64,000 nucleotides of DNA from a virus. The stretch spans positions 32,001 to 96,000 of the IMG/VR virus record IMGVR_UViG_3300028909_000018. The stretch is one strand, 5' to 3'. Shown here piece after piece: positions 1-64,000 of this stretch. Within the stretch, counting starts at the first letter, position 1, and each line of letters starts with the position of its first letter. Below the pieces are notes generated by a model, which made no database searches, was not told the DNA's origin, and worked only from the letters and a program-made list of their open reading frames with translations. Both the position numbers and the translations under genes were made by a program.

Positions 1-670
1 AGTTGTTAGATGAAGCCGCCTGAAGGAAGTAAATATGTGAATTACTATTCAGACCATAAAGATTCTTGGCCTCGGTGAAGATTGTGTTGGTCGATCCGGC
101 ATTTTCCGCGACATAGACGGAGAGCGAATTGGTGTCGATGTTGGGGCTTGAAAGAGTGAATAGTTGGTTGTTGACGCTGTTGTCCACAGAAAATATGTCG
201 GCCTTGTTATAGCCTTCGTATATCACCACATTGGCGAAGTAGAAATTATTGTTGGATGAGGTAATCACATAGTTCTGGTCGGTGACAAACGAGAATGATC
301 CGTTGGAATTCTGTCCACTGAAAATACTGCCACGAGGAATTTCAAATGTGTTGATGTTATTTGCCTGAATGGTGATGTTCAGGGATGTCGAGGCGGAAGA
401 CATCGAGTAAGGAATATAATTCAGTTCCTTGGCCTTGGAGACCAGACTGTCACGAAGTTGGGCCGAATCATTGAAACGTTCCGAGAACGACATATTCATA
501 TAGAAAGAGTTGATGAATGTGTTACGCGCCAGCACATCGAGCAGCACGTTCATGTTCGATCCGCTGAAATCATAGTCACGGAAAATAGACTGATTCTGGA
601 GCCAATTTATTTGATTGGCCTTCAGGGTATCAGGATCAAGGCTCGTGAGGGTGATATTTGTGTTGGCCAT
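1..670 (-). CDS. gp6: Baseplate wedge subunit gp6 (N-terminal part; runs off the window)
   Basis: Manual translation from ATG at 670 gives MANTNITLTSLDPDTLK...FRDYDFSGSNMNVLLDVLARNT...DSAQLRDSLVSKAKELNYIP, the typical gp6 N-terminus. It lies downstream of gp25. Confidence 0.9.
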   Translation of the reverse strand, partial: MANTNITLTSLDPDTLKANQINWLQNQSIFRDYDFSGSNMNVLLDVLARNTFINSFYMNMSFSERFNDSAQLRDSLVSKAKELNYIPYSMSSASTSLNITIQANNINTFEIPRGSIFSGQNSNGSFSFVTDQNYVITSSNNNFYFANVVIYEGYNKADIFSVDNSVNNQLFTLSSPNIDTNSLSVYVAENAGSTNTIFTEAKNLYGLNSNSHIYFLQAASSNN

Positions 671-701
671 ATCTTCTTTCTTTTTATAGATATTTATTGC
701 T

Positions 702-1301
702 TCATACAACCTTCATGTGGTGGGTGTGGACCATGGTTCCAAAATCTGTTTCTTTGGATTCTGTCTTGATGTGTTTTAAGTTTGTTCCACGAGGCAGGAT
801 CATCTCTCTCTCGGTCGATAATCCTAAATTCGCGGCATAGGCGGTAGGATGACCCTTGGGAACATGAATTTTCATGATATGTTTCACAAGATTTGATTTT
901 GATACATGATTCCCGGCGAATTCATGTGCAACTCTTTCCCTCAATGAGGTAGAAAGATAGGCAGGATGATGAACAATACCCCCAGAATTCATGTGCTCCC
1001 TTGGGTCGATCTTGGTTCCACTATAGACTTTTAGGCTTGTGGGTGACTTGTGACTTGCTATGGCGGCATCAAGAGCCTGTGATTTGTCGTGTAACTCATG
1101 ATTAGTATAGTCATCATGTTCATATTCTTCCCCATGATGCTTCGCCCAATGATAACCATTCATGGCTCGGGCCACACGAGACTTCTGATAGTCTCTAATC
1201 GCTCCAAAATGAGGATATTCATAGTCATAATGACTAGATATTTTATGATCTACAGTTGAGGCTCTGCTTTTATCATCAACAATTTCTCTTAAATATTTCA
1301 T
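702..1301 (-). CDS. ADP-ribosyltransferase (VIP2/Alt-like catalytic domain)
   Basis: Motifs LKVYSG, YLSTS, KIHVPKG and EREMILPRG match the R-S-E class ART fold, with the first R replaced by S. Confidence 0.8.
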   Translation of the reverse strand: MKYLREIVDDKSRASTVDHKISSHYDYEYPHFGAIRDYQKSRVARAMNGYHWAKHHGEEYEHDDYTNHELHDKSQALDAAIASHKSPTSLKVYSGTKIDPREHMNSGGIVHHPAYLSTSLRERVAHEFAGNHVSKSNLVKHIMKIHVPKGHPTAYAANLGLSTEREMILPRGTNLKHIKTESKETDFGTMVHTHHMKVV

Positions 1302-1717
1302 TATCGCACCCTTGTTAAAATAACCGTGACGGAAAGATTTGGAGCATTCTGTATAGAGAAGTAAATCACCACACTGAGGGCATTGGGGATGGTTTGTGAA
1401 TCGACAGTGATGCCAAGCACGGCGGCGCGAGGCTCGTTATGGCCGATAGCATCCATGAGCGTCTGCTTGACGACGGATTCTGTCAGCGTGTCGGATAATC
1501 CAAATAATCCATAGTTACCAGACTGACCGATGGTCTCATCATAAAGTCTTTCCCCCAGAATGGTTCTGGCAATATTTTTGATGGACTGCTTGACGGAATT
1601 TTCATTGGTGACCTTGGCCAGATCATTCGAGAAGGGAGCCTTGAGGAAATTATCGGTGAAGTCGGAGTAGAGAACTCCTAACTTGCTGGTGATGGTCTGA
1701 TTGTTGGCGATATTCAT
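1301..1717 (-). CDS. gp25: Baseplate wedge subunit gp25
   Basis: YSD...DLAKVTNENSVKQSIKNI.RT..GER...EPRA pattern. Confidence 0.9.
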   Translation of the reverse strand: MNIANNQTITSKLGVLYSDFTDNFLKAPFSNDLAKVTNENSVKQSIKNIARTILGERLYDETIGQSGNYGLFGLSDTLTESVVKQTLMDAIGHNEPRAAVLGITVDSQTIPNALSVVIYFSIQNAPNLSVTVILTRVR

Positions 1718-1741
1718 CTAACTTCCTTTTAATTATTTATT

Positions 1742-2959
1742 TTACCACGTACCGCCATCAAGATCAGCTAGGTCTGATGTCAGAAGAGCCTGAAGATATG
1801 TATTTGTGACATCTCCTGTTCCAAAAGATGATGTTGAATTTATGACGACATTAACAGTAGAATTACCAATAGTTATAGAATTTGATACCGAAATTATATT
1901 ATTAACTGATAAATTATTACTTATATTTACGGTATTTGTAGAATAATCGAATGAAAATGCATTCGTTGCGTTAAATGTATTTCCCTGATTAAATTGAATA
2001 TTGGTGTTGGTCCCAGCAGCCGAGATGGTTGTGGTTGTCCAAAAGGCACCATTACCATTAGAGGCGAGAGACTGCCCCGGTGTTCCCAAGGAACCATTGG
2101 CCATCACACCAAGCTGGCCGATATTTAGAACGGAGGTATTGACAAATTGAACAGGATCACCGATCATAATTGCTGGCGTGATGATCATCGTGGAATTAAT
2201 CTGGGTGTTTGTCACGCTGTTGCCGACCACCAGCAGGGTGTTGCCAGAAATATTATTCATAAAGTAGAAGGTAACGTTGGCGTAGGCGTTGGGCGTCGTG
2301 ATATTATGGTTGGCGGTGGCGTTATGTTGAATATAATTATTACTATTCAACGTCATGGTGTCAACGGAGGTAAGCTGAAGCTTCTTCTGACCTAGAACGT
2401 CATAGTTTCCACCTGTGTACTGACCAAATTCGGAGTTGACATTTTCATACTTGACGCCACCGATGAAGGTAACCTTGTCGCCCATGACATTATGATGTTG
2501 ATCACCATCATTAACATCTGACGTGACGCTGCCGGATGTCGAATGAATATGAGCACCCGTGCCATGCGTGTAATGGGTACCCTTGGTTACCTGTGTGGTG
2601 TCTCCACCAGCCGCTTGCCACTTATCCCCACCATGCTCGTTATGGTGGTCGGAAGTGACCTGAGAGACCGTGGAGCCTCCAACTTTATTATGGTGATTAA
2701 GATCGACGGTGGAAGTATGTCCCAGCTTGGAATAGTTGAAACTCTGACCCATCTTAAGGTGTTTGTGACCCGCGCTGTTGTCAACCTCTTCGAAGGTTCC
2801 TAGCTTATGCCCCATCGCCTGTGACTCATTATTAGGCGTCTCATCGACACGGTTCCATGATCCATCTCGAAACTGTTCGAATCTGACGTAGGGATAATCT
2901 CCCGGCAACATTAGGCTGGGTAGACGAACATTTGTGTTAGATGTTGTATTTGATACCAA
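1742..2959 (-). CDS. gp5C: gp5 C-terminal half (beta-helix spike), stand-alone gene
   Basis: YPY..., VDETPNNE..GHKLGTFEEVD and VxG-type repeats. Likely start is TTG at 2959 after a GAGG RBS and late promoter, not 3070. Confidence 0.75.
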   Translation of the reverse strand: MVSNTTSNTNVRLPSLMLPGDYPYVRFEQFRDGSWNRVDETPNNESQAMGHKLGTFEEVDNSAGHKHLKMGQSFNYSKLGHTSTVDLNHHNKVGGSTVSQVTSDHHNEHGGDKWQAAGGDTTQVTKGTHYTHGTGAHIHSTSGSVTSDVNDGDQHHNVMGDKVTFIGGVKYENVNSEFGQYTGGNYDVLGQKKLQLTSVDTMTLNSNNYIQHNATANHNITTPNAYANVTFYFMNNISGNTLLVVGNSVTNTQINSTMIITPAIMIGDPVQFVNTSVLNIGQLGVMANGSLGTPGQSLASNGNGAFWTTTTISAAGTNTNIQFNQGNTFNATNAFSFDYSTNTVNISNNLSVNNIISVSNSITIGNSTVNVVINSTSSFGTGDVTNTYLQALLTSDLADLDGGTW

Positions 2960-2979
2960 AAAATCATTCCTCTTTTTTA

Positions 2980-2987
2980 TATTTATC
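2980..2987 (-). promoter_or_regulatory. T4-type late promoter (GATAAATA) for gp5C
   Basis: NATAAATA just upstream of the RBS; the same motif precedes most structural genes in the window. Confidence 0.7.
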
Positions 2988-3041
2988 GCTTGACGTGGCC
3001 TTCTTTTTCGTTTAGAAGTGTCAGACACAAGGAGTTTTAAA

Positions 3042-3437
3042 ATGCCTGATCCAAAAATTCGATACACCAATCTGGTCTGTGTTTCCTACAAGGCCAACGC
3101 CTTAACGACCGAGTACCATTTCATGGGCCTCACCAAGGAAGAGGCCGACGCCAAGCTTCAGGAGTTTCTGAATAAGAAGTCTCCTGAGCCTGCTCCCGCC
3201 CCTGTGGTGGAGGCTCCCAAACCCATTCCCGTCGTCTTCCCCTCTTTCGCCCCGTCTGCGTCTCCCTCTCTCACCTTCTCCGACACCAAACATGATCAAC
3301 CCCTTTATGGCAACACCGGAAAGACGTGGATGATTTCTAAGGAGAAACATGAGCGTGTCAGAGTAGACGCCGACAAGGTGGAGAGCTATCTTGCTGCCGG
3401 ATATATCAAGGGTGGACCCCGCACTTCAATCGATTGA
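3042..3437 (+). CDS. Hypothetical protein, Pro-rich linker, C-terminal NUMOD-like motif
   Basis: AGGAG RBS before ATG 3042. The C-terminal GKTWM...RVRV...YLAAGYIKG resembles homing-endonuclease DNA-binding modules. Confidence 0.55.
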   Translation: MPDPKIRYTNLVCVSYKANALTTEYHFMGLTKEEADAKLQEFLNKKSPEPAPAPVVEAPKPIPVVFPSFAPSASPSLTFSDTKHDQPLYGNTGKTWMISKEKHERVRVDADKVESYLAAGYIKGGPRTSID

Positions 3438-3451
3438 GAAGGAGATTTAAA

Positions 3452-3704
3452 ATGGAATATCGTGCTAGTTACATACGTGAGTTGATGCCGAAGAAGCCTT
3501 CCACCTTCGAACTGATGCAGGAGCAAATGGTCGTTGTGGCGAAAGGGTGGACATCGAGTTCTTCATTATGCAATGTATTTTTCCGAGGAAGAGGCTGTTT
3601 CTCTTCGGGAGAAATTTGAAAAACTTGGGTTCATCGTAAATGTAAATAAAAATGCATTTGGTGATGAATATGACAATTCTCACTTGATTTCTATTCATTG
3701 GTGA
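3452..3704 (+). pseudogene. Small hypothetical gene with an apparent 1-nt indel near 3546
   Basis: Strong RBS and ATG at 3452. A protein-like continuation (GHRVLHYAMYF...EKLGFIV...ISIHW*) lies in the +1 frame and ends just before the next RBS. Confidence 0.45.
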
Positions 3705-3717
3705 AAGGAATAATATC

Positions 3718-3999
3718 ATGGAAAAGCATCCTCTACAGGTGGCGCTGGAATCCTTGGCCGAGGAATATGACTTCAGGGTTCGGTCCTATTCAGGTCGTGG
3801 AATGTATGGGGCCGAATGCCTCGCCATCTTCGGTGAAGACATTAACCCGATGCAAATCGGCTTTCTCGTAGGCCGAGATTATAGTATGGATTTTCATCAT
3901 CTAGATGGTTGGAAAAAAGACACCATGGGTCATCATCGAGTTGTTTACTATTGGCCTCAGATCGATTATGTTGGAGGTTGGTTGAATGACGATGACTAA
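3718..3999 (+). CDS. Hypothetical phage protein (YSGRGMYG motif)
   Basis: RBS present; contains a motif familiar from small phage proteins. Confidence 0.7.
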   Translation: MEKHPLQVALESLAEEYDFRVRSYSGRGMYGAECLAIFGEDINPMQIGFLVGRDYSMDFHHLDGWKKDTMGHHRVVYYWPQIDYVGGWLNDDD

Positions 4000-4064
4000 C
4001 CACCAAATTTGGTTTTCGATTGTTTTGTTTTGTCTTATCTTACACTTTTTGGGAGTATTTTAAA

Positions 4065-4379
4065 ATGGTAAATTATGAACGAAAGTATGTAGAAGTGATG
4101 CTTGCCGGATGGCTTGGTTTTCACATGAAGAGCCTAGACGAGGCCATCACATATCTACAAGGACTGAAGGCGCAATATGGTGACAACTGCACCATCAATG
4201 AGTATAATGATAGTTATGATAGTAAATATCTCGGTCTTTTTCAGGAGATTCCTGAGACCGACGCACAGATGAAAGTTCGTATCTCTCAGGAAGAGGATTT
4301 GGAAAAGCGCCGTTACAAGCAAGAGCGTCTTCAATATGAAGAACTGAAGAAGAAGTACGGAAAAATTTCTGCACTATAG
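4065..4379 (+). CDS. Hypothetical protein
   Basis: GGAG RBS before ATG 4065; coiled-coil-like C-terminus. Confidence 0.65.
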   Translation: MVNYERKYVEVMLAGWLGFHMKSLDEAITYLQGLKAQYGDNCTINEYNDSYDSKYLGLFQEIPETDAQMKVRISQEEDLEKRRYKQERLQYEELKKKYGKISAL

Positions 4380-4814
4380 GCCTAGCTCATTCTCTGTTAT
4401 TATCTGAAATTCCCATTCACGAGATTTACAATATTCTCGTGCATATTTCCATTTTGCATCGTTGATGGCGTAGGTCAGAACATCGTTAATAAACCCTTTA
4501 GACATTCTTTTTCCCTTGACAGGTGGAAGAGTCTGTTTGAAGGGTTTTATTTCGACCATGATAGTTTTAATAACTCCGTTACGATCCCGAATCTTGATCA
4601 CGGCGTCAGGAAAGTATCGGTGCTTCTTGTTATCCTTGGGAGAGATGTAAGGAACTATAACTTCTTCCGACGACCACTCCAAGACATCAGGCCGGGAGTC
4701 GAACTGCATATAAAGTTTTAATTCCCATGAGGATCGGTAGACGATGTTTGAAGGATCACCTTTATATTTCTGTGGGTTCTTCGCCCTGAACATTCCTTGA
4801 TGATATCTGGGCAT
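4374..4814 (-). CDS. gp4: Head completion nuclease gp4
   Basis: KNPQKYKGD..NIVYRSSWE...WSSEE..VPYISP.D...HRYFPD...EIKP...KW..A. Confidence 0.95.
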   Translation of the reverse strand: MPRYHQGMFRAKNPQKYKGDPSNIVYRSSWELKLYMQFDSRPDVLEWSSEEVIVPYISPKDNKKHRYFPDAVIKIRDRNGVIKTIMVEIKPFKQTLPPVKGKRMSKGFINDVLTYAINDAKWKYAREYCKSREWEFQIITENELGL

Positions 4815-4863
4815 TCATTCTTTCCAATAAATATGTTTGTAATATTTATCAGAAGGAACGAAC

Positions 4864-5880
4864 TTGGCCTTTATAACAAATATATTAAATGACCTTGAGA
4901 TTGCTGGTGTCATCACCGCTGCCGTTGGAACTGCGGCGCTGGTGGCGACAGCAGCAGAGGTATATAGTCTTTCGGGATCAACAAACGCAACAGATTATAC
5001 TAATTCTCAGACCACAGTATATCCTACTGATCTTTTAAGTTCATCATCGGCCAACAACGACTTCTGTATGAAGTTTGATTTTTATCAATATCAAAGACCG
5101 ACCATCTTCAGTAACGTTTTTACAAAACCGTTCGGAACAATCGTCCTTCCCATTCCCACGAACATCGTGGATCACCAGAGCATCGGTTATGTGGATTCAG
5201 ACCCAACAAATCCCGCCCTAGGCGCGGCGCTGGATGGCATGGTGGGCTCCTATAGGAATAATCAGGCCAACTGGATGGCGTCGGCCGTAGAGTCTCTTGG
5301 ACCAGCGTTATATGGCGCTGGAACGGCCGGGGCCGTTGGTGGGGCAACAAATATCTTGAATACTCTCGGAAAGACCGTTGGACTCGGTAATGCCGCCAAC
5401 AGAATCTTCCAGACATCCGGTCTCGCTGTCAACCCATATCTCACGGTTTTATTCACCGCCCCAACATTTAAAAGACATACTTTCATTTGGAAATTCATGC
5501 CTAATAATCTTCAGGAATCCAACACGATAAAATATATCATCAACAAATTTAAATATCATCAGCTTCCTGACACAAATCAGGCCACCGCAGGATCACTATT
5601 ACAATATCCCGATGTGGTTAGACCGACGATCATTCCCCAAGGATATGTCTACAGCTTTAAACATTGTGTGATTCAGGATTCCATCGCTAACTATGCCCCC
5701 GGCACGACGCCATCATTTGTCGGATCATCCAATGCGCCATCGGCTATTGAATTCACTATTCAGCTTCTTGAAATTGAGTATTTCCTTAAGCGTGATATGG
5801 TAAATACGACTGATCCAAATTTCTTGCCGCCTACAAGTGAAACGACAACAACAATAATTCCTCCATCGGCTAACGGTTAA
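4864..5880 (+). CDS. gp48: Baseplate tail tube cap gp48
   Basis: IVLPIP, NPYLTVLF.APTFKRHTFIWKFMP.N..ES..I..II..FK motif; divergent from gp4 and followed by gp53. Confidence 0.85.
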   Translation: MAFITNILNDLEIAGVITAAVGTAALVATAAEVYSLSGSTNATDYTNSQTTVYPTDLLSSSSANNDFCMKFDFYQYQRPTIFSNVFTKPFGTIVLPIPTNIVDHQSIGYVDSDPTNPALGAALDGMVGSYRNNQANWMASAVESLGPALYGAGTAGAVGGATNILNTLGKTVGLGNAANRIFQTSGLAVNPYLTVLFTAPTFKRHTFIWKFMPNNLQESNTIKYIINKFKYHQLPDTNQATAGSLLQYPDVVRPTIIPQGYVYSFKHCVIQDSIANYAPGTTPSFVGSSNAPSAIEFTIQLLEIEYFLKRDMVNTTDPNFLPPTSETTTTIIPPSANG

Positions 5881-5887
5881 TCAAATC

Positions 5888-6778
5888 ATGGATACATATT
5901 TTTCAAAATTCCCTCTTACTTCATATAATGGGATGCCTGTGGTGGATATCACCAGACGCGCCGTCATATCCAATACTGACCTCCTGAATCCATTCTTTTA
6001 TTATCCTGTGACTATCAATAATAATGAAAGAACCGATCAGATATCCAGAAAATATTATCAAGACCCCTATCAGGAGTGGGTTTTGTTCTTGACGAACCAA
6101 ATCTATGATCCCTATGACCAGTGGTATATGAATAATGAAGAGTTTCAGGATTATATGTATCAGAAGTACACCAACATTCCTCTGACAACCCAGACCATCA
6201 TGTACTATACAAATAATTGGTTTTTAAACACCGACCGTGTGAGCGTGGCGTATTTTGATGCTCTCGACCCTTCGCTTATGAAATATTATCAGCCGAATCT
6301 TGACGGATTCGGATCGGTAACGAGCTACAGCAGGATTCAGGAAGATTGGACGATCAACACAAATCATTTGGTTTCTTTTAATTTCTCCAACACAATCCCA
6401 CAATTCATCAACAATGAAATCGTCGCCATCAATTATGGTGCCAATCTGGTGGGCTCAGGACAGGTTGCGGTATGCACAAATAATGTTCTGAATATTCAGC
6501 ACGTCTCGGGATATTATCTCCCCAACGGGGTCGTCAATGCCGCTGCCTTCTCGATTCTGGGAAGTCAGTCCAATGCCTTAATAACTATTCCAAACGCCAA
6601 CGCCGTGACCATCTTATCCTTCGACACCATTCCACCAGAAGAGGATGTGTTTTATAGTCCTGTCTACGTCTTCGATTATGAAACGAATATGAATGAAAGC
6701 AATAAGGTTTTGAACATTTTGGTCAGTGGATATGAGACCCAAGTTTCTGACGCCTTGCAGAAGGCTCTTAATTCATGA
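5888..6778 (+). CDS. gp53: Baseplate wedge subunit gp53
   Basis: YFSKFP, ERTDQIS.KYY.DP..EWVL.L.N.I.DP..QW (LysM-like) and YDYE..NE motifs. Confidence 0.9.
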   Translation: MDTYFSKFPLTSYNGMPVVDITRRAVISNTDLLNPFFYYPVTINNNERTDQISRKYYQDPYQEWVLFLTNQIYDPYDQWYMNNEEFQDYMYQKYTNIPLTTQTIMYYTNNWFLNTDRVSVAYFDALDPSLMKYYQPNLDGFGSVTSYSRIQEDWTINTNHLVSFNFSNTIPQFINNEIVAINYGANLVGSGQVAVCTNNVLNIQHVSGYYLPNGVVNAAAFSILGSQSNALITIPNANAVTILSFDTIPPEEDVFYSPVYVFDYETNMNESNKVLNILVSGYETQVSDALQKALNS

Positions 6779-7971
6779 TTCCCGGCTATAATCCCGGCGA
6801 CGTATTCATCACCGACCTAACGATGTCGTCACCCCGAGGGTCTTTAAACCTCGGATCGATGTTTGCCACCATGAAAGTTTTTGAAAGTATTTTCGTGCCT
6901 AATGTCATTGCCGAGATTACCGTCTTCGACGTTAACGACGCGCTGGGCAACATGAACATCATCGGAGACGAGACCGTGACGACCACCTTCGGGGCTCCCG
7001 GAGGCACCATGGCGTCATATACATTCGCCCTTGATCAGATCACCAACATACATGGCGAGGGCTCCACAAAGTCAAAAATCTACACCCTGCATGGCGTTGG
7101 CGAAGAGACGATGTATGCCAAGACGAACTTCGTTCAAAAGAATTATCAGACCGATATCGCTTCCATCGTTTCTGATATTCATAGGACATTTTTAATGAGT
7201 GGTAAGTCTCTCTCGACAGAATCAACGAGCGGCACCCAGAATATCATGATCCCGAACTACGATCCCTTTAAGGCTATTGACATGGTGAGACGCCGCGCGG
7301 TGTCGGCATCAAATCCATCATCAACATTTCTTTATTTTGAAAATGCTCTGGGGATGTATTTTAAAACGATGGAAGGAATGCTTCAACAGGGGCCGATAAA
7401 GACCTTCTTACATCAGGATACTGTAGGTAATTCTCTCTATATCGACACCAGCACCAACATCATCGCACTTGATGTTCCACAGATTGCTTCCTCGACCGAA
7501 AGAATCTCGATGGGTGGACTGATGCAGCGGATATCGACCTATAATATCAGAACACGAAGTTATCAATATAAGGATGTCGCGCCACCGACCAGCGGCTTCA
7601 ATTCATCGGCCTTCACGGCGAAGTATGGCAACAAGTATGGATCAACTTCAATGATCCCTGTTGACACCGCAAGCCGTCCCTTCACCGGGATCGATACGAT
7701 GACGCCTAATCAGCTTGGTTATATTTCAAATCTTATGCAGACGCAAGTGAAGATCAAGGTTAATGGTGACGCGCTGGTCAAGGCCGGGGATGTCATCCAA
7801 TTAAAAATTCCCGAAATGATTAATATCACGTCACCACAACCCCTCGACCCACAGATTGCGGGTAACTATCTGGTCACAAGGATGTGTCGGAATATCGGCC
7901 CTTCCCAACAGCATCCAAGATATACAGATTCCATTGAGTGTATTAAGGGTGATCTGAACGGCGCATCTTAG
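6775..7971 (+). CDS. Baseplate hub / tail protein (gp27-like)
   Basis: FESIF, FLYFEN..G.YFKT, G...VKAGDVI.L and GNYLVT motifs; follows gp53. Confidence 0.7.
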   Translation: MIPGYNPGDVFITDLTMSSPRGSLNLGSMFATMKVFESIFVPNVIAEITVFDVNDALGNMNIIGDETVTTTFGAPGGTMASYTFALDQITNIHGEGSTKSKIYTLHGVGEETMYAKTNFVQKNYQTDIASIVSDIHRTFLMSGKSLSTESTSGTQNIMIPNYDPFKAIDMVRRRAVSASNPSSTFLYFENALGMYFKTMEGMLQQGPIKTFLHQDTVGNSLYIDTSTNIIALDVPQIASSTERISMGGLMQRISTYNIRTRSYQYKDVAPPTSGFNSSAFTAKYGNKYGSTSMIPVDTASRPFTGIDTMTPNQLGYISNLMQTQVKIKVNGDALVKAGDVIQLKIPEMINITSPQPLDPQIAGNYLVTRMCRNIGPSQQHPRYTDSIECIKGDLNGAS

Positions 7972-8149
7972 GCTCACTCACAATATGTGTTTGCCGCCAT
8001 ATGCTCACCCTCGATCCTTATGATATAGATCGTGAGCCCTTTGCTGATATCCATAAATTTCTGTCTGGCCTCACGAATATCCGAAGCATAGATGGTTTCA
8101 TATCCTGAAATTCCATACTTCGGATTTTCGTAGTGTATCACAAATTCCT

Positions 8150-8917
8150 TCACTTGAGAAGGAATTTGTTGGCACCGGGAAGGTTGCCAGTGGAGCGTGA
8201 TCCGCCACCCAACTGGTTATCGAGGGAGATGGTGTTGGCTGCGTTATGACCGGCCATGGAAGCCGAATTGAGGGAAGTGGCGCGTTGCTTACGCTTCTTC
8301 ATGAATTCTGTATCAGACAGGAATTCCTCGACCAGCGCCAATTCGGTGGAATACAACGCGGGAAGGTTGGACTTCTCACCAGCCGGGGTAACCGGGGCCT
8401 TCACCGCCTCGATCTTGTCGTAAACGCGACGGGTCAGACGCAGACCACAACCCATTTCGAAGTGATAACGCTGCGTGGCCTCCGACGAGAACTTGCGGGA
8501 AAGACGAACTACAGTCTTTTCGAGATATTCGAACATCGAAATTGCGATGGCCCGATTATGTTCCTTACCTACGAAGACGAACTTGGCGACGCGCTTCAGG
8601 TTGCCGGTCTTGCCATATTCGGTGCTGGTGCTGATATAGCCCTTGCAGAAGAACAGCTTGGCGACGACACCCATGAGGGTCTGACGCCACTTGATATGAC
8701 CATAGGAAGTCTCGTAAATGGTCTTGTCCATGGTGGCCATGTCGGCCTCTTGGGCTTCCTCGGTGACCATCGACATATCGAGGTTATGGGCGGCGAGAAG
8801 CAACTGAGCCTTGTTCATGAAGGCCATCGCCTCTTCCTCGGTGACCGAGGCGTCTTTCGACATGGCGAGAAGCTTCTTGATTTTTTCGATCATGGAGGCG
8901 TTGGAAGAAGCTGACAT
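8150..8917 (-). CDS. DUF2786-domain protein
   Basis: IEKIKKLLAMS...EEEA.AFM.KAQ.LL..HNL N-terminus; has its own sigma70 promoter. Confidence 0.85.
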   Translation of the reverse strand: MSASSNASMIEKIKKLLAMSKDASVTEEEAMAFMNKAQLLLAAHNLDMSMVTEEAQEADMATMDKTIYETSYGHIKWRQTLMGVVAKLFFCKGYISTSTEYGKTGNLKRVAKFVFVGKEHNRAIAISMFEYLEKTVVRLSRKFSSEATQRYHFEMGCGLRLTRRVYDKIEAVKAPVTPAGEKSNLPALYSTELALVEEFLSDTEFMKKRKQRATSLNSASMAGHNAANTISLDNQLGGGSRSTGNLPGANKFLLK

Positions 8918-8948
8918 TTAAAATCTCCTATCATTGATTCGATGACCC

Positions 8949-8977
8949 TTTATAGGCGATTTTTAAAAACTTGTCAA
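8949..8977 (-). promoter_or_regulatory. Early sigma70-type promoter TTGACA-17-TATAAA
   Basis: Near-consensus. Similar elements occur near 10585, 14187, 16539, 39396, 47252, 59392 and 60527. Confidence 0.75.
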
Positions 8978-9070
8978 ATGAATTCGAACGAATTTGTCCG
9001 AAGAATGTAACATTTTTAGGACAAATTCATCTTTGTCAGAAAAACGTATACATTCTTCGGACTTATTTTT

Positions 9071-10165
9071 TTAATGAATCTCTAAGTCATTGACAACAGT
9101 GAGTTTTCCGTCTCGTAGAAGTGTCAGGCTCACCTTGTCGCCAACATTATGCATCGCGACTTCCTTGATAAGAGCGGCAGGAGTAGAAATGTTGACCGTA
9201 TCAATTTTCAAAATGATATCACCAGCCTTCAGCTTATCGTTATGGTTAAGAATCTGATCATCATCCATGATCCCCTGAAGCCTGATGCCCTTATAGAAGG
9301 TATCACCGGCCACAAGCGACAACATCTCTGTATTTTCGATGATGACAAGGCCGATATGCTTCTGTTGGAATCTTCCCGTCTTGATAATCTCGGTCACCAC
9401 CACCTTGGCATACTTAGAAGGGATGGCGAATCCAAGACCGGCAGAAGTATGTGATGGTGAATATATGGCCTGATTAATCCCGATGACTTCACCATTCATA
9501 TTGAAAAGAGGGCCACCAGAATTGCCGGGATTGATAGGCGTATCAGTCTGAAGTGAATCATCGAAAGGCGAATCCAGACCTTCGGAGTTTTCACGATCAA
9601 CAGCCGAAATGACACCAGCCGTCAGGGTATGATTAATTCCATAGGGACTTCCCACGGCAAAAACTTGTTGACCAACCTTCATCTTCTCACTATCACCAAA
9701 GGCGACGGTAGGAAATTCACGATCAGTTTCGCTCTTGACAATCTTTAGAACGGCGATATCAGTTGCTCTATCCGATCCTACTACTTCCACGTCACGTTCC
9801 GATCCATCCTCAAGGACGATGGTTATGTTTCTATTACCAGAACCCTGAATGACGTGATTGTTGGTGATGATCAGCCCATCGGTGCTGATAATGAAGCCAG
9901 AACCGATTGCACCACCAGTCTTGTGCGGTGAAAAAGGAAGAAGAACATCCTTTTCTTTATGTTTCTTTATAATGATTTCATTGACAATATGATCCAGATC
10001 AGACATCTGTGTCCACAGAATAGGAATATCCAACTGTGGTGCATGGATGGTGACGACAGCGGGAGACACCCGTTGATATACGTCGCTTATTTCTTCTCCA
10101 AAAGCCGCCCCATAGGCGAATAGAAGAGCTACGGCGGTGACGATAAAGACGATAAGATACTTCAC
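9071..10165 (-). CDS. htrA: HtrA/DegP-family serine protease with PDZ domain
   Basis: Signal peptide, GSGFII, TNNHV, DIAVLK, QTD.PINPGNSGGPL and a C-terminal PDZ (GDIILKID). Confidence 0.95.
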   Translation of the reverse strand: MKYLIVFIVTAVALLFAYGAAFGEEISDVYQRVSPAVVTIHAPQLDIPILWTQMSDLDHIVNEIIIKKHKEKDVLLPFSPHKTGGAIGSGFIISTDGLIITNNHVIQGSGNRNITIVLEDGSERDVEVVGSDRATDIAVLKIVKSETDREFPTVAFGDSEKMKVGQQVFAVGSPYGINHTLTAGVISAVDRENSEGLDSPFDDSLQTDTPINPGNSGGPLFNMNGEVIGINQAIYSPSHTSAGLGFAIPSKYAKVVVTEIIKTGRFQQKHIGLVIIENTEMLSLVAGDTFYKGIRLQGIMDDDQILNHNDKLKAGDIILKIDTVNISTPAALIKEVAMHNVGDKVSLTLLRDGKLTVVNDLEIH

Positions 10166-10518
10166 TTTGGGGCCACCGTGTTATCATCAGCAATAATTGA
10201 ATCAAAAAGATTACGAAACTTTTCGAGACTCATGGTAGAATTTATTTCCGTTGTGCCGTAAGAGATGACACAAACCTTTTCGGTCTCGGTGGATGCGGAA
10301 AGGACCATCGTCTCCTTGGTTTTAAAGTTGAAGAAGATGCTGAATTTATCCTTGACCAGCTTATCCGCAATGACCAAGACAGGTTCGAAACCTTTCTTCT
10401 CGATGCCTTTAACGAAGTCTGCATTTCTGCTGCAATCAGGAACATCCTGAGTATAGGTTACAGCCATGGCAGAGGTAGAGAGAGCAAAAATAAATCCAAG
10501 TGCGGCTAGAAGTCTCAT
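10162..10518 (-). CDS. Secreted hypothetical protein
   Basis: Signal peptide (SAMA) and two Cys; overlaps the htrA start. Confidence 0.7.
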   Translation of the reverse strand: MRLLAALGFIFALSTSAMAVTYTQDVPDCSRNADFVKGIEKKGFEPVLVIADKLVKDKFSIFFNFKTKETMVLSASTETEKVCVISYGTTEINSTMSLEKFRNLFDSIIADDNTVAPK

Positions 10519-10586
10519 TACATTTCCTTATGTGGGAGGGGGTTTTAACACTTCTATTTATGGCAGACTTCTAAGGCTTTGTCAAA

Positions 10587-10661
10587 TGGAGGCGCTACTG
10601 AGGATCAAACTCAGGTCTCAAGATTTGCAGTCAAGCGCATGGGTCACTCTGCTACAGCGCC
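10587..10661 (-). tRNA. tRNA-Cys(GCA)
   Basis: Acceptor GGCGCTG/TAGCGCC, U73, encoded CCA, loop CTGCAAA. Two mismatches in the anticodon stem; T-loop TTTGATC. Confidence 0.85.
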
Positions 10662-10669
10662 GAAAAAGT

Positions 10670-10905
10670 CTTGGTGGGGTAAACTGGTGTGCTTACCTCT
10701 TTCTTGACATCCAAGTATGCCGACCCCTCTTACCAATGCCATTCATTACGCCTAGTAGAGCAGTAATGAACTGGGGTAGATATCCATGATCCACAAAGCC
10801 TCTACTAAGGTGACGGATCAGAAGGAACATCTAGCTACTATCTTGCATGATGGCTGAGAGGGCTCACCTGTCATTTAATCCTCTTGCACAGAGGAACCAC
10901 CCAAG
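10670..10905 (-). ncRNA. Putative ~235-nt structured RNA with kissing loops
   Basis: No credible ORF, terminal pairing, several hairpins, complementary 8-nt loops and an adjacent late promoter. Confidence 0.6.
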
Positions 10906-10913
10906 TATTTATC
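10906..10913 (-). promoter_or_regulatory. Late promoter GATAAATA
   Basis: Matches this phage's late motif; abuts the 5' end of the ncRNA candidate. Confidence 0.55.
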
Positions 10914-10963
10914 CTCTGCCGGGAAGATTCCCCTAGATGCCTTATCAGGGCATGACAGAAGTT

Positions 10964-11037
10964 TGGAGCGGGATAAGAGATTCAAACTCTTTTCATTAGC
11001 TTGGAAGGCTAAGGCACAATCCATATACCAATCCCGC
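10964..11037 (-). tRNA. tRNA-Gly(TCC)
   Basis: Acceptor GCGGGAT/ATCCCGC, arm TTAGC-CTTCCAA-GCTAA, U73 and CCA. Confidence 0.92.
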
Positions 11038-11053
11038 GATTAGTGTATTCTAT

Positions 11054-11372
11054 TTATACTAAATCTATCTCGTCTATCTCGTAAAAGTCTTCAGAAGGTG
11101 TAAGAAGACGGTTTTCATCTATAATTTTTGAATATCTACAATCAAACATATCATAATTTATGCGCTTTCCGTACTTGTCATATACAAATTTATTCTGAAT
11201 TTCCATCATTTCTGACATAAGTTCATTGTGTTTCAGAACATCCTTTGCTTGTTTTTCTTTCAACTCCACAACAAATGCATTGGCGTCGGCCTCATTATGG
11301 AAGGCCTTTTAAATCCACACGTTTAAATTCCTCGTAAATCAACTCTTGTCGGTAAACAACATAAATCTTCAT
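11054..11372 (-). pseudogene. Hypothetical gene with an apparent extra A at ~11308
   Basis: MKIYVVYRQE...RVDL in frame 0 joins KAFHNEADANAFVVELKEK... in the +1 frame. Confidence 0.45.
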
Positions 11373-11376
11373 ATCA

Positions 11377-11481
11377 CTAATCCTTCATTTTCTTACGGTC
11401 ATAGACTTTCTTGGACTTCACCACCCGCATCTTGTACTTAGGAGTTCGAAGGTCTTTGGCAATCATGTTTCGCGTTTTCAT
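11377..11481 (-). CDS. 34-aa basic peptide, ArfA-like
   Basis: AAGGA RBS; MKTRNMIAKDLRTPKYKMRVVKSKKVYDRKKMKD. Below the ORF-track cutoff. Confidence 0.7.
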   Translation of the reverse strand: MKTRNMIAKDLRTPKYKMRVVKSKKVYDRKKMKD

Positions 11482-11500
11482 GACAAATATCCTTTAAAAA

Positions 11501-11578
11501 TGGCGGGGAATGACGGAATTGAACCGACATTGCACTGGTTGAAGGCCAGTTTTCCTAGTCCTGTTAGAAGAATTCCCC
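11501..11578 (-). tRNA. tRNA-Glu(TTC) with C33
   Basis: Acceptor GGGGAAT/ATTCCCC, G73, CCA; arm ACTGG-CCTTCAA-CCAGT; Glu-like D arm. Confidence 0.85.
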
Positions 11579-11626
11579 AATTCTTTATTTATATGCAATA
11601 TACGAATTTGCATACAATGTCAACCC

Positions 11627-11908
11627 TTATAGGAAATAATTTGTATCCTTTACCTTATCCCATGGAGCCGTGTACAACTTGAAAGGACATCCACAGCCTC
11701 GAAATGTCTCCTGCCAGACTCGAATCGTCTCTTCCTCCAACGGACCCAGCACAATCTCGGCCTGATTAGGCGGCGAAATCTTTTCGATGAAGTTAACATG
11801 CACGTTTCGAAACATGAATTTGGCGAAGACTTGTGGATAGTTAACGTCTACATCGAAGACGAATCGGGCAACGTAGTGCATTTTTTTCCTTTTGAAGAAG
11901 TTAAACAT
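11627..11908 (-). CDS. Hypothetical protein
   Basis: ORF in the minus-strand gene run. Confidence 0.55.
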   Translation of the reverse strand: MFNFFKRKKMHYVARFVFDVDVNYPQVFAKFMFRNVHVNFIEKISPPNQAEIVLGPLEEETIRVWQETFRGCGCPFKLYTAPWDKVKDTNYFL

Positions 11909-11915
11909 TTGTTAT

Positions 11916-12281
11916 TTATAGAATAAAATACGCGGTGACGAACAGGGTAAGAAAATGAATCGTCTGATCCAGACCCACGACGACGAAGAAATTATGCCTG
12001 TCACCTTTCTTATAGAAATATGACGATGCCCTAGACGTGATGAAGTCAACACCAAAATGGATGACGCCATTTATTAAGGCAAATAGGAGAATATCGTTTG
12101 TGTCTATACCAAAACGAAAAATAAAAATACCCAAAAATAATATCAGGGTATACACACCGACATGTGCTGCCAGCGCCTCGTTGTTAACACTTTTATTCTG
12201 TGCCATCCAATCATTTTGGAGAAAGAAGTCTCCATACCAATGTATAAGAAGCAACACGAGAATGAGAGGTAGACTAATCAT
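11916..12281 (-). CDS. DUF3307 membrane protein
   Basis: HWYGDFFLQ..WMA.NK, HF.VD and GLDQTIH motifs. Confidence 0.9.
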   Translation of the reverse strand: MISLPLILVLLLIHWYGDFFLQNDWMAQNKSVNNEALAAHVGVYTLILFLGIFIFRFGIDTNDILLFALINGVIHFGVDFITSRASSYFYKKGDRHNFFVVVGLDQTIHFLTLFVTAYFIL

Positions 12282-12299
12282 TTCAAATCCTTTTTAAGT

Positions 12300-12375
12300 T
12301 GGTAGTCCGTGTCAGGTTCGAACTGACAACCTTGGAATTAAAAGTTCCTTGCTCCACCCATTGAGCTAACGGACT
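12300..12375 (-). tRNA. tRNA-Lys(TTT)
   Basis: TAGCTCAATGG D arm, CTTTTAA loop, GTTCGAAC T arm, ACCA end. Confidence 0.92.
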
Positions 12376-12379
12376 GGAA

Positions 12380-12456
12380 TGGTAGACTTGGAGTGATTCG
12401 GACACTCGACCTTTCGCTTAAGAGGCGTCTGCTCTAACCAACTGAGCTACAAGTCC
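12380..12456 (-). tRNA. tRNA-Lys(CTT)
   Basis: TAGCTCAGTTGG D arm, CTCTTAA loop, ACCA end. T-loop TCCGAAT and only a 3-bp anticodon stem. Confidence 0.85.
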
Positions 12457-12462
12457 AAAAAG

Positions 12463-12675
12463 TTATTTATCTTTCCTGTTTCTGATGTAATCCTCGACGT
12501 TCAAAAGATTCCTGAGCATTTCTCTACGCGCCATCGCATATTCAGGTCCAAGAACCAGAAGATCATTAGTCAAACGATTAAACAGAACACGAAGTTTTTC
12601 CAGTTCTTCATCAGTGACATGATCACCGTAGTAAAACTTTTTATAAATTCCGGCCAACTCTGTATCAAATCTCAT
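12463..12675 (-). CDS. Hypothetical protein
   Basis: GAGG RBS; helical ORF. Confidence 0.65.
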   Translation of the reverse strand: MRFDTELAGIYKKFYYGDHVTDEELEKLRVLFNRLTNDLLVLGPEYAMARREMLRNLLNVEDYIRNRKDK

Positions 12676-12700
12676 ATTATATCCTCTCTAAAAAGTATGT

Positions 12701-12994
12701 GGGAGACTCGCGGTATCACGCGAATAATATACCCCTCTGTGCCTGTCGGTCAGTAGATAAATGCATGTCATCACACACATTCAGGGCTCCTATCTCATCT
12801 CCAAATAAGTTCTGGAGCTATGCCTAGCTTCAACGAGACCGATTTTACTCGTCCCTCCACTCCTAACATTAATTTAAGTCCCGCCCTCCAGATAGCGGTT
12901 CCGAGGTAGTTCCCGATCTCGTCCTAGAACACGTCTACCTGTGTTCAGGACCAGCCAGATAGCGACTCTGGCAATTCCGTAATCTTACTCTCCC
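12701..12994 (-). ncRNA. Putative ~295-nt structured RNA
   Basis: ORF-free, closing stem GGGAGA/TCTCCC, at least 6 hairpins and a predicted pseudoknot. Confidence 0.6.
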
Positions 12995-12996
12995 TC

Positions 12997-13428
12997 TTAG
13001 AGATTGTCAATGGCCTCTTTTAGAGATTCTAGAGTATCGACACCTTTTTGAGAATAACCAACCTTCCATTCTTTTCCGTCCCAAACGTAGGCATATTCCG
13101 TCCAACAGTCGGGCATAGGCCATATATATTCCAGAGTCTCGGCTTCAAAAGCCTTGACATCTTCCCAAGGTTCATTACCACGATCCCTAAAGTAGGCGAC
13201 ACAATAGCCGTCAACCTTATTCTCCCAGCTATGCCCCTTGGGTTTGGTGCATTTCGGACCAAGAATCGACAAATTCCCCAGCCCGATCAGCTTCTCGGCC
13301 TTCTTGGTGGAATTATAATTCTCGAATAATATCTTACCATTATGTCTCACATAACCATCCCAATGGCAGTAAATACGACGCCAGACGCCATCCTTACACA
13401 AAACAATAATATCACTTCTGGTTCCCAT
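12997..13428 (-). CDS. Conserved phage hypothetical (MGTRS..IYCHWDGY family)
   Basis: Recognisable motif; GGAG RBS. Confidence 0.8.
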   Translation of the reverse strand: MGTRSDIIVLCKDGVWRRIYCHWDGYVRHNGKILFENYNSTKKAEKLIGLGNLSILGPKCTKPKGHSWENKVDGYCVAYFRDRGNEPWEDVKAFEAETLEYIWPMPDCWTEYAYVWDGKEWKVGYSQKGVDTLESLKEAIDNL

Positions 13429-13472
13429 GATACATACTCCTATGATTTGAACAATATCACTTTAAATCATTT

Positions 13473-13748
13473 TTAAACGTTGTCAACCACTTTTTTCTCT
13501 TTCATCGGAGAAACAGAAGGAACCTTCGCCTTCTCTTGAAACTTTCCGCCCCACACCGCGTCGTAGACACCCAAGTTATAGGCCGACGCCAGAATTTGCA
13601 TCACTTCTCTATAAGAAACAAATTCGTCTGGCGTATTAAACACCGACTGACATTGTTTATGCATCCATGCCAGCGTCGCCGGATCAGTGATACGCAGTTC
13701 TACCGGAAGCGGAAAGAAAGGTATGTAATCAAGAAAATGTTGTGACAT
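13473..13748 (-). CDS. Hypothetical protein
   Basis: Start at MSQHF after GAGGG. Confidence 0.55.
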   Translation of the reverse strand: MSQHFLDYIPFFPLPVELRITDPATLAWMHKQCQSVFNTPDEFVSYREVMQILASAYNLGVYDAVWGGKFQEKAKVPSVSPMKEKKVVDNV

Positions 13749-14189
13749 GGCACCCTCACTTGAACCCCATAAAAAAATCATTGATGGAAAGCGTATCAAT
13801 CCCACCAAAATATTGGATGATTCCTGCGAAAATTATCATAATAGTAATGATAAGCATGAGGGCGAGGCAATGTTCAACGAATCGCCGGATTATCTGTTCT
13901 CGACGCCACACCTTGGCGAAATCTTCCATGTGGCTCATTTCAATATTCCTCCAGAATTTCGCCAGTATCTTTGTTCTTGATGAAAGCATACTGATAAGAA
14001 TGTTGACGATACTCCCTCACCGTCTCAATAGCCTCCGAAAGGGTGAAACAATCCTCCAGATGCTCGGGCTCGGCACCATATCCGTAGACATCATTCCAGC
14101 CGCCCCAAATTTCATAATGTGGATAATTCATGATAAAAAACCTCCGCGTTGATATGATCAATATAAATGGTTTTGATTCTATGTCAAGC

Positions 14190-14197
14190 GATAAATA
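14190..14197 (+). promoter_or_regulatory. Late promoter GATAAATA for gp5N
   Basis: Upstream of the AAGGA RBS; back-to-back with an early -35 on the minus strand. Confidence 0.7.
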
Positions 14198-14215
14198 TCA
14201 AAAAAGAAGGATTTT

Positions 14216-15571
14216 ATGACAGAACGAGCATTTGGTTTTGATAACAGGCATTGGTGGGGCGTCGTCGTCAACGTCATGGACCCTGACAAGGAGGGTCGTG
14301 TCCAAGTTAGAATCCATGGCCTGCATGACGATGCGACTAATATTCCTGATTCTGCTCTACCATGGGTCAAACCTCTACAAAATATAACTTCGGCAGCACA
14401 TAATAAAATTGGCAAGATTCCTGTCGGCCTGATCGTCGGATCGACGGTATTTGGGGTCTTCCTCGACGGGGATCAACAACAGCCGATAATGATGGGAACC
14501 ATCGCCAAGGCTGGTGACGCAAGTAGTACAGAAACAACAGGAGGATCGGAATCTCTAAAACAAGGAACCAATTCTACGCCTCCCGGTGGGAGAATATTTG
14601 ATAATGGTTTCTCGACCAGAAGCACTCAGAATATTAAGACAGATGACCAGACCAAGATCACATATCCAAATTACACACCAACCGAGCAAAATGATTCCGA
14701 TGGCAAGGATATCACCGAGGATGCCCGTAAGAAGACAAAGTTCTATAGTATTCCCACCGTAGCATCATTAACTTCTATCGGTGGATCGATTCTTCAGCAG
14801 CTTCAGACTGTTGATCCACAGAATCTCAATGCAGTTCTTCCCAATGCGATTTCATCATTTATTAAGATGAAAGATATTTCCGACCTCGGATCGACCTCGG
14901 GACTTCAAGGCGCGATGGGGAACATGTTGGGATCGGCGTTATCATCGATTTCTGGCCAGCTAGGAGCCTCCACAGTCATCAACGCACTATCGGCAGGACT
15001 GTCGGGTGCCACCCTATCCAGCACGGCCCAGAGCGTCTTATCGACGGCCCTGATGAACATGGGTCAGACGCCCGTTCTTTCCGACACCATGAATAGCGTG
15101 ACGAATCAGTCTCTCCAGTCTTTAATTAATATGATTTTACCGCTGCTACAGAACGGTTCCGTCTCGGCCTCTGCCCTCGAATCCATCATCGCGCTGTTTT
15201 TAGAACAACTTCAAAATAATGGAATGCAGAGCATTCTCGGTGCTGGGATCACGCCTGCCAGCATCCTATCAAACCTATCGAGTGTTCTACCGACCATCGC
15301 CGGGGCAATTAACACCACGCTCGATACCCACCTTCCAAAATCTGTTTTAGATAATTCTATATTGACTCAGGCGCTTCAGAAGTTTTCAACGAATCAGGCC
15401 TTTCTGAAGGCTCCTACGAACGGCAGGAAGGCACTTGCCATCAAGGCGGCGGAAGGGTCGGCCAATCAGCCCCAGAGCGTCATGGACACCATCTCTTCCC
15501 TTCCCGGAGTTGCACAAGGAGTGACCACCAATACAATCCAAGGTCTAGGAAATCTATTCGCAGGAAGTTAA
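14216..15571 (+). CDS. gp5N: gp5 N-terminal OB-fold protein with long helical extension (no lysozyme)
   Basis: WWGVV....DP...GRVQVRIHGLH....IPD..LPW...GSTVFG.FLDG...QPI.MGTI. Confidence 0.88.
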   Translation: MTERAFGFDNRHWWGVVVNVMDPDKEGRVQVRIHGLHDDATNIPDSALPWVKPLQNITSAAHNKIGKIPVGLIVGSTVFGVFLDGDQQQPIMMGTIAKAGDASSTETTGGSESLKQGTNSTPPGGRIFDNGFSTRSTQNIKTDDQTKITYPNYTPTEQNDSDGKDITEDARKKTKFYSIPTVASLTSIGGSILQQLQTVDPQNLNAVLPNAISSFIKMKDISDLGSTSGLQGAMGNMLGSALSSISGQLGASTVINALSAGLSGATLSSTAQSVLSTALMNMGQTPVLSDTMNSVTNQSLQSLINMILPLLQNGSVSASALESIIALFLEQLQNNGMQSILGAGITPASILSNLSSVLPTIAGAINTTLDTHLPKSVLDNSILTQALQKFSTNQAFLKAPTNGRKALAIKAAEGSANQPQSVMDTISSLPGVAQGVTTNTIQGLGNLFAGS

Positions 15572-15756
15572 TAAATTATTCCTTTTACTTCCTTAATTTT
15601 CTTAAGCTTGGCACCAATAAGATCAAACGACTCATTATCGATCAGCCAATCGTTCTTGCGAGTCTTATTAATTTGATCACGCCTTGCGAGACTCAACATC
15701 ATATAGGCATATTCAAGCAATTTTTCTGTTGAATAGTTGTCAGGATCGTAGGTCAT
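15568..15756 (-). CDS. Hypothetical protein
   Basis: GGAG RBS. Confidence 0.55.
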   Translation of the reverse strand: MTYDPDNYSTEKLLEYAYMMLSLARRDQINKTRKNDWLIDNESFDLIGAKLKKIKEVKGIIY

Positions 15757-15927
15757 TTTTATTCTCCCCGAATGAATGTCAAAAGACGATTTAGAAAATT
15801 GATTTCATTATCAATTTCCCAATAACTGTCTCCCTTATCAGAGAGACAGGATTGTTCGATAATTCTCATAGCGAGGCGGGTTTTAATCATACCCGCCGTG
15901 TTTATGAGTTTTTCTTTATTATCCATA

Positions 15928-16482
15928 TTATACCACCTTTTCAAACTTGGGACGGGAGACAATGGTCTGATTCACGCCTTCACGAACCGAATGATCCTTG
16001 ACCGTCGCCTTGCCCTTTACGGCATCACCACGAGCGGCTTCCAGATACTTCGAACCCTTGTAAACGACGACGTTACCGGCCTCGTCCTTAAGGATATGAA
16101 TATGGAGCATACCGAAGTCAGTCTCGTAAGAGAAGTGGTTTTGCATGGTGAGGGTGAAATCCTGACGCTTACCAACCTCACCAACGAAGACCGAAGCGGC
16201 GTCAGCAGCCTTCCAAGCCGCCTTACGCTCGTCTTCCTTGGCGAAAATCTTACGAACGGCAGCTTCCTGACCAGCGGTGAGGGAGCCCCAATCGGCATAA
16301 TTCGTCAGCATGGTGCTGATGAAGCTGTTAGAAGACTTGTACATCTTCTCGACCAGAACGGCGCGGGTGGCGTCTTCGGCCATCCAACGTGCAGCTTTGC
16401 TCTTTTTCGCATTGGCCATCTTGTAGCCCTCAATCGCGGGAAAGTAACGGTCGGCGTGGTCATGTTGTTCGTCGTAGGCCAT
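15928..16482 (-). CDS. Conserved early protein, C-terminal OB-fold-like domain
   Basis: FVGEVGKR...ETDFG...KD..GN.VV...KATVK.H....G..QT...RPK; own TTGACA-17-TATATT promoter. Confidence 0.75.
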   Translation of the reverse strand: MAYDEQHDHADRYFPAIEGYKMANAKKSKAARWMAEDATRAVLVEKMYKSSNSFISTMLTNYADWGSLTAGQEAAVRKIFAKEDERKAAWKAADAASVFVGEVGKRQDFTLTMQNHFSYETDFGMLHIHILKDEAGNVVVYKGSKYLEAARGDAVKGKATVKDHSVREGVNQTIVSRPKFEKVV

Positions 16483-16723
16483 GATGTTTCTCCGTTGTTC
16501 CGATGATATGAATATAAATCATTCATATCGGGATGTCAACGGATATTTTTAAAAAATTAGAGAAATTTCTGATTAAACGCCTTTGGATCAATCCAAGCAC
16601 AAAAAATTAGGAATGCAACCATAGGGTTACGTGTCATCCAGATCACGAGGGCAGCACCGGCGATGATGGCCAGATCGATGAGGAATGTTTTCACATGTTT
16701 CATGACAAAAATCCTTTAAAAGA

Positions 16724-16818
16724 AGAGAATAACAGGGGTCGAACCTGTCACCTTACGTCATTTCCATGGTTGGATCGTAAGGTATGGAGCCTTGCAAACT
16801 TCACTTGACGCTACTCAA
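16724..16818 (-). ncRNA. tRNA-like element (T-arm, no D-arm, long extra arm)
   Basis: ACAGG-TTCGACC-CCTGT T-arm, ACCTTACG/CGTAAGGT stem and a possible TTGCAAG loop. Confidence 0.4.
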
Positions 16819-17336
16819 CTAGCCTTTCACGCCATATTACTGTGCATACCGTATTCTCATAGATGGCGGAAACACCCATATCCGACATGGACTCCCTTTC
16901 GAGAGCAATCTGTTTAGCAAACAGTTGCCGATCCCCTCGGCTTGTCATTTCCATTAAATTTGGCGGAAGAGTGGCTGTGTCGATCACCATACGATTACTC
17001 ATCGTACCATCCGATTTCAAGTCGGTGAAGGGAGCCGTCCCTCATACTCTTCCATATTTCTATTTATTCTTTTTAATTTAGTATTTTGACCTTTGTATGT
17101 TAGCGTCTGAGAATGACAATTAGGACATATAACCATAAGATTTTTATTTGAAATCCGAAGGTACGGTTTCAATCCAAGTTTGTTTTTCATCAGAAACATA
17201 CAAAACCTTGTCATAATTCTCGAAAAACTCCTTACTATCCACGTCATCCCGGAAATTCCGAAGATGCTCGTTTATCTGATCATTGTCAAGTCCCTTATCG
17301 ACCCTAACGTGAAAAATATATTTCATTTTTTTTCTC

Positions 17337-18341
17337 CTATTTAAAATAAAGTAAACGAGTGTCACCCACGAGATGACGGTTTGTTGATGTGGACTGAATG
17401 AAAAGTTCATACTGTCCATGATCCTTCGGAGAGACACGAACCTCACGATCCGTTGGAAGGCCTAGAAGATCACGAGCATCATCGCCAGAATAGGTCTTTC
17501 CAGACTTCTTATGCTTGATACAAATTTTCTTTGATGCCTGCACCTTCTCAGATTTATTTAGCTGATAATATGCCGAACCAATATTATATTCTCCAAAATG
17601 CTCGATACAGAAGTCGCGAATCTCAGTCTTGTTATACTTCTCAGGAACCCATAGAATTTGAACCTTGTCGGTGATATCATCAAGATTACGCTTGACTTCA
17701 GATATGGAGACATTCGAAAGGTCTGTGTAGAACGAGCTAGAACTGGTTAGACCACGAGTACGATCACTGAAATAAGCCCGTGTGGCCTGTGTCGAAACCT
17801 GTGTGGACTGACGAAGACCCTTCTCGGTGACTTCCCATTCGATGACGTTGCCAACGGGAATACCAAGATTGGTGATGTATGAACCATAACCCTTGGGAAC
17901 ACGGAAGGCGAAAGTCCACTTATCAGTAGACTGGAGATGACGGATACGAGATGCAACCTGTGGGGCTATTTCGCCGTGAACATTATTTCCACCGTCAGTG
18001 ATAACCATGATCAGGTAGGCGGTATCGCTATTCTCGTTTTCCTCGGAAATTGTATCAATCATCAAATTAATGGCATCTAGAAGCGGCGTCGATCCACCAT
18101 TCGCATAGTAGGATGTAATATTTCTAAGCGTCGCGACGTTCTCGTCTTTGATGATGACGCGATTTATGGTTCTAAAGTTGACGGCCACGCCACATTCCAC
18201 GACAGTCACAAGACCCTTGTGGTTCTTGTCGATGGAAGACTTCAGACTATCAACGGTAAGGTTGTAATCGTTGATGGCTCCTGTGATATACGACTGCATG
18301 GAGCCGGAATGATCACGAATAATACCAATTTTAGTTTTCAT
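17337..18341 (-). CDS. von Willebrand factor A domain protein
   Basis: MIDAS motif DHSGSM, GSTPLLDA and VITDG. Confidence 0.9.
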   Translation of the reverse strand: MKTKIGIIRDHSGSMQSYITGAINDYNLTVDSLKSSIDKNHKGLVTVVECGVAVNFRTINRVIIKDENVATLRNITSYYANGGSTPLLDAINLMIDTISEENENSDTAYLIMVITDGGNNVHGEIAPQVASRIRHLQSTDKWTFAFRVPKGYGSYITNLGIPVGNVIEWEVTEKGLRQSTQVSTQATRAYFSDRTRGLTSSSSFYTDLSNVSISEVKRNLDDITDKVQILWVPEKYNKTEIRDFCIEHFGEYNIGSAYYQLNKSEKVQASKKICIKHKKSGKTYSGDDARDLLGLPTDREVRVSPKDHGQYELFIQSTSTNRHLVGDTRLLYFK

Positions 18342-18343
18342 GT

Positions 18344-18610
18344 TTATGATAATCTCTTTCCTATATTTTTTGAAAAGCCTTCTTTGTATTCTACATTCTC
18401 CTGAATGGCTTCTTTAAATTTCTTGAATGCTGATATCAAGACAGCAATTTGAAATCTGACCTTTTCCAATTCAAAAATATCAGGATTATTGTTCCAATTT
18501 TTGACCATCAATTCTTCTTTTTGTTTGAGGAATTTGATCTGTTTCTGAAAGGTATCGAATTTTTGCTCTTGCCATTCGTCTTCAAACACTTTGACTGGTT
18601 CGTAAGTCAT
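18344..18610 (-). CDS. Hypothetical protein
   Basis: Tightly packed ORF with RBS. Confidence 0.6.
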   Translation of the reverse strand: MTYEPVKVFEDEWQEQKFDTFQKQIKFLKQKEELMVKNWNNNPDIFELEKVRFQIAVLISAFKKFKEAIQENVEYKEGFSKNIGKRLS

Positions 18611-18846
18611 TTGTTATCCTTCTTGATAAGTTTGATGTTGTAATTCACGATCTTAGAATAGCTGGAATGGTCAAGATATGCCCGAACCGATGTCTCAAAG
18701 TCTGACTCCGCATTCTTGATAACCTTTTCGACTTCCTCCGTGGCCGTCTTCATAAGCACTTCCCGAAGGGCATCCCTAAGAGCAGACTTCAGAAGTGTAT
18801 TATACAGTCCTTCATCAGGAAGTTTTGTCGGGTCTAACATCGCCAT
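18607..18846 (-). CDS. Hypothetical protein
   Basis: Overlapping stop/start with neighbours. Confidence 0.65.
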   Translation of the reverse strand: MAMLDPTKLPDEGLYNTLLKSALRDALREVLMKTATEEVEKVIKNAESDFETSVRAYLDHSSYSKIVNYNIKLIKKDNK

Positions 18847-19463
18847 TATTTTTTCCTCTTTTCATATTCTTCAATGATACTTTGATGCACGGCCATCTCA
18901 TCCTTACTCGCGTCGATCATGGCGAAACGATCCTGATTAGCCCACAGAGATTGAAAGTCGCCTCTTGCCTTGTCATAAAATTCAAAGGGACGTTGGTCAA
19001 AGGTGTTGAGGTTTCCTCTAATCCTAAGACGTTCTAGGGCCTCGCTGACGGGCATGTCAAGCAAGAAGGTAATATCTGGCATGGCATACCACTCTTTGCT
19101 ACCAGTCTCGACCTTGATCGAATTCCATTTGGTTGACCGACGCAGATTAATATCTACATCCTGCTGGTAGACTTCGGTGGAATCAAAAAACCTATCACAA
19201 ATAACGACCTTCCCGGCGTCGATAGCTGGCCTGATCGTGTTTAAAATGTGATCCCGACGAGCGGCATAAAAAAGAAAGAATTCCGTATATTGGTCCAGAT
19301 CGTTGTTGATAATGATATTACGGATTTGTTCCGCGATATAGGAGCCGCCCGGCTCTCTAGTTAGCAGAACGGGAATATTCTGTGCCTCAAGGTAAGAAGC
19401 CAAAAGTTTGGCCTGTGTACTCTTTCCGGTACCGTCTATGCCTTCAAATGTAATAAAAATCGT
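18846..19463 (-). CDS. tmk: Thymidylate kinase
   Basis: In-frame upstream FITFEGIDGTGKSTQ P-loop, TREPGG and VICDRF. Requires a non-AUG start (ACG at 19463). Confidence 0.92.
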   Translation of the reverse strand, partial: TIFITFEGIDGTGKSTQAKLLASYLEAQNIPVLLTREPGGSYIAEQIRNIIINNDLDQYTEFFLFYAARRDHILNTIRPAIDAGKVVICDRFFDSTEVYQQDVDINLRRSTKWNSIKVETGSKEWYAMPDITFLLDMPVSEALERLRIRGNLNTFDQRPFEFYDKARGDFQSLWANQDRFAMIDASKDEMAVHQSIIEEYEKRKK

Positions 19464-19722
19464 GTTCTTCCTCTTTATGGAGTAATTCTTTCTTCAGCAA
19501 GATAGGTTCATTAAATTTTTCAGAAAGAACCTTACAGATTTCATGCAAAAGACGTGATCTGTCGTATGGTGACCACTCATTTCTACCTTCACAAGTATTT
19601 GAAAGGATGTCCTGTGCGATGCATTTACCTACGAGCCATGCGGCAAGCTTTGTACTATCAGGATTATTGATTACAATCTTATCCAGATTTTCTTCAATAA
19701 TCGACTCAACATTATAAGACAT
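19444..19722 (-). CDS. Hypothetical protein
   Basis: GGAGG RBS before MSYNV. Confidence 0.6.
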   Translation of the reverse strand: MSYNVESIIEENLDKIVINNPDSTKLAAWLVGKCIAQDILSNTCEGRNEWSPYDRSRLLHEICKVLSEKFNEPILLKKELLHKEEEHDFYYI

Positions 19723-19723
19723 T

Positions 19724-19945
19724 TTAATCCTCCAAAAGTTCAAATCTAAACCAACGCCCTCCAAACATCGCAAATTGTTTGATAGCGAAGTCAGTAATTT
19801 CCCCGTCCTTACCCACGATGAACGTCATCTCATAACGAGAATCTTCTGGTATCAGCAACGTATCGATCCGCAACTCACGATTATCGATTATCTCTTGTGT
19901 ATTGTTCGTGGCGTCACAGATGACCTCAAAATCATCAAGTCCCAT
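19724..19945 (-). CDS. Small protein resembling the tail sheath (gp18) C-terminal segment
   Basis: GLDDFEVICDATNNTQEIIDNRELRIDTLLIP. Confidence 0.65.
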   Translation of the reverse strand: MGLDDFEVICDATNNTQEIIDNRELRIDTLLIPEDSRYEMTFIVGKDGEITDFAIKQFAMFGGRWFRFELLED

Positions 19946-20092
19946 AAAAACTTTCTTATTTGAGAAGGCGGATCATTTCAGTTTCGAAACGCCTAAAGAA
20001 ATGCCACTGTTCATCGAGCATCTTCTTATGAAATTCATCATAAGTTCGAATTTTCATCCATTCGCCCATCTTGGTGTAGAAATCAAAAGGCG

Positions 20093-20368
20093 TCATTGTG
20101 TTTCCTTCTGAGCATTATCAAGATACTTCTGCACGGCCACGGCATGGTTGTGACAGTATTGATTATGCTTCCAAAGCTTGACGTAGCTCTTCGCCACGTC
20201 CTTGTTAGACTTAAACTTCTCTGGAAGCTTGACTGACCCACAGGCCAACAGATTCGATGGAGGCATGATAACCTCATAATGTGTCACCTTAATGTCCACA
20301 GGCTGTGGCGTGGCACAACCGGCCAGACACACACCAATAATCAACGCGGCGATTGTAAGCTTAATCAT
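20093..20368 (-). CDS. o-spanin (Rz1-like lipoprotein)
   Basis: Lipobox LAGC, Pro-rich, extra Cys; directly follows the i-spanin. Confidence 0.75.
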   Translation of the reverse strand: MIKLTIAALIIGVCLAGCATPQPVDIKVTHYEVIMPPSNLLACGSVKLPEKFKSNKDVAKSYVKLWKHNQYCHNHAVAVQKYLDNAQKETQ

Positions 20369-20727
20369 TATTTTCTTCCCTTTAGACTTCCTAAAATTTG
20401 GTTAAAGATTGGATCGAGTTGATCGTCCTTTGTGGCGTCAACTGCGGCATTGGCGATACCGGCAGATTCTTTCACTCTCCCATCAAGGACAGAATTCTGT
20501 TCCTGAAGCTGTTGGAGATTGGTGGCGAGGGTTTTATTAACCGCCGCCATCGCGTCTTTTTCCTTGATGACTTCTTCAAGCTGCATCTGATTAAACGATG
20601 CCAAGGCTTCTTTCTTGGCCTCGTGAATTTTGAGTTCATACCACCCAAATACGAGACCGACCAACATGATGCCACCGGCAACATATCCAACAATTCTTCC
20701 GAATGGCGTGAGTAGGAAAGCAAGCAT
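20368..20727 (-). CDS. i-spanin (Rz-like)
   Basis: N-terminal TM helix plus coiled coil. Confidence 0.72.
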   Translation of the reverse strand: MLAFLLTPFGRIVGYVAGGIMLVGLVFGWYELKIHEAKKEALASFNQMQLEEVIKEKDAMAAVNKTLATNLQQLQEQNSVLDGRVKESAGIANAAVDATKDDQLDPIFNQILGSLKGRK

Positions 20728-20748
20728 AAAAAACCCTTTTGTGCCTAT

Positions 20749-21069
20749 TTATAATTTATAACGCCACTGTTCATTCGGAGGAATTGATTTATAACGCCAC
20801 TGTTCATTCGGAGGAATGAAGCCATGAGGGTACTTATAACTACATTGTTCTTGTATGACACCCTGATTGTCGGGTTTACCTATATAACAATCCTTAGACT
20901 GTATATAAGCCCCTATCCCCGCGAAGATGAAAAGTATAACGAAGAACACAACAAGACCTATAACACGAAATAGAATGTAGTACAAGATAGCCTTACCGGC
21001 TATATTACCGATACTGGTGTTCAGAAGGCCGTTGCCGATTTCTTTCGGTGTTGCATCAAAAAGACCCAT
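20749..21069 (-). CDS. Membrane protein with duplicated C-terminal IPPNEQWRYK
   Basis: TM helix; 31-bp direct repeat at 20754-20784 and 20787-20817. Confidence 0.6.
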   Translation of the reverse strand: MGLFDATPKEIGNGLLNTSIGNIAGKAILYYILFRVIGLVVFFVILFIFAGIGAYIQSKDCYIGKPDNQGVIQEQCSYKYPHGFIPPNEQWRYKSIPPNEQWRYKL

Positions 21070-21086
21070 GATGAATAATCCTTGTG

Positions 21087-22085
21087 TTACCAGCGGTTCA
21101 TTTGCGCCTGATGAAAATAATATACCTTATTTCCGTAGGTGTCAAGGAGAAAATCCTCAATCCACGCCTTGTCCACATTCTCAGGCAAGGTAGATTTCAT
21201 GGCTGCATCTTCGACATCCACAAACAATTCCTCAATCTTTTCAGACACTTCCTTGTATGGAAGCCATCCCTTCTTGATATTTAGAAGTTCGGGAGCATTG
21301 GGACGAGGAAAAATAATGTTATGGGTTCTGAATAGCTCCACCGCCTGCTGCCCAATTCGAACAGCATGAGATAATGCCTTCCAGTCCACGCCTTCATTCT
21401 TTTCGGCCTGTAGAGCCCTCTTTCCATACCCGTCCACGATCTTCTCGACCACAGAGAAGGCGCTTCCGACAGAGGCGGTAAAGGGTAGCAGACGATCACA
21501 TACATCCAGATGACGAATCTCCTGACCACTGGCCAGAGGGATATCCACGATCTTGATGAATTCCTTGTCCTTGGCCCATACGTCGATCTTGGTGGCATAA
21601 TCACCCAGCTTCTTATTCATTCCCAAAATACTAACAAGATGGTTAAGAAATTCAAGCGCATCACGAGCGGCGGCGACGCGGGAGCCCTTGATGCCGTATT
21701 TGTTGGCTTGTTGACGACAATAGCCGATGAAGGCCTTGGACTGCCGGGAGATGAGTTTTTTCCGATTATTCTGAATACGAGTCCACATAGGAGAGTGTTC
21801 AAGAATATAATTATTCGGAGCGAAGAGCATGTCCAGAGAAACCGTCTGACCTTCCGCGACAAGCTTCAGATACTTATCGAGACTGTAAATTTCCTCATCG
21901 ATGTCGGCGGAAGAATTTTTCTCAAACTCAGGCTTCTCCTTAGAGTAAGAAATTGATTCCTTGACGCGACGCAGAAGAATATCCTCGGCGGTGGGAATAT
22001 AAACCGCCTTGTAATCTGTATCGCTTGTGGGAGTATTTGTCCCATATAAGGATGATCCGAAGAGCAATCTAACAATCTTTTCCAT
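21087..22085 (-). CDS. Pol-beta-superfamily nucleotidyltransferase (NrdC.11/RlaP-like)
   Basis: FGSSLYGTNTPTSDTDYK and DWKALSHAVR motifs. Confidence 0.88.
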   Translation of the reverse strand: MEKIVRLLFGSSLYGTNTPTSDTDYKAVYIPTAEDILLRRVKESISYSKEKPEFEKNSSADIDEEIYSLDKYLKLVAEGQTVSLDMLFAPNNYILEHSPMWTRIQNNRKKLISRQSKAFIGYCRQQANKYGIKGSRVAAARDALEFLNHLVSILGMNKKLGDYATKIDVWAKDKEFIKIVDIPLASGQEIRHLDVCDRLLPFTASVGSAFSVVEKIVDGYGKRALQAEKNEGVDWKALSHAVRIGQQAVELFRTHNIIFPRPNAPELLNIKKGWLPYKEVSEKIEELFVDVEDAAMKSTLPENVDKAWIEDFLLDTYGNKVYYFHQAQMNRW

Positions 22086-22096
22086 GATTAATCCTT

Positions 22097-22186
22097 TTAC
22101 TTCTTACACTTGTTCCGATTGCGGCGCTTCTTGGAGCCGATCTTCCGACGCCCCTTACGTGGGCGGTTCTTCTTAGGTGTAGGCAA
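22097..22186 (-). CDS. 29-aa highly basic peptide
   Basis: AGGA RBS, TTG start, MPTPKKNRPRKGRRKIGSKKRRNRNKCKK; fills the gap between dda and the NTase. Confidence 0.65.
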   Translation of the reverse strand: MPTPKKNRPRKGRRKIGSKKRRNRNKCKK

Positions 22187-22198
22187 TTTCTTTCCTTT

Positions 22199-23455
22199 CT
22201 AGAACGTATAGATGCGTTTTGTAGGTCTCGTTGCCGCAACGTAAAGACACTGGAAGGCTTCCTGTGACTTGTGGTTACAGAGGATGTCCTGCTGGTCAAT
22301 GTAGCACTCGGTTATTGTCGAACCTTGGGCTCTATGCGCCGTCAGGGCATATCCATATCTTACCTCATCGAGGTAATTCTTCAAATCCCAGAATTCCTTC
22401 CATGCGGCTCTTTTTCCGCCCTTACTGACATTCTTGGCTTCGATGGCCTTGCGTGATAGTAGCACATTTAATGCGTCTTGATCAACAGGAACTTTCAAAA
22501 TAATTTCCTGATTGTTGTTCTTAACGTACAATTCCCAATATTCGATATCATGAATATCATCGATCACCACATAATTTTCATTGGTGGCTTCCTCGACAAT
22601 ATATTCATCATCGGTGTGGGCGATAAATTCATCGTTCCTGACGACAGGCTTGCCGATCAGGATAATATCACCAGCCTCGTACTTTTGGGTGAACAACAAC
22701 TTGCGGCGAATAATTGTGTTATAATAATTAACCGTATCATTGCGCCATGCGATGACCTTGGTTTCATTGAAGTTGACACTTCTAATTTTACTCAAAAGAT
22801 GATCTTCAAATTCTCTCTTCGAATCAAAAAGAAAGACACCATCACCCTCGGCGCTGACATCCTGCCGGATCGGAGAGATATAATTCTTTTCACGGAGACA
22901 GGCGCGGATTTCAGTCGCCATATTCAGCAACTCATTATCATTCCGCATGACTGTTCGAAGAATGGCTCTATTACTCTCCTTATCAATTGTTTTCCACGCT
23001 GGACTTGATATTTCATTAACCGGAGGAAGCTGCGCCGGATCACCAACGAAGATGACGCGAATGGCAGGCATGGAGATGATGACGTTTAGAAGTTCTCGAC
23101 CGACCATGGAAGCCTCGTCCACGACGATGATCGAGCCCTTGGGGAAGTAGATTGGCTTGTCAGATTTTGTCAGGACGAGTCGGTCTTCCCGCTCTTCCAT
23201 CTTTAGGCCGAGCAGGGAGTAAATCGTCTTGACGGAGACGCCAAGATTATTTTCCAACACCTTGGAGGCCTTGTTCGTCGTCGCGCTGAAATAGAGGTTC
23301 GGGATATTACTCTGGGCTATCAATTTGGTCAGGAAGGTCTTCCCGGTTCCTGCGAAGCCTTGAAGGAGGAAGAACCGTTCCTTCGTCTTAATCCACTTCT
23401 TGATGGCCTTCAGTGCTTCCTGCTGGTCCACACTCAGATTAATTTTGTTTGTCAA
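22199..23455 (-). CDS. dda: Dda-like SF1B DNA helicase
   Basis: GFAGTGKT, DEASMV, GDPAQLPPV, YALTAHRAQGST and YVAATR motifs. Confidence 0.93.
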   Translation of the reverse strand: MTNKINLSVDQQEALKAIKKWIKTKERFFLLQGFAGTGKTFLTKLIAQSNIPNLYFSATTNKASKVLENNLGVSVKTIYSLLGLKMEEREDRLVLTKSDKPIYFPKGSIIVVDEASMVGRELLNVIISMPAIRVIFVGDPAQLPPVNEISSPAWKTIDKESNRAILRTVMRNDNELLNMATEIRACLREKNYISPIRQDVSAEGDGVFLFDSKREFEDHLLSKIRSVNFNETKVIAWRNDTVNYYNTIIRRKLLFTQKYEAGDIILIGKPVVRNDEFIAHTDDEYIVEEATNENYVVIDDIHDIEYWELYVKNNNQEIILKVPVDQDALNVLLSRKAIEAKNVSKGGKRAAWKEFWDLKNYLDEVRYGYALTAHRAQGSTITECYIDQQDILCNHKSQEAFQCLYVAATRPTKRIYTF

Positions 23456-23732
23456 TGTTATTTCTTTCTTTGTGTGAAAATTTCTGTATTCTAAGTATCC
23501 TGATCCTTCCGCAGCTTATAATTATTAGGATCGAGGATGACGAAATTCATCATCCCATGGTAGCCTTTTTCAAGAAGTGGGGAACCGAGATTGACATAAT
23601 AAATCTCACCACAAGAAAGGGTCTCGCCGGTCCACTTAGCTTCATGGACTATAATCACCCAGCCTTTCATTGTCAACATCCAAGATAGAAGTTCTTTACA
23701 GACTTCGACGTGACAAGTTCCCCAATTTTTCA

Positions 23733-24167
23733 TCATCCCTCCAAAATTACTGGTAGTTTCAAATCATTATTATTCATGGCCAATTCAATCAGGAGCCGGA
23801 TATTCGGAGCCAAATTATTGTAAAAATAATAAGATGGGTTGAACAAGTCCTTGATGGCGAAAACATGAAGCTGCTCATCCGTCAAGGGCCTGATCATATT
23901 TAGATCATGATCTGGAGTATAAAAGAAATGAACTTCAAAGGTGGAAGTCTTGTAGACGGCCAAATATTTCCAAAAAGCCTTACTACTAATGGTGGATTCT
24001 TCCTTGGCCTCACGATACATGCATTCTAGCGGGGTTTCCCCTTCCTCGACATGACCACCGATGCCGTTGAAAAGTCCTTCTTGCCACTTTGGACGGCGCT
24101 TCTGGATTAGCATGACGTTCTGTTTTGGTTCATCAAAAATAAGGCCACACGAATAGAGTTGTGTCAT
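23733..24167 (-). CDS. Nudix hydrolase
   Basis: Nudix box GGHVEEGETPLECMYREAKEES. Confidence 0.92.
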   Translation of the reverse strand: MTQLYSCGLIFDEPKQNVMLIQKRRPKWQEGLFNGIGGHVEEGETPLECMYREAKEESTISSKAFWKYLAVYKTSTFEVHFFYTPDHDLNMIRPLTDEQLHVFAIKDLFNPSYYFYNNLAPNIRLLIELAMNNNDLKLPVILEG

Positions 24168-24601
24168 AAAATAATTCCTTCTCTTGGTAAGAATAATTGA
24201 ATAGGAACCTTTTTCTTTATTGAATAATCAAAAGTGTACCATGTTCCACCCTTGCTCTGGTGTTCCATCTCCCACGGCACCGCCATCATCACGTCAGAAT
24301 TATCAACGATATCCCTGTTGCGTTTCATGTAGGTCTGGGGAGCGTGGATAATATCAGACTTGTGATTATAACGCAAGATAAATTCTAAAGGTGGAAAACA
24401 AACAATTTCATACCCCAAATCCATCGCGATATCAGCGGCTTCGCCGTCCACCCCGATACAATCTCCATGATTAAATTGTGCTACATCAACGCCTTCAATA
24501 ATATCATAAAGGTACTGGTATACATTTTGTTTTTGGTAATTGGTCATACCCGATCTGGTGCCTGTCACACCGACGCGAAACACTGGTTTATCAGTCAACA
24601 T
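24164..24601 (-). CDS. SLOG (DprA/YspA-like) nucleotide-binding protein
   Basis: VGVTGTR, HGDCIGVD, RNRDIVD.SD and GGTWYT motifs. Confidence 0.75.
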   Translation of the reverse strand: MLTDKPVFRVGVTGTRSGMTNYQKQNVYQYLYDIIEGVDVAQFNHGDCIGVDGEAADIAMDLGYEIVCFPPLEFILRYNHKSDIIHAPQTYMKRNRDIVDNSDVMMAVPWEMEHQSKGGTWYTFDYSIKKKVPIQLFLPREGIIL

Positions 24602-25469
24602 CTTCTCCATTAAATTCTCTGACAGCGGCTTCAGAGACTCTCTTGATGATATTATTTGTGTCACAGGCATAAAGTCCCGAGCATGAGAAGGCATTGAATT
24701 CGATGATCCTAGGACCATCCACGGTCAGCGCCGTATCAACCACATAGACATTATCTGGTTGATACTCTTCTCTTGAAATCTGTTTCGCCAAGGCCTGACA
24801 ATCAGGTTCAACATCGATTCTGATGTCAAGCTTTCCGTCACGCTGATATTGGGACTGCGCGATAACCTCTCGATTACAGATCACATGGCGATACTCACCA
24901 ATAATTGATTTCTCCCGCGCGATGACACAAAGTTCTTCGTCAGAAATATGTTCGTACCTCGATAGCTGCTCTGGGTTATCCTCGGCGGTATTAAAGTCGA
25001 AGACACGGCCAGCAAATGATTTGGTCACCACGTCAGGCCTGATGAACATGCGGTGATCATCAAAATAAGGAGGTTGGAGACCATCAGAAAGGTCGGCATC
25101 CAACCTACGCTTCAACTCACCATAGGGCAGAATCTGCCACCGATCACTCAGCATGAGGCCGGGATATCTCCAACAATAATTGGAGAACTTCAGCGCCTCC
25201 TTCTTGAAATATGCCCCCGGATATCCCAGATTTTTCAAAATCCCACATCGCTCAACCTGATTCAAAAACTGAATCGAACCATAAAGGATGGTCGGCACTG
25301 GATCAAGTTGAGTGAAATTAAAAATAGGTTGAACACTGAAGGGAACATACTTTGTCACAAAGACATTATGTCCCTGATCGACGGCGGCACTTCCTAGGCT
25401 TGGAAATCCCCTGTCACCATCATGACGTTCCAGAAGGATTTCATCGATGACCCAATTACATTTTTCCAT
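24591..25469 (-). CDS. ATP-grasp domain protein (DUF4343-like)
   Basis: FIRP...KSFAG, EYR, YVVD.A and IIEFNAFSCSGLY motifs. Confidence 0.85.
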   Translation of the reverse strand: MEKCNWVIDEILLERHDGDRGFPSLGSAAVDQGHNVFVTKYVPFSVQPIFNFTQLDPVPTILYGSIQFLNQVERCGILKNLGYPGAYFKKEALKFSNYCWRYPGLMLSDRWQILPYGELKRRLDADLSDGLQPPYFDDHRMFIRPDVVTKSFAGRVFDFNTAEDNPEQLSRYEHISDEELCVIAREKSIIGEYRHVICNREVIAQSQYQRDGKLDIRIDVEPDCQALAKQISREEYQPDNVYVVDTALTVDGPRIIEFNAFSCSGLYACDTNNIIKRVSEAAVREFNGEDVD

Positions 25470-25844
25470 GAAAGAAGATTCCAATTTTTTTGCCTAAATT
25501 CATAAAGAACCAAATAAAAATTGTTATGGGCCATAGGATTGATGCAAGGTATAAACCTTGATTCGTAAAAACCTCTTCACCAGTTTTTATATGTGTATAT
25601 CCACAGAAGATGAAGGCGAAAGCAAAATAGAGAAATAGATAAACCCAATCCATCAGAACATCTCCGATATTTTTACACCTAGTTTAAAGCCCCCCAATAA
25701 CAGGAATCATGAAAGGCCAGAATAACGCTCCACATATAACAATAGGAGCAGACCAAAATTTGTGTTGCGCATAGCCGCCAAACAAGGCAGCTATTGCAAA
25801 GTATCCAATCACAAAAAGAAACGTTAAAATCAAATTCCAATCCA

Positions 25845-26243
25845 TCAGCCTTTAACTCCAATGTTATATTTCACGACAAAATTCCAATCCGGCTTCTCGG
25901 CAAAGGGAACCACACGAATTGTCTTCATGCTGGCCACAGGTGACTCGGTGACGGAGGGATTGACAATCTTGACCAGATTCCACTGTTGCAGAAGGTTGGC
26001 GATGGTGTTGCGACGGCCCCGATCCTCGTCGGAGAAATGTTTGCCCTTACCATCCAACATGAACATCTCTAGAAAATGAACGATGTAATACCGGCCTCGC
26101 TTATGTAGAATGTGACAAGTCTGATACAGTGTCTTGTCCTTATGTGAGGCAATCCCGATTCGGGAAAGAGTTTCCTTGACCTTTAAAAAGTCTTCATCAT
26201 ATTTTAGTTCAATCTCTACGAGAGAATCAACGACAGTAGACAT
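25845..26243 (-). CDS. regA: Translational repressor RegA
   Basis: DFLKVKETLSRIGIAS...LYQTCHILHKRGRYYIVHF.E.F.LDG. Confidence 0.97.
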   Translation of the reverse strand: MSTVVDSLVEIELKYDEDFLKVKETLSRIGIASHKDKTLYQTCHILHKRGRYYIVHFLEMFMLDGKGKHFSDEDRGRRNTIANLLQQWNLVKIVNPSVTESPVASMKTIRVVPFAEKPDWNFVVKYNIGVKG

Positions 26244-26244
26244 A

Positions 26245-26628
26245 TTAATCTCCTTTTCTTATTATTGTTTCTTCATACCATTCTTTGATATACTGTAACT
26301 GTTCCTCGGTAAGGATTTTTAATGTATCCGCCGCGTGGTTAATGGAACAATCATAATATTCTGATATTATCTTGATGTTTTCGTCGGCCTCACTTTTAAA
26401 CCATTTCGAATATCTCTTCCTTCCTTTGATGGAGTTGAAGTAAAAATCCTTATGGAATTCTTTCGGGATATCTTTGGAGAACGAAGCCGCCTCGGCAGCA
26501 TAAAGGATCGTGTCAACATGATACGAGAAGAATCGATCCGTAAGGTATTTGTCGTAGCCCTTGTCTAGTTCCGTCTCCTGACGGTTACTGAGAGCCGCAA
26601 TATGCTCAAAAGGTTTTAACAAAGGCAT
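26245..26628 (-). CDS. gp62: Clamp loader small subunit
   Basis: Y..YL..RFFSY..D, RKRYSKW, I.EYY..S...A...L..LT; T4-like synteny. Confidence 0.9.
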   Translation of the reverse strand: MPLLKPFEHIAALSNRQETELDKGYDKYLTDRFFSYHVDTILYAAEAASFSKDIPKEFHKDFYFNSIKGRKRYSKWFKSEADENIKIISEYYDCSINHAADTLKILTEEQLQYIKEWYEETIIRKGD

Positions 26629-26812
26629 ATGTCATCACAATAAATATAAAGTAAAACATGAAAAGATATATATAATCATCCTTCTTTAATTCACGATGGA
26701 GCATCATAAATGTTCCTGAAAGAAGAGCCAAGATGGAAAATCCATATATGACAAATATGGAGCACCAGATGAAACCGTAAAAAATATTAAATATAAGATC
26801 AAGCAACATGGT

Positions 26813-27769
26813 TTATTCCTTCCACACCATTTCAGACATAATCTGTGTTAAAAATGCCACGGTATTGATTTCTTTATCAATCACGAAGGCCTGTTTGTAG
26901 TCATATTCATTGTATAGCACAACGAAGGACGGAAGGCAAGAAATTTGAACCTTCAATCTGACGCCATTTAGGAGCCGACGCGCGAAGGCGTTGAAATCAT
27001 TGACGGAGTTGTAGTTCTCTCCGACCCACTTTCGCATACCATTCCAGTTCTTCGACTTTAAAAGGTCGATGATATCATCTACCGACTCTTCCGAGGAAAT
27101 AGACAAAATTCCTGTGTCAATTGTCTTGGCCTTCACCGAATAGGCATGTAGCTCCACCAGCGTCTTACGCCAGTCAGGATAATACTTCTTGACAACCTCG
27201 GCCACAACCTTCTTGTCATAGGTGACACTTTCCTGATCGAGAATAGTAAATACGGAAATCAGAAACTCCCGACCAAGAATGGGTAGGTCTTCCTTGGTTA
27301 GGTTGAAATCTATGGTGGCGAAGCGGGAGAAGTAGGCGCTATCCAGCCGTTCCTTATGATTACACGTTATGATGAAACCTGCGTTGGAAGCAAACTCTTC
27401 TATGAAGCTTTTAAGCGCCTCCTGAGAGGCCTTCAGCATTCCGTCACCTTCGTCAAAGACAATGTACTTTCTGCCGTCCTTGAAGCTTACAGACGAGGCA
27501 AAGTCCATTACCTCGTTGCGGATCACATCAATCCCCTTCTTTAGGGATGAGTTGATCTTAATATAATCCGCATCAATTTCATCAAGCATGGCAAGAGCCA
27601 CGGAAGTCTTCCCAACACCGGGAGGGCCAGCCAGAACAAGATTTGGAATATTCTTATCATCAACATATCCTTGAAAGAGGCTCTTGATACGCTCTGGTAG
27701 GATGCATTCTTTTACCGTCGTTGGACGATATTTGTCGGCCCATCCAAAATATTTTCTATCGCCCTGCAT
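26813..27769 (-). CDS. gp44: Clamp loader large subunit
   Basis: W.DKYRP....CILP, GPPGVGKT and DE.D motifs. Confidence 0.95.
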   Translation of the reverse strand: MQGDRKYFGWADKYRPTTVKECILPERIKSLFQGYVDDKNIPNLVLAGPPGVGKTSVALAMLDEIDADYIKINSSLKKGIDVIRNEVMDFASSVSFKDGRKYIVFDEGDGMLKASQEALKSFIEEFASNAGFIITCNHKERLDSAYFSRFATIDFNLTKEDLPILGREFLISVFTILDQESVTYDKKVVAEVVKKYYPDWRKTLVELHAYSVKAKTIDTGILSISSEESVDDIIDLLKSKNWNGMRKWVGENYNSVNDFNAFARRLLNGVRLKVQISCLPSFVVLYNEYDYKQAFVIDKEINTVAFLTQIMSEMVWKE

Positions 27770-27868
27770 GATCCTTAAATCCCTTCATAAACAATAAAAT
27801 CATTTTTGTCACACAATACGCCAAGAAACCACAAACAATAACCGTGGGTCCATAGGCGAGAAGGCAAA

Positions 27869-28531
27869 TCAACACGAAGACTTATCTTTGTTATATGCGA
27901 AGTAGTAAGAAATTCTGTCGGATTTGAAGGAGATGGCCCCCTTCTTGGAAACGCCGACGGCATAATCCGCATCAATTAGGTTTAATAGCTCACGCGGCAC
28001 GACAATTTTAAAAACCGCCTCGGTCTCTCCGATCAGCGTCGCTGCCGAGTCGCCATTCTCGTTGGCGTTGACCACTTCCAGATAAATCTTGGTTCCATTA
28101 CCCCGGAAGGTGATGTAGTCCGACTTCAGGATATTGGCCAGCTTCATGGTACTCGAATAATCTTCGTACTTCAAGCCAAAAGAAACATCATTCGTCATCT
28201 TGGCATACTTGGCCGGATTCTTTTCAAATTTAATGAATTCTGGCTTTGTAAGCTGATAATTACAGACATTTGTCTTGCCCTCGGTCGAAATCTTCAGAAA
28301 ACGATCCGAAACGACGACTTCGGGGTTATCATAAAGACTGAGGATGGAGAGAAGCTTTGGCAGGGAAAAGATCGAGAATGCTGTTTCGACCTCAACATCT
28401 GACTTCGTGGAGGCGAAAACACTTCCAGCAGCCGAGATGACCGACTGCTCAAATCCCTCAACAAAATGCATTTGAGGGTTAATTGTGGAGAAGTTTTTCA
28501 AAATCTCCACAAACGCCTTTGTAAACTTCAA
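27869..28531 (-). CDS. gp45: Sliding clamp
   Basis: ILKNFSTIN and F.I..L..LLS.LSL motifs; likely TTG start. Confidence 0.92.
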   Translation of the reverse strand: MKFTKAFVEILKNFSTINPQMHFVEGFEQSVISAAGSVFASTKSDVEVETAFSIFSLPKLLSILSLYDNPEVVVSDRFLKISTEGKTNVCNYQLTKPEFIKFEKNPAKYAKMTNDVSFGLKYEDYSSTMKLANILKSDYITFRGNGTKIYLEVVNANENGDSAATLIGETEAVFKIVVPRELLNLIDADYAVGVSKKGAISFKSDRISYYFAYNKDKSSC

Positions 28532-28532
28532 A

Positions 28533-28763
28533 TTACCAACCCCAGACTGAGAAGAAACCACCACTACGAAGGACGATGAGAGTCAAAATCCCACTTAGAA
28601 AGAAGACAAGTCCTGTACCGATATTCTTCCCCTTCCTTTCTTCATCGAAGTTTTTATGGTGATAAATTTCATAAAAAGTAACACTAGAACTGTATATTAG
28701 ACGTATCAATCCATTGATGATTATATACATATTCCAAATCAACATCCAATACTGAGGCCACAT
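28533..28763 (-). CDS. Small membrane protein
   Basis: Two hydrophobic segments. Confidence 0.5.
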   Translation of the reverse strand: MWPQYWMLIWNMYIIINGLIRLIYSSSVTFYEIYHHKNFDEERKGKNIGTGLVFFLSGILTLIVLRSGGFFSVWGW

Positions 28764-28841
28764 AGTTTACTTACCTTTATTTTTTGTTGGAGCAACATCT
28801 ACTTGTAGTTATTATTTAAAATAATTTAACCTATCTTATTG

Positions 28842-29837
28842 TTATTTATTCTTTTTTCCAAGTTTTGATATTTCCGCCGTTGGAGAAGCGCCGATACCCG
28901 CAAGATCGGCCAGACTTCCGCCGTAAACCATCGTGCCGGTGTGATTTGTCTTCATCCATGGGCAAAGCCAGATATGCAGACCGATCTGTTGGATTTTCTG
29001 GGAGAACCAATAATCCTCGGAAAGATATCTCTTAGAAGAACGACTGAAGGCATTGTTATACTCTTCTAAGAGCGTTGTCAAGTCGGCCTGAAGACCGGCT
29101 AGAACCTTTGTGTCTTCGGCTTCCTTGGTCTTCTCAAGCGCCATCACGACGCGATTTTTAAAGACGTTCAAATCAGGAACGTCGATTTCTGCCTGAAAGA
29201 ACTGGCAAATCTCTCTTGAACCGTCGAAATGCTCAGTACGAACATGATCTGGACGATACATATATTGAGGGAAAGACTCCTGAAACTTGACCAAGGTGCT
29301 GCGGCGGATCATCATGAATCCGGTCCCACCTTCTAGAATTTCACAAGGCTCTCCAATCGGAATGTTGCCGGTTCCCGACTTGGGATTGAACACGAAGTCA
29401 CCAACGAACTTATCCAGAACTTGGGGATTCTCGTCGTTGGGTCCACAGACGCCTGAATTGACGGCCTGAACGATCTTCTCCCAGCTAATGCACTTCTTGG
29501 GGTAAGGAGCACAAAGCACATCGTATGGTGAATCATCGGTCATGATGCCCATCATGGCGATAACATCGCCGGGATCGAAGCCGATGTCGGCGTCTAGGAA
29601 CAGAAGATAATCCATCTTCGAACGAAGAAATTCATCGACGCAGTAATTACGGGCTCTGGTAATCAGAGACTCGTTGAAAAGTGCAAAGAATTGAAGTTCA
29701 ATATTATAACGTGTGCAGATGGCCGTCAGGTCGGCCATTGATTTGGTATACATACCACCACACATACCGCCATACATTGGCGTAGCAACAAATAATTTCT
29801 TCTTGGCCAATTCCTCATGAGTTAACTTAATTTCCAT
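28842..29837 (-). CDS. Glycosyltransferase-like (GT-A) conserved T4-like protein
   Basis: ATPMYGG, NESLITRARN, FLDADI (DxD), GTGFMMI and YLSEDY motifs. Confidence 0.8.
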   Translation of the reverse strand: MEIKLTHEELAKKKLFVATPMYGGMCGGMYTKSMADLTAICTRYNIELQFFALFNESLITRARNYCVDEFLRSKMDYLLFLDADIGFDPGDVIAMMGIMTDDSPYDVLCAPYPKKCISWEKIVQAVNSGVCGPNDENPQVLDKFVGDFVFNPKSGTGNIPIGEPCEILEGGTGFMMIRRSTLVKFQESFPQYMYRPDHVRTEHFDGSREICQFFQAEIDVPDLNVFKNRVVMALEKTKEAEDTKVLAGLQADLTTLLEEYNNAFSRSSKRYLSEDYWFSQKIQQIGLHIWLCPWMKTNHTGTMVYGGSLADLAGIGASPTAEISKLGKKNK

Positions 29838-30070
29838 ATGGTTTTATATTTCCTTTTCTTGTTTTTGGGATTTTCTTGTTAGGATCAGTCTATTATTTTT
29901 CATTACTGAATCCCACTCTTCCATGTCGATTGTAACCGTATTCCAGTTGTCACTTATCTTTATTGCATACTCAGATAAGATATATCCGGCCAAACTTATA
30001 TCGATATCCGCGACATGTATAGATGAAATTCCTGTTGTCGTTGTCCATGGTGCTACGTAATCTTTAAACA

Positions 30071-30490
30071 TTAGAATTTTTTGCCACCCTTTTTTTCACG
30101 GTTCTCAACCTTATGGTCGGCGCGAGTGGTGTTATAAAGAAACTTTTCCACCACGGCCCCACCGATATCCAACCCCTGTTGTGCGGCAAGATCGAAGATG
30201 CGGATCACGGCGTCGGCCAGTTCGGCCTCAATTCCCTTGCGGTTCGGTAGATGGTCATCCATCAGGCCCTTGCGCTGCGCCTCCAACGCCTCGGATAGTT
30301 CCGAATGAATCAGGGCAATCATGGTGGAAATGAGATAGTTTTCGAAGACCGGAACCAGCTTAGGCGCGTGTTCAGTCAAAATGCTGGTGATTTCATCGGA
30401 CTTGTTACGCCAGCCCTGCTTGATATTGAAATCACCAACAATCTTCGACATTAAATTTAGGTTGTCACCATCATAGTCTGTAAGTTTCAA
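30071..30490 (-). CDS. MazG-like NTP pyrophosphohydrolase
   Basis: LIHSELSEALEA.RK and ELADAVIRIFDL motifs. Confidence 0.88.
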   Translation of the reverse strand: MKLTDYDGDNLNLMSKIVGDFNIKQGWRNKSDEITSILTEHAPKLVPVFENYLISTMIALIHSELSEALEAQRKGLMDDHLPNRKGIEAELADAVIRIFDLAAQQGLDIGGAVVEKFLYNTTRADHKVENREKKGGKKF

Positions 30491-30493
30491 AAC

Positions 30494-30994
30494 TCAATCC
30501 TTTGTGTAATAGTCTAGGTTACGGGGAGTATAGTTATCTAGCATCTCGACGCAGATATTATAACGACGAGCCATATTTGCGACTCGGGAATCTCCAATTT
30601 CATCATGAACGTGACCATAGAGATGGATGGAACCATGGAATTTCTTGTTCCACGACTCGATGGGATAGTGATCCATCACGACATGTTTGCTGTTATGAAC
30701 GAATTCAAGCCGCGTGTGGATGGCCTTCCAGCCCAAATTTCTCGTCGCCGTATGGTCATGGTTGCCCAGCACCAATTCCTTATAACCCTTCAGGCGTTGA
30801 AATATTCCGGTATCACTCTTGTAGAACATGAAGTCGCCATTACAAATCACCCGATCTGTAGGTTCGACAACAGAATTCCAATTTTTAATCAGAGCCTCGT
30901 CCATCTCCGTGACGGAGGCGAAGGGGCGGTTACAAAACTTGATGATATTCGCGTGTCCAAAGTGTGGATCGGAGATTACCCATGTGTTTGTCAT
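30494..30994 (-). CDS. Metallophosphoesterase
   Basis: SDPHFGH, GD, GNHD and GHVH motifs. Confidence 0.92.
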   Translation of the reverse strand: MTNTWVISDPHFGHANIIKFCNRPFASVTEMDEALIKNWNSVVEPTDRVICNGDFMFYKSDTGIFQRLKGYKELVLGNHDHTATRNLGWKAIHTRLEFVHNSKHVVMDHYPIESWNKKFHGSIHLYGHVHDEIGDSRVANMARRYNICVEMLDNYTPRNLDYYTKD

Positions 30995-31023
30995 TCTAAA
31001 ATTCCTTCTTCATTTTCATCATT

Positions 31024-31413
31024 CTACTTCAAAGACTTCAAACATGCAAGCAAAAACCCCTGCACGTCTTCAAAATTATTCTGGTCATTCAAACGGTCGA
31101 TTCCGTTATATCCGTTAAGATAGGACATTCTGTTAAGAAAAGCTAACGTTTTTGTGTCGGCATCTAGCCTATAGGCGGCACCAAGAATACAAAACTTACA
31201 GGCATCTGCACTGGAAGGATCGAATAGATGTATGTTATTTATATCCTTTGCGAGAGCATATTGACACCAATTCTCTTCTTTTTTGATTAATTCTGAAATA
31301 TTTTCGATATCGGTACGAATAACCAGCTTGGCCTCTTCATAGTCTTTGTTAATGACAGGTTTCCTAGAAAAAGTCTTTGAAAGCCGACTTGTCAAGTTTC
31401 TTACTAGTATCAT
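31024..31413 (-). CDS. Hypothetical protein (WCQ...FCILGA family); start uncertain
   Basis: Conserved-looking motif; the ORF-track start overlaps the gp41 end. Confidence 0.6.
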   Translation of the reverse strand: MILVRNLTSRLSKTFSRKPVINKDYEEAKLVIRTDIENISELIKKEENWCQYALAKDINNIHLFDPSSADACKFCILGAAYRLDADTKTLAFLNRMSYLNGYNGIDRLNDQNNFEDVQGFLLACLKSLK

Positions 31414-32746
31414 TTATAAATCTTTCCTTCTCTTCCTTAGTGTTGGACATGGTATTCTGGTCTGTCGCGCCGAGATTGAACAACTGCATCTTGGCCTTGT
31501 TAATCCCGACGAGAAACTTCTTATAGGTGTTCACGTCGTTATATCTATTTTTAATTTGAACGAACTGCATCTGACGATCCCGCTCTAGCTCTTCTGACGA
31601 CATGAGAGCCCAGATATGATCCGCCGTCATGGCGGTGCCAAAACTTTCAGAAACATCTTCCATGCCGGGATCAGACGAGGTATAACCCGATCTATTAAAT
31701 TGAGTCGCGGTGATAATCGGCACCGAGAATTCAACCGATAGACCACGTATTTCTTCACCCACCACCTTGACATATTCATAAATGCTGCCACCACCCATCT
31801 TCATGGTGGAGGAAAGACAGATATTCAGATAATCAATATAGATGATGTCGGGAACGAAATTCTTCTTTAATTTCAATTCCTTGATAACGGCCCGAAAGTT
31901 GGCCGAGCCAGCCTGTCGGGTAGGATATTCCTTGACGACTAGCCGTCCTGTCGTCTTGGCCTTCAATCTATTGATACTATTAACGAAATGTTCCTTTGGA
32001 AGCATTAGAAGTTGATCAACGTCCAAGTCCAGAATGTTCTCGTCAATACGCTGGGAAATCATCTCTTCAGACATTTCCAAGGTGATATAAAGGACGTTCT
32101 TTCCCTGAAGAAGATTATTGGCGGCGAAGGCACACATGACGAAGGATTTACCGACACCGGGACCGGCCATCAGGATCGTCAACGTCTTCTGAGACACGCC
32201 CCCCTTGGTGATCTTATTTAAGATATCGATATCAAAAGAAATCTTGTTCTGAATCTGGTGATAATATTCAAAACGAGACTCGGCATCATCAAGATAATCA
32301 TGCCCAATACTGTTGTCGAAAGTGATGGCACAGGCCTGCGACATGATGTCTGGAATAGCGCCACGATCAAGCTTACCATCCTTGTCGTCGCAAATCTGAA
32401 TAGACTTCAGGAGGGCTAGGTAGATGGCCCTGTTCTTGGCGAATTTCTCCGTCTCATTGAAGAGCCAATCAACGCTTGTGGCCGGATCAATCTCCAGTTC
32501 ATCCACAATTTTCTTGCACTCTTCAAATTGTGTGTCATTGACCTTATCCTTGTTGGAAAGATCGATCCATGCTGCTTCTTTTGAAGGTAGTGTGTTATAT
32601 TTCGCGATGTAGCTACCAATAACGTCAAAGACGATCCTATCATGAGCATCCTCGAAATATTCCGGCTTGATATATGGAAGTACCTTCCTCGTGTACTGTT
32701 CATTGAACATGAGGTTGGATAAGATGATCCTATCGAAATTGATGAT
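31364..32746 (-). CDS. gp41: Replicative DNA helicase
   Basis: AGPGVGKS, TLEMSE, KEYPT, DYLNI, TATQ.NR and SESFG motifs. The conserved N-terminus extends upstream of ATG 32710. Confidence 0.96.
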   Translation of the reverse strand: MINFDRIILSNLMFNEQYTRKVLPYIKPEYFEDAHDRIVFDVIGSYIAKYNTLPSKEAAWIDLSNKDKVNDTQFEECKKIVDELEIDPATSVDWLFNETEKFAKNRAIYLALLKSIQICDDKDGKLDRGAIPDIMSQACAITFDNSIGHDYLDDAESRFEYYHQIQNKISFDIDILNKITKGGVSQKTLTILMAGPGVGKSFVMCAFAANNLLQGKNVLYITLEMSEEMISQRIDENILDLDVDQLLMLPKEHFVNSINRLKAKTTGRLVVKEYPTRQAGSANFRAVIKELKLKKNFVPDIIYIDYLNICLSSTMKMGGGSIYEYVKVVGEEIRGLSVEFSVPIITATQFNRSGYTSSDPGMEDVSESFGTAMTADHIWALMSSEELERDRQMQFVQIKNRYNDVNTYKKFLVGINKAKMQLFNLGATDQNTMSNTKEEKERFINDTSKKLDKSAFKDFF

Positions 32747-32760
32747 GAAGTTCCTTCTAA

Positions 32761-33654
32761 TTACCTATTTTTAGGAACGTAACATCCGGTCTCTTGAAAA
32801 CCTGGGAAGGCCTTCGGAGTTGAATTCTGGATGAAAATCCCTCTTTTTCTTAGACCCTGAATTGTATCATAGTTCAAGACGGCAATCCAGACCGGATTTG
32901 AATTTCTTTCAAAATCCACATTGACGGTATCAAATTTGACATCCTCACCGAATCCGGTTCCCAGACTGGCGGTAGCATCCATATCACTCGCATAGGTGAT
33001 GATGGTTCTGCCGCTAGTCTTCACTTCATTACCAACAAAACCTGTTGAATTTCTAAGAGCACCCATATTTTGAGCAGGCACGGCGCTAGAGCAATACATC
33101 TGCTGCGATGACTGACTCAAACCGACCCCACCCATCGTGGTGATGGGTCTATCACTACTCCACATCGGAAAATTACCAAACTGTGGCTGGGGATATACAT
33201 ACGCATTAGTATGTAAATAACGAACCACTGGCGTCACAGGAGGAATGTATCTTTCCTCAAACACCATGCAACCTATCACACCTTGGTTAGAAGTGTCAAC
33301 ATCAAACCCCTCTGATTTTAGAATTTCTACGTAGGTGGTATTGGCCTTGGCATCCTGTGGTCTAAACTGGAATGCAGCAGCCTTGTTGGAGTTGATCTTC
33401 CAGCCGGGAATGGTGACATAACTATAAGGTCCAACAATATATCCTGTTGACTTATCGGATGCCGTCTTGCCTTCAATAACGTCAAGACCATCGACCGAAA
33501 ATACGACTTCTACTTTTCTGTGGGTTTTGTTGTAAAAATACAACTCATATTCTGTGCCTTTTCGGCCCTCGACGTAGGTGTCGGCACCATGTTCATATTC
33601 TTTTAATGGAGCATTCTTAACACGGACTTCGAACGTAAACTTAGAGCATTGCAT
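32761..33654 (-). CDS. Conserved hypothetical protein (SVDGLDV family)
   Basis: YVEGRKG.EY, SVDGLDV and GVIG motifs; late promoter upstream. Confidence 0.75.
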   Translation of the reverse strand: MQCSKFTFEVRVKNAPLKEYEHGADTYVEGRKGTEYELYFYNKTHRKVEVVFSVDGLDVIEGKTASDKSTGYIVGPYSYVTIPGWKINSNKAAAFQFRPQDAKANTTYVEILKSEGFDVDTSNQGVIGCMVFEERYIPPVTPVVRYLHTNAYVYPQPQFGNFPMWSSDRPITTMGGVGLSQSSQQMYCSSAVPAQNMGALRNSTGFVGNEVKTSGRTIITYASDMDATASLGTGFGEDVKFDTVNVDFERNSNPVWIAVLNYDTIQGLRKRGIFIQNSTPKAFPGFQETGCYVPKNR

Positions 33655-33718
33655 GTGTTTCTCCTTCTGAGACTGCCTAGGAACTTACTTTCCTGCCTAG
33701 GACTTGATGCATCTCTAT

Positions 33719-34066
33719 TTATAGGACTTCCACATGCAAAACTGCGGTTCCGGCCTCCAAAAACCCCAAAACATTTGCGACACCCTTGGAACAGTCAAGG
33801 TCTCTGCCTCTAACGAACGGTCCACGATCAGTAACGGTGGCGACAACGGTCTTCCCATTTCTTAAATTTGTCAGCCTGACTCTGGTTCCTAGTTTCAGAC
33901 TTCGGTGTGCGACGGTAAGCCCATTAGGATTCCAGTGGGCTCCATTGGCCGTAAATTTACCTGATTCGCTTCCATACCATGACGACAGAGTATTAAATTC
34001 CTGATGCCCCGCCTGCGCCTTCACCATCAAAAAGATAACAATGATAAAGGCGTAGAGGAACTTCAA
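33719..34066 (-). CDS. rlpA: RlpA-like lytic transglycosylase (DPBB)
   Basis: Signal peptide, SWYG, TANG, AHRSL..GT.V and DRGPF..GR.LD.S motifs. Confidence 0.92.
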   Translation of the reverse strand: MKFLYAFIIVIFLMVKAQAGHQEFNTLSSWYGSESGKFTANGAHWNPNGLTVAHRSLKLGTRVRLTNLRNGKTVVATVTDRGPFVRGRDLDCSKGVANVLGFLEAGTAVLHVEVL

Positions 34067-34286
34067 CTAATCTCTCCGGGAACCAACGAGCCATCGAAGA
34101 AGAATTCCTTCTCCATGACCCTAACAATCCCCTCTCGATCCTTAAAAATAATCATTGTGATATAATCGAAGGTACGGTCGGGGAGCAGCTTGGAGTAGAT
34201 GCCCTCACCAATGATTTTATATGATTCATTCAGAACCAAATCCTTGTAATATTCACCAATATATGGCTGTCTCAAATAATGTGATT

Positions 34287-37001
34287 TCAAAATGTACATC
34301 CTCCCGCGACACAGGCCAATTCCTGCGTATTTGTTGTTGAGTCTTCCTTCTCGAATTCAACCAGTGACGACCAGTCAACGTTCTGAGGCATCTTCGCCAC
34401 CAGACTTTCATATTCTTCTGAATTACACTCGGTGAATGGTGCCTGCTGATAGACAGTATCACCCTCTTCGGCAGGCAAGAACGAAACGCCGCTCATCCAT
34501 TCAAAGTTTTTATAGACCCATGCGCCGACTTCCAACCATTCATCTTCCTTGACGGAGATGGTGACGGAAGGCTTATGCTCACAATAATCCTTCTGATAGG
34601 CCAACCAAAGTTCAAGATGTTCGATGGCCGAGATTTCCTTACGCCCGATGGAGCCGGGAGCAGACTTGATTGGAAATTTAAAACAGACGACATTCTTTGG
34701 GTCCATCACATCAGTCTCCCATGGGAAGCCAGCATCCATCATGAACTTCGTCAGAGGGTCTTTCAGATCGTTTCTCACATACCGCACATAGGTTGGTGAG
34801 TAGGATGGATGGAAGCCTGATGAGGTTCCGTTGAAGGCCGACGAGGTACCTTCTGGCTTGATACAGGTGATGGCGACGGAGGCATTGATGCCGATTTCCT
34901 TGGCCACCTTCATATTTGTTCTGATGGCTTCCGCCTTCATAGAAGTTCGGAAATTTTCAAAATCAAATTGAGCATTTTCATCAAACTCATTATTCTCATA
35001 GGCCTGACCATTCGTCCAACCATTATCGAAGACGCCATTGAGAGAGACACCCAGCAAACGCTCTTCCTCACAATTACGCTGCCACTTCTTTTTCAGATAT
35101 TTAAAATCTGTGAAGCAAGACTGGAAGGTGCCAAGGATCGTCGCCAACTTGATTTTATTCAGGATGGATTGCTTACTGTCATCCTCATAAATCTGGACTG
35201 ATGTCAGGTTACAGAATTCATAGGGACGTAGAATGATTTCCGCGCAATTATGGACAACAATAAAATCTGCAATAAAATTATGAGTGTCTTCCACACTAAG
35301 ATCATAAACATCTGTAATCGGTCCTTCTTGAATAGAAATTACATTTGCATATTGATGTAAATTGCTTTTTAAATCTTCTGGGATAGGAATAATTACCTTG
35401 GCCCCATGTCTAGAATTTTCGGGAGAAATAAATCCAATATTATTTACACATTTATCATTATATCCCACAACCCCATGATTATTTGGCTGTTCTATGCCGG
35501 TTAAACGCGCATGATCTTCATGAGACAAACATTCTAAATTATCAATATCATTATTATATGTATCTCCATCAATATGATGTACATCATATCCGACAGGAAT
35601 TTTTCCATAGTAAGCCTCGAAAACTAATCTATGTTCCATCACAATTTCTTGTTTTGTTTGTGTGGTTAATTTTACACCAGAATATGCTGCCCCCCTACGA
35701 TTTCTGGTAAGATGAACTACTCTATCACCAATTTTTATATTCTGTGCTTCCAGCCACCCACGACCTTCTACATAAATCTTATGGTCGGGTGTACAAATCA
35801 ATTCTTTACAAGAAGAAATTGTAATTTTCAATGTATTAGCCTTTTTCTTACTAATCCAAGAAGCAGAAGAATTTCTAATACAAAGTTTACCATTTTTGTC
35901 CATAGAATAAACCATGGTTGGTTCCTTAATATCTTTAATTTTTACTCTTCCATGGATCGTTTCGACCATACTATCGGGATGAAGACATGGATTTACCCCG
36001 AATTCATGGTTGGTGTCACGTTGCGGAGCATCCTCAAAGTTGATTGAACGATATTCGTTGGCGTTGTCAATCACGCGCCTGATGGCCTTGCGGGAGACGA
36101 TCCCACGTTCCCCAGAATGAGACTCGTAAAGGCTCAACCATTCCTTCATGAAGACGCCCATGTCGGGCTTCTCATTATATACAGCCGAGTTATTGGCGAG
36201 GCGACGATAAGGATTGGTCTTCCACCACGTCCCGCTCTTGGCGTCGCGCATACGGTCATCATTAAGGTCGGAGAGCGAGATAAGCGCCGAACGACGCACA
36301 CCACCAACCACGACGATATCCGCCACCTTACAGGCTATATCATGTGCCTCTAGCGTGGTGAGACGACGACCAGCCGCCTTCTTGAAGGTGTTGAGTGTGA
36401 AGCGTAGAAGTTCGACCAATGGGTCCGGTCCACTAGAACGACCACCCATGGTCTTCAGACGAGCCCCGGCAGGCCGAAGCTTGCTCACGTCCCACTTGGG
36501 TATTTGACCAATCATCAACAGGCTCAAAAACTCGCGGTAGCCCTTGGACCAGCCAAGGCGAGAGTCATCAAAGATGATGGTTGTGTCTGACTCAAAGAAG
36601 GTGTCGGGCAACTCAGGAAGCTGCTTGACGTTATCCGACTCGACGGAATAGCCGACGCCTGTGCCTGACATGAGGATGGCCATTTCCTCATCGAACGACT
36701 TCATGTCATCCATCGGAAGGTAGGCGCAATTATACAGGGCGACATGGTTCTTCTTCGCGGCGGGACCAGCCGTCATCAGAGCCCTCATCGAAGGCATGAT
36801 ATCATGGTTCAGAACGGCATTGTATAATTCGTCATAGTAAGGAGCGATATCGTAGTTATGCTTCTCCTTCAAAGACTCCCCAATGAAATCAAAGTATCTT
36901 TTTACGGTCTCTGACCAAGTCTCTCGTCTATTCTTACTATCAATGTATCGTGCATACCGGCTCGTAAAAATGAACTGTGAATATAGTGAATCCTTAAACA
37001 T
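34287..37001 (-). CDS. nrdJ: Class II (B12) ribonucleotide reductase with intein
   Basis: PSMRALM, NCAY, GGVRRSA, NP[intein]CAEI, IKPEGT, EHKPS and C-terminal CVAGGC. Confidence 0.95.
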   Translation of the reverse strand: MFKDSLYSQFIFTSRYARYIDSKNRRETWSETVKRYFDFIGESLKEKHNYDIAPYYDELYNAVLNHDIMPSMRALMTAGPAAKKNHVALYNCAYLPMDDMKSFDEEMAILMSGTGVGYSVESDNVKQLPELPDTFFESDTTIIFDDSRLGWSKGYREFLSLLMIGQIPKWDVSKLRPAGARLKTMGGRSSGPDPLVELLRFTLNTFKKAAGRRLTTLEAHDIACKVADIVVVGGVRRSALISLSDLNDDRMRDAKSGTWWKTNPYRRLANNSAVYNEKPDMGVFMKEWLSLYESHSGERGIVSRKAIRRVIDNANEYRSINFEDAPQRDTNHEFGVNPCLHPDSMVETIHGRVKIKDIKEPTMVYSMDKNGKLCIRNSSASWISKKKANTLKITISSCKELICTPDHKIYVEGRGWLEAQNIKIGDRVVHLTRNRRGAAYSGVKLTTQTKQEIVMEHRLVFEAYYGKIPVGYDVHHIDGDTYNNDIDNLECLSHEDHARLTGIEQPNNHGVVGYNDKCVNNIGFISPENSRHGAKVIIPIPEDLKSNLHQYANVISIQEGPITDVYDLSVEDTHNFIADFIVVHNCAEIILRPYEFCNLTSVQIYEDDSKQSILNKIKLATILGTFQSCFTDFKYLKKKWQRNCEEERLLGVSLNGVFDNGWTNGQAYENNEFDENAQFDFENFRTSMKAEAIRTNMKVAKEIGINASVAITCIKPEGTSSAFNGTSSGFHPSYSPTYVRYVRNDLKDPLTKFMMDAGFPWETDVMDPKNVVCFKFPIKSAPGSIGRKEISAIEHLELWLAYQKDYCEHKPSVTISVKEDEWLEVGAWVYKNFEWMSGVSFLPAEEGDTVYQQAPFTECNSEEYESLVAKMPQNVDWSSLVEFEKEDSTTNTQELACVAGGCTF
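35247..35987 (-). mobile_element. Intein (247 aa) with HNH endonuclease
   Basis: Starts CLHPD, block B CTPDH, block F VYDLSV..THNF, ends VHN/C. Internal HHIDG...NN..NL; AT-richer than its flanks. Confidence 0.95.
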
Positions 37002-37344
37002 CTTGCTCCTTATTATTTTTATTTTTTATGAAATCTCTGTAATCGTCTTTTAAATCACCGTTGTCGTCATAACAACCATATCCATTGTTGACGTATTGAT
37101 CATATGCTTCTAACACGGATACTGGTAACGGCGGTTCTTTTTCTTTTCTTGTGATTATTACTTCTTGTGTATAGAAGTTTCCATCATAATCACAAAGACA
37201 TTCACCTATCACATAATGTTGAAAAACTACCTTCCAAATACTAGACTTGATTTGTTGACGTGTATACTCATTATTAGGTTCGAAGAGATGATAAGAAACA
37301 GCCGCCTTTATATCTTCAATAAAATTTAGTGGTGTTTCACTCAT
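36994..37344 (-). CDS. Small protein resembling the tail sheath C-terminal domain
   Basis: FIEDIKAAVSYHLFEPNNEYTRQQIKSSI...CLCD. Confidence 0.6.
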   Translation of the reverse strand: MSETPLNFIEDIKAAVSYHLFEPNNEYTRQQIKSSIWKVVFQHYVIGECLCDYDGNFYTQEVIITRKEKEPPLPVSVLEAYDQYVNNGYGCYDDNGDLKDDYRDFIKNKNNKEQDV

Positions 37345-38294
37345 AACGTTTGCTCGATAATCTTACGGTACTGAATCCATGGAAAGGCCAGATTACTTCT
37401 GATATAATCATCGTCTCCACCATATCCCGTAGGGTCTTCTGTCCATGTCGCCATCTTGGCCTGATGCTCGAAAGGACTTGCATGAATTGGATTGGCGTCA
37501 CGAAGCAATTCAAACCGTTGAAATTCCTTTTCCAGACTGGCGTTACCGTCGAAAGGAGCGTAAGAAACTCTGGCGCATCTGGCGACGGAAAGCTTCAGAA
37601 GTGGAATATATAATTCTTCTCCATTATGTTGATTATCATTTTCCAAAATAGAAGTATAATCATCTACAGAAATATAAGGAAGATGCCACTCCGTTGGATA
37701 AAGAACTTGGTATACGCCTTTAGTTTTTTCTTGGATGACCCGAGCGATTTCCTTGTCCATGACCTTGGCCAACTCGCGGATTTCCGGCATGGCGTCTTTA
37801 TGAATACGGAGGGCGAAGTAGTTATCCCAATCGGTGGCGGTGATCAGCGTATCAATGTAGCCGAACCACTCCAGAGGACGATTGGCCCACTGTTTATGAA
37901 CACCCTTGTATGACAACCACTTGGAGAAACGTTGTGTCTCCTTGGCGAAACGATTCCATTCCTTTTGAATTTCGTCCTGCTCTTCGATAGAAAACTTTTC
38001 AAAAGATTGCATTCCCGGCTGATTTTTCATGAAGTAGGGTGTATAAATTTCTTCTGCCAGTAAATTCTTTACAGGCACGGCCCGACTAGAACGAGCGTTG
38101 CGTGAAAATGCCCTATGCGTTATTACTTCAGAATGAATGATGCGTGGATAGCGGATTTGGATTGTGATAAGCGGTTTACCACATGAAGGCCAAGAAGTAA
38201 GTGTTTTACCACCTAAAGAATCGAAAGTAAGTGTTTTACCACATGAAGGCTCGGAAATAAGAATTACCTTAGCCTGAAAATCAGTCTCTTTCAA
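37341..38294 (-). CDS. thyX: ThyX/Thy1-like thymidylate synthase
   Basis: YPRIIHSE.ITHR.FSRNA.SSRA.P, HKQ.ANR.LE, SVARCARVSY and HASPFEH motifs. Confidence 0.85.
   Translation of the reverse strand: MKETDFQAKVILISEPSCGKTLTFDSLGGKTLTSWPSCGKPLITIQIRYPRIIHSEVITHRAFSRNARSSRAVPVKNLLAEEIYTPYFMKNQPGMQSFEKFSIEEQDEIQKEWNRFAKETQRFSKWLSYKGVHKQWANRPLEWFGYIDTLITATDWDNYFALRIHKDAMPEIRELAKVMDKEIARVIQEKTKGVYQVLYPTEWHLPYISVDDYTSILENDNQHNGEELYIPLLKLSVARCARVSYAPFDGNASLEKEFQRFELLRDANPIHASPFEHQAKMATWTEDPTGYGGDDDYIRSNLAFPWIQYRKIIEQTL
38172..38250 (-). repeat. 30-bp-period tandem repeat in the thyX 5' end
   Basis: tttaccacatgaaggc x2 (60 bp apart) and aagtaagtgttttaccac x2 (30 bp apart). Confidence 0.85.
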
Positions 38295-38335
38295 AAATAG
38301 CTCCTTGGTGTGTTGGTTATTTATCGATTTTGGGT

Positions 38336-39346
38336 TTATGAGAAGTTTCGCGAGATAATCTCTGCTTGGGCTCTAAGTCCTTGGAAAGTATGAGAAGAAA
38401 TGACTTCTTCGACATATTTTACGGACAGACCCCCTAAAATCATCGCATTGATATCTTTTTTTTGTATGGACCGTGGCCAGATGACCACTTTATATCCCGC
38501 CTTGATGGCCTTCTCGATTTTCTTCTTGGTTTCGGGATGCCGAGGCTCATTATCATAACAAAAAACAAGGTTCTCTTTGTCGAAATTCTTCATGGATGAT
38601 ACCATGTCATTACCCAGCGTGGCAAGAGAATTTTCTAAAAATAGAGCATCTAATGGACCTTCTAAAACGATAGTGGTCTTGGTCTTATCCCATCGTTCTA
38701 GGCCGAAGACATGCGGCACATTCTCGTCAAGAATAATATTGATATACCGTTGACTGTTTTTTGGATCGAGGGATCGACCAGCAAAGCCGAAGAAGTCGCC
38801 ACTCTCCGACAGGAAGGGGATCACCAGCCGCTCTTCGTCATGCTTCAATGCTCCCTCACTGAATTTATTAGGAATCAAATCATTTGTATATTTTCGAAAG
38901 TTGGGACACTTGAACAGCAACCCCAGACGATTCTCTGGAATCTTTCTCCCAAGCACATACTGTTTCATGGCGTCGTCGTCAGGAAGGTCTTTAATCGAGC
39001 AGAGAGAAGGCGTGACCAGCTTCGACTTGAATTCTGGTGCCTTGGTCTTATAATCCAAGACCTGTTCCTTCTTGGGTCTAAAAAGCTTCTCGCGGATATA
39101 TTCCCTGAAGAGACTGGCGTCTTGATCGTTGAGAAAATCATCGAAGCTGCGGGACTTGCCACACTTATGACACTTAAAAAATGTTGTTCCGTCATGTTCG
39201 AACACGTCACCACGAGCCCTACGCGGATTGCGCTTGGAGTCTCCACAATATGGACATGAGAAATTATAGAGATTGTCGGATTTCTTTTTGAAATTTCTAA
39301 GCTGGGCCGACACGAAGCTAAGATATTTAATTACTAAATAATTCAT
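38336..39346 (-). CDS. gp61: DNA primase
   Basis: CPYCGDS...CHKC zinc finger, EGPLD, DNEPR and KDIN motifs. Confidence 0.96.
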   Translation of the reverse strand: MNYLVIKYLSFVSAQLRNFKKKSDNLYNFSCPYCGDSKRNPRRARGDVFEHDGTTFFKCHKCGKSRSFDDFLNDQDASLFREYIREKLFRPKKEQVLDYKTKAPEFKSKLVTPSLCSIKDLPDDDAMKQYVLGRKIPENRLGLLFKCPNFRKYTNDLIPNKFSEGALKHDEERLVIPFLSESGDFFGFAGRSLDPKNSQRYINIILDENVPHVFGLERWDKTKTTIVLEGPLDALFLENSLATLGNDMVSSMKNFDKENLVFCYDNEPRHPETKKKIEKAIKAGYKVVIWPRSIQKKDINAMILGGLSVKYVEEVISSHTFQGLRAQAEIISRNFS

Positions 39347-39398
39347 CTACCCTCCAATGGAAGGTGGAAGATATTCCCGTTTTAGAAGTTTGTCAAGA

Positions 39399-39803
39399 TC
39401 ATTCCATGATCTGGTCGGAATGAATTTTTTGAAGGGATATGTGCGGCACCTTGTTCAAGACGAGGACATTTATGAAGTTTAGATATACACTATATTTTAC
39501 CAATGAGGCCGACAACACCCACATGGCCAAAACAACATGGCTGGAATTATGAATATAATTAAAATAACCATCAATACATGTGACGACACCTAACATCATC
39601 TGACAGTAGAGACCCAACTGACCTACCTTCACCGTCCATTTTCCTATAATATTACTTTCCGAAGAAGAAAATATATCCCACTTGGCACGTTGAATAATGC
39701 AGGCAAAGGTGATTCCAATGCCTGCTGTCATCTCGATGATATTCCAAAAATCTATAGGTAAAATATAGATGAAGAATAAATTAAAGTTGTCTATGAAGTT
39801 CAT
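39399..39803 (-). CDS. Membrane protein
   Basis: Three TM segments; overlaps the upstream membrane gene. Confidence 0.65.
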   Translation of the reverse strand: MNFIDNFNLFFIYILPIDFWNIIEMTAGIGITFACIIQRAKWDIFSSSESNIIGKWTVKVGQLGLYCQMMLGVVTCIDGYFNYIHNSSHVVLAMWVLSASLVKYSVYLNFINVLVLNKVPHISLQKIHSDQIME

Positions 39804-40210
39804 CCTCTAGTCCCACCCTTTTCCTTTTCCTTTTTCCATGGAATGATACGATCAATAATTGTGGCCACAATTTCTGAAAATGTATTTGTTCTAAGATTTC
39901 TAATCATATATTGTGTGATATTCACACCGAACATAGATAAAAAGAATGAGGCGGCAATCTGCGGCATCAGCGGTTCCCATGTGTGAATAATCTGAGAGCC
40001 AAATATACCGAAGAATAATCCGATCATCACATTAATAAAGATATTAAATATAGATTGATCCTGCCCAAGGGAAACAGTCAGAAGTGATCCGCCGAGAGAG
40101 ACAACCCAGATACCAACAGACGGTTCGATACCGGACCCGAGCATAACTAAGGCCCCCCCCACTATCGAAACAAAATATTTTATACCAAAAAGGTGACTCC
40201 AATCTATCAT
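39800..40210 (-). CDS. Holin-like membrane protein
   Basis: 3-4 TM segments, charged C-terminus, late operon. Confidence 0.5.
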   Translation of the reverse strand: MIDWSHLFGIKYFVSIVGGALVMLGSGIEPSVGIWVVSLGGSLLTVSLGQDQSIFNIFINVMIGLFFGIFGSQIIHTWEPLMPQIAASFFLSMFGVNITQYMIRNLRTNTFSEIVATIIDRIIPWKKEKEKGGTRG

Positions 40211-40211
40211 C

Positions 40212-40607
40212 TCATTCTCCTTCTTGGCTTACGTCTTTTTTCTTTTTCTTTTTCTGTCCCAAAAGTGGATCGAAAGTCTGAATTGGCCCCTGTGTCGATG
40301 ACGAGTTTCCCATGGCGTTAGTAGGTGCCTCACCGTCTTCATTCATCTTCAGACGATGCTTGTAACGCTGGAGCAGGGAAGGCTTCTTACGCTTACCCAT
40401 CAACTCGACACCCTCACCAAAAATTTTCTTTAGTTCTGATTGATCCTTCTTCTCAATCTTGTCATGGGCAAGAGAGATGAATTTACGATGTTTTTGAATA
40501 AGAGCCTGATTTGCCTTACCAGAAATGTAAGACTTCATTTGCTTTTCCAGCGTCTTGGTGATGAATTTATCCAGAGTCTTATTATCTAGTTCGTTGATTT
40601 GAGACAT
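40212..40607 (-). CDS. Probable internal head protein
   Basis: N-terminal INELD..TL and FDPLLG motifs. Confidence 0.55.
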   Translation of the reverse strand: MSQINELDNKTLDKFITKTLEKQMKSYISGKANQALIQKHRKFISLAHDKIEKKDQSELKKIFGEGVELMGKRKKPSLLQRYKHRLKMNEDGEAPTNAMGNSSSTQGPIQTFDPLLGQKKKKKKDVSQEGE

Positions 40608-40632
40608 GACTTTTCCTTAGAATGAATGTCTC

Positions 40633-41031
40633 CTATTTATCCCTTGAAAATTCTCTAAGTTTGGTGATGATTACTTCATCCATCTGGATATCCGTCGTGT
40701 CAAATATTTTTCCATCAACCGAATCGACTATAACAGGGAGTATATTTAAATATACTAGGAAGGGTTTAATATATTTCATCTGATCAATCATTTTCAAAAA
40801 TAACATTCTATTTAAAAATTTCGGCCCGAATACATTATTTAAAATAATGATGTGATTTAGGACTAGCCTTTCGTCTATATTCTTACTGGACTCATACCTT
40901 GTAAAAATCTTCTTAAGGTATTTGATACGCTTAAGGTCGTCTAGAAATTCCTCCGTCCCGCTACATTGTGCGTTTCGGTAGTGTGTGGCACAGAGAAGTA
41001 AATAGTTGTCGTGAGTTAAATTGTCCTTCAT
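40633..41031 (-). CDS. Conserved T4-like hypothetical protein
   Basis: Y.N.QC...EEF.DDLKRIKY...ERLVLNHII.L.NVFG. Confidence 0.85.
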   Translation of the reverse strand: MKDNLTHDNYLLLCATHYRNAQCSGTEEFLDDLKRIKYLKKIFTRYESSKNIDERLVLNHIIILNNVFGPKFLNRMLFLKMIDQMKYIKPFLVYLNILPVIVDSVDGKIFDTTDIQMDEVIITKLREFSRDK

Positions 41032-41048
41032 AACAACTATTTATAGTA

Positions 41049-41444
41049 TTATTTAGAAGTGTCGCAGTCTACACCACAATCTTTAGACTTGGCATTAGCA
41101 CGACCACTAATAAGTTTGTTAAGTTTGTCATAGAAGTCACGATCCTGATGATAATCTTCTGGCACCTGACCATTATAACCACTAATCTGACCTAGATTAT
41201 TAAAATGCTTGGAAGCAAATGAGTGGGCGATGATGGCAAGATCATGTTTTGTGAGGTCTTTATCCTTTGTAGTACCAGCAGAAATGGCCTGATGACGACC
41301 AACCATTTTCTGATGATGCACTTGATTGGCGAAGATTTCTTCTCTCGCTTCACGATCCTTGGCGTGATATGCCTCGTTGATGGTATCGAAACCAAGTAAT
41401 TCCGCCGCTGCCTTGTTGATGTTATTAAGTTGTGAAAGTCTCAT
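41049..41444 (-). CDS. Probable internal head protein
   Basis: INE motif, His-rich, late operon. Confidence 0.5.
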   Translation of the reverse strand: MRLSQLNNINKAAAELLGFDTINEAYHAKDREAREEIFANQVHHQKMVGRHQAISAGTTKDKDLTKHDLAIIAHSFASKHFNNLGQISGYNGQVPEDYHQDRDFYDKLNKLISGRANAKSKDCGVDCDTSK

Positions 41445-41455
41445 TTAAAATCTCC

Positions 41456-41749
41456 TTAGAATGATGTTAGACCAACACGCTTAATGGTGTTGTTCGATGT
41501 GGCGACGTAAATATAGGTTCCATCAGACCAAATCGATCCACCGATCACATTTGCTGTTGAATTTGCAGGCGTATTATTTTGTTTCAAAACCAGATTGTTG
41601 GCCCATAGAGTAGAATTAGAAAACAGATTAGAGACCTGAATCAGAACATCTCCACCCGAGACATTGCTGACGGCAACAACCTGATCGGTTCCATCGGCGT
41701 TATTCTTAGTTTGAATCGCGCTTAGTTTGATTGAGTTATTACCGGCCAT
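41456..41749 (-). CDS. Virion structural protein
   Basis: TP.NST...G.IW.D..YIYVA...N..KRV.L..F motif. Confidence 0.7.
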   Translation of the reverse strand: MAGNNSIKLSAIQTKNNADGTDQVVAVSNVSGGDVLIQVSNLFSNSTLWANNLVLKQNNTPANSTANVIGGSIWSDGTYIYVATSNNTIKRVGLTSF

Positions 41750-41758
41750 GTTTTACTC

Positions 41759-42352
41759 TTATACGTTAGGGAATAAATTTGTATTGGAAGCACTCTGCAT
41801 CGACTTCATGGAAACCAATGTTTCTCTATTGATTCTGCCTGCACGACCACCAAGAGTAAGGGTAACAGTTGCGCCTGATCCACCAGTTGCGCCGCCTGTT
41901 GAGTTAGCCCATGTCTGTGTCACGTAGGCAGTATTTGGAAATCCAAATCCAGCAGAGTTTGTGGTGAAGGAAAGAATACCACCAGTTGCATTTGTGACAG
42001 GATGGAACGTCGCATTCGCGCAACCATTGCCAGAAATTGTCAGAACGTCGGTGTTATTATAAGAAAGACCACCGGGAGACGCGGCAAGAGACATTACTGG
42101 TCCTGTTCCTTGTCTGACAAGAACCCATCCCGGCTGAGAAAGATTAGTCGCATGGTTGGCCTGTGCAGCCTGAATCATCGTCTTTGTCACACCATAGAGA
42201 CCGACGATCATTCCGTTTGTTGTCGCGGAAGGCGTGGTGTTATGATATAGTGTTGAGCCGTTGGCATGTTGACCAGCGTTTTGGCTGTTAATGAATAACT
42301 GCTTTTCTTTTGGCGCTGAAGCCGATACGTCTGAATTTCCCCAAAGTGGCAT
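41759..42352 (-). CDS. Virion structural protein
   Basis: MPLWG..D, GWV....GTG and GGRAGR...ETLV.M motifs. Confidence 0.75.
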   Translation of the reverse strand: MPLWGNSDVSASAPKEKQLFINSQNAGQHANGSTLYHNTTPSATTNGMIVGLYGVTKTMIQAAQANHATNLSQPGWVLVRQGTGPVMSLAASPGGLSYNNTDVLTISGNGCANATFHPVTNATGGILSFTTNSAGFGFPNTAYVTQTWANSTGGATGGSGATVTLTLGGRAGRINRETLVSMKSMQSASNTNLFPNV

Positions 42353-42391
42353 TTTGTTTTCCTTTTCTTATTATTTTTATTATTTATTGTA

Positions 42392-43951
42392 TTAGAATTG
42401 GTGTGTCCAAGTGTCGGAAGGCCCCTCTGCCTTTAGTAGCTTCGCGGCATGAAGTTTCCACTTTGTATTATGATGATATGGTTGTGGTTCCTCACCGGCA
42501 AACTCAGATTCGGGCTTCTGTTCCTTAAATCCATGACCGGGAACCTTGGGCAACTTCTGGCCAGCAAAACGAGTCTTGGCAAACTCATTCCAGCTTTTTT
42601 CTTGATGTATAGATTTCTTGGCTGCACCACCGCCGCGCTTCTTCTTTTCACCGGGAATAGGACCAGCCTGCTCGGCTTCCTGATTCTTACGCTGACGCCA
42701 TGCCCATGTCGTCGCCTGAAGCTGTTCTGGCTCTATATTGACGCCATGCTTGACACGAAGATGTTCAGCCGCCTTCAGATAATGATGTTCAATATTTTCA
42801 TAGACACCCTTGTTCTTCAAGCCTGCCATACCGAAAGCATTGTCAGTAATACGGGCTCCTGATGCGACAGAGTGAGCGTGACGATCAATAACAACTCTTG
42901 GGCGTGAAGGATCGGTCTGACGACCATGTTCTAAGAGATGAGCGAAGGATTTGACTTTCTTACCTTTCAGCGCGGTATCATAATGTTCACCAGCAAACAT
43001 CTTATCATCGACGGCCTTCTGCTTTTCAGATGCCATCATGCCCTGACCCTTACCACCGATCCCCTGACCCTTATCAAGAACTTGCACGGCGTCATGATAG
43101 TTTTGATAAATTCCGTTCTGTGGGGAATGGTTGGCGATAACACCGGCCACGGTGCTCATGGAATGGCCCGATCCCTTTGAAAGGAACTTGGTTAGTTTAT
43201 GTGCGTCGGAATACCAGTTCTTACCGAAAGCCTTCTCTTCAGGATTTGAATCATTATAGGCGTTGACAATATTCATATGATCGACAGGATGATTCTTATG
43301 CCAGTCCCTACCTTCCTGCATTTTAGCAGCCGTATTGGGCTTCTTCTTCTTCTTGGCTACGGAATCAGCCGCCTTTACACCAAGAGTTACCTTTGGCTTC
43401 TTTCCAGCAGCAACCTTCTTGACCTCATTAATCTCTTCAATCTCTTCCATGATTTCGTCATATTCTTCTTTATATTCCAGAAGATGATCGTAGTTTTCCT
43501 CAATCTGCTCGACCGATTCGGTTCTCTTGTTAATGACCTGAAAGGCGAGGTTCTTTAAAAAGAATCCCATCTTGGGGTTAGCCAAGGCTCCATAAGGGTC
43601 ATTGACGGCAGACGATGTATCCGCCACCAATCCCTCGGAAATCTTATTGACGGCCTTGTTGACCTGTTTAGAACGATCCTGCGCCTTGTTAATGAGGGCT
43701 ACCGTCAGCGCCTTCGCCTCGTTGCCCTTCTTGGTGGAGTTGACACCGGCCACGAATGATTTGTTACCGATATCATTCTTCGCCTTCTTAATGTACTTGG
43801 AAAGAATGGTCTTTGAAAGTTCGTTCAGCGGAGGATTGATTAAAATCTTGGTGCGGCGCTTCGGCATCTTTTTCTGTTGAGGATTCGGCGCTGACGCGGC
43901 GTCTTCCTCCTTCAGACCGAGAACCTTTTTATAGACAGCATTTAAATCCAA
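42392..43951 (-). CDS. Late protein: head-targeting-type N-terminus plus DUF7178-like (HhH-like) domain
   Basis: Several I/L-x-E sites; WY..AH, VAGVIA..SPQ, G.KV.SF and VIDRHA motifs. Confidence 0.7.
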   Translation of the reverse strand: MDLNAVYKKVLGLKEEDAASAPNPQQKKMPKRRTKILINPPLNELSKTILSKYIKKAKNDIGNKSFVAGVNSTKKGNEAKALTVALINKAQDRSKQVNKAVNKISEGLVADTSSAVNDPYGALANPKMGFFLKNLAFQVINKRTESVEQIEENYDHLLEYKEEYDEIMEEIEEINEVKKVAAGKKPKVTLGVKAADSVAKKKKKPNTAAKMQEGRDWHKNHPVDHMNIVNAYNDSNPEEKAFGKNWYSDAHKLTKFLSKGSGHSMSTVAGVIANHSPQNGIYQNYHDAVQVLDKGQGIGGKGQGMMASEKQKAVDDKMFAGEHYDTALKGKKVKSFAHLLEHGRQTDPSRPRVVIDRHAHSVASGARITDNAFGMAGLKNKGVYENIEHHYLKAAEHLRVKHGVNIEPEQLQATTWAWRQRKNQEAEQAGPIPGEKKKRGGGAAKKSIHQEKSWNEFAKTRFAGQKLPKVPGHGFKEQKPESEFAGEEPQPYHHNTKWKLHAAKLLKAEGPSDTWTHQF

Positions 43952-44001
43952 AGTACAATCTCCTAATTTTAATTATTTATTATAAGGAGATGTCAAAAAA
44001 A

Positions 44002-44027
44002 AATGGCCCGAGTTTCCTCGGGCCATT
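44002..44027 (-). terminator. Rho-independent terminator
   Basis: aatggcccgag/ctcgggccatt stem followed by a long T run on the minus strand. Confidence 0.85.
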
Positions 44028-44053
44028 GTCTGAAATATTTAGGTAATAAAATA

Positions 44054-44308
44054 CTACTCTTGAAGCAGGGTCTTTCCAAAGCCTACATTCGTGATTTCAT
44101 TCAGGAGTGAATCATACCCACCAATCAGACGATTCTCATCGACAATGATCGGAACGGTATACATCGACGGAAATGCCTCATGTACCCATGAACGGCTAAC
44201 ATCCTTACCAATCACAAATTCTGTGAAGGGGATTTCATGGATGTTTAGAAGTTTCTTGGCCTTGTCACAAAATGGACAAGGTTCTATTCGTGTATAGACT
44301 TTGATCAT
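44054..44308 (-). CDS. Glutaredoxin
   Basis: CPFC, TVP.I and IGGY motifs. Confidence 0.93.
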   Translation of the reverse strand: MIKVYTRIEPCPFCDKAKKLLNIHEIPFTEFVIGKDVSRSWVHEAFPSMYTVPIIVDENRLIGGYDSLLNEITNVGFGKTLLQE

Positions 44309-44310
44309 GT

Positions 44311-45423
44311 TCAGTCCTTTTCGTTGAGAAGATATCGGTCTGATATCATCTTGAAGCTAAACTCACCATCGTTTGACTTGAAGACAAGACCCTCGGCGGG
44401 ATAAGACTTACCATCTTCATTCTGGAAGACGGATTTGTCGGCAAGTTCATGAATAAAGTCAGCATTCAAAAGGTCGTTAAAGAAGATGCTAGCATAACAA
44501 ATTGGAGCCAACGTTAATTCAACAGCATAACCTTTCAGCATTCCAATCAGGACGATACGTTCAAACGGAGAAAGATATCGTTTCGTGTCAATGTCATAAA
44601 TGTCGAACAGATAGAAATCATGCTCCTTGATACCGTATGGATTACCCTGAATTCCGGGACCAACCAGTTCACCCTGAAGCGCGACGTTCATATTAAGGGC
44701 AAGAAGCGCCTCCTTGAGACCCAGCTTACGAGTTACCTTCCAGAAGAGATTTTCTGATCCTCCTTCCTTATGAAAATTCTTTTCGGCGTCATCAGCCAAG
44801 TTCATGTTGCGGGAGCAAACCCCAAAGTCATCATCATTCTTATAGACCGTCATAGACGACCCATCCATCTTGATGGTGACTTCGAATGGCATTGTTTTGT
44901 ATTTCTCCAACTCCCATTCACGAATGTTCTGATACCGTTCCTGATCCGTCTTCGGAATGAACGAGGGGAAGTTGCCCCGCGCGATGCCCTGAAGGCTGGT
45001 AGGAATGGGCTTCTCATACTTTTGAATATGGAGAAGTTCGGTCAGGTCTTCTCCCTCTTCAAGAAAATCGGTCAACAACTGACCATCCTCATTCGTGGCG
45101 TTGATGATTTCAGGGAATTCATCCAAAGGCAGGATGAGACCCTGTGAAATCTGACCCCTCAACTTGATGCTGCGGAGACGGAAGCCATCACCCAAATTCT
45201 TGGTTGACTTGAAGCCGCTCTTTCGAAGAAATTCATAACGTTCCTCGACCGGGAGAAATGAATCAATTTCAAAATAACAAACCAATTCTCCGACAGAATA
45301 ACCCTTCCGAGAGACAACCCACCACCCATCAATCCGATAGGCGACGATTCTATCGGCACCGGGAATATCTCTAATCTCGGCAATGCGACGAACTGTCGCC
45401 AACTTTCGTGTAATCTCAGTCAT
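44311..45423 (-). CDS. RNA ligase, DRB0094 family
   Basis: RKLAT...I.GAD.I, LRGQISQGL, KTDQER, KMDGSS, QGEL.G and EGLVFK motifs. Confidence 0.93.
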   Translation of the reverse strand: MTEITRKLATVRRIAEIRDIPGADRIVAYRIDGWWVVSRKGYSVGELVCYFEIDSFLPVEERYEFLRKSGFKSTKNLGDGFRLRSIKLRGQISQGLILPLDEFPEIINATNEDGQLLTDFLEEGEDLTELLHIQKYEKPIPTSLQGIARGNFPSFIPKTDQERYQNIREWELEKYKTMPFEVTIKMDGSSMTVYKNDDDFGVCSRNMNLADDAEKNFHKEGGSENLFWKVTRKLGLKEALLALNMNVALQGELVGPGIQGNPYGIKEHDFYLFDIYDIDTKRYLSPFERIVLIGMLKGYAVELTLAPICYASIFFNDLLNADFIHELADKSVFQNEDGKSYPAEGLVFKSNDGEFSFKMISDRYLLNEKD

Positions 45424-45661
45424 TTTTAGTTTCCTCTACTTGTTCACGTAATTCTAATTCCTTCCTGATCCACTTCATGAGAACAATTCCCTTCTCATAG
45501 GAAAGAAGTGTTCCATTTCCAACTTCTTCAAGAGGAATACGAATCTTAAAAAATGCCTCATTATCCGAGGCGTATGTAAATTCCCCATTTGAAAAACGAA
45601 GGAAATTGTAGTTCAATTTTACGAGTTGTGCAAGGGTCATAGAATACTCACCAGCTTCCAA
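45416..45661 (-). CDS. Hypothetical protein
   Basis: F..P...GT....KGI.LMKWIRK motif. Confidence 0.7.
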   Translation of the reverse strand: MEAGEYSMTLAQLVKLNYNFLRFSNGEFTYASDNEAFFKIRIPLEEVGNGTLLSYEKGIVLMKWIRKELELREQVEETKND

Positions 45662-46261
45662 ACACCAGTGGAATCATGTGTACCGATTCCCAATAGGAGA
45701 TGTCCCTCACGGTCCTGATAGAAGCTGTCATACCACTGATTAAGCTTATGACGAGCCGTTGTCAACAGCCTATGAAGCTTCAAAGGCTCATAAGCCATGT
45801 TATCAGGATAGAAAGTATTCAGAAGGTTCACCGAGCCGTCGTCATACTTGACAAAAATAAAATATCCTTCACCAATTTTCAACAATTTTTTATTCCTTAT
45901 CAAAAAACCAGAAAATCCCAAACGGTCCACAGGTGGCACCACAAAATATACCCAGCACAACCATAGTCCGATCATGAAGCATAGCTTTAGTAGAACTAAA
46001 GTAAAAGCTGGCAATACCGCTGGTTACCCAGAGAAATGCAAGAATCCAGAACATTATATTACCTCATGGACAGTAGAAAAGAAAACAAAGCGAAACAAAA
46101 ACAAAACCAGAATATCATATTACTCCTATGAGTAGTAAAACAACAATAATAATGATAAATGTCATTAGAACCTCATAATCGAAGTGATATAAAAGCGTGT
46201 TCCTTGGAAGTATCCGAAGGTCATGGCGTTGAGAAATGCGTCGTAACGGCCTACTAGATTA

Positions 46262-46699
46262 TCATTCGTCATCATACAAACTCCCCTCGTCTTCGTTAAA
46301 ATAAATGTCATCTTCGTCATCACCCTGCGTATCTATAAAGATATCTCCAAAGTGGAGGAAGCCGTTGTTGTTGAAACATTCGAAGTTCCGATCAAACTCA
46401 ATCATGGTATGACCAGAAGGAACGTCGGTACCTTCCCGAAAAGGAATTATGCCTATCAAACCGGAGTCAACAGGATAGGAATTACCCATGTCGTCTTCAA
46501 ATTTACCATCGCCATGGGTAGTATGAAAGACCACAACTATTGTATTAACATCCAGAAGAAATCCCATCCCCTCGTCGTCAACAAAATCATTTGATTCGAT
46601 AAAGCGTAGCCAGTCGTCTTGATCCTTGTCTGAAAAGAAATATGCAGGGTCTCCTATAGTATATTTACCAGCAGGCAAATTATAAATCTGCAACGTCAT
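46262..46699 (-). CDS. Acidic hypothetical protein
   Basis: IGDP.Y, T.HGDG and VDSGLIG motifs. Confidence 0.75.
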   Translation of the reverse strand: MTLQIYNLPAGKYTIGDPAYFFSDKDQDDWLRFIESNDFVDDEGMGFLLDVNTIVVVFHTTHGDGKFEDDMGNSYPVDSGLIGIIPFREGTDVPSGHTMIEFDRNFECFNNNGFLHFGDIFIDTQGDDEDDIYFNEDEGSLYDDE

Positions 46700-46728
46700 A
46701 ACTCCTTTGAGATGTAAGATGAAAAAAT

Positions 46729-46819
46729 TGGTCGGCCCTCTAGGTTACGCTCCTAGTCAAGAACACCCATCTGATGCTAAAGGGTTTATAAATCCCTCCC
46801 GCGTCTAACGCCAGAGCCG
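46729..46819 (-). tRNA. Non-canonical tRNA-like RNA, anticodon TAT (Ile?)
   Basis: 7-bp acceptor plus ACCA, mini D arm, TTTATAA loop, long extra arm and T-arm CTAGG-AGCGTAA-CCTAG. Confidence 0.7.
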
Positions 46820-46832
46820 GAACCTTTATTTA

Positions 46833-47174
46833 TTATAGATTTTCTTCGATGTAATCCGCAATCCTATTGAAAGACCAGTTATGAAGATCATTCGCCTTCA
46901 TGAGATACTCCTGATCATCCCAATCTAGGCCGACCTTTTTAAGATGCTCATCATCCAACTCGAAAGTATATCGATTTTTAGTTGGAATATAATGCGCCTC
47001 ATCACGAGAATCACTGAAGAAATCCTTGTGAATACATTCACCCAAAACACCTAGGCAACAGTACCGTGGTCCTGCACCCTTATCCCTGCTTCTCTTCTTC
47101 AGGGCTTCACGCCCCTGCTTGTAATCACCGGAACGAAGAGCCTCCAACCACTTAGTCTTATATTCCTCAATCAT
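46833..47174 (-). CDS. Conserved phage hypothetical protein
   Basis: W.EALRSG.YKQG..L...CCLGVL...ND...SF..IAD.IE. Confidence 0.8.
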   Translation of the reverse strand: MIEEYKTKWLEALRSGDYKQGREALKKRSRDKGAGPRYCCLGVLGECIHKDFFSDSRDEAHYIPTKNRYTFELDDEHLKKVGLDWDDQEYLMKANDLHNWSFNRIADYIEENL

Positions 47175-47263
47175 TATGATCTTTATCCTTTGAATGAGAG
47201 ACGATCCCCGTCTCCATGTCCCGGTTATAAGAGGTTAGAACTTCTAAGTCAATAGGAAAATTT

Positions 47264-47707
47264 CTATTTTTGAACTTTTTTTCGGGGCCGGTGAGCAGGA
47301 GAATATTTCTTGACCATCTTAGATTCGCAACGTTCGAACATCACTTGGCTTTTACCGAATTTCATCCTCTTTTTTTCAACTTCGTATGCCACCAACTTTA
47401 TTGTCGTCGTTTTCGCCAGCATTTTTCTAACAATTGGGTTGAAAAATTTATAATATTGTCGAAGAGACTCAAACCCACAATAGTCAATACCACCACGAAA
47501 ATCTACTATTCCATCCTCTCGCGGCTCAGGCATACGATGAGGGTCTTTTGGATGAAAATTCCACGACCAGAAATTATATTTTCCTTCATTCTTATAAAAA
47601 AGAGGTTCGGTTATGTTTCTAAGTGGCCTTCCAAATTTATAGTTGTAGACGCCACTTCTCGTGGCGTCATCTTCCAGCCGCCAAACGATGACTTTTTCAT
47701 TTCCCAT
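47264..47707 (-). CDS. Hypothetical protein
   Basis: VWRLE...G.Y, CGF.S..Q and G.SQVMF motifs; start uncertain. Confidence 0.6.
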   Translation of the reverse strand: MGNEKVIVWRLEDDATRSGVYNYKFGRPLRNITEPLFYKNEGKYNFWSWNFHPKDPHRMPEPREDGIVDFRGGIDYCGFESLRQYYKFFNPIVRKMLAKTTTIKLVAYEVEKKRMKFGKSQVMFERCESKMVKKYSPAHRPRKKVQK

Positions 47708-47805
47708 GTTACACAACCCCATAATCAGTTTTAAACTTCTAACAGAATGTCCCTTAGAAGTCAATCCTAAAACGCAATAAATATGAAAAACAAGAGGATT
47801 CATGA

Positions 47806-48405
47806 ATGTATAAGTTTGAGCAACTTGCGAAAACGGCCAAGCTGAAAGGCTTCGACCTGAAGAAGGATGCGGAGGAAGCGCGGGAGTGGTTCCGACAGAA
47901 GGCCTATGGCACGAAGTATGTCAATCCAAAAGACTTTCAAAAAAATGCCACCGCCTTCCAGAATATCGAACAAATCAGCCCAAATTCTATCGGGAAACTG
48001 TACTTCTTCGCCTATGATCCAAAGCATAAGCTGACGCTAGAATACTATGACGTATTTCCACTTATCTTTCCAATTGAATTTTATAGTGATGGATTTCTCG
48101 GCATCAACCTCCATTACCTTCCTCCTTTCATGAGAGCGAAGTTGATGGATGCTCTTTATAAGACCATGAATAATGACAAGTATGATAAGACTTCCAAGCT
48201 GGTCATCACCTACCAGATTCTCAAGGCGGCGGGTCAGTTTAAATTATTCAAACCTTGTGTTCATCGATATCTCTTCGCCCACATCAGAAGTCCCTTCCAA
48301 TATGTTCCACCCACGGCTTGGGACTACGCCATCCTGTTGCCATTAAATAGATTTAAAAAGAAGTCTGCCGAGTATGTGTGGGCTGCTAGTTTATTAAAAA
48401 CTTAA
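47806..48405 (+). CDS. gp2: DNA end protector
   Basis: GKLYFF.YDPKHK..L.YYD.FPL, GINLHYLP and PC..RYL motifs. Confidence 0.95.
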   Translation: MYKFEQLAKTAKLKGFDLKKDAEEAREWFRQKAYGTKYVNPKDFQKNATAFQNIEQISPNSIGKLYFFAYDPKHKLTLEYYDVFPLIFPIEFYSDGFLGINLHYLPPFMRAKLMDALYKTMNNDKYDKTSKLVITYQILKAAGQFKLFKPCVHRYLFAHIRSPFQYVPPTAWDYAILLPLNRFKKKSAEYVWAASLLKT

Positions 48406-48414
48406 GGGAACGAT

Positions 48415-49035
48415 ATGGCATTTAATATCAACGATTTCATAACAAATATACAGCAGTACGGGGTATCCAGTAGCTCTAAATTTAATGTGAATATCACCCT
48501 ACCAAACATATTCAGTAATGCCAAGAATGGTGTCATTCTACAGTCGGAGTTGCCCCAACTTCTGGCTTTCAGAGCCGAGAGTGTGAATCTCCCCGTCGCC
48601 GCGCTTCTTTCGAACGAAACGGCGCGTTATGGCCTTGGACCATCGGTGAAGACGCCATATAACGCCGTCTTTGGCGACATCAAGATAACCTTCATCGCGG
48701 ATAAGAGTGGCACTATTTACACATTCTTTTATTCATGGATTAATTCGATTTATAACTTTTCTGAGACCAGCACCACATCAGGAACCTCGACGGGCGGCAG
48801 CACCACCAGCATCACGCTTCCTAGATATACGACGATGTATGACGACGATATTGTCGCACCTAATATCAGTATAAATATATATGACAACCTCGGAAACATC
48901 ATCCAGACGGTCTTCGTGACAAGAGCGAAGCCCATCATGTTCTCGGCGTCACCCCTAATATGGGAACAGACCAACAACTTATTTAAAATAACTGTAGGAT
49001 TCACCTTCAAAGAGTGGTCTTTGGCGGTTTCATAA
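48415..49035 (+). CDS. gp54: Baseplate tail tube initiator gp54 (gp19-like fold)
   Basis: ESV.LP, PY...F.DI..TF..D, F..W and V.FTF..W motifs. Confidence 0.8.
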   Translation: MAFNINDFITNIQQYGVSSSSKFNVNITLPNIFSNAKNGVILQSELPQLLAFRAESVNLPVAALLSNETARYGLGPSVKTPYNAVFGDIKITFIADKSGTIYTFFYSWINSIYNFSETSTTSGTSTGGSTTSITLPRYTTMYDDDIVAPNISINIYDNLGNIIQTVFVTRAKPIMFSASPLIWEQTNNLFKITVGFTFKEWSLAVS

Positions 49036-49044
49036 GGAAATGAA

Positions 49045-49749
49045 ATGATACCTAAAATTGTATATCCAATATTTTTTATTGACCAGCCTTCTACTAAAAA
49101 GAAACTAGCCTTCCGCCGATACCTCGTCAAGGAGGAAAAGATTCTCCTTCTCGCCAAGGAGAGTAAGGACATCAACGATATTCTCAGGGCTATCAAGGAC
49201 GTGGTGAATGTATGCTGTCAGGAAGAAGACTTCAACGTCAACGAGATTCCACTCTTCGATCTGGAATTTATATTTCTAAGGCTTCGCGCCGCCTCGGTCA
49301 ACAATATGGAAAATTTCGTAGTCAAAGATGTTGAAGATGGAAAGGAATATCCTCTTTCAATTAATTTTAATGATGTTGAGGTTCAATTCGATGAAAACGC
49401 CCCCGACAAGAATATCAAGGTGGACGATAAGACGGTTATGGTGATGCAATATCCGATGGCCTCGATCTACGACAACAAAGACTTCAAGGAACGTCTGGCA
49501 GCGGAAGGCCTGTTCGAATTAGTTGTAAATTGTGTTGATAAGGTGTTCAGTAACGACGAATATATCGAGATGTCACACTTGGAACTGCGGGATTTTATTG
49601 ACAGCCTCGACGTAAAGACCTTTCATAAAATTAAGGACTTCCTACTATCAACGCCATCAATTCGCCACTCTCTGAAATATATAAACAGTAATGGCAACGA
49701 AAAAATTCTGACCTTTAACTCACTTATGGATTTTTTTTTGTATCTCTAA
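49045..49749 (+). CDS. gp26: Baseplate hub assembly protein gp26
   Basis: PST...FR.YLVKEEKILL.A, FDLEFIFL.LRA.SV; ends L.DFF. Confidence 0.92.
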   Translation: MIPKIVYPIFFIDQPSTKKKLAFRRYLVKEEKILLLAKESKDINDILRAIKDVVNVCCQEEDFNVNEIPLFDLEFIFLRLRAASVNNMENFVVKDVEDGKEYPLSINFNDVEVQFDENAPDKNIKVDDKTVMVMQYPMASIYDNKDFKERLAAEGLFELVVNCVDKVFSNDEYIEMSHLELRDFIDSLDVKTFHKIKDFLLSTPSIRHSLKYINSNGNEKILTFNSLMDFFLYL

Positions 49750-49925
49750 TCCATAATACTCTAAGCGCGTATTATTCGACAAACTTTGCCCTGCGGCACC
49801 ATCACGGTTATTCTCTGGAAGAAATTGAAAATGAAATACCATTTGAAAGGACTTTAACCCTTCAAATGGTTTCCAAGACTATTCAACAGGCTGATGAAGC
49901 AAATAGACTCAATCAGTCTATGTAA
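49731..49925 (+). CDS. gp51: Baseplate hub assembly catalyst gp51 (no start codon; -1 frame of gp26)
   Basis: HNTLSAYYSTNFALRHHHGYSLEEIENEIPFER signature; absent from the ORF track. Confidence 0.85.
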   Translation, partial: FFFVSLIHNTLSAYYSTNFALRHHHGYSLEEIENEIPFERTLTLQMVSKTIQQADEANRLNQSM

Positions 49926-50120
49926 TCACTTCTTCTTGGTGAGAATCTTCTTGATCCAAGAAGTCTTGTCTCCACCTTCACGCTCCTGACCCGTCTTGTC
50001 GTCTGGTCTTATCGAGGCATGAATTGCGTTTGACTTCTTTTCGGGCTTCTTGTCGTTGCCAATATCCTTATCTGATTCGTGGATACTGGCGTGGATACAA
50101 TTTTTTGTATTGTCTGACAT
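49926..50120 (-). CDS. Small hydrophilic protein with duplicated IHASI motif
   Basis: GGAG RBS; internal repeat. Confidence 0.55.
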   Translation of the reverse strand: MSDNTKNCIHASIHESDKDIGNDKKPEKKSNAIHASIRPDDKTGQEREGGDKTSWIKKILTKKK

Positions 50121-50153
50121 TTTTATTCTCCTTTTTTGTGAGTTCTTAATATA

Positions 50154-50771
50154 TCATTCATATGTCGGTAAGTCAACATTAATCGCCTGATTAATGTCAC
50201 AACATAAAAATCTGGTGCCGTCGATGACTTCATTTCGAAAACTATGCCAATGACCGAAAATCCACAATTTAGGTTGGTGAATTTCGAGCATCGCCTGAAG
50301 CGCCTTTGACGTTCGGTTTGGATAATGGTGTTTGCTCGTCTCCACCGGAAACAATTTAAAATACATGTTTTCAGGGCAGTCGTGCGTCACCATCACTTGA
50401 GGCTTCAGTTCCTCATAACGAGAAATCATCCCATAAAGTTCCTGATAGGACAGTTCCTCATCTCCCCACCATGAGACACCGGGTGTGCGATTTTGCCAGT
50501 CGATGGAGAAGGCACCACCCATCAGGAACATCCGATGCTTGGGATCGTAGGTGCCATCAGGAATCCATCGCGACGAATTGCGACACGCATGGAGCGAGTC
50601 ATGATTACCACGGATGAATTTGTGATTCACGGAAATATCCTGCGGATCGGGAATCGGCACAAAACCAGCGCCAAAATCCCCCACCTGAATCGACTCATCA
50701 CAATCCTGAATAAGCTGCTCCCACGCCTTGGTATCGCCGTGGATATCACCAATAAACCTAATTTTTGACAT
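50154..50771 (-). CDS. Metallophosphoesterase
   Basis: GDIHG, VGDFG, GNHD, THDCP and FGHWH motifs. Confidence 0.92.
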   Translation of the reverse strand: MSKIRFIGDIHGDTKAWEQLIQDCDESIQVGDFGAGFVPIPDPQDISVNHKFIRGNHDSLHACRNSSRWIPDGTYDPKHRMFLMGGAFSIDWQNRTPGVSWWGDEELSYQELYGMISRYEELKPQVMVTHDCPENMYFKLFPVETSKHHYPNRTSKALQAMLEIHQPKLWIFGHWHSFRNEVIDGTRFLCCDINQAINVDLPTYE

Positions 50772-50781
50772 AAATAAATCC

Positions 50782-53700
50782 TTACTGTGGACCGTGGCCT
50801 ATACCACCGTAATTTGTGAACAGTTTTTTAATTCGTTCATCGGGTGGAGACACAGGACCGGCCTCATGCTTCTCCTTTTTGATATCCTTGGCACCATCTT
50901 TATCATGAGATTTTAGTTCTGTAAAGAGTTTTTGCATGGCGTCTTGAGGTTTCTCATTAGGTTTAGAGGCATCCTTGTTGATAGCCGTCTGATTAATCTG
51001 GGCTGCGTAGTTTATAAGGTCTGGCTTTTGAATCAATGAATCTAGGTCGGTGTCTTCTGACTTGTAGAAGTTAGAATCCATCAATTTACTTCCATCATAA
51101 CCGGCGTCACTTCGACCTTTCATGTTGTCCATTCTACTTCCATCATAACCGGCGTCTTTACGACCTCGCATGTTGTCCAGACTTCCATCATAAAAGGCGT
51201 CATCACGGCCTTTCATGTTGTCCATAGAATTAGGTCTTCCTCTTCCCAGCATCTTAGGATCGATTAACTTATGTTGCCATCTCTCGGCATTGGCCTTTAT
51301 TTCAATAGCTTCTTTTTCGTCATCGTCTCTTGGCTGAAGACCACCCGCTCTATTCTTCATTTCCATAATTCTGTTATTATCAAACATAGAATCATTACGA
51401 CCCATCATGCCTGCATCACTATCCCGAGAATTGAAACCGCCTAATCTTCCATGCATGTTAAAACGAGGATCATGATTTTCTTTCCATCTATTGGCATTGG
51501 CCTTTATTTCGGCAGCTTCTCTCTGATCGTCTGTTGGTTGAATACCCATACGGCCCATCATGCCTGCATCACCGGCCATAGGATTGGAACCACCAAATCT
51601 TCCATGCATGTCAGCATGAAGATCATGACCACGATTTCTCATCTGACCAAATCGTTTGTCGCCATCAAATCCTGAGTCGTCACGGCCCATCATGCCGTTG
51701 ACACCATCAGTATGTTGTTCAAGAACTTTACCTACAGAGTAGGCAATATTTTGAGCGGCAGCAACGATGGAAGGATGTGAAGCTTCGGCAGGAGTTTGAT
51801 CATAATGCTCAGGGTGTTCCTGTCGATATAATGGATTTTGATTTCCATTTAATGGATTACCCTGACTATCTCTTATTGGAGAATAATTCTTGCCTGCGGA
51901 TTCACCAAAACCATCCCTAGGAAGCCAATGAAGTCTTTCGTTTACTCCCATTTTTTCTCTTATATTATGAAATTGTTCAACAATACCCATTTCTCTTGCA
52001 CCTGTAGCAGGATTAATTCTATATCCCGCAATAGTTCCTGCATGGTCTAAATGAGCATGGCGTGTCCCCCCTCCCCCACCAGCATATTTGTCGGATTCCG
52101 ACCCATCTCTATTTAAATGTGTGGAAACAGGTGTTCCAATAGGCAAATCCTTATCGAAGGCATTTTCACCTTTTTTAAATGTCCATTGATGAACATTTGA
52201 TCCGTCTTGGCCCGACCCTTTTCTGACGCCAACACTTGCCATCGCCAAAGAAACACACTCATCATCCGTTATTAATCCTTTATCACGCATGGCCTTTACG
52301 TGGTCTAAGACCTGATCCGATGTCTTTAAATCGTTCACCCCACCACCAGAACCGCCACCAGATTCGTTTCCAATACTTCCCCCGCCCTTAAATCCGGGAG
52401 TACCCATACCCTGATCATAGTAATCTTGGGCTCTCTGCATATGTTTTTCAAATGCAGGAACACCGGGACCACCTTCTCTCATTCCTTCAAAATGTGTTTC
52501 CCAAGAATGTGCCGAACCTCTGGCGGTAGATTCATTCTTTATATGAGGAATTACATGTTTATACGTTGTTTCTAATTCATGATCCATAAATCCTTCATTG
52601 GCTTCATAACTGGAAGGATTTAACTTATGTTCCTTTGACCATTCAAGAAATGCAGTTCTACGTGGTCCTGTCCACTGTGCGTATCCATATCCCGATCCAG
52701 TTCCAGAATGACCAATTTCTTGTAGAGTTTTAAAATTACCACTTTCATAACCCATCACACCAACGGGACCAGTCGCCTGTTCTCTGGTCAGACCATATTT
52801 TTCCATCAGATGCTTTGTGAGTTTATCACCAATAGCGGCACCAGCACCACCAATATGACCACCACCACCAGAACCGCCGCCCGAACCTTGTGTTATTGTG
52901 TGATCACCACCACCAGAACCGCCGCCCGAACCTTGTGTTATTGTGTGATCACCACCAAGCTTTCTTCCAAGAATATCAGCCGCGCCTTGGTTTCTCTGAG
53001 CATCGACGGTCTGGCCGAATGTTGGTTGTGTTTGATCAGGAGACACAGAATCGACGCCTCCACCGACAGGAAGGGCTACTTGGCCGGTACTTCTCGTGGC
53101 GGCAATCTGCTGTTGTGGTGTCTGTATAATATCACCACTCTGAAGCGCCTTGATCTGGCTTTCCTTCTGGGCCTTGTCCTTACTCAGATCATCAATTTCT
53201 TTTTGAATCTCTTCCTTACGTTTATCGACGGCAGGATTATGCTTTCCGCTCTTGTCCATCTCATCAAGCTTCTGAACAATCTTCATGAGTGCTTCACGCT
53301 GTATTGCAAGATTAGAGTCGTCTTCCTTCACACCGGCCTGTAATTTCTGCGACTGAAGACTATTATAATAATCCTTTAGGTCTTTTGGACTGTCATTTTC
53401 ATGACCTCCACTCAAAGGAGTATGATTTTCTCCTTTGTTTCCCCAATTAAGAGCAGCAGCCAAACCTCCGCCTATCAGACCAGCAGCCAAACCTCCGCCC
53501 ATCAGACCTTCACTCAAAAATCCCTTAAGACTTCCTAGAAGTTTACTTCCCCATTGAACGGCCTTGATTTCCATCCCATCCTTGGCAAGGTCTCCAAAAC
53601 CCCCGCCGCCACCTGAACCTCCACCGCCACCGCCACCGCCAGAACCTCCACCACCCAAAACTAATCTTTCAAGCAGAGAGTTAGTTTTTCTGTTTTCGGT

Positions 53701-54012
53701 CAGCATGGAGTCAAGAAGAACACCATGGGTCACATTATGCTGATTTATTTGTTCAAAACCAAGTTCAAGCGTATTCACAACGTCTTCGTCGTCTGTACTA
53801 TTACTACTTTTCTTCCTACGTTCCTGACGAACTTCATCCTTCAGTTCTTTGATTTCTTCGTCGGCCTTCTTCTTGTAGCTAGAAACCAAATCTTGCAGCG
53901 CCATGATCTGTGGAAACGCCGCATGTGTGAGATATCTGGCGCTATCGGCCAATAAAGTTCTGAAGGTACTTTCTGCTGCTTGTTCTTGTTCTTGTTCTTG
54001 TTCTTGTGCCAT
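50782..54012 (-). CDS. Large virion (tape-measure/hub-like) protein with lysozyme and amidase-like domains
   Basis: Coiled coils, Gly-rich linkers, tail-lysozyme motif ESG...GYGYAQWTG.RR, ECVSL...HAG and C-terminal repeats; late promoter. Confidence 0.75.
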   Translation of the reverse strand: MAQEQEQEQEQAAESTFRTLLADSARYLTHAAFPQIMALQDLVSSYKKKADEEIKELKDEVRQERRKKSSNSTDDEDVVNTLELGFEQINQHNVTHGVLLDSMLTENRKTNSLLERLVLGGGGSGGGGGGGGSGGGGGFGDLAKDGMEIKAVQWGSKLLGSLKGFLSEGLMGGGLAAGLIGGGLAAALNWGNKGENHTPLSGGHENDSPKDLKDYYNSLQSQKLQAGVKEDDSNLAIQREALMKIVQKLDEMDKSGKHNPAVDKRKEEIQKEIDDLSKDKAQKESQIKALQSGDIIQTPQQQIAATRSTGQVALPVGGGVDSVSPDQTQPTFGQTVDAQRNQGAADILGRKLGGDHTITQGSGGGSGGGDHTITQGSGGGSGGGGHIGGAGAAIGDKLTKHLMEKYGLTREQATGPVGVMGYESGNFKTLQEIGHSGTGSGYGYAQWTGPRRTAFLEWSKEHKLNPSSYEANEGFMDHELETTYKHVIPHIKNESTARGSAHSWETHFEGMREGGPGVPAFEKHMQRAQDYYDQGMGTPGFKGGGSIGNESGGGSGGGVNDLKTSDQVLDHVKAMRDKGLITDDECVSLAMASVGVRKGSGQDGSNVHQWTFKKGENAFDKDLPIGTPVSTHLNRDGSESDKYAGGGGGTRHAHLDHAGTIAGYRINPATGAREMGIVEQFHNIREKMGVNERLHWLPRDGFGESAGKNYSPIRDSQGNPLNGNQNPLYRQEHPEHYDQTPAEASHPSIVAAAQNIAYSVGKVLEQHTDGVNGMMGRDDSGFDGDKRFGQMRNRGHDLHADMHGRFGGSNPMAGDAGMMGRMGIQPTDDQREAAEIKANANRWKENHDPRFNMHGRLGGFNSRDSDAGMMGRNDSMFDNNRIMEMKNRAGGLQPRDDDEKEAIEIKANAERWQHKLIDPKMLGRGRPNSMDNMKGRDDAFYDGSLDNMRGRKDAGYDGSRMDNMKGRSDAGYDGSKLMDSNFYKSEDTDLDSLIQKPDLINYAAQINQTAINKDASKPNEKPQDAMQKLFTELKSHDKDGAKDIKKEKHEAGPVSPPDERIKKLFTNYGGIGHGPQ
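51080..51225 (-). repeat. Degenerate tandem repeat encoding DNM.GR.DA.YDGS x3
   Basis: Visible in both DNA and protein. Confidence 0.8.
52861..52950 (-). repeat. Perfect 45-bp tandem duplication (DHTITQGSGGGSGGG)
   Basis: Two identical units. Confidence 0.9.
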
Positions 54013-54072
54013 GGAATCCCTGAAAAAAATAAATATCTGATACTTTTAATATTTATTCAAGGACCAAAGGCC

Positions 54073-54510
54073 ATGGAATATGATCCCGACGACTCGATTC
54101 AGTCGCAACTTTTAAAAGAAACTTGGTTCAAACAATGGCATCTCTTTGCGGCATGGTTATATCTCACCATCATAGCGTTTGATTTTTTGATAGCGCCTAT
54201 CACCAACGTCGTCATTCTGGCATACTTTAAATACCCCATCATCGCATGGGCTCCGATCACACTTCAAGGTGGTGGAATATTTCACATATCCATGTTGGCT
54301 GTTATTGGCGTGGCGACATGGGGCCAGAGTCGCCAGATGGTGGAGCAGATAAGGAACATGCCGGATTATTCTAACTTTGGTGGTGGTTACGGAGGCTATG
54401 GAGGCGGTTCACAGATGGAGCAGCAACCATCCCCCAATATGCCGCTAAACCCGCCAGTGGACCCTAAAACCGTGTTACAGGCACCACACCGAGGTATACC
54501 CAAAGGATAA
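54073..54510 (+). CDS. Membrane protein, 3TM-holin-like
   Basis: W..QW....AWLY..I..FDF..AP, W.PITLQGGG.FH.SM..V.GV..WG; late promoter. Confidence 0.65.
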   Translation: MEYDPDDSIQSQLLKETWFKQWHLFAAWLYLTIIAFDFLIAPITNVVILAYFKYPIIAWAPITLQGGGIFHISMLAVIGVATWGQSRQMVEQIRNMPDYSNFGGGYGGYGGGSQMEQQPSPNMPLNPPVDPKTVLQAPHRGIPKG

Positions 54511-54511
54511 T

Positions 54512-54545
54512 AAAAAGGGGAGCCGAAGCCCCCCTTTATCTTTTT
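54512..54545. terminator. Bidirectional terminator
   Basis: aaaaggggagccgaagccccccttt hairpin between convergent genes. Confidence 0.75.
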
Positions 54546-54567
54546 CGTAGGATGATTAGGTGTCAAA

Positions 54568-55536
54568 TTAAAAGGGGATGTCGTCCTCGACTGTATTCTT
54601 TTTCAGGCTGGAGAAAAATTCATCAGTCTGGTCAGATACAGATTCCTTCTGAATAGACGCAGAGGATTTTGGTTCCGCCGTGGCGAATGACCGAGCCGGT
54701 TCGGAAGCCGCCTGAGAAGAGGTAAGGTTCTTACCATTCCATAGGGCAGTATCAAAGCCAACAACGTCATCCAAACGCTTCTTCAGGTCGGCGTAAGGCT
54801 TGAAGTTCTTGGGTTCCAGATAGGATTTGATCGACCAAGTTTTATATTGCTCGTAAATCTTCTCTAGCTCTTCATCGGGAGCCAATGGTCCGGGAGGATC
54901 GAACGAAGAAGTATTATAGCTCCGTTGCATCCGACCGTCCTTACGCTCCGAAATAATTTCGATGCGAAAGTTGGCACCATCCCACAGGTCGAAAGGATTG
55001 ATCTTCTTCTTCCCGGCAAACTTCGGGAACATGACAGCCTCAATCTTATCCATCGCCCACTTGCCGAACTTGAACTTGACAACCCGACCGTTGTTTTCAG
55101 GATGCACACTATCTTCGATGACATAGAAGTTAGCGACATAATGAATCTTGCGGGATTGGTGCGTGGCCTGCTGACGGTTAGGATGGGTCTTGGCCACCTT
55201 GTCGTCATTCGCGCCGGGAACCGAGTTCCAAAGCTTCTTATTGAATTCCATGACAGGATCGGCACCCTCGTCCAATGTGAACAGGCAGTTTTCGATATAC
55301 CACTTAGAAGTGGTCTTGTCCTGAAACTCGTGGCTCCACCAACGGGCGAAATCCAGATCGTCTGGTGTGATACGGGGAAGGAAACGACCAACAGCAAACC
55401 CGTTGCCGTTCTTGTCTACACTAGGATACCATTCGTTTGGATCAGACTCAAATGTCTTCTTTTCCAGCTTGGTAACGTCTTCTTCTAGCTTCTTGAAACT
55501 CTCTTGACGATTTTTCTTTAGGTCTTTAAAACTCAA
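54568..55536 (-). CDS. gp32: Single-stranded DNA binding protein
   Basis: W.P.VDK.GNG.A..RFLP, WYIENC, NPFDLW.GANF and an acidic tail. Confidence 0.97.
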   Translation of the reverse strand: MSFKDLKKNRQESFKKLEEDVTKLEKKTFESDPNEWYPSVDKNGNGFAVGRFLPRITPDDLDFARWWSHEFQDKTTSKWYIENCLFTLDEGADPVMEFNKKLWNSVPGANDDKVAKTHPNRQQATHQSRKIHYVANFYVIEDSVHPENNGRVVKFKFGKWAMDKIEAVMFPKFAGKKKINPFDLWDGANFRIEIISERKDGRMQRSYNTSSFDPPGPLAPDEELEKIYEQYKTWSIKSYLEPKNFKPYADLKKRLDDVVGFDTALWNGKNLTSSQAASEPARSFATAEPKSSASIQKESVSDQTDEFFSSLKKNTVEDDIPF

Positions 55537-55634
55537 CTTATTTTCTCCTGTGATGTTGTGATCTTTGTGATGATGTGATCAGGGATTATCCCTACTTCTA
55601 TTTATCACATTTCTATCGAAAATACCAGCAAATT

Positions 55635-55910
55635 CTAAGCAAATCTGAAATTATTTTCGATAAACTTATATAGCCGATCTGGACAGTAATTAAATTCAAT
55701 TGACATCATATAGGCCTCATAGACAAGCTTTTGGAGTCTTCTAAATTCTGGTTCATAATCCACCATTTCTGATTCGAGCCTTATCCCTCTATCGGCACAT
55801 TCCTCTTCAAGGTCATCATCAGATAAATCTTCGAAGAAATCATATTTTCTATATTCTAGCTCATCGATAAGATCATCTAAATCATATTCTTTAAGAGGCC
55901 GATCACTCAT
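55635..55910 (-). CDS. Acidic hypothetical protein
   Basis: Repeated DDL..E...R motif. Confidence 0.65.
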   Translation of the reverse strand: MSDRPLKEYDLDDLIDELEYRKYDFFEDLSDDDLEEECADRGIRLESEMVDYEPEFRRLQKLVYEAYMMSIEFNYCPDRLYKFIENNFRFA

Positions 55911-56143
55911 TCGAAATCCTTTGGAAGCTTGGGAGTTTTCTTGATGAAGTTCATCTTCTCGGCCACGATGAAGAGCCTGCTCTTGAACTCGGGGTCTTTT
56001 TTGAGAATGGGAACTATCGTGTCTAATTCAATACCATCTTTCTCACAGATTGTCAAGATTGAATCTATGAAGTCGATGTTTTTTTCACAAAGGGCCTCCA
56101 CCTTGGCGCGGAAGGCCTCGATATCAAATTCGAACTTGTTCAA
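55907..56143 (-). CDS. gp33: Late transcription coactivator
   Basis: F...VE......ID.I...CE..GIE......A..MNFIKK..KLP; next to gp32. Confidence 0.8.
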   Translation of the reverse strand: MNKFEFDIEAFRAKVEALCEKNIDFIDSILTICEKDGIELDTIVPILKKDPEFKSRLFIVAEKMNFIKKTPKLPKDFE

Positions 56144-56502
56144 AACAATTCTTTCATGTTGGCGGCATATTCTCGGGCGAGAGTCAGCGCATCTTCATAG
56201 GAGTAAGTTGTAATTTGCTCTTCGTCGGTCAGGCGAGGAACGTAATCCCCACCGGCATGATCAATATCCTCCACGTAATATTTGACGCTCTTGGCGACGT
56301 TATAATCATTAGTATACGGATATTTACCGAACATACTGACTTCTAAACCGACGATAATCTTCTGCCTGACGACAGGTTCATAATAAATCTGTTCCGATAC
56401 CCACTCCACGTCACCAATTCTCTGTTTAATTTGCTTAGTTCTTCTATAGGAACGGGCCACATAGAAGACATGTCCTATGGCATATTTTGTTCTGATTTCC
56501 AT
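56140..56502 (-). CDS. Hypothetical protein
   Basis: MEIRTKY.IG start after an AGGA RBS. Confidence 0.65.
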   Translation of the reverse strand: MEIRTKYAIGHVFYVARSYRRTKQIKQRIGDVEWVSEQIYYEPVVRQKIIVGLEVSMFGKYPYTNDYNVAKSVKYYVEDIDHAGGDYVPRLTDEEQITTYSYEDALTLAREYAANMKELF

Positions 56503-56520
56503 GTAAATTTCCTTCAAAAT

Positions 56521-56602
56521 TGGCACCCTCGGCTGGATTCGAACCAGCGTTTGCAACTCCACTACAGATAACGGCTTAGAAGACCGAACTGGTTACGAGG
56601 GT
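56521..56602 (-). tRNA. D-armless tRNA-like RNA, anticodon TCT (Arg?)
   Basis: Acceptor ACCCTCG/CGAGGGT plus GCCA, canonical T arm, CTTCTAA loop, no D arm and a long extra arm. Confidence 0.75.
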
Positions 56603-56611
56603 ATTAAATAT

Positions 56612-57661
56612 TTATTCGCGTGTAAACTCCTTGAAGTCGGCCTTCTTATTAAACTCTTCAAGGAGAATATTTTCTACCTCTTCGAGTTGTAAAAGAGGGC
56701 TGGTGGCCTTAACCTCATGAAATTTACAGTCATATTCAACGAGAAGGTCTCGCCAGAATTTCATATCCGTCTCACGCTTATCACCGCCATAACGGAGTTG
56801 ATCCGGCTCGAAAGGTATACTATCATTCATCAGAAAATAAATGTCAGATTTAGAAACTTTAAATAGGGTTTCACAAATCTTAGGCCATGAACCTTTCCAC
56901 AGTTTATAGTATCCAATCGTGGAAAGCAAGTCCGTATCTTGAAGAATGAATGGAGTTAATTTCTCTCGCGCCACCGTCTGAGAAGCAAATTGTCCATAGA
57001 CAATGTTTAACATCTTCTCATCAGTAATTTCAGGACCGACAGCCTCAAGATAACCACGAGCCCATTCTGGAACTCTTGTACTATCGAAAGACCCCCAATT
57101 AAATACGGCCCTAGTCATGGTGGATTTGCCCACAGACTCTTGTCCAAAAAATGTGGCCACGACACCATACTTCCGTCGAAGAGAAGGAACTAAATCATCA
57201 AAATTAGACAACGGATTGTCTCTGAGATGCGTCGCCTTTGACGCATTGATGACTCGATCAATATCAAAGGGAATGAAGCTTGCGCCGATAACCTTTGATA
57301 GTTCGATCCCATAATTTTCTGAGGCAAAGAGAAAATCAAACTTAGTCACGCCTGTTTCATCTTCGATCATCTCACACCAGAAGTTCCAAAAGTCAGGATG
57401 ATCTGGTGGATTTTGAGGAACGTCATCATTCTGATTTAAATGAAAAATGAGATTACAGGAATCATAATAATTCTGAAATTCATTCTTCAAGGCCAGATAA
57501 CGAACCCAACCATCCATCGGCTCGAAACTACGAGAGTTGATGAGAACATGCAACGTGTAATCATATCCCTCGGTCTCAAAAAAATCAAGACCAAACTGAA
57601 TCAATGCCTTATGACCGTTGGTCGGAGGAAGAGCCGTCATCACGATGATGCCACGTCGCAT
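56612..57661 (-). CDS. nadR: NadR-like NMN adenylyltransferase / ribosylnicotinamide kinase
   Basis: PPTNGH (HxGH-like), F.SE.YG, G.ES.GKST, E..R.Y, DTD and D.LRYG motifs. Confidence 0.9.
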   Translation of the reverse strand: MRRGIIVMTALPPTNGHKALIQFGLDFFETEGYDYTLHVLINSRSFEPMDGWVRYLALKNEFQNYYDSCNLIFHLNQNDDVPQNPPDHPDFWNFWCEMIEDETGVTKFDFLFASENYGIELSKVIGASFIPFDIDRVINASKATHLRDNPLSNFDDLVPSLRRKYGVVATFFGQESVGKSTMTRAVFNWGSFDSTRVPEWARGYLEAVGPEITDEKMLNIVYGQFASQTVAREKLTPFILQDTDLLSTIGYYKLWKGSWPKICETLFKVSKSDIYFLMNDSIPFEPDQLRYGGDKRETDMKFWRDLLVEYDCKFHEVKATSPLLQLEEVENILLEEFNKKADFKEFTRE

Positions 57662-57672
57662 GTTTTTAATCC

Positions 57673-58359
57673 TTAATGATTTACAATTTCAAACTTCTGA
57701 ACGGCGGCGGTAATCGAAGGAGTCTTCATCGACTTCCACCAGAGATATAGAGCCCAGATAGCATTAAGAATGAAGAAACCCATCTGGATGGAAAGAATCT
57801 TCAGGTCTTCATTCCAGTAGACAAACACCGAAATGATGTCAACGGCAATCCAGAGAATCCAATTTTCGATTTTCTTATTGTCCAGCATGAACTGAGCCAA
57901 AATTGAAAGAACAAGAATTGAAGTATCCCATGCGGCATTTGTGCCACCAAAATAATTATTCGCTTCCATACAGGCCAGACCGACGCCTGCTGTCAAAACG
58001 ATATAAACCGGCCACCACTTGGCTTCGATAAAAGTTACCGGGCGAGTGTCGGCATCGGGCTTCCATCGAAACCAGCCATATAACAAAGTCGGAAACAAGT
58101 AGACCTGTAGAGCCATCGAAGACAGAAGATTCGATTGATAAAACAGAAGACAGAGAGCGGCGACGGAAATTGCTCCAATCGGATAATTCCACCGAGACTG
58201 AAAGACGCACAGGAATGTACACCAATAAGAAGTGAATACAGAAAATGCCTCCAGCGGATTTACGCTCGGAATCCATCCAAAGAAGAGAGCAGTCTCATAA
58301 GAGATTGCCGTAGCAATCAGACCACAGACGATAGAAATACCTTGATTTTTCCAAAACAT
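57673..58359 (-). CDS. pnuC: PnuC nicotinamide riboside transporter
   Basis: Multiple TM segments; WN.PIG, LQ.Y, YGW..W, SI.AQ....KKIENW..WI.VD motifs. Confidence 0.93.
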   Translation of the reverse strand: MFWKNQGISIVCGLIATAISYETALFFGWIPSVNPLEAFSVFTSYWCTFLCVFQSRWNYPIGAISVAALCLLFYQSNLLSSMALQVYLFPTLLYGWFRWKPDADTRPVTFIEAKWWPVYIVLTAGVGLACMEANNYFGGTNAAWDTSILVLSILAQFMLDNKKIENWILWIAVDIISVFVYWNEDLKILSIQMGFFILNAIWALYLWWKSMKTPSITAAVQKFEIVNH

Positions 58360-58453
58360 TTAATATCCTTTCATTCGTTTCATTATTATACTTCTAAGAC
58401 TATAGCCGAAAAAAGAGGGTTTGTAAACCCCCTTCCTCGACATCGTAAGAAAA

Positions 58454-58702
58454 TCAGGCCGACTTGACGGCGACATTCACATTTTGAAAATTGTGGTAGA
58501 CGACCTTGTTATCGAGCATCCCTGTCGTCCAAGCCTTCTGGCTTTCCCAGACGGTATAAAGAAATCCATCCTCGGAATTCAGGTTGATGGCGATGTCGCA
58601 AGCATCGATAAAATCCTTGAAGGTTCCTACCAATTCTTGGTTAGCGCCGCCAATCACGATATAATTCATTGCACAAATCTCCAATTTTTTTTTCGCAGCC
58701 AC
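58454..58702 (-). CDS. Hypothetical protein
   Basis: ORF downstream of a sigma70-like promoter. Confidence 0.5.
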   Translation of the reverse strand: MAAKKKLEICAMNYIVIGGANQELVGTFKDFIDACDIAINLNSEDGFLYTVWESQKAWTTGMLDNKVVYHNFQNVNVAVKSA

Positions 58703-58782
58703 CCCGAATGGCCTAACTGCATGACAAGAACCTACTCCTTCAAAATGGTTCCGTCAAGATAACGTGAGCGGAAAAAAAGAAA

Positions 58783-58807
58783 AAGGCCGGGAAGAACTCC
58801 CGGCCTT
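58783..58807 (-). terminator. Rho-independent terminator
   Basis: aaggccggga/tcccggcctt stem followed by a T run. Confidence 0.8.
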
Positions 58808-58826
58808 ATTAATGACTAATTATGAA

Positions 58827-59324
58827 TTAGGCGCGGCGTTTACCGATCATGGACTGTACGACATTTCCGATGTTCATTTCCGACGACTTGATACCAGTAT
58901 GAGCAGTCGTCTTGTCACCATTTTCCTCGACGCTCACGATAAACGATGTTATGTCGTCACGCAGTCGGTGCAGGAAGGTCACCAGCGCATCATCCTTATT
59001 GGAAGCCTCATGAACCGGCGCAGGCGCGGGAGGGGCAGGTGCCGAGGCGGCGGTTTTGATTCTGGGATACGGGCTCTCGGTGGGCTGAAAATAAGGATAG
59101 GACTCTTCCATGTAGGTCTTCCCATTTTCCTTCATGTTATATGCGAGGGCGTGGTACCAGACGGAGGGAACAATTCTCCTACCATTTCTATCATCAATTC
59201 TGGCATTATTGATGGCGGCGAAGGCCTCGGATCGTGTGTGGCCTTTCTTCAGATTTGACATAACCTTGGCAACCTGAGCAGAAATGGTTTCATTTGATTT
59301 GATATTCATGATGAAATACTCCAT
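58827..59324 (-). CDS. Hypothetical early protein
   Basis: Own promoter and terminator; Pro/Ala linker. Confidence 0.7.
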   Translation of the reverse strand: MEYFIMNIKSNETISAQVAKVMSNLKKGHTRSEAFAAINNARIDDRNGRRIVPSVWYHALAYNMKENGKTYMEESYPYFQPTESPYPRIKTAASAPAPPAPAPVHEASNKDDALVTFLHRLRDDITSFIVSVEENGDKTTAHTGIKSSEMNIGNVVQSMIGKRRA

Positions 59325-59459
59325 AAGTCACGCTGAGGAAGAGACTATCTCTTCGGCGTCTTGTGTATGCCAGCATGTATATAAGATGTCAAGAAATTTT
59401 TTGTAAAGATAAGATTTTTATTGACAGGAACCTTTTGGACACATCAGAGTTGACAAAAA

Positions 59460-59485
59460 AAAATCCCCGATTTCTCGGGGATTTT
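59460..59485 (-). terminator. Rho-independent terminator
   Basis: aaaatccccga/tcggggatttt stem followed by a T run. Confidence 0.85.
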
Positions 59486-59492
59486 CAGAGAC

Positions 59493-60449
59493 TTAGGCTT
59501 TGTTGGCCATGTCAACGGCTAGGCTGAAGGCCTTCAGCTTCTTATCCTTTACCTGTCCATACCACATATTCTCGACCCGCGCTTCGTCGGTTCGGCCCAT
59601 CAGGTGATCCGTGACGTAAGTGACGGCATTGAGAGCCTGCCACCAAGTTCCCGGCCCGAATTCAACACCGGGCTGATAGGCCAGAGCCTTGACGGCCAGA
59701 GTAGCATTCGAAGAGGCTTCCTTCGGCTTACGCTTGGAATTTTCCTTGACGACCTGTACCGGGAAGACTTCGTTAAAATATTCCTTGACAGTCTCTTCAG
59801 AATACCGCTTGGAACCGAGGAAAGCCGCCGCCTCACCGTATTGCTCGAATTTCTCGTTGGCGATACCCATCGTCTGCTTCGCGGCGGTGGCGTCGAAGAC
59901 CACCCGATGCGAAGATTTAAAGGCGTTGTCAGAAACACCGTTGAGGGCCATCGTCAGCGTGTTGTTGCAGACGACGCGGGTAGGGGTGAACCGAACGTCA
60001 ATGGACTTACCATAACGATGTGTGTTGGTGAAAAGAAGGTAGCTCTCGACACGATCCCCACCGAAGAGGGTAAAGGACTTGTTAACCTTGGCCAGAGCCC
60101 ATACATACTGACCCTCACGCAGGGAGCCAGCGGTTTCCATCGTCATGTCACCAGCATCCACAAATTCGCGGAAGAAGTCGAAGGCAACCTCGTTCTGTAA
60201 AGGCTCCCAATCGTCTCCCACCACATCCATCAGCTTGCCATCCGACATGCGACGCAGGGACTTGTTCTTCGTCACCGGACCATACTTGTCACCCATTTCA
60301 CACTTTTCAACTTCCCAATCGCACTTCGCGGCGACGAGCATTTCATGAGCGGTGAGATTTCCGGCAACCTTGTAACCAAGGGAATGCCAAGGGGTTTCGC
60401 CTCCCCACTCTTTACCAACATAAGCCATCTCTTCTACCATATGTGCCAT
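59493..60449 (-). CDS. DUF932/DUF945 phage-plasmid protein
   Basis: MAH.VE.MAY, TPWH.LG, ETAGSL..G and TPTRVVCNNTL motifs. True start is 60449. Confidence 0.92.
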   Translation of the reverse strand: MAHMVEEMAYVGKEWGGETPWHSLGYKVAGNLTAHEMLVAAKCDWEVEKCEMGDKYGPVTKNKSLRRMSDGKLMDVVGDDWEPLQNEVAFDFFREFVDAGDMTMETAGSLREGQYVWALAKVNKSFTLFGGDRVESYLLFTNTHRYGKSIDVRFTPTRVVCNNTLTMALNGVSDNAFKSSHRVVFDATAAKQTMGIANEKFEQYGEAAAFLGSKRYSEETVKEYFNEVFPVQVVKENSKRKPKEASSNATLAVKALAYQPGVEFGPGTWWQALNAVTYVTDHLMGRTDEARVENMWYGQVKDKKLKAFSLAVDMANKA

Positions 60450-60564
60450 TTTAAAATCCTTGATCTGCGGTGAAGGCCAGTCCCTCATCCATGTCCAACT
60501 TATAAATGATTTCGTTTTCGCTGTCAATGATAATTTTGATAAATATTCAAAAAAGGGGAGAAAA

Positions 60565-60933
60565 ATGTTTTCACAAGAGGTTTTCGCTGGTGCTGACTTC
60601 ACATACACGTCAAACGTATCGCTTTCGAACAGCGCGACATGGACGGCGAATGCCTTCCTTACGACGCTAGACCTTCTGGACGTCTTTAACGGAAATTCAG
60701 AGATTGGACTTCTGACGGCAAATCTCGCCCCTATCGTCACCAACACCCCCAACGCCACCAATTATTCCCTGACGCTGAGTGCTTCCGGTAGCCTGACGGC
60801 GCAATGGATTGCCAACTCGGTCAATATCAATGAGCGGGTATTATATCTTTTCACAAAATTTACAAGTAATACGGGAGCCGTGCAGACTGGTAACACGGCT
60901 CTCCTTCGTGTCAAGGCGGCGGTTTTAAATTAA
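60565..60933 (+). CDS. Probable virion protein
   Basis: Late promoter GATAAATA at ~60538, GGAG RBS, Asn/Thr-rich beta-type sequence. Confidence 0.6.
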   Translation: MFSQEVFAGADFTYTSNVSLSNSATWTANAFLTTLDLLDVFNGNSEIGLLTANLAPIVTNTPNATNYSLTLSASGSLTAQWIANSVNINERVLYLFTKFTSNTGAVQTGNTALLRVKAAVLN

Positions 60934-61196
60934 GCCGCCTTTCGGTAATCTTCTTCCTCTTCCTCGACATTGACCACAGGCGCGGAGAATCCCGGCTTGG
61001 GTGCCAATATGAAGCGATGGGATTCAAATCCCATATTTTTCACTTCCTTCAGACGATAAAATTCGGCTGCACCAATAAAATAATTGATAATCACTGTATA
61101 TTGTGAGCCTGTCTTAAGATACATCTCCCTGCCGCGATTGTTGATACAAACAACCACGAACCCTATTTCATTTAACATTATATTCATCCACCCCAT
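60930..61196 (-). CDS. Hypothetical protein
   Basis: VVCINN...L..G..YTV...Y.L.E....F...RF motif. Confidence 0.6.
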   Translation of the reverse strand: MGWMNIMLNEIGFVVVCINNRGREMYLKTGSQYTVIINYFIGAAEFYRLKEVKNMGFESHRFILAPKPGFSAPVVNVEEEEEDYRKAA

Positions 61197-61695
61197 TGTT
61201 TGTGTATGTATCTGGTTTCAGTTCGTTATTATCACCTAGCACAAATCCTCCTATATGAAGATGAGAAGTTTGATTTGTGTCGGCGTCACCATATTCTGTC
61301 ACGTCTCCCTGAATTAAAACATCTTGAGGATGCTTGGCGAAAGCCTTATTCAAATCATCGACCAACTTTTGATTAAATTGCGCGATGTAGAGAGTCGGAT
61401 AATCTTCCATAATGAGAAGGTAAATACTCTTCTTATCAGGTGACATTTCAAAACTTATCACCCTAGGACTGTTTTCCTTCGTAAATATGTGATGATAGAA
61501 GGGAATGTTCATAATCGGTCGGGCCGTTCCCAGAAGATCATGAATTGTGTAATAAGAGAAACCCAAAAATAAACAGTATATAAGAGCAGCCAGACCCATA
61601 AGCTTCGGTCTCACCATCAAGGATGTAATCAAAAATAGTACAGCCGTCATACCAAAGAAGACAAATGAAATTACTGTCATTGATGAGCCATCCAC
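61168..61695 (-). CDS. Membrane protein, third gene of the MotA/ExbB-like module
   Basis: Two TM segments, LLG.ARP, periplasmic domain; overlaps the upstream gene. Confidence 0.7.
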   Translation of the reverse strand: MDGSSMTVISFVFFGMTAVLFLITSLMVRPKLMGLAALIYCLFLGFSYYTIHDLLGTARPIMNIPFYHHIFTKENSPRVISFEMSPDKKSIYLLIMEDYPTLYIAQFNQKLVDDLNKAFAKHPQDVLIQGDVTEYGDADTNQTSHLHIGGFVLGDNNELKPDTYTNNGVDEYNVK

Positions 61696-62321
61696 TTATC
61701 GTTTGAATTAATAGAACTGTCTATGATTTTACCATCCTCACCGACCCTGAAATTAAACATCGTCTTCTCTTGATTTTCTGCCGTGAATGTATGCACCCCT
61801 CTCATAGTTTTAAAACGACCATCCGAGACGCTTGCACCCTTTAGTCTGATAATCATTGTCGCCTCGACCGTTCCATTCGGAAATTTCCCAAAGGCGGGAC
61901 TTGATGCCTGTGTCTCATGGTTAGAGAAATAATAGATATTGAACGTGTATTCTCCGGGAATAATCTTGTTGGTGCATTCGATTTCCATATTTAAATGTTC
62001 AAGATTATTCTGGAAGCCGATAACGTCACGGTAAAGATCAAGTCCCCCGCCATGCATGTTGGAGAATCCGATAGGCTTTCCATCTTTGGGTGACTTACCC
62101 CAGATATCAAGATCGATATCACGATCATTCGGCCAATAAATTTCGGCACAAAGACTACCCAGCATCACACCATCATTATTATTTTCACTGTGTGGAACCA
62201 TAGAAACCACCACGAAAAGCATAAAGACGAAGGCGGCGAAGGAAACCATCACGTCGGCCAGAACATAACCAAACAGCTTTTCCTCTAGCGACTCATTAAA
62301 CTTCGCGCTTAGATCGGTCAT
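61677..62321 (-). CDS. ExbD/MotB-like single-TM protein with periplasmic domain
   Basis: TM Asp in VLADVMV; W....DIDLD.W, D..G, N.E and GEY..N...F motifs. Confidence 0.65.
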   Translation of the reverse strand: MTDLSAKFNESLEEKLFGYVLADVMVSFAAFVFMLFVVVSMVPHSENNNDGVMLGSLCAEIYWPNDRDIDLDIWGKSPKDGKPIGFSNMHGGGLDLYRDVIGFQNNLEHLNMEIECTNKIIPGEYTFNIYYFSNHETQASSPAFGKFPNGTVEATMIIRLKGASVSDGRFKTMRGVHTFTAENQEKTMFNFRVGEDGKIIDSSINSNDKWMAHQ

Positions 62322-62761
62322 TCACCATTCACCAAGAAGCTGTTGAACCTCGTCCATAGAAAGGCTACGAGGCCGATCAAGGTCGTATTGAACAAAGTCA
62401 ACGCGCCTGAAATCATATTTTTCAAAACGAATTGAGGGTCCGACAAGTCCTGAAGTCCCATGATCATATGCACGAAACCGATCAGGGTGCCACAGAGGCC
62501 GATGAAAAGAAACTGTCCCAAGACATAATTCAGATATCTGTTGATCTTCTTCCCGCCATATCCATAGGTTTGATCGTTTTTGAAGGTGGCGAAAATTCGT
62601 AGAAAGATGCCTGTGACGAGTAGCAACGCCAGAACGTAGGAGATGTGGGTCACATCGTTTGTAAAGATGTAACCCACAAATCCATAAAAGTATCCAACAA
62701 TGAAGAGAGCCATGATGAAGACATTAAAAAACACCAGACGAAATGTATTTGTGTACCGCAA
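62318..62761 (-). CDS. MotA/TolQ/ExbB proton-channel-like protein
   Basis: IGLCGTLIGF...G....F.TTLIGL motifs. Confidence 0.75.
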   Translation of the reverse strand: MRYTNTFRLVFFNVFIMALFIVGYFYGFVGYIFTNDVTHISYVLALLLVTGIFLRIFATFKNDQTYGYGGKKINRYLNYVLGQFLFIGLCGTLIGFVHMIMGLQDLSDPQFVLKNMISGALTLFNTTLIGLVAFLWTRFNSFLVNGE

Positions 62762-62771
62762 AATAATCTCC

Positions 62772-63920
62772 TTAGTAGACCCACTTTAAGTTGCCATTGT
62801 CCCAGATAGAACGAGCCTTGTCAACGTTTGTTTGGCTTCCTGTATTCTTTTTTAGAATGTCAAGAAGGTGTTGTTTAACTTCCGTGATATTTATAGAAAT
62901 TTTATCAAAGAAGGTAAAGGCGGTGGCCCGAACATAGGAATTAACCCAATCCTTACTTTCAAGGGCGAATTCTTTACGAGTCATATTCGTGGCGTTATAA
63001 TGTTCAAGCACACCAAAAATGTTGTCGGCCTGTTCATTGAAGTTGCACCAGAATTCATATTCAAATTCTTCGAACTTCTCCCGATCAGGCTCAGTCAGAA
63101 GTACTCGGAAGTCGTCGGCCATTCCTTCCACCAGAATGGCGATGACATTCTTTTCACGCGCCAGTTCGTCCTTGGAGCGATGTAGCAGGCAATATTGATC
63201 GGCCTTGATCTTCACCATGGAGCCATCAGACCACCGCACCACGAAGCCCTCTAGGCCTTCCATAGGCTTTACAGCTTCAACTAGCTCCTGCATCGACGCG
63301 ACGGTGCCGGGATATTGTTTGACGACATCAACATCAAAAGCAAGAGCAATATGATTCATTCTTGAATATTCAAGATAGTTTCCAGATACATTATGACGAA
63401 TTCCGATCAGCACAAGACGATCTTCGGGGTGAGAAATAACAATTCTATTTTGATTTGAACACCATTCAAAGATGGGCGTCATACTCCATTCTGACATACA
63501 CCAGTTGGCAAATTCTAGGTATTTTGGATTTTTCTCAACGAAAGCCTCGATCTGTGGCGTAAGAAACGTCACACCGGCCTTCGAACCCCACGTCATCTTC
63601 CCATAGGAAATCATCGTCGTCACCATCGATCCGTCCAGCTTCTCCAAGATTACATGCGGCTTGGAGAAATCAAGATTCTCGACTAGCGTTTCAGGACGTT
63701 CATTGACGTTAAAAAACTTATGAAGGCGTCGAGCCATAATCCGACCATCTTTATAAAAGATGATCCCACGACATTCCTTTTCGACAGCGTTATGGAAGGT
63801 GTCGGGAGTATTGACGATGTAATCGATGACGATGTAATCTTCCTTGTAATTAACGTGGAAGTTATCATTGCCTCGGATGTGGGGCAGCACGTCGTCAATG
63901 GTCTCGATAATTGGGAACAT
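62772..63920 (-). CDS. rnlA: RNA ligase 1 (T4 Rnl1-like)
   Basis: ECRGIIF, KFFN.NE, EKLDGS, FEW....NRIV, EGFVV and VKIK..Y..LH motifs. Confidence 0.93.
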   Translation of the reverse strand: MFPIIETIDDVLPHIRGNDNFHVNYKEDYIVIDYIVNTPDTFHNAVEKECRGIIFYKDGRIMARRLHKFFNVNERPETLVENLDFSKPHVILEKLDGSMVTTMISYGKMTWGSKAGVTFLTPQIEAFVEKNPKYLEFANWCMSEWSMTPIFEWCSNQNRIVISHPEDRLVLIGIRHNVSGNYLEYSRMNHIALAFDVDVVKQYPGTVASMQELVEAVKPMEGLEGFVVRWSDGSMVKIKADQYCLLHRSKDELAREKNVIAILVEGMADDFRVLLTEPDREKFEEFEYEFWCNFNEQADNIFGVLEHYNATNMTRKEFALESKDWVNSYVRATAFTFFDKISINITEVKQHLLDILKKNTGSQTNVDKARSIWDNGNLKWVY

Positions 63921-64000
63921 GTGATTTCCTTAGAATTTATAGAAACTGGTTCTTCTACCCTATACGGATTATCTTCCAAGTCAAGAGATTTATCATAATT

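Follow-up and report, generated by a model that had tools for sequence, protein, structure and literature searches.

A conserved structured RNA with two complementary loops and an encoded CCA end, probably expressed from the tRNA cluster of a distant T4-type peat phage

Small stable RNAs in phage tRNA clusters have reportedly been known since the 1970s (species 1 and 2 of T4), and to our knowledge none of them has an assigned function. The locus described here raises the question of what lies in the gap between tRNA-Gly(UCC) and tRNA-Cys(GCA), and of what such an RNA might do. We conclude that the element filling this gap is a real, conserved, and structured RNA gene that is probably expressed, that has a loop-loop contact under selection, and that ends in CCA in the manner of tRNAs. 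The window, i.e., the whole stretch of 64,000 nucleotides that was analyzed, covers positions 32001 to 96000 of a 107,554-base IMG/VR record (IMGVR_UViG_3300028909_000018) that is judged 62% complete. Nearly all words of this record are present in 15 DNA runs from peat metagenomes. The phage encodes a gp5-like baseplate hub, T4-type tail proteins, a DnaB-like helicase, a primase, and homologs of gp44 and gp45. Its tail protein matches only distant T4-type phages, at 20 to 25% identity (Caulobacter Cr30, Pelagibacter HTVC008M, Sinorhizobium phiM12, and cyanomyoviruses). Hence, we regard the phage as a far-T4-type myovirus, none of whose close relatives has been cultured.

On the minus strand, the element occupies the space between the two tRNA genes (Table 1), which is where the initial annotation had located it. 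The sequence motifs on which that annotation was built were all found in place. The first of them, GATAAATA (10913-10906), runs directly into CUUGGGUGG (10905-10897), and the latter pairs with CCACCAAG (10677-10670), given one bulged G. The three hairpins are UCCUCU/AGAGGA (10895-10890 with 10884-10879), UGAUCC/GGAUCA (10820-10815 with 10792-10787), and UUCAUUAC/GUAAUGAA (10770-10763 with 10749-10742). The proposal that there is no credible ORF also holds: stops interrupt all three sense frames, both in the window and in the one homolog that we found (L002, see below), and a 45-aa ORF of the window loses its frame in L002 through 2- and 4-base indels. The fold energy is modestly below that of shuffled sequences (z = -2.4; 5 of 100 shuffles fold as well). 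This is unremarkable, and the case therefore rests on comparison and on RNA data. A model built from the element (R1) detected no further copy elsewhere on the same contig, and the conserved single-stranded blocks have no antisense targets within the 107-kb contig.

Table 1. Features of the RNA element and its immediate surroundings (window coordinates).
Feature	Positions	Strand	Remarks
tRNA-Gly(UCC)	10964-11037	-	Upstream neighbor; encodes CCA
ATAAATA box, T4-type late-promoter-like	10906-10912	-	Directly upstream of the RNA; candidate promoter
RNA, maximal extent 234 nt	10672-10905	-	3' end is the A of encoded ...CCCCACCA; 5' end probably 10898-10900 by the box rule
P1, 5' strand GGUGG	10897-10901	-	Pairs with CCACC 10673-10677; RNAalifold; G-C to G.U in L002
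P2 hairpin UCCUCU-GUGCA-AGAGGA	10879-10895	-	One pair U-A to C-G in L002
P3 hairpin UGACAGG-UGAGC-CCUCUCA	10855-10873	-	C.C mismatch here, C-G in L002
P4 weak hairpin GCCAUC...GAUAGU	10837-10854	-	Two one-sided changes keep pairing; least certain helix
Long arm P5a-P5b-P6, about 14 bp	10777-10833	-	Ends in 22-nt loop L6; P5a and P6 invariant
Kissing segment in L6, CUUAGUAGAG	10800-10809	-	Pairs with 10751-10760; CCUAGUAGGG in L002
P7, CCCC/GGGG	10724-10776	-	Encloses P8 and a 14-nt 3' strand, GGCAUUGGUAAGAG
P8 hairpin UUCAUUAC/GUAAUGAA	10742-10770	-	13-nt loop L8
Kissing segment in L8, CUCUACUAGG	10751-10760	-	UUCUACUAGG in L002
P9 hairpin GGCAU-ACUUGG-AUGUC	10706-10721	-	Kept in L002, U-A to U.G
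P10, 3' hairpin GAGGUAA...UUACCCC, then ACCA	10672-10699	-	tRNA-like 3' end: stem, one base, CCA
10-nt spacer to tRNA-Cys	10662-10671	-	No terminator; also 10 nt in L002, unrelated sequence
tRNA-Cys(GCA)	10590-10661	-	Rfam 46.6 bits; ARAGORN call only at relaxed thresholds; encodes CCA

The RNA had been left without a family, and our searches agree: an Rfam 15 cmscan of the 501 bases at 10560-11060 against 4,227 families listed only the two tRNAs, both at gathering scores and at E<=10. ARAGORN, even when run with relaxed thresholds, gave no tRNA or tmRNA in the gap. The RNA is like tmRNA and tRNA in ending with a stem followed by ACCA and in sitting among tRNA genes, and it is probably matured by the tRNA machinery. 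Unlike them, it has no acceptor/T-arm pair, T-loop, anticodon arm, tag frame, or other conserved frame.

Homologs were sought with DNA patterns taken from four conserved blocks, with the neighboring protease, and with the gp5-like protein. The viral, metagenome, and genome collections that we reached contain one other sequence variant, L002 (the same as L006, IMGVR_UViG_3300029922_000439); two metagenome contigs, L103 and L104, carry an RNA identical to that of L002 (the scan that gave them also returned 2 chance matches). By BLAST, the RNA of the window is about 75% identical to that of L002. The gene order is common to both phages: tRNA-Gly, RNA, 10-nt spacer, tRNA-Cys, a small ORF, and an HtrA-like protease. 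Identities reach 90% for the gp5-like protein, 79% for the protease, and 100% for tRNA-Gly. A blastn search of the spacer against 50,697 phage records gave no match, and a 6-kb query matched tRNAs only. Scans of viral contigs with 17-mer and 16-mer patterns recovered L006 plus 8 and 85 chance matches, respectively, and neither a loop-based pattern nor one running from P3 to block C added anything new in viral or genome contigs. The protease-based search led only to L002 and to unrelated tRNA-less loci, the best GenBank match of the protease (H21) being bacterial DNA, and the alignment of the gp5-like protein gave nothing beyond the contig of the one relative lineage. The two-sequence model R1 had no match in T4 regions or in 21 other loci. 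A tRNA-Gly pattern found one locus (L100) in which tRNA-Thr follows tRNA-Gly in place of the RNA. A protease 66% identical to that of the window (P0003) lies on a 2.5-kb ENA contig, which probably represents a third lineage.

RNAalifold and a structure-guided comparison with L002 resolve the RNA into about ten helices. When 57 pairs, including the loop-loop duplex, are read on the MAFFT columns, 100% of cells are paired, vs 32 to 47% in a control where partners were slid by 1 to 3 columns. MAFFT misaligns the covarying stems, and matching the helices by hand reveals further double changes. In the structure-guided register, 12 to 13 base pairs have changed on both sides between the window and L002 and still pair (1 in P2, 3 in P5b, 1 or 2 in P7, 3 in P8, and 4 in P10). 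For example, UCC/GGA of P5b has become GUU/AAC, ACCCC/GGGGU of P7 corresponds to UCCCA/UGGGA, the upper half of P8 has gone from UUAC/GUAA to GUUG/CAAC, and P10 reads GGGACUU...AAGUCUC in L002, again followed by ACCA. With no more than two distinct sequences to compare, the statistical test of covariation is weak, and values as high as those observed arose in 30 of 500 column shuffles. Still, the structured noncoding RNA of the initial annotation finds support in compensatory changes in five helices with one homolog, and these changes indicate that the fold is under selection. Judged by sequence comparison, the double changes and the lack of a conserved ORF qualify the element as a conserved structured noncoding RNA. 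The fold is uncertain in P4, in P3, and in the junction strands, and for the last two there are competing pairings; one of these joins CUCU of the P3 3' strand to AGAG (10731-10728) over 4 bp and also covaries (CUGU/ACAG in L002). The longer P1 proposed earlier adds CUUGG with CCAAG. L002 preserves this reach into the 3' trailer through other pairs, UUGG/CCAA and GUGG/CCAC, with GG bulged (by eye).

Two of the hairpin loops are complementary to each other. On the minus strand, UAGUAGAG (10800-10807) lies in the loop of the second hairpin and CUCUACUA (10753-10760) in that of the third, and the claimed 8-bp complementarity indeed consists of 8 Watson-Crick pairs, which become 10 with an adjoining C-G and U.G. 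The loops of L002 again form 8 Watson-Crick pairs, shifted by two, or 12 pairs with wobbles. Shuffling the loops reaches 8 Watson-Crick pairs in 0.06% of trials for the window (p = 6e-4), and the loop-shuffle p for L002 is 2e-5. Within the 107-kb contig, loop 6 is the only sense-strand site complementary to loop 8 with at most one mismatch. Three substitutions (U to C, A to G, and C to U) fall in the duplex, and pairing is kept in all three: from the window to L002, U.G becomes C-G, A-U becomes G.U, and G-C becomes G.U. All are transitions to or from G.U, none amounts to a full double change, and the chance that all would keep pairing is about 1 in 8 without selection. The expected covariation of the loop-loop pairs is thus seen in part, as changes that are all compatible with pairing but include no full double change. 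The kissing bases are 85% identical, like the helix columns, vs 46% in the remaining unpaired or poorly aligned columns. In L8, UCUACUAGG is invariant and the stem below it has changed at three pairs. The G.U pairs fit the minus strand only, and selection therefore acts on that RNA rather than on a DNA palindrome.

Is the RNA made? Four peat metatranscriptome runs were compared with the 2.5-kb stretch at 10000-12500, and the transcript that had been predicted is matched, at the contig level, by exact RNA-library contigs from two separate metatranscriptome studies. One of them (run X18) matches 10672-10822 exactly, over 151 nt and at a depth of 13.7, and ends at 10672, the A of ...CCCCACCA. The other (run X20) matches 10677-10810 exactly and has adapters on both sides. 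No exact contig in the four runs falls on coding sequence, which occupies over half of 10000-12500. There is one contig per run, possibly made of PCR copies of single molecules, and such contigs show presence rather than level or true ends. The 5' third (10823-10905) has no RNA contig cover, which counts neither way, and the length of about 235 nt therefore rests on the sequence. In run X20, the adapter order places read 1 along the plus strand, which would fit a minus-strand RNA if the library was dUTP-stranded. In the same stretch, a contig of run X19 with adapters on both sides matches 11430-11569 exactly, covering most of tRNA-Glu and 70 nt downstream.

How transcription begins may be less simple than initially proposed. 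In T4-type phages, late transcription starts some 6 to 8 nt downstream of the late box, and late units need gp55, gp33, and gp45. ATAAATA occurs 33 times in the window, vs 13.3 +/- 3.6 expected (a 2.5-fold excess), and no shuffle reaches 33. Many copies lie 15 to 35 nt before an SD-ATG on the coding strand. In three cases, a spacing of exactly 7 nt separates the box from a tRNA-type 5' end (tRNA-Lys(CTT), tRNA-Glu, and the Ser-tRNA region), and a further copy precedes tRNA-Gly by 13 nt. Since the base preceding ATAAATA varies, GATAAATA is as good a box as any in the window, and it lies within a 41-nt block that is identical in L002. Besides the enriched box, a gp45 homolog is present in this phage; a tblastn search for T4 gp55 gave no match in the 62%-complete contig, whose incompleteness means that this says nothing about absence. 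By the spacing of the box, the RNA would probably start at about 10898-10900 (GUGGUUCC or GGUUCC). A start 6 to 8 nt after the box leaves CUUGG outside the RNA; the helix formed by CUUGG would then have to be part of an extended precursor, unless transcription also starts from another promoter. Hence, of the late-promoter-driven RNA with a terminal helix in the initial annotation, the box is confirmed as present and enriched, but the start that it implies conflicts with the CUUGG helix. That the pairing between CUUGG and the 3' trailer is preserved in L002 suggests an extended precursor made by read-through from the promoter of tRNA-Gly; both routes may operate. The boxes next to the three other tRNA loci are at 12457-12470, 11579-11592, and 17054-17067 (minus strand), each 7 nt before the mature 5' G; those tRNA genes may be transcribed singly and almost leaderless, with a reduced need for RNase P.

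The 3' side has the same layout in both homologs: a 7-bp stem, ACCA, the 10-nt spacer, and tRNA-Cys, without a terminator. This is what would be expected if RNase P at tRNA-Cys and subsequent 3' trimming made the end, as in tRNAs that encode CCA. tRNA-Cys has no ATAAATA box of its own and is likely the co-transcribed partner of the RNA.

Which known RNAs does the element resemble? RNAC (species 1, rnaC, 139 nt) and RNAD (species 2, rnaD, 119 nt), which together occupy 70908-71171 of NC_000866, come from the tRNA region of T4 and are late RNAs whose role is unknown (PMC3014915, PMC9697503). Like them, the peat-phage RNA is noncoding and lies in a T4-type tRNA cluster, on the tRNA strand, abutting tRNA genes; its place between tRNA-Gly and tRNA-Cys in a T4-type phage is a location of the RNAC/RNAD kind. 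In T4, rnaD is followed by ...GCGCACCA, which resembles ...CCCCACCA of the peat-phage RNA, and two hairpin tips of rnaC (UUGACG and CGUCAA, by eye) are complementary over 4 to 6 nt. The differences are also clear. The peat-phage RNA is about twice as long as RNAC or RNAD and has some ten helices, its loop-loop duplex is longer than that of rnaC (8 to 10 bp vs 4 to 6), and the canonical T arm of rnaC (GGGUUCGAAUCCC) is absent from it. Model R1 has no match in the T4 tRNA region at E<=10. In the absence of detectable homology, the RNA is therefore an analogue, i.e., an uncatalogued family of the same kind as RNAC and RNAD, unrelated to them, in a distant T4-type peat phage.

The explanation that we favor, at somewhat better than an even chance, is that the element encodes a stable noncoding RNA of about 227 to 234 nt that is made with tRNA-Cys, is trimmed to its encoded CCA, and is an analogue of RNAC and RNAD. 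Transcription together with tRNA-Cys would proceed from the box at 10906-10912, by read-through from the tRNA-Gly promoter, or from both. By what is known of tRNA biology, RNase P would then cut at the 5' end of tRNA-Cys and leave a 10-nt trailer, which exonucleases would trim to the encoded ACCA behind the 7-bp P10, where one of the RNA contigs ends. Comparison with L002 supports the next step, in which the RNA would fold into about ten helices with two neighboring arms, P5-P6 of about 14 bp and P7-P8 of about 13 bp, whose loops would form the 8- to 10-bp duplex, locking the arms within the molecule or joining molecules. As for function, we can only guess that a compact, CCA-ended particle might act in trans by binding a protein, and not by pairing with mRNAs; an enzyme that reads tRNA ends, or a host defence factor directed at tRNAs, would be examples of such a partner. 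Our best guess is a protein-binding or self-assembling particle made late with tRNA-Cys. The loop-loop duplex of this RNA is conserved and unusually long, its CCA end is encoded, and it can be detected in environmental RNA. Taken with recent structures in which RNAs associated with phages use loops of this kind to assemble, its shortness (about 230 nt) makes it a tractable candidate for asking whether tRNA-cluster RNAs self-assemble and what they bind. The existence of two sequence variants only and the lack of a cultured host restrict its value.

The main alternative concerns the same RNA with L6 and L8 pairing between molecules, which would give head-to-tail rings, cages, or chains. In phi29 pRNA (RF00044), a phage RNA, two mutually complementary loops pair between molecules to give a ring; this RNA is part of the packaging motor of phi29-like podoviruses, and its loops pair over 4 bp. 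T4-type phages, as far as we know, package without RNA. GOLLD and ROOL often adjoin tRNA genes. These two RNAs and manA (RF01745) are structured, phage-borne RNAs in which two different loops of the same sequence kiss and thereby build oligomers, ROOL and GOLLD being 2.5 to 3.5 times longer than the peat-phage RNA. In manA RNA, the L5-L7' and L8-L9' contacts are intermolecular in pentamers and 60-mers (bioRxiv 10.64898/2026.07.01.735769), and in ROOL and GOLLD the loops that are complementary to each other pair between molecules (PMC12286853). The loops of the peat-phage RNA show this very arrangement, complementary to each other and not to themselves, and the RNA is tRNA-adjacent and phage-borne like phi29 pRNA, ROOL, GOLLD, and the short cyanophage-associated manA RNA. 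Furthermore, a duplex of 8 to 10 bp in a loop of 12 to 13 nt leaves linkers of 1 to 3 nt, which is tight for a contact within one molecule. The tight linkers, together with the precedent of manA, ROOL, and GOLLD, thus favor assembly. Against it, no linker separates the starts of the two neighboring arms, and the arms match in length in each homolog (14 and 13 bp in one, 13 and 14 bp in the other), a geometry that would suit side-by-side packing in one molecule, as in the purine riboswitch; also, the Rfam models of pRNA, manA, ROOL, and GOLLD have no match in 10560-11060 at E<=10. Because the arms start side by side and have kept equal lengths in both phages, we lean slightly toward an intramolecular lock from the sequences at hand, and the intermolecular alternative as a whole seems to us rather unlikely. 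One can go further and imagine a compact self-assembling unit in which L6 binds L8 of the next molecule, so that RNA rings or cages would fill the cell late in infection, with a CCA end exposed on each subunit that could capture host proteins binding tRNA ends. This we hold to be unlikely. If it were true, the RNA would join ROOL, GOLLD, and manA in this role as a third family, unrelated to them and much smaller.

The stable RNA that we favor must also be weighed against explanations in which the segment has no life of its own. It could be a processing spacer, folded merely to guide the cutting of a tRNA-Gly...tRNA-Cys precursor and then discarded. Such a role would suit its position between tRNA genes without a terminator. 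The pairing between CUUGG and the 3' trailer, retained in L002, likewise suggests a stem of the precursor, and the contig-wide antisense search found no function or target. However, a length of some 230 nt, ten conserved helices, and a tertiary contact that is itself conserved go far beyond the needs of a processing stem, the other tRNAs of the cluster lie 4 to 7 nt apart or have their own box, and the fragments in the RNA libraries correspond to the element ending at CCA rather than to the adjoining tRNAs or mRNAs. We therefore find a discarded spacer quite improbable. Even less credit can be given to a cis-acting leader, similar to a riboswitch or T-box, that would control tRNA-Cys or the genes of the 118-aa ORF and the protease. 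The segment is indeed long, structured, and upstream of genes on the same strand, and its 5' UGGU can pair with the 3' ACCA (by eye); yet Rfam gives no riboswitch or T-box match, there is no terminator/antiterminator pair and no stem sequestering an SD, the 118-aa ORF has its own ATAAATA box and SD, and the RNA ends at a defined CCA that lies 10 nt short of tRNA-Cys. Finally, the element could be what is left of a tRNA, tmRNA, or intron after decay, its hairpins having arisen by chance. This would account for the position in the tRNA cluster, the CCA-like end, and a 49-nt tRNA-like mini-structure just upstream, but it is largely refuted by the empty ARAGORN (relaxed) and Rfam searches, by the lack of a T-loop motif or tag frame, and by compensatory changes indicating a selected fold.

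The mini-structure itself, the 49 nt between tRNA-Gly and the box (10913-10961, minus strand), folds into a three-armed, tRNA-like shape that has no D arm. Its 7-nt loop, CUGAUAA, is invariant in L002, and the stem below it has changed from AUGCC/GGCAU to GCUGCG/CGUAGC. The 41-nt block in which the two phages are 100% identical includes the short third arm and the outer stem's 3' strand.

The surroundings of the RNA have diverged unevenly. One of the metagenome contigs with the L002 form of the RNA, L104 (Ga0302281_10014771), is a mosaic that is about 90% identical to the window upstream of tRNA-Gly and about 78% identical from tRNA-Gly onward; a recombination joint thus lies close to the gene of tRNA-Gly. 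In tRNA-Cys, the window (10590-10661) and L002 (5498-5572) have diverged strongly, with many compensated stem changes, in contrast to tRNA-Gly, 300 nt upstream, which is 100% identical. Directly downstream of the tRNA cluster, at 9071-10165 on the minus strand, lies the gene of an HtrA/DegQ-like serine protease of 364 aa with one PDZ domain, which has only two close relatives among 5.8 billion proteins. It is preceded by the 118-aa ORF, whose N terminus resembles a signal peptide (by eye).

Elsewhere in the window, the gene of the ribonucleotide reductase large subunit (34287-37001, minus strand) contains an intein with an HNH endonuclease domain. Two RNA ligase genes, of the Rnl1 and Rnl2 types, are found at 44311-45423 and 62772-63920 (minus strand), with the PHROG labels “RNA ligase” and “RNA ligase and tail fiber protein attachment catalyst.” This pair accompanies the two tRNA-Lys genes, an association that points to tRNA repair or replacement against anticodon nucleases.

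What the first reader, a model, noticed from the sequence alone, without database searches (positions are those of the whole stretch)
49720..49925. gp51 reachable only by a -1 shift on a T9 run at the end of gp26: a lambda G/GT-like recoding in a T4-like tail module
Seen: gp26 ends ATG GAT TTT TTT TTG TAT CTC TAA, with nine Ts at 49731-49739. The intact gp51 signature (YYSTNFALRHHHGYSLEEIENEIPFER) lies in the -1 frame. That frame is closed by TAA just 5' of the T run and has no ATG/GTG/TTG before the conserved core. Known: tail-assembly chaperone pairs of long-tailed phages (lambda G/GT) are made by a -1 frameshift, whereas T4 genes 26 and 51 are treated as separate genes. Inference: this phage makes gp26 plus a minority gp26-gp51 fusion by ribosomal or transcriptional slippage, suggesting 26/51 are the T4-clade counterpart of G/T.
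Basis: partly seen in the sequence, partly recalled or inferred. Interest (0 to 1): 0.82.

Follow-up and report, generated by a model that had tools for sequence, protein, structure and literature searches.

The report
Frameshift in phage baseplate-hub chaperone gene
One tail-assembly gene of this peat-bog T4-like phage very probably makes a short and a long protein by slipping back one base on a run of nine T, doing with one gene what phage T4 does with its two genes 26 and 51.

Summary
A gp26-family gene (49045-49749, 234 aa) ends just after T9 (49731-49739). The -1 frame, closed 5' by TAA and without ATG/GTG/TTG, encodes about 60 aa homologous to the C-terminal tail of T4 gp51.

T4 gp51 is itself a gp26-like domain plus that tail, and T4 gp26 ends three residues after the same FF. 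So the short and shifted long (293 aa) products here mirror T4's two paralogous genes.

In 133 of 133 distinct relatives' junctions a T_TTT_TTN heptamer sits in the 0 frame. The -1 frame is open from it, with the tail motif exactly 13 codons on. Synonymous sites are fixed, whereas T4 gene 26 keeps FF without the heptamer. Nine of nine complete one-gene genomes hold a single family copy; T4 holds two.

T6/T7 relatives have a stable RNA structure about 7 nt downstream. This window's T9 lineage has none, so RNA-polymerase slippage may contribute. T9 recurs in independent assemblies.

Nine literature searches found no report. This scan has reached the same reading before on other DNA. There is no direct protein or RNA evidence.

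The parts
49045..49749 (+). gp26-family baseplate-hub assembly gene, 0-frame product of 234 aa (stop TAA at 49747-49749). This is the short form, the counterpart of T4 gp26.
   Evidence: ORF. PF12322 7e-43. phrog_150 5e-44 over profile positions 7-233 of 282. 23% identity to T4 gp26 with E 6e-7, ending in the same ..FF+3 residues.
49731..49739 (+). T9 run, the slip site. In the 0 frame it holds two overlapping slippery heptamers, T_TTT_TTT (49731-49737) and T_TTT_TTG (49734-49740). In the -1 frame it reads TTT TTT TTT.
   Evidence: Sequence. The homologous T_TTT_TTN heptamer is present in 133 of 133 distinct junctions. The preceding codon ends in T in 85 of 85 and the first Phe codon is TTT in 85 of 85, against shares of 0.33-0.79 and 0.70 elsewhere in the same genes. 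T9 is confirmed in independent assemblies.
49716..49718 (+). TAA that closes the -1 frame five codons 5' of the T run. No start codon lies between it and the conserved core, so the -1 ORF cannot be entered by ordinary initiation.
49737..49925 (+). -1-frame extension: 62 codons read after the slip, then stop TAA at 49923-49925. It is the counterpart of the C-terminal tail of T4 gp51. The long form is 231 + 62 = 293 aa.
   Evidence: Translation. phrog_634 1.7e-17 and phrog_150 positions 240-280. A profile of such extensions hits T4 gp51 residues 200-246, collinear from the FF position, with E 8e-8 against the two T4 proteins.
48415..49035 (+). Upstream neighbour: tail-tube-family gene (context only). 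The same order, tube-like gene then gp26, is seen in phiN3, Melnitz, C48C1 and S-PM2.
   Evidence: phrog_45 1.3e-25. Annotated relatives. S-PM2 upstream ORF is phrog_45 2e-37.

Best explanation
The gene at 49045-49749 is the single gp26/gp51-family hub-assembly chaperone gene of this phage, and it is decoded in two ways.

- Standard reading gives a 234-aa short form, like T4 gp26. It ends three residues after a conserved Phe-Phe.
- A fraction of decoding events slips back one base on the U9 run. Reading then continues in the -1 frame for 62 more codons and gives a 293-aa long form. Its added tail is homologous to the C-terminal tail of T4 gp51.

T4 supplies the same two forms from two paralogous, divergently transcribed genes.

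In most relatives (T6 or T7) the signal is a classical -1 ribosomal frameshift cassette. It consists of the heptamer U_UUU_UUY and an RNA stem or hairpin starting about 5-10 nt downstream. In the cyanophage group there is often also a GAGG motif about 10 nt upstream. The lineage of this window is nested within the T7+stem clade. Here the stem is lost and the run has grown to nine U. I read this as structure-independent slippage on the longer run. It is ribosomal (tandem slip on U_UUU_UUU or U_UUU_UUG), with RNA-polymerase slippage (U9 to U10) as a possible or even major contributor. Both routes give essentially the same long protein.

Shown: the anatomy, the homologies, the conservation, the RNA structures in relatives and their absence here.

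Inferred: that the shift happens, its efficiency, which machine slips, and that both forms act as assembly chaperones as T4 gp26 and gp51 are said to do.
For: 1. Anatomy in the window is as described.

2. Homology. T4 gp51 matches the gp26 family profile phrog_150 over positions 13-280 of 282 (2.6e-84) and phrog_634 at residues 147-246. T4 gp26 matches phrog_150 over 14-235 only. The window's extension matches phrog_634 positions 60-113 and phrog_150 positions 240-280. A profile of the extensions aligns to T4 gp51 residues 200-246, starting at the residue that corresponds to the FF, without a gap.

3. Universality. 84 of 84 first junctions and 133 of 133 distinct junctions have T_TTT_TTN in the 0 frame. 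132 have complete -1 ORFs of 55-76 aa; one runs off its locus. All 133 have an aromatic/hydrophobic pair exactly 13 codons after the heptamer start. The same design is present in isolates of several lineages: S-PM2, phiN3, Melnitz, C48C1, S-MbCM6, S-MbCM7, P-SSM7, Vibrio phage VH7D, Aeromonas phage 65.2 and Ochrobactrum phage OC.

4. Nucleotide-level selection. The codon before FF ends in T in 85 of 85, whatever the residue (GAT, AGT, TCT, AAT, GCT, GGT). The first Phe codon is TTT in 85 of 85. The free Z position is C in 50, T in 33 and A in 2. Elsewhere in the same genes TTT is 0.70 of Phe codons and T-ending shares are 0.33-0.79. As a control, T4 gene 26 keeps FF but reads GAG TTC TTT, with no heptamer.

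5. Codon periodicity of variation switches from the 0 to the -1 frame at the heptamer. T at +10 (83 of 85) and at +16 (85 of 85) are second positions of -1 codons. In the 0 frame these bases are a stop-codon base in one clade and a sense base in the other.

6. 49 of 133 junctions have no ATG/GTG/TTG between heptamer and motif. Annotated or called starts of 'gp51' are inconsistent: 57, 53, 47, 46, 34 and 31 aa, or not annotated in 6 of 12 records. Called ORFs begin at many profile positions.

7. PF12322 copy number is 1 in each of 9 complete genomes with the heptamer design and 1 in the window's 62%-complete record. It is 2 in T4.

8. None of the 120 listed gp26 homologues (156-257 aa) is an in-frame long form.

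9. RNA structure in relatives. The T7 group has a stem at columns 15-23/62-70 with 93.1% of cells paired, against 22-40% when slid. 5 of 9 pairs change on both sides, and 0 of 500 shuffles reach the covariation score. RNAalifold finds the same stem. The mean MFE of the 65-nt stretch starting at +7 is -16.7 for T7 and -14.6 for TTTTTTC. Upstream windows average about -9.0.

10. GAG is used at the Glu codon 14 nt upstream in 41 of 48 cases, against a share of 0.32 elsewhere.

11. T9 is reproducible and is derived within the T7+stem clade (the window with L004 is sister to L005, support 93/84).
Against: - No protein or RNA evidence exists. The only RNA run laid covers 48400-48586, not the junction.
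- The window has no significant structure downstream of the run: MFE -8.8, z +0.13, and 105 of 200 shuffles fold as well. It also lacks the GAGG motif, so the usual stimulators of efficient ribosomal frameshifting are absent here.
- A T9 by itself is not rarer than chance in this window.
- 84 of 133 relatives do have an ATG/GTG/TTG before the motif. Many cyanophages have ATG at codon 5 of the extension.
- About 35 of the 150 best called ORFs start at an ATG 9-20 (mostly 14) codons upstream in the -1 frame. Independent initiation is therefore possible in those lineages.
- 4 of those 150 ORFs (P0121, P0127, P0131, P0169) carry gp26-derived sequence in the same ORF. They may be rare in-frame variants or sequencing errors.
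- The single-register hairpin test on the whole TTTTTTC group is only moderate: 60.8% of cells paired, and pairs with double changes are matched by 281 of 500 shuffles.
- Sequences are phylogenetically related, so counts overstate independence.
Confidence: 0.8

Rival explanations
1. The long form is made here mainly by transcriptional slippage. RNA polymerase adds one U on the nine-base run, giving mRNAs with U10 in which the gp26 frame runs straight into the extension. Ribosomes do not shift.
For: The run is 9 long, which is the length class at which bacterial RNA polymerases are known (recalled) to slip. Relatives with 6-7 T have a downstream structure and this lineage has none. The median z of the +7 fold is T6 -1.41, T7 -2.16, T8 -0.44 and T9 +1.68. 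For the window, z is +0.13. T9 is conserved at 100%, 93-95% and 69% protein identity. Relatives whose 0-frame ends DFFFFL hint at still longer runs (DNA not seen).
Against: Only 3 distinct T9 and 6 T8 junctions exist, from few lineages. U9 is also an excellent tandem ribosomal slip site. Ancestry from a ribosomal cassette makes retention of ribosomal slippage the simpler reading. No RNA reads cover the site.
Confidence: 0.25
2. There is no recoding. The ~60-aa 'gp51' peptide is translated on its own, by re-initiation after gp26 termination or from a non-canonical start, as current annotations of relatives assume.
For: Six of 12 annotated relatives carry a separate small gp51 CDS. 84 of 133 junctions have some ATG/GTG/TTG before the motif. 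Some lineages have an upstream -1-frame ATG.
Against: In the window the -1 frame has no ATG/GTG/TTG from its TAA to the conserved core. The codons overlapping the gp26 stop are CTA ATC. 49 of 133 junctions have no start, and start positions vary where present. Residues 2-5 of the extension are conserved upstream of the commonest ATG. The heptamer is fixed at synonymous sites and is absent from T4 gene 26. In one cyanophage subgroup the candidate ATG lies inside the hairpin stem. In T4 the tail is always attached to a gp26-like domain. The residues upstream of FF in ORFs called from the upstream ATG are not conserved.
Confidence: 0.07
3. The frame break is an artefact or decay: a homopolymer assembly error (true T10, a simple fusion), or a dead remnant of a gp51 tail that is no longer expressed.
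For: The record is a metagenome assembly, CheckV 62% complete. Homopolymers are error-prone.
Against: Three further assemblies from other samples cross the run with no indel. L102-L104 and L004 also have T9. The same frame relation holds in 133 of 133 junctions, including finished isolate genomes. The extension is conserved as protein, with -1-frame periodicity. None of the 120 listed homologues is fused in frame.
Confidence: 0.02

Closest known systems
Phage T4 gp26 (208 aa) and gp51 (249 aa), baseplate hub assembly chaperones (Leiman et al. 2010, PMC3004832, passages read; T4 record)
   Same: Same protein family (PF12322, phrog_150). T4 gp26 ends FF plus 3 residues, like the 0-frame product here. 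T4 gp51 is a gp26-like domain plus the C-terminal tail, collinear with the shifted product here.
   Different: T4 encodes the two forms as two diverged, divergently transcribed genes, and gene 26 has no slippery heptamer. Here and in at least 9 complete genomes there is one gene. T4 gene 26 also has an annotated internal start, 26', which was not examined here.
Lambda gpG/gpGT and the conserved -1 frameshift of tail assembly chaperone genes of long-tailed phages (Atkins et al. [quoted passage not shown]
   Same: There is a short product plus a C-terminally extended product, made by a -1 shift near the end of the first ORF. The gene is needed for tail or baseplate assembly but its product is absent from the particle (for T4 gp51). 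It lies just after a tube-family gene. In phiN3 it lies two genes before a protein with weak tape-measure matches (3.5e-5).
   Different: No sequence relation to tail-assembly-chaperone families was found, and the fold was not testable. In this window the downstream genes are on the other strand and none matched a tape measure. The partners bound by the two forms are unknown. The slip site is a U run rather than lambda's G_GGA_AAG (recalled).
Bacterial recoding cassettes: E. coli dnaX -1 frameshift (heptamer, upstream SD-like element, downstream hairpin), and transcriptional slippage on A9/T9 runs (Thermus dnaX, Shigella mxiE). All recalled, not read here.
   Same: Relatives show heptamer plus downstream stem plus an upstream GAGG motif at about 10 nt. 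The window shows a 9-base homopolymer of the kind used for polymerase slippage.
   Different: The gene family is different, and the shift here lengthens the product. Which machine slips in this window is not known.

Membership tests
T4 gp26/gp51 baseplate hub assembly family (Pfam PF12322, phrog_150) | Significant match of the 0-frame product to the family profile over its full length | tested here: met
   PF12322 7e-43, positions 9-218 of 219. phrog_150 5.1e-44.
T4 gp26/gp51 baseplate hub assembly family (Pfam PF12322, phrog_150) | gp51-type C-terminal tail following the gp26-like domain (long form) | tested here: met
   The tail is present only in the -1 frame. phrog_634 1.7e-17 and phrog_150 positions 240-280. 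It is collinear with T4 gp51 residues 200-246.
Programmed -1 ribosomal frameshift site | Slippery heptamer X_XXY_YYZ in the 0 frame, conserved at synonymous sites in relatives | tested here: met
   T_TTT_TTT and T_TTT_TTG in the window. 133 of 133 junctions. Synonymous positions fixed in 85 of 85. Absent in T4 gene 26.
Programmed -1 ribosomal frameshift site | Stimulatory RNA structure about 5-9 nt 3' of the heptamer | tested here: not met
   For the window: MFE -8.8, z +0.13, and 70% of upstream windows are as stable. The feature is met in T6/T7 relatives.
Programmed -1 ribosomal frameshift site | Shifted protein product detected | not testable with these tools
   No proteomic data were available.
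Transcriptional slippage site | Homopolymer run of about 9 or more A/T in the coding sequence, conserved | tested here: met
   T9. The length threshold is recalled from the literature.
Transcriptional slippage site | RNA population with run lengths that differ from the DNA | not testable with these tools
   All runs are kept as contigs. The RNA run X19 covers only 48400-48586.
Lambda G/GT-type tail assembly chaperones | Sequence or fold homology to known tail assembly chaperone families | tested here: inconclusive
   No tail-assembly-chaperone Pfam family appears even at E 10. No solved relative was found (best E 0.41).
Lambda G/GT-type tail assembly chaperones | Position between the tube gene and the tape measure gene | tested here: not met
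   In the window a tube-family gene lies upstream. Downstream genes lie on the other strand, and the 1075-aa protein has no PHROG match. In phiN3 the order is tube-like, gp26, extension, 139 aa, then a 568-aa protein with weak tape-measure matches.
Lambda G/GT-type tail assembly chaperones | Short form binds the tape measure and the added domain binds the tube protein; both are absent from virions | not testable with these tools
   Only the literature statement that T4 gp51 is required but not in the particle.

The most novel reading that the evidence does not exclude
One gene with a -1 slip is the ancestral way in which the whole T4 superfamily makes its two hub-assembly chaperone forms. T4's genes 26 and 51 are then a later duplication that replaced the frameshift. 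Within that history, this peat-phage lineage has swapped the ribosomal cassette (heptamer plus stem) for a U9 run read through by RNA-polymerase slippage. That would be a natural switch between translational and transcriptional recoding at the same codon of the same gene.
Probability: 0.25. Interest if true: 0.88.

Novelty: new variant of a known kind. Interest (0 to 1): 0.8.

Why it matters
- It would explain a puzzle noted in 2010. Cyanophage and marine vibriophage 'gp51' is only about 20% of the length of T4 gp51 and lacks its first ~200 residues (Sullivan et al., PMC3037559, passages read). On this reading the missing part is supplied by gp26 through the shift.
- It would fill the one stated exception ('except T4') to the rule that long-tailed phages make a tail or baseplate assembly factor in a short and a frameshift-extended form.
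- It would correct the annotation of hundreds of phage genomes, where gp51 is truncated, started arbitrarily or missing.
- It gives a natural series (T6 with hairpin, T7 with long-range stem, T8 with adjacent stop, T9 with no structure) for studying how recoding signals evolve.
- It offers a testable handle on the unknown function of gp51. The short-to-long ratio and the role of the tail can be manipulated genetically in cultured relatives.

Tried and rejected
- blastn of the locus against the phage collection found nothing. Relatives are only reachable at protein level.
- Rfam gave only two sub-threshold chance hits (E 0.3 and 0.68, far below gathering score).
- The PDB profile search and the ESM Atlas gave nothing usable on the fold.
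- The search for longer proteins that carry the extension found none at E 0.001 or better. This is weak evidence, from 14 candidates.
- RNA evidence: the one RNA run that held any part of the stretch covers only 48400-48586, so nothing can be said about transcripts of the junction.
- The tree of the gp26-like domain (26 rows picked by me from more than 130) could not place T4 gp26 and gp51. Their end branches are 3.5 and 5.1 and long branches meet. The direction of evolution (duplication replacing the frameshift, or the reverse) is therefore open.
- A single common hairpin for the whole TTTTTTC group was rejected. At least three registers exist, and the one tested is formed in only 60.8% of cells.
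- A +1 reading noted for another genome does not fit here. The extension lies in the -1 frame in all 133 junctions.
- I considered that the conserved FF alone explains the T run. I rejected this because the preceding codon's third base and the first Phe codon are fixed, and because T4 gene 26 keeps FF as TTC TTT.
- Rows dropped. In one search, duplicates of the same 93-nt junction stretch and loci cut within 61 nt after the heptamer (at least L048) were skipped silently. L084, L085, L092-L098 and L105 were left out by design (own genome, T4, re-fetched copies, a fragment without the junction). In one search, L048 was too short for the +7 window.
- The supplementary figure S3 of Sullivan et al. 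2010 (gp51 alignment) could not be seen, because supplements are closed.
- Papers: Xu et al. 2004, the dnaX, mxiE and Thermus examples, and the Nivinskas work on gene 26 are recalled, not read.
Full report
**What is in the window.**
One search shows, at 49726-49749, ATG GAT TTT TTT TTG TAT CTC TAA, with nine T at 49731-49739. The ORF 49045..49749 encodes 234 aa. The -1 frame carries TAA at 49716-49718. It then reads through the run as three Phe codons and continues without a stop to TAA at 49923-49925. No ATG, GTG or TTG precedes the conserved core.

The ORF is a member of the T4 gp26/gp51 family (PF12322, 7e-43; phrog_150). The -1 peptide matches phrog_634, 'baseplate hub assembly catalyst' (1.7e-17). 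Tellingly, it also matches the last 40 positions of the 282-position gp26 profile phrog_150.

Upstream lie a gp2-like DNA end protector and a tail-tube-family gene. Downstream genes are on the other strand.

The window is part of a 107,554-bp IMG/VR virus record, 62% complete by CheckV. The phage occurs in many peat metagenomes.

**What 'gp26' and 'gp51' are in T4.**
In T4, gene 26 (208 aa) and gene 51 (249 aa) are divergently transcribed, so no fusion is possible there. However, T4 gp51 matches the gp26 family profile over positions 13-280 of 282 (2.6e-84), whereas T4 gp26 matches positions 14-235. The two are paralogues, and gp51 is a gp26-like domain plus a C-terminal tail.

A profile built from the -1 extensions of the relatives hits T4 gp51 at residues 200-246 (E 8e-8 against the two T4 proteins). 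The alignment starts at the residue that corresponds to the FF and has no gap. T4 gp26 ends FF plus three residues, exactly like the 0-frame product here.

The short product of this window therefore corresponds to T4 gp26. The product of a -1 shift (231 + 62 = 293 aa) corresponds to T4 gp51.

**Comparative test.**
tblastn finds the gp26-like protein in 544-579 phage records, mostly T4-like cyanophages at about 35% identity. It finds the extension in 478 records.

I collected junctions from these sources:
- two IMG/VR scans;
- one metagenome scan;
- 12 annotated isolate records.

The results for 133 distinct junction stretches are:
- 133 have T_TTT_TTN in the gp26 frame: TTTTTTC 88, TTTTTTT 43, TTTTTTA 2.
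- 132 have a complete -1 ORF of 55-76 aa that opens at the heptamer. One runs off its locus.
- All 133 have the aromatic pair of the tail motif exactly 13 codons after the heptamer start.

The isolates include Kyanoviridae (S-PM2, P-SSM7, S-MbCM6, S-MbCM7, Melnitz, C48C1, Ochrobactrum phage OC). They also include Sinorhizobium phage phiN3 and two Straboviridae, Vibrio phage VH7D and Aeromonas phage 65.2. None of the 12 records annotates a slippage join. Their 'gp51' is 57, 53, 47, 46, 34 or 31 aa, or is missing in six records.

**Selection acts on the nucleotides.**
The codon before FF ends in T in 85 of 85 distinct junctions, although it encodes Asp, Ser (two codon boxes), Asn, Ala or Gly. 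The first Phe codon is TTT in 85 of 85. The position that a slippery heptamer leaves free is C in 50, T in 33 and A in 2. Elsewhere in the same genes TTT is 0.70 of Phe codons and T-ending shares are 0.33-0.79.

T4 gene 26 has no need of a shift. It keeps FF but reads GAG TTC TTT.

The entropy profile shows the three-base periodicity of variation switching from the gp26 frame to the -1 frame at the heptamer. T at +10 and at +16 is nearly or fully invariant as the second base of -1 codons. In the 0 frame those bases belong to a stop codon in one clade and to sense codons in the other.

**Copy number and fused forms.**
Nine complete genomes with this design have one PF12322 match each. T4 has two. 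The window's own record has one.

Among the 120 best gp26 homologues (156-257 aa; candidates up to 410 aa were allowed), none is an in-frame long form.

A profile of the extensions was run against 1.84 billion representatives. It found 1988 proteins at E 0.001 or better. The best 150 are 46-203 aa long and start at many different profile positions. Four of them carry gp26-derived sequence in the same ORF, with garbled or altered junctions.

**Evidence against, told in full.**
- 84 of 133 junctions do have an ATG, GTG or TTG before the motif, and many cyanophages have ATG at codon 5.
- About 35 of the 150 called ORFs begin at an ATG, mostly 14 codons upstream in the -1 frame. That ATG TGG is a by-product of a Cys-Gly in the gp26 frame (my reading of the codons), and the residues that follow it are not conserved.
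- Independent initiation therefore cannot be excluded in those lineages. In the window it has no start codon to use.
- There is no direct protein or RNA evidence anywhere in this work.

**Stimulators.**
In the T7 group (30 sequences) a 9-bp stem starts 7 nt after the heptamer and closes about 38 nt. 93.1% of cells are paired, against 22-40% for slid partners. Five of nine pairs change on both sides, and no shuffle of 500 reaches the covariation score. RNAalifold predicts the same stem.

In an unbiased sliding fold, the 65-nt stretch starting at +7 averages -16.7 kcal/mol (T7, n=29) and -14.6 (TTTTTTC, n=51). Windows inside gp26 average about -9.0, and the standard deviation of the position means is about 1.1-1.2.

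The TTTTTTC group uses at least three hairpin registers. The one tested on all 50 sequences is only moderately supported.

The Glu codon 14 nt upstream is GAG in 41 of 48 cases, against a share of 0.32 elsewhere. This creates GAGG about 10 nt before the P-site codon.

**What is special here.**
The window and its close relatives carry T9 and have no such structure. These relatives are L004 at 69%, L103 and L104 at 93-95%, and L102 at 100% protein identity. The window's fold is -8.8 kcal/mol with z +0.13. L004's is -0.4.

By T-run length, the median z of the +7 fold is -1.41 (T6, n=90), -2.16 (T7, n=34), -0.44 (T8, n=6) and +1.68 (T9, n=3).

In a tree of the gp26-like domain the window and L004 are nested within the T7+stem clade. 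The long run without a stem is therefore derived.

T9 is real. Contigs of three other runs cross it without an indel, including a freshwater strain with 18 substitutions in 2193 nt.

A nine-base run is the classical length for RNA-polymerase slippage (recalled). I therefore give about one chance in four that transcription, not translation, is the main route here. Both routes give a 293-aa product.

**Relation to what is known.**
- Leiman et al. 2010 list gp26 and gp51 as hub assembly chaperones. They call gp51 essential, of unknown function and absent from the particle (passages).
- Sullivan et al. 2010 noted that cyanophage and marine vibriophage gp51 lack the first ~200 residues (passages). 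They offered no explanation.
- Atkins et al. 2016 state that the G-T frameshift is conserved among long-tailed phages 'except T4' (passage).
- Nine full-text searches found no report of a gp26/gp51 frameshift. Subscription journals are largely not covered.
- Membership in the lambda G/GT chaperone family is not shown. There is no sequence link and the fold was untested. In this window the position before a tape measure is not met. The claim is 'works like', not 'is a'.

**Earlier notes of this scan.**
One search shows that the same reading has been reached on other DNA many times. These are AI notes and not independent evidence. I took from them the leads to the 'except T4' passage and to Leiman 2010, and I checked both.

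**Verdict.**
This is a conserved and apparently unpublished -1 recoding event in the gp26/gp51 gene of T4-like phages. This window shows a derived U9, structure-free variant of it.

Noticed in passing
window 49838-49870: A 13-bp inverted repeat lies inside the -1 extension. On the minus strand it is followed by a T-rich tail and scores as terminator-like. It may terminate the convergent minus-strand genes that end at 49926. It lies about 100 nt from the slip site, too far for a usual frameshift stimulator.
   Followed up: no
window 50782-54012 (-): A 1076-aa protein with long Gly-rich and repeated Met-Gly-Arg-rich stretches has no PHROG match at E 0.001. It sits where relatives have large tail or hub proteins, but on the opposite strand.
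   Followed up: partly
window 43995-44003, 58685-58693, 59455-59463: These are the other three 9-base A/T runs of the window. Two lie outside any open frame of 80 aa or more; one of those sits between an AAGGAG and an ATG. The third lies in open frames of only 111 and 99 aa.
   Followed up: partly
proteins P0015, P0016 (relatives at about 53% identity; DNA not seen): Their 0-frame C-termini read DFFFFL. This would need a T-rich run of 12-13 bases if all Phe codons are TTT, perhaps an even longer slip run in that lineage.
   Followed up: partly
L087 2489-2498, L088 2489-2498 (Melnitz, C48C1): In these T8 phages the heptamer is followed at once by the gp26 stop (T_TTT_TTT_TAA). The stop codon itself may be the pause signal.
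   Followed up: no
L099 (Vibrio phage VH7D) and proteins P0122-P0145: In lineages whose gp26 C-terminus carries a Cys-x-x-Cys-Gly motif, the Cys-Gly codons create ATG TGG in the -1 frame 14 codons before the heptamer. Gene callers use this as the start of a 78-82-aa 'gp51'.
   Followed up: partly
L085 3803-4090 (T4): The T4 record annotates an internal product 26' (95 aa) of gene 26. T4 thus makes a further C-terminal form of gp26. Its relation to the short/long logic was not examined.
   Followed up: no
window as a whole: The phage is found almost complete in 17 peat-metagenome DNA runs, and in one freshwater run as a variant strain. Both stops of the gene studied here are TAA.
   Followed up: no
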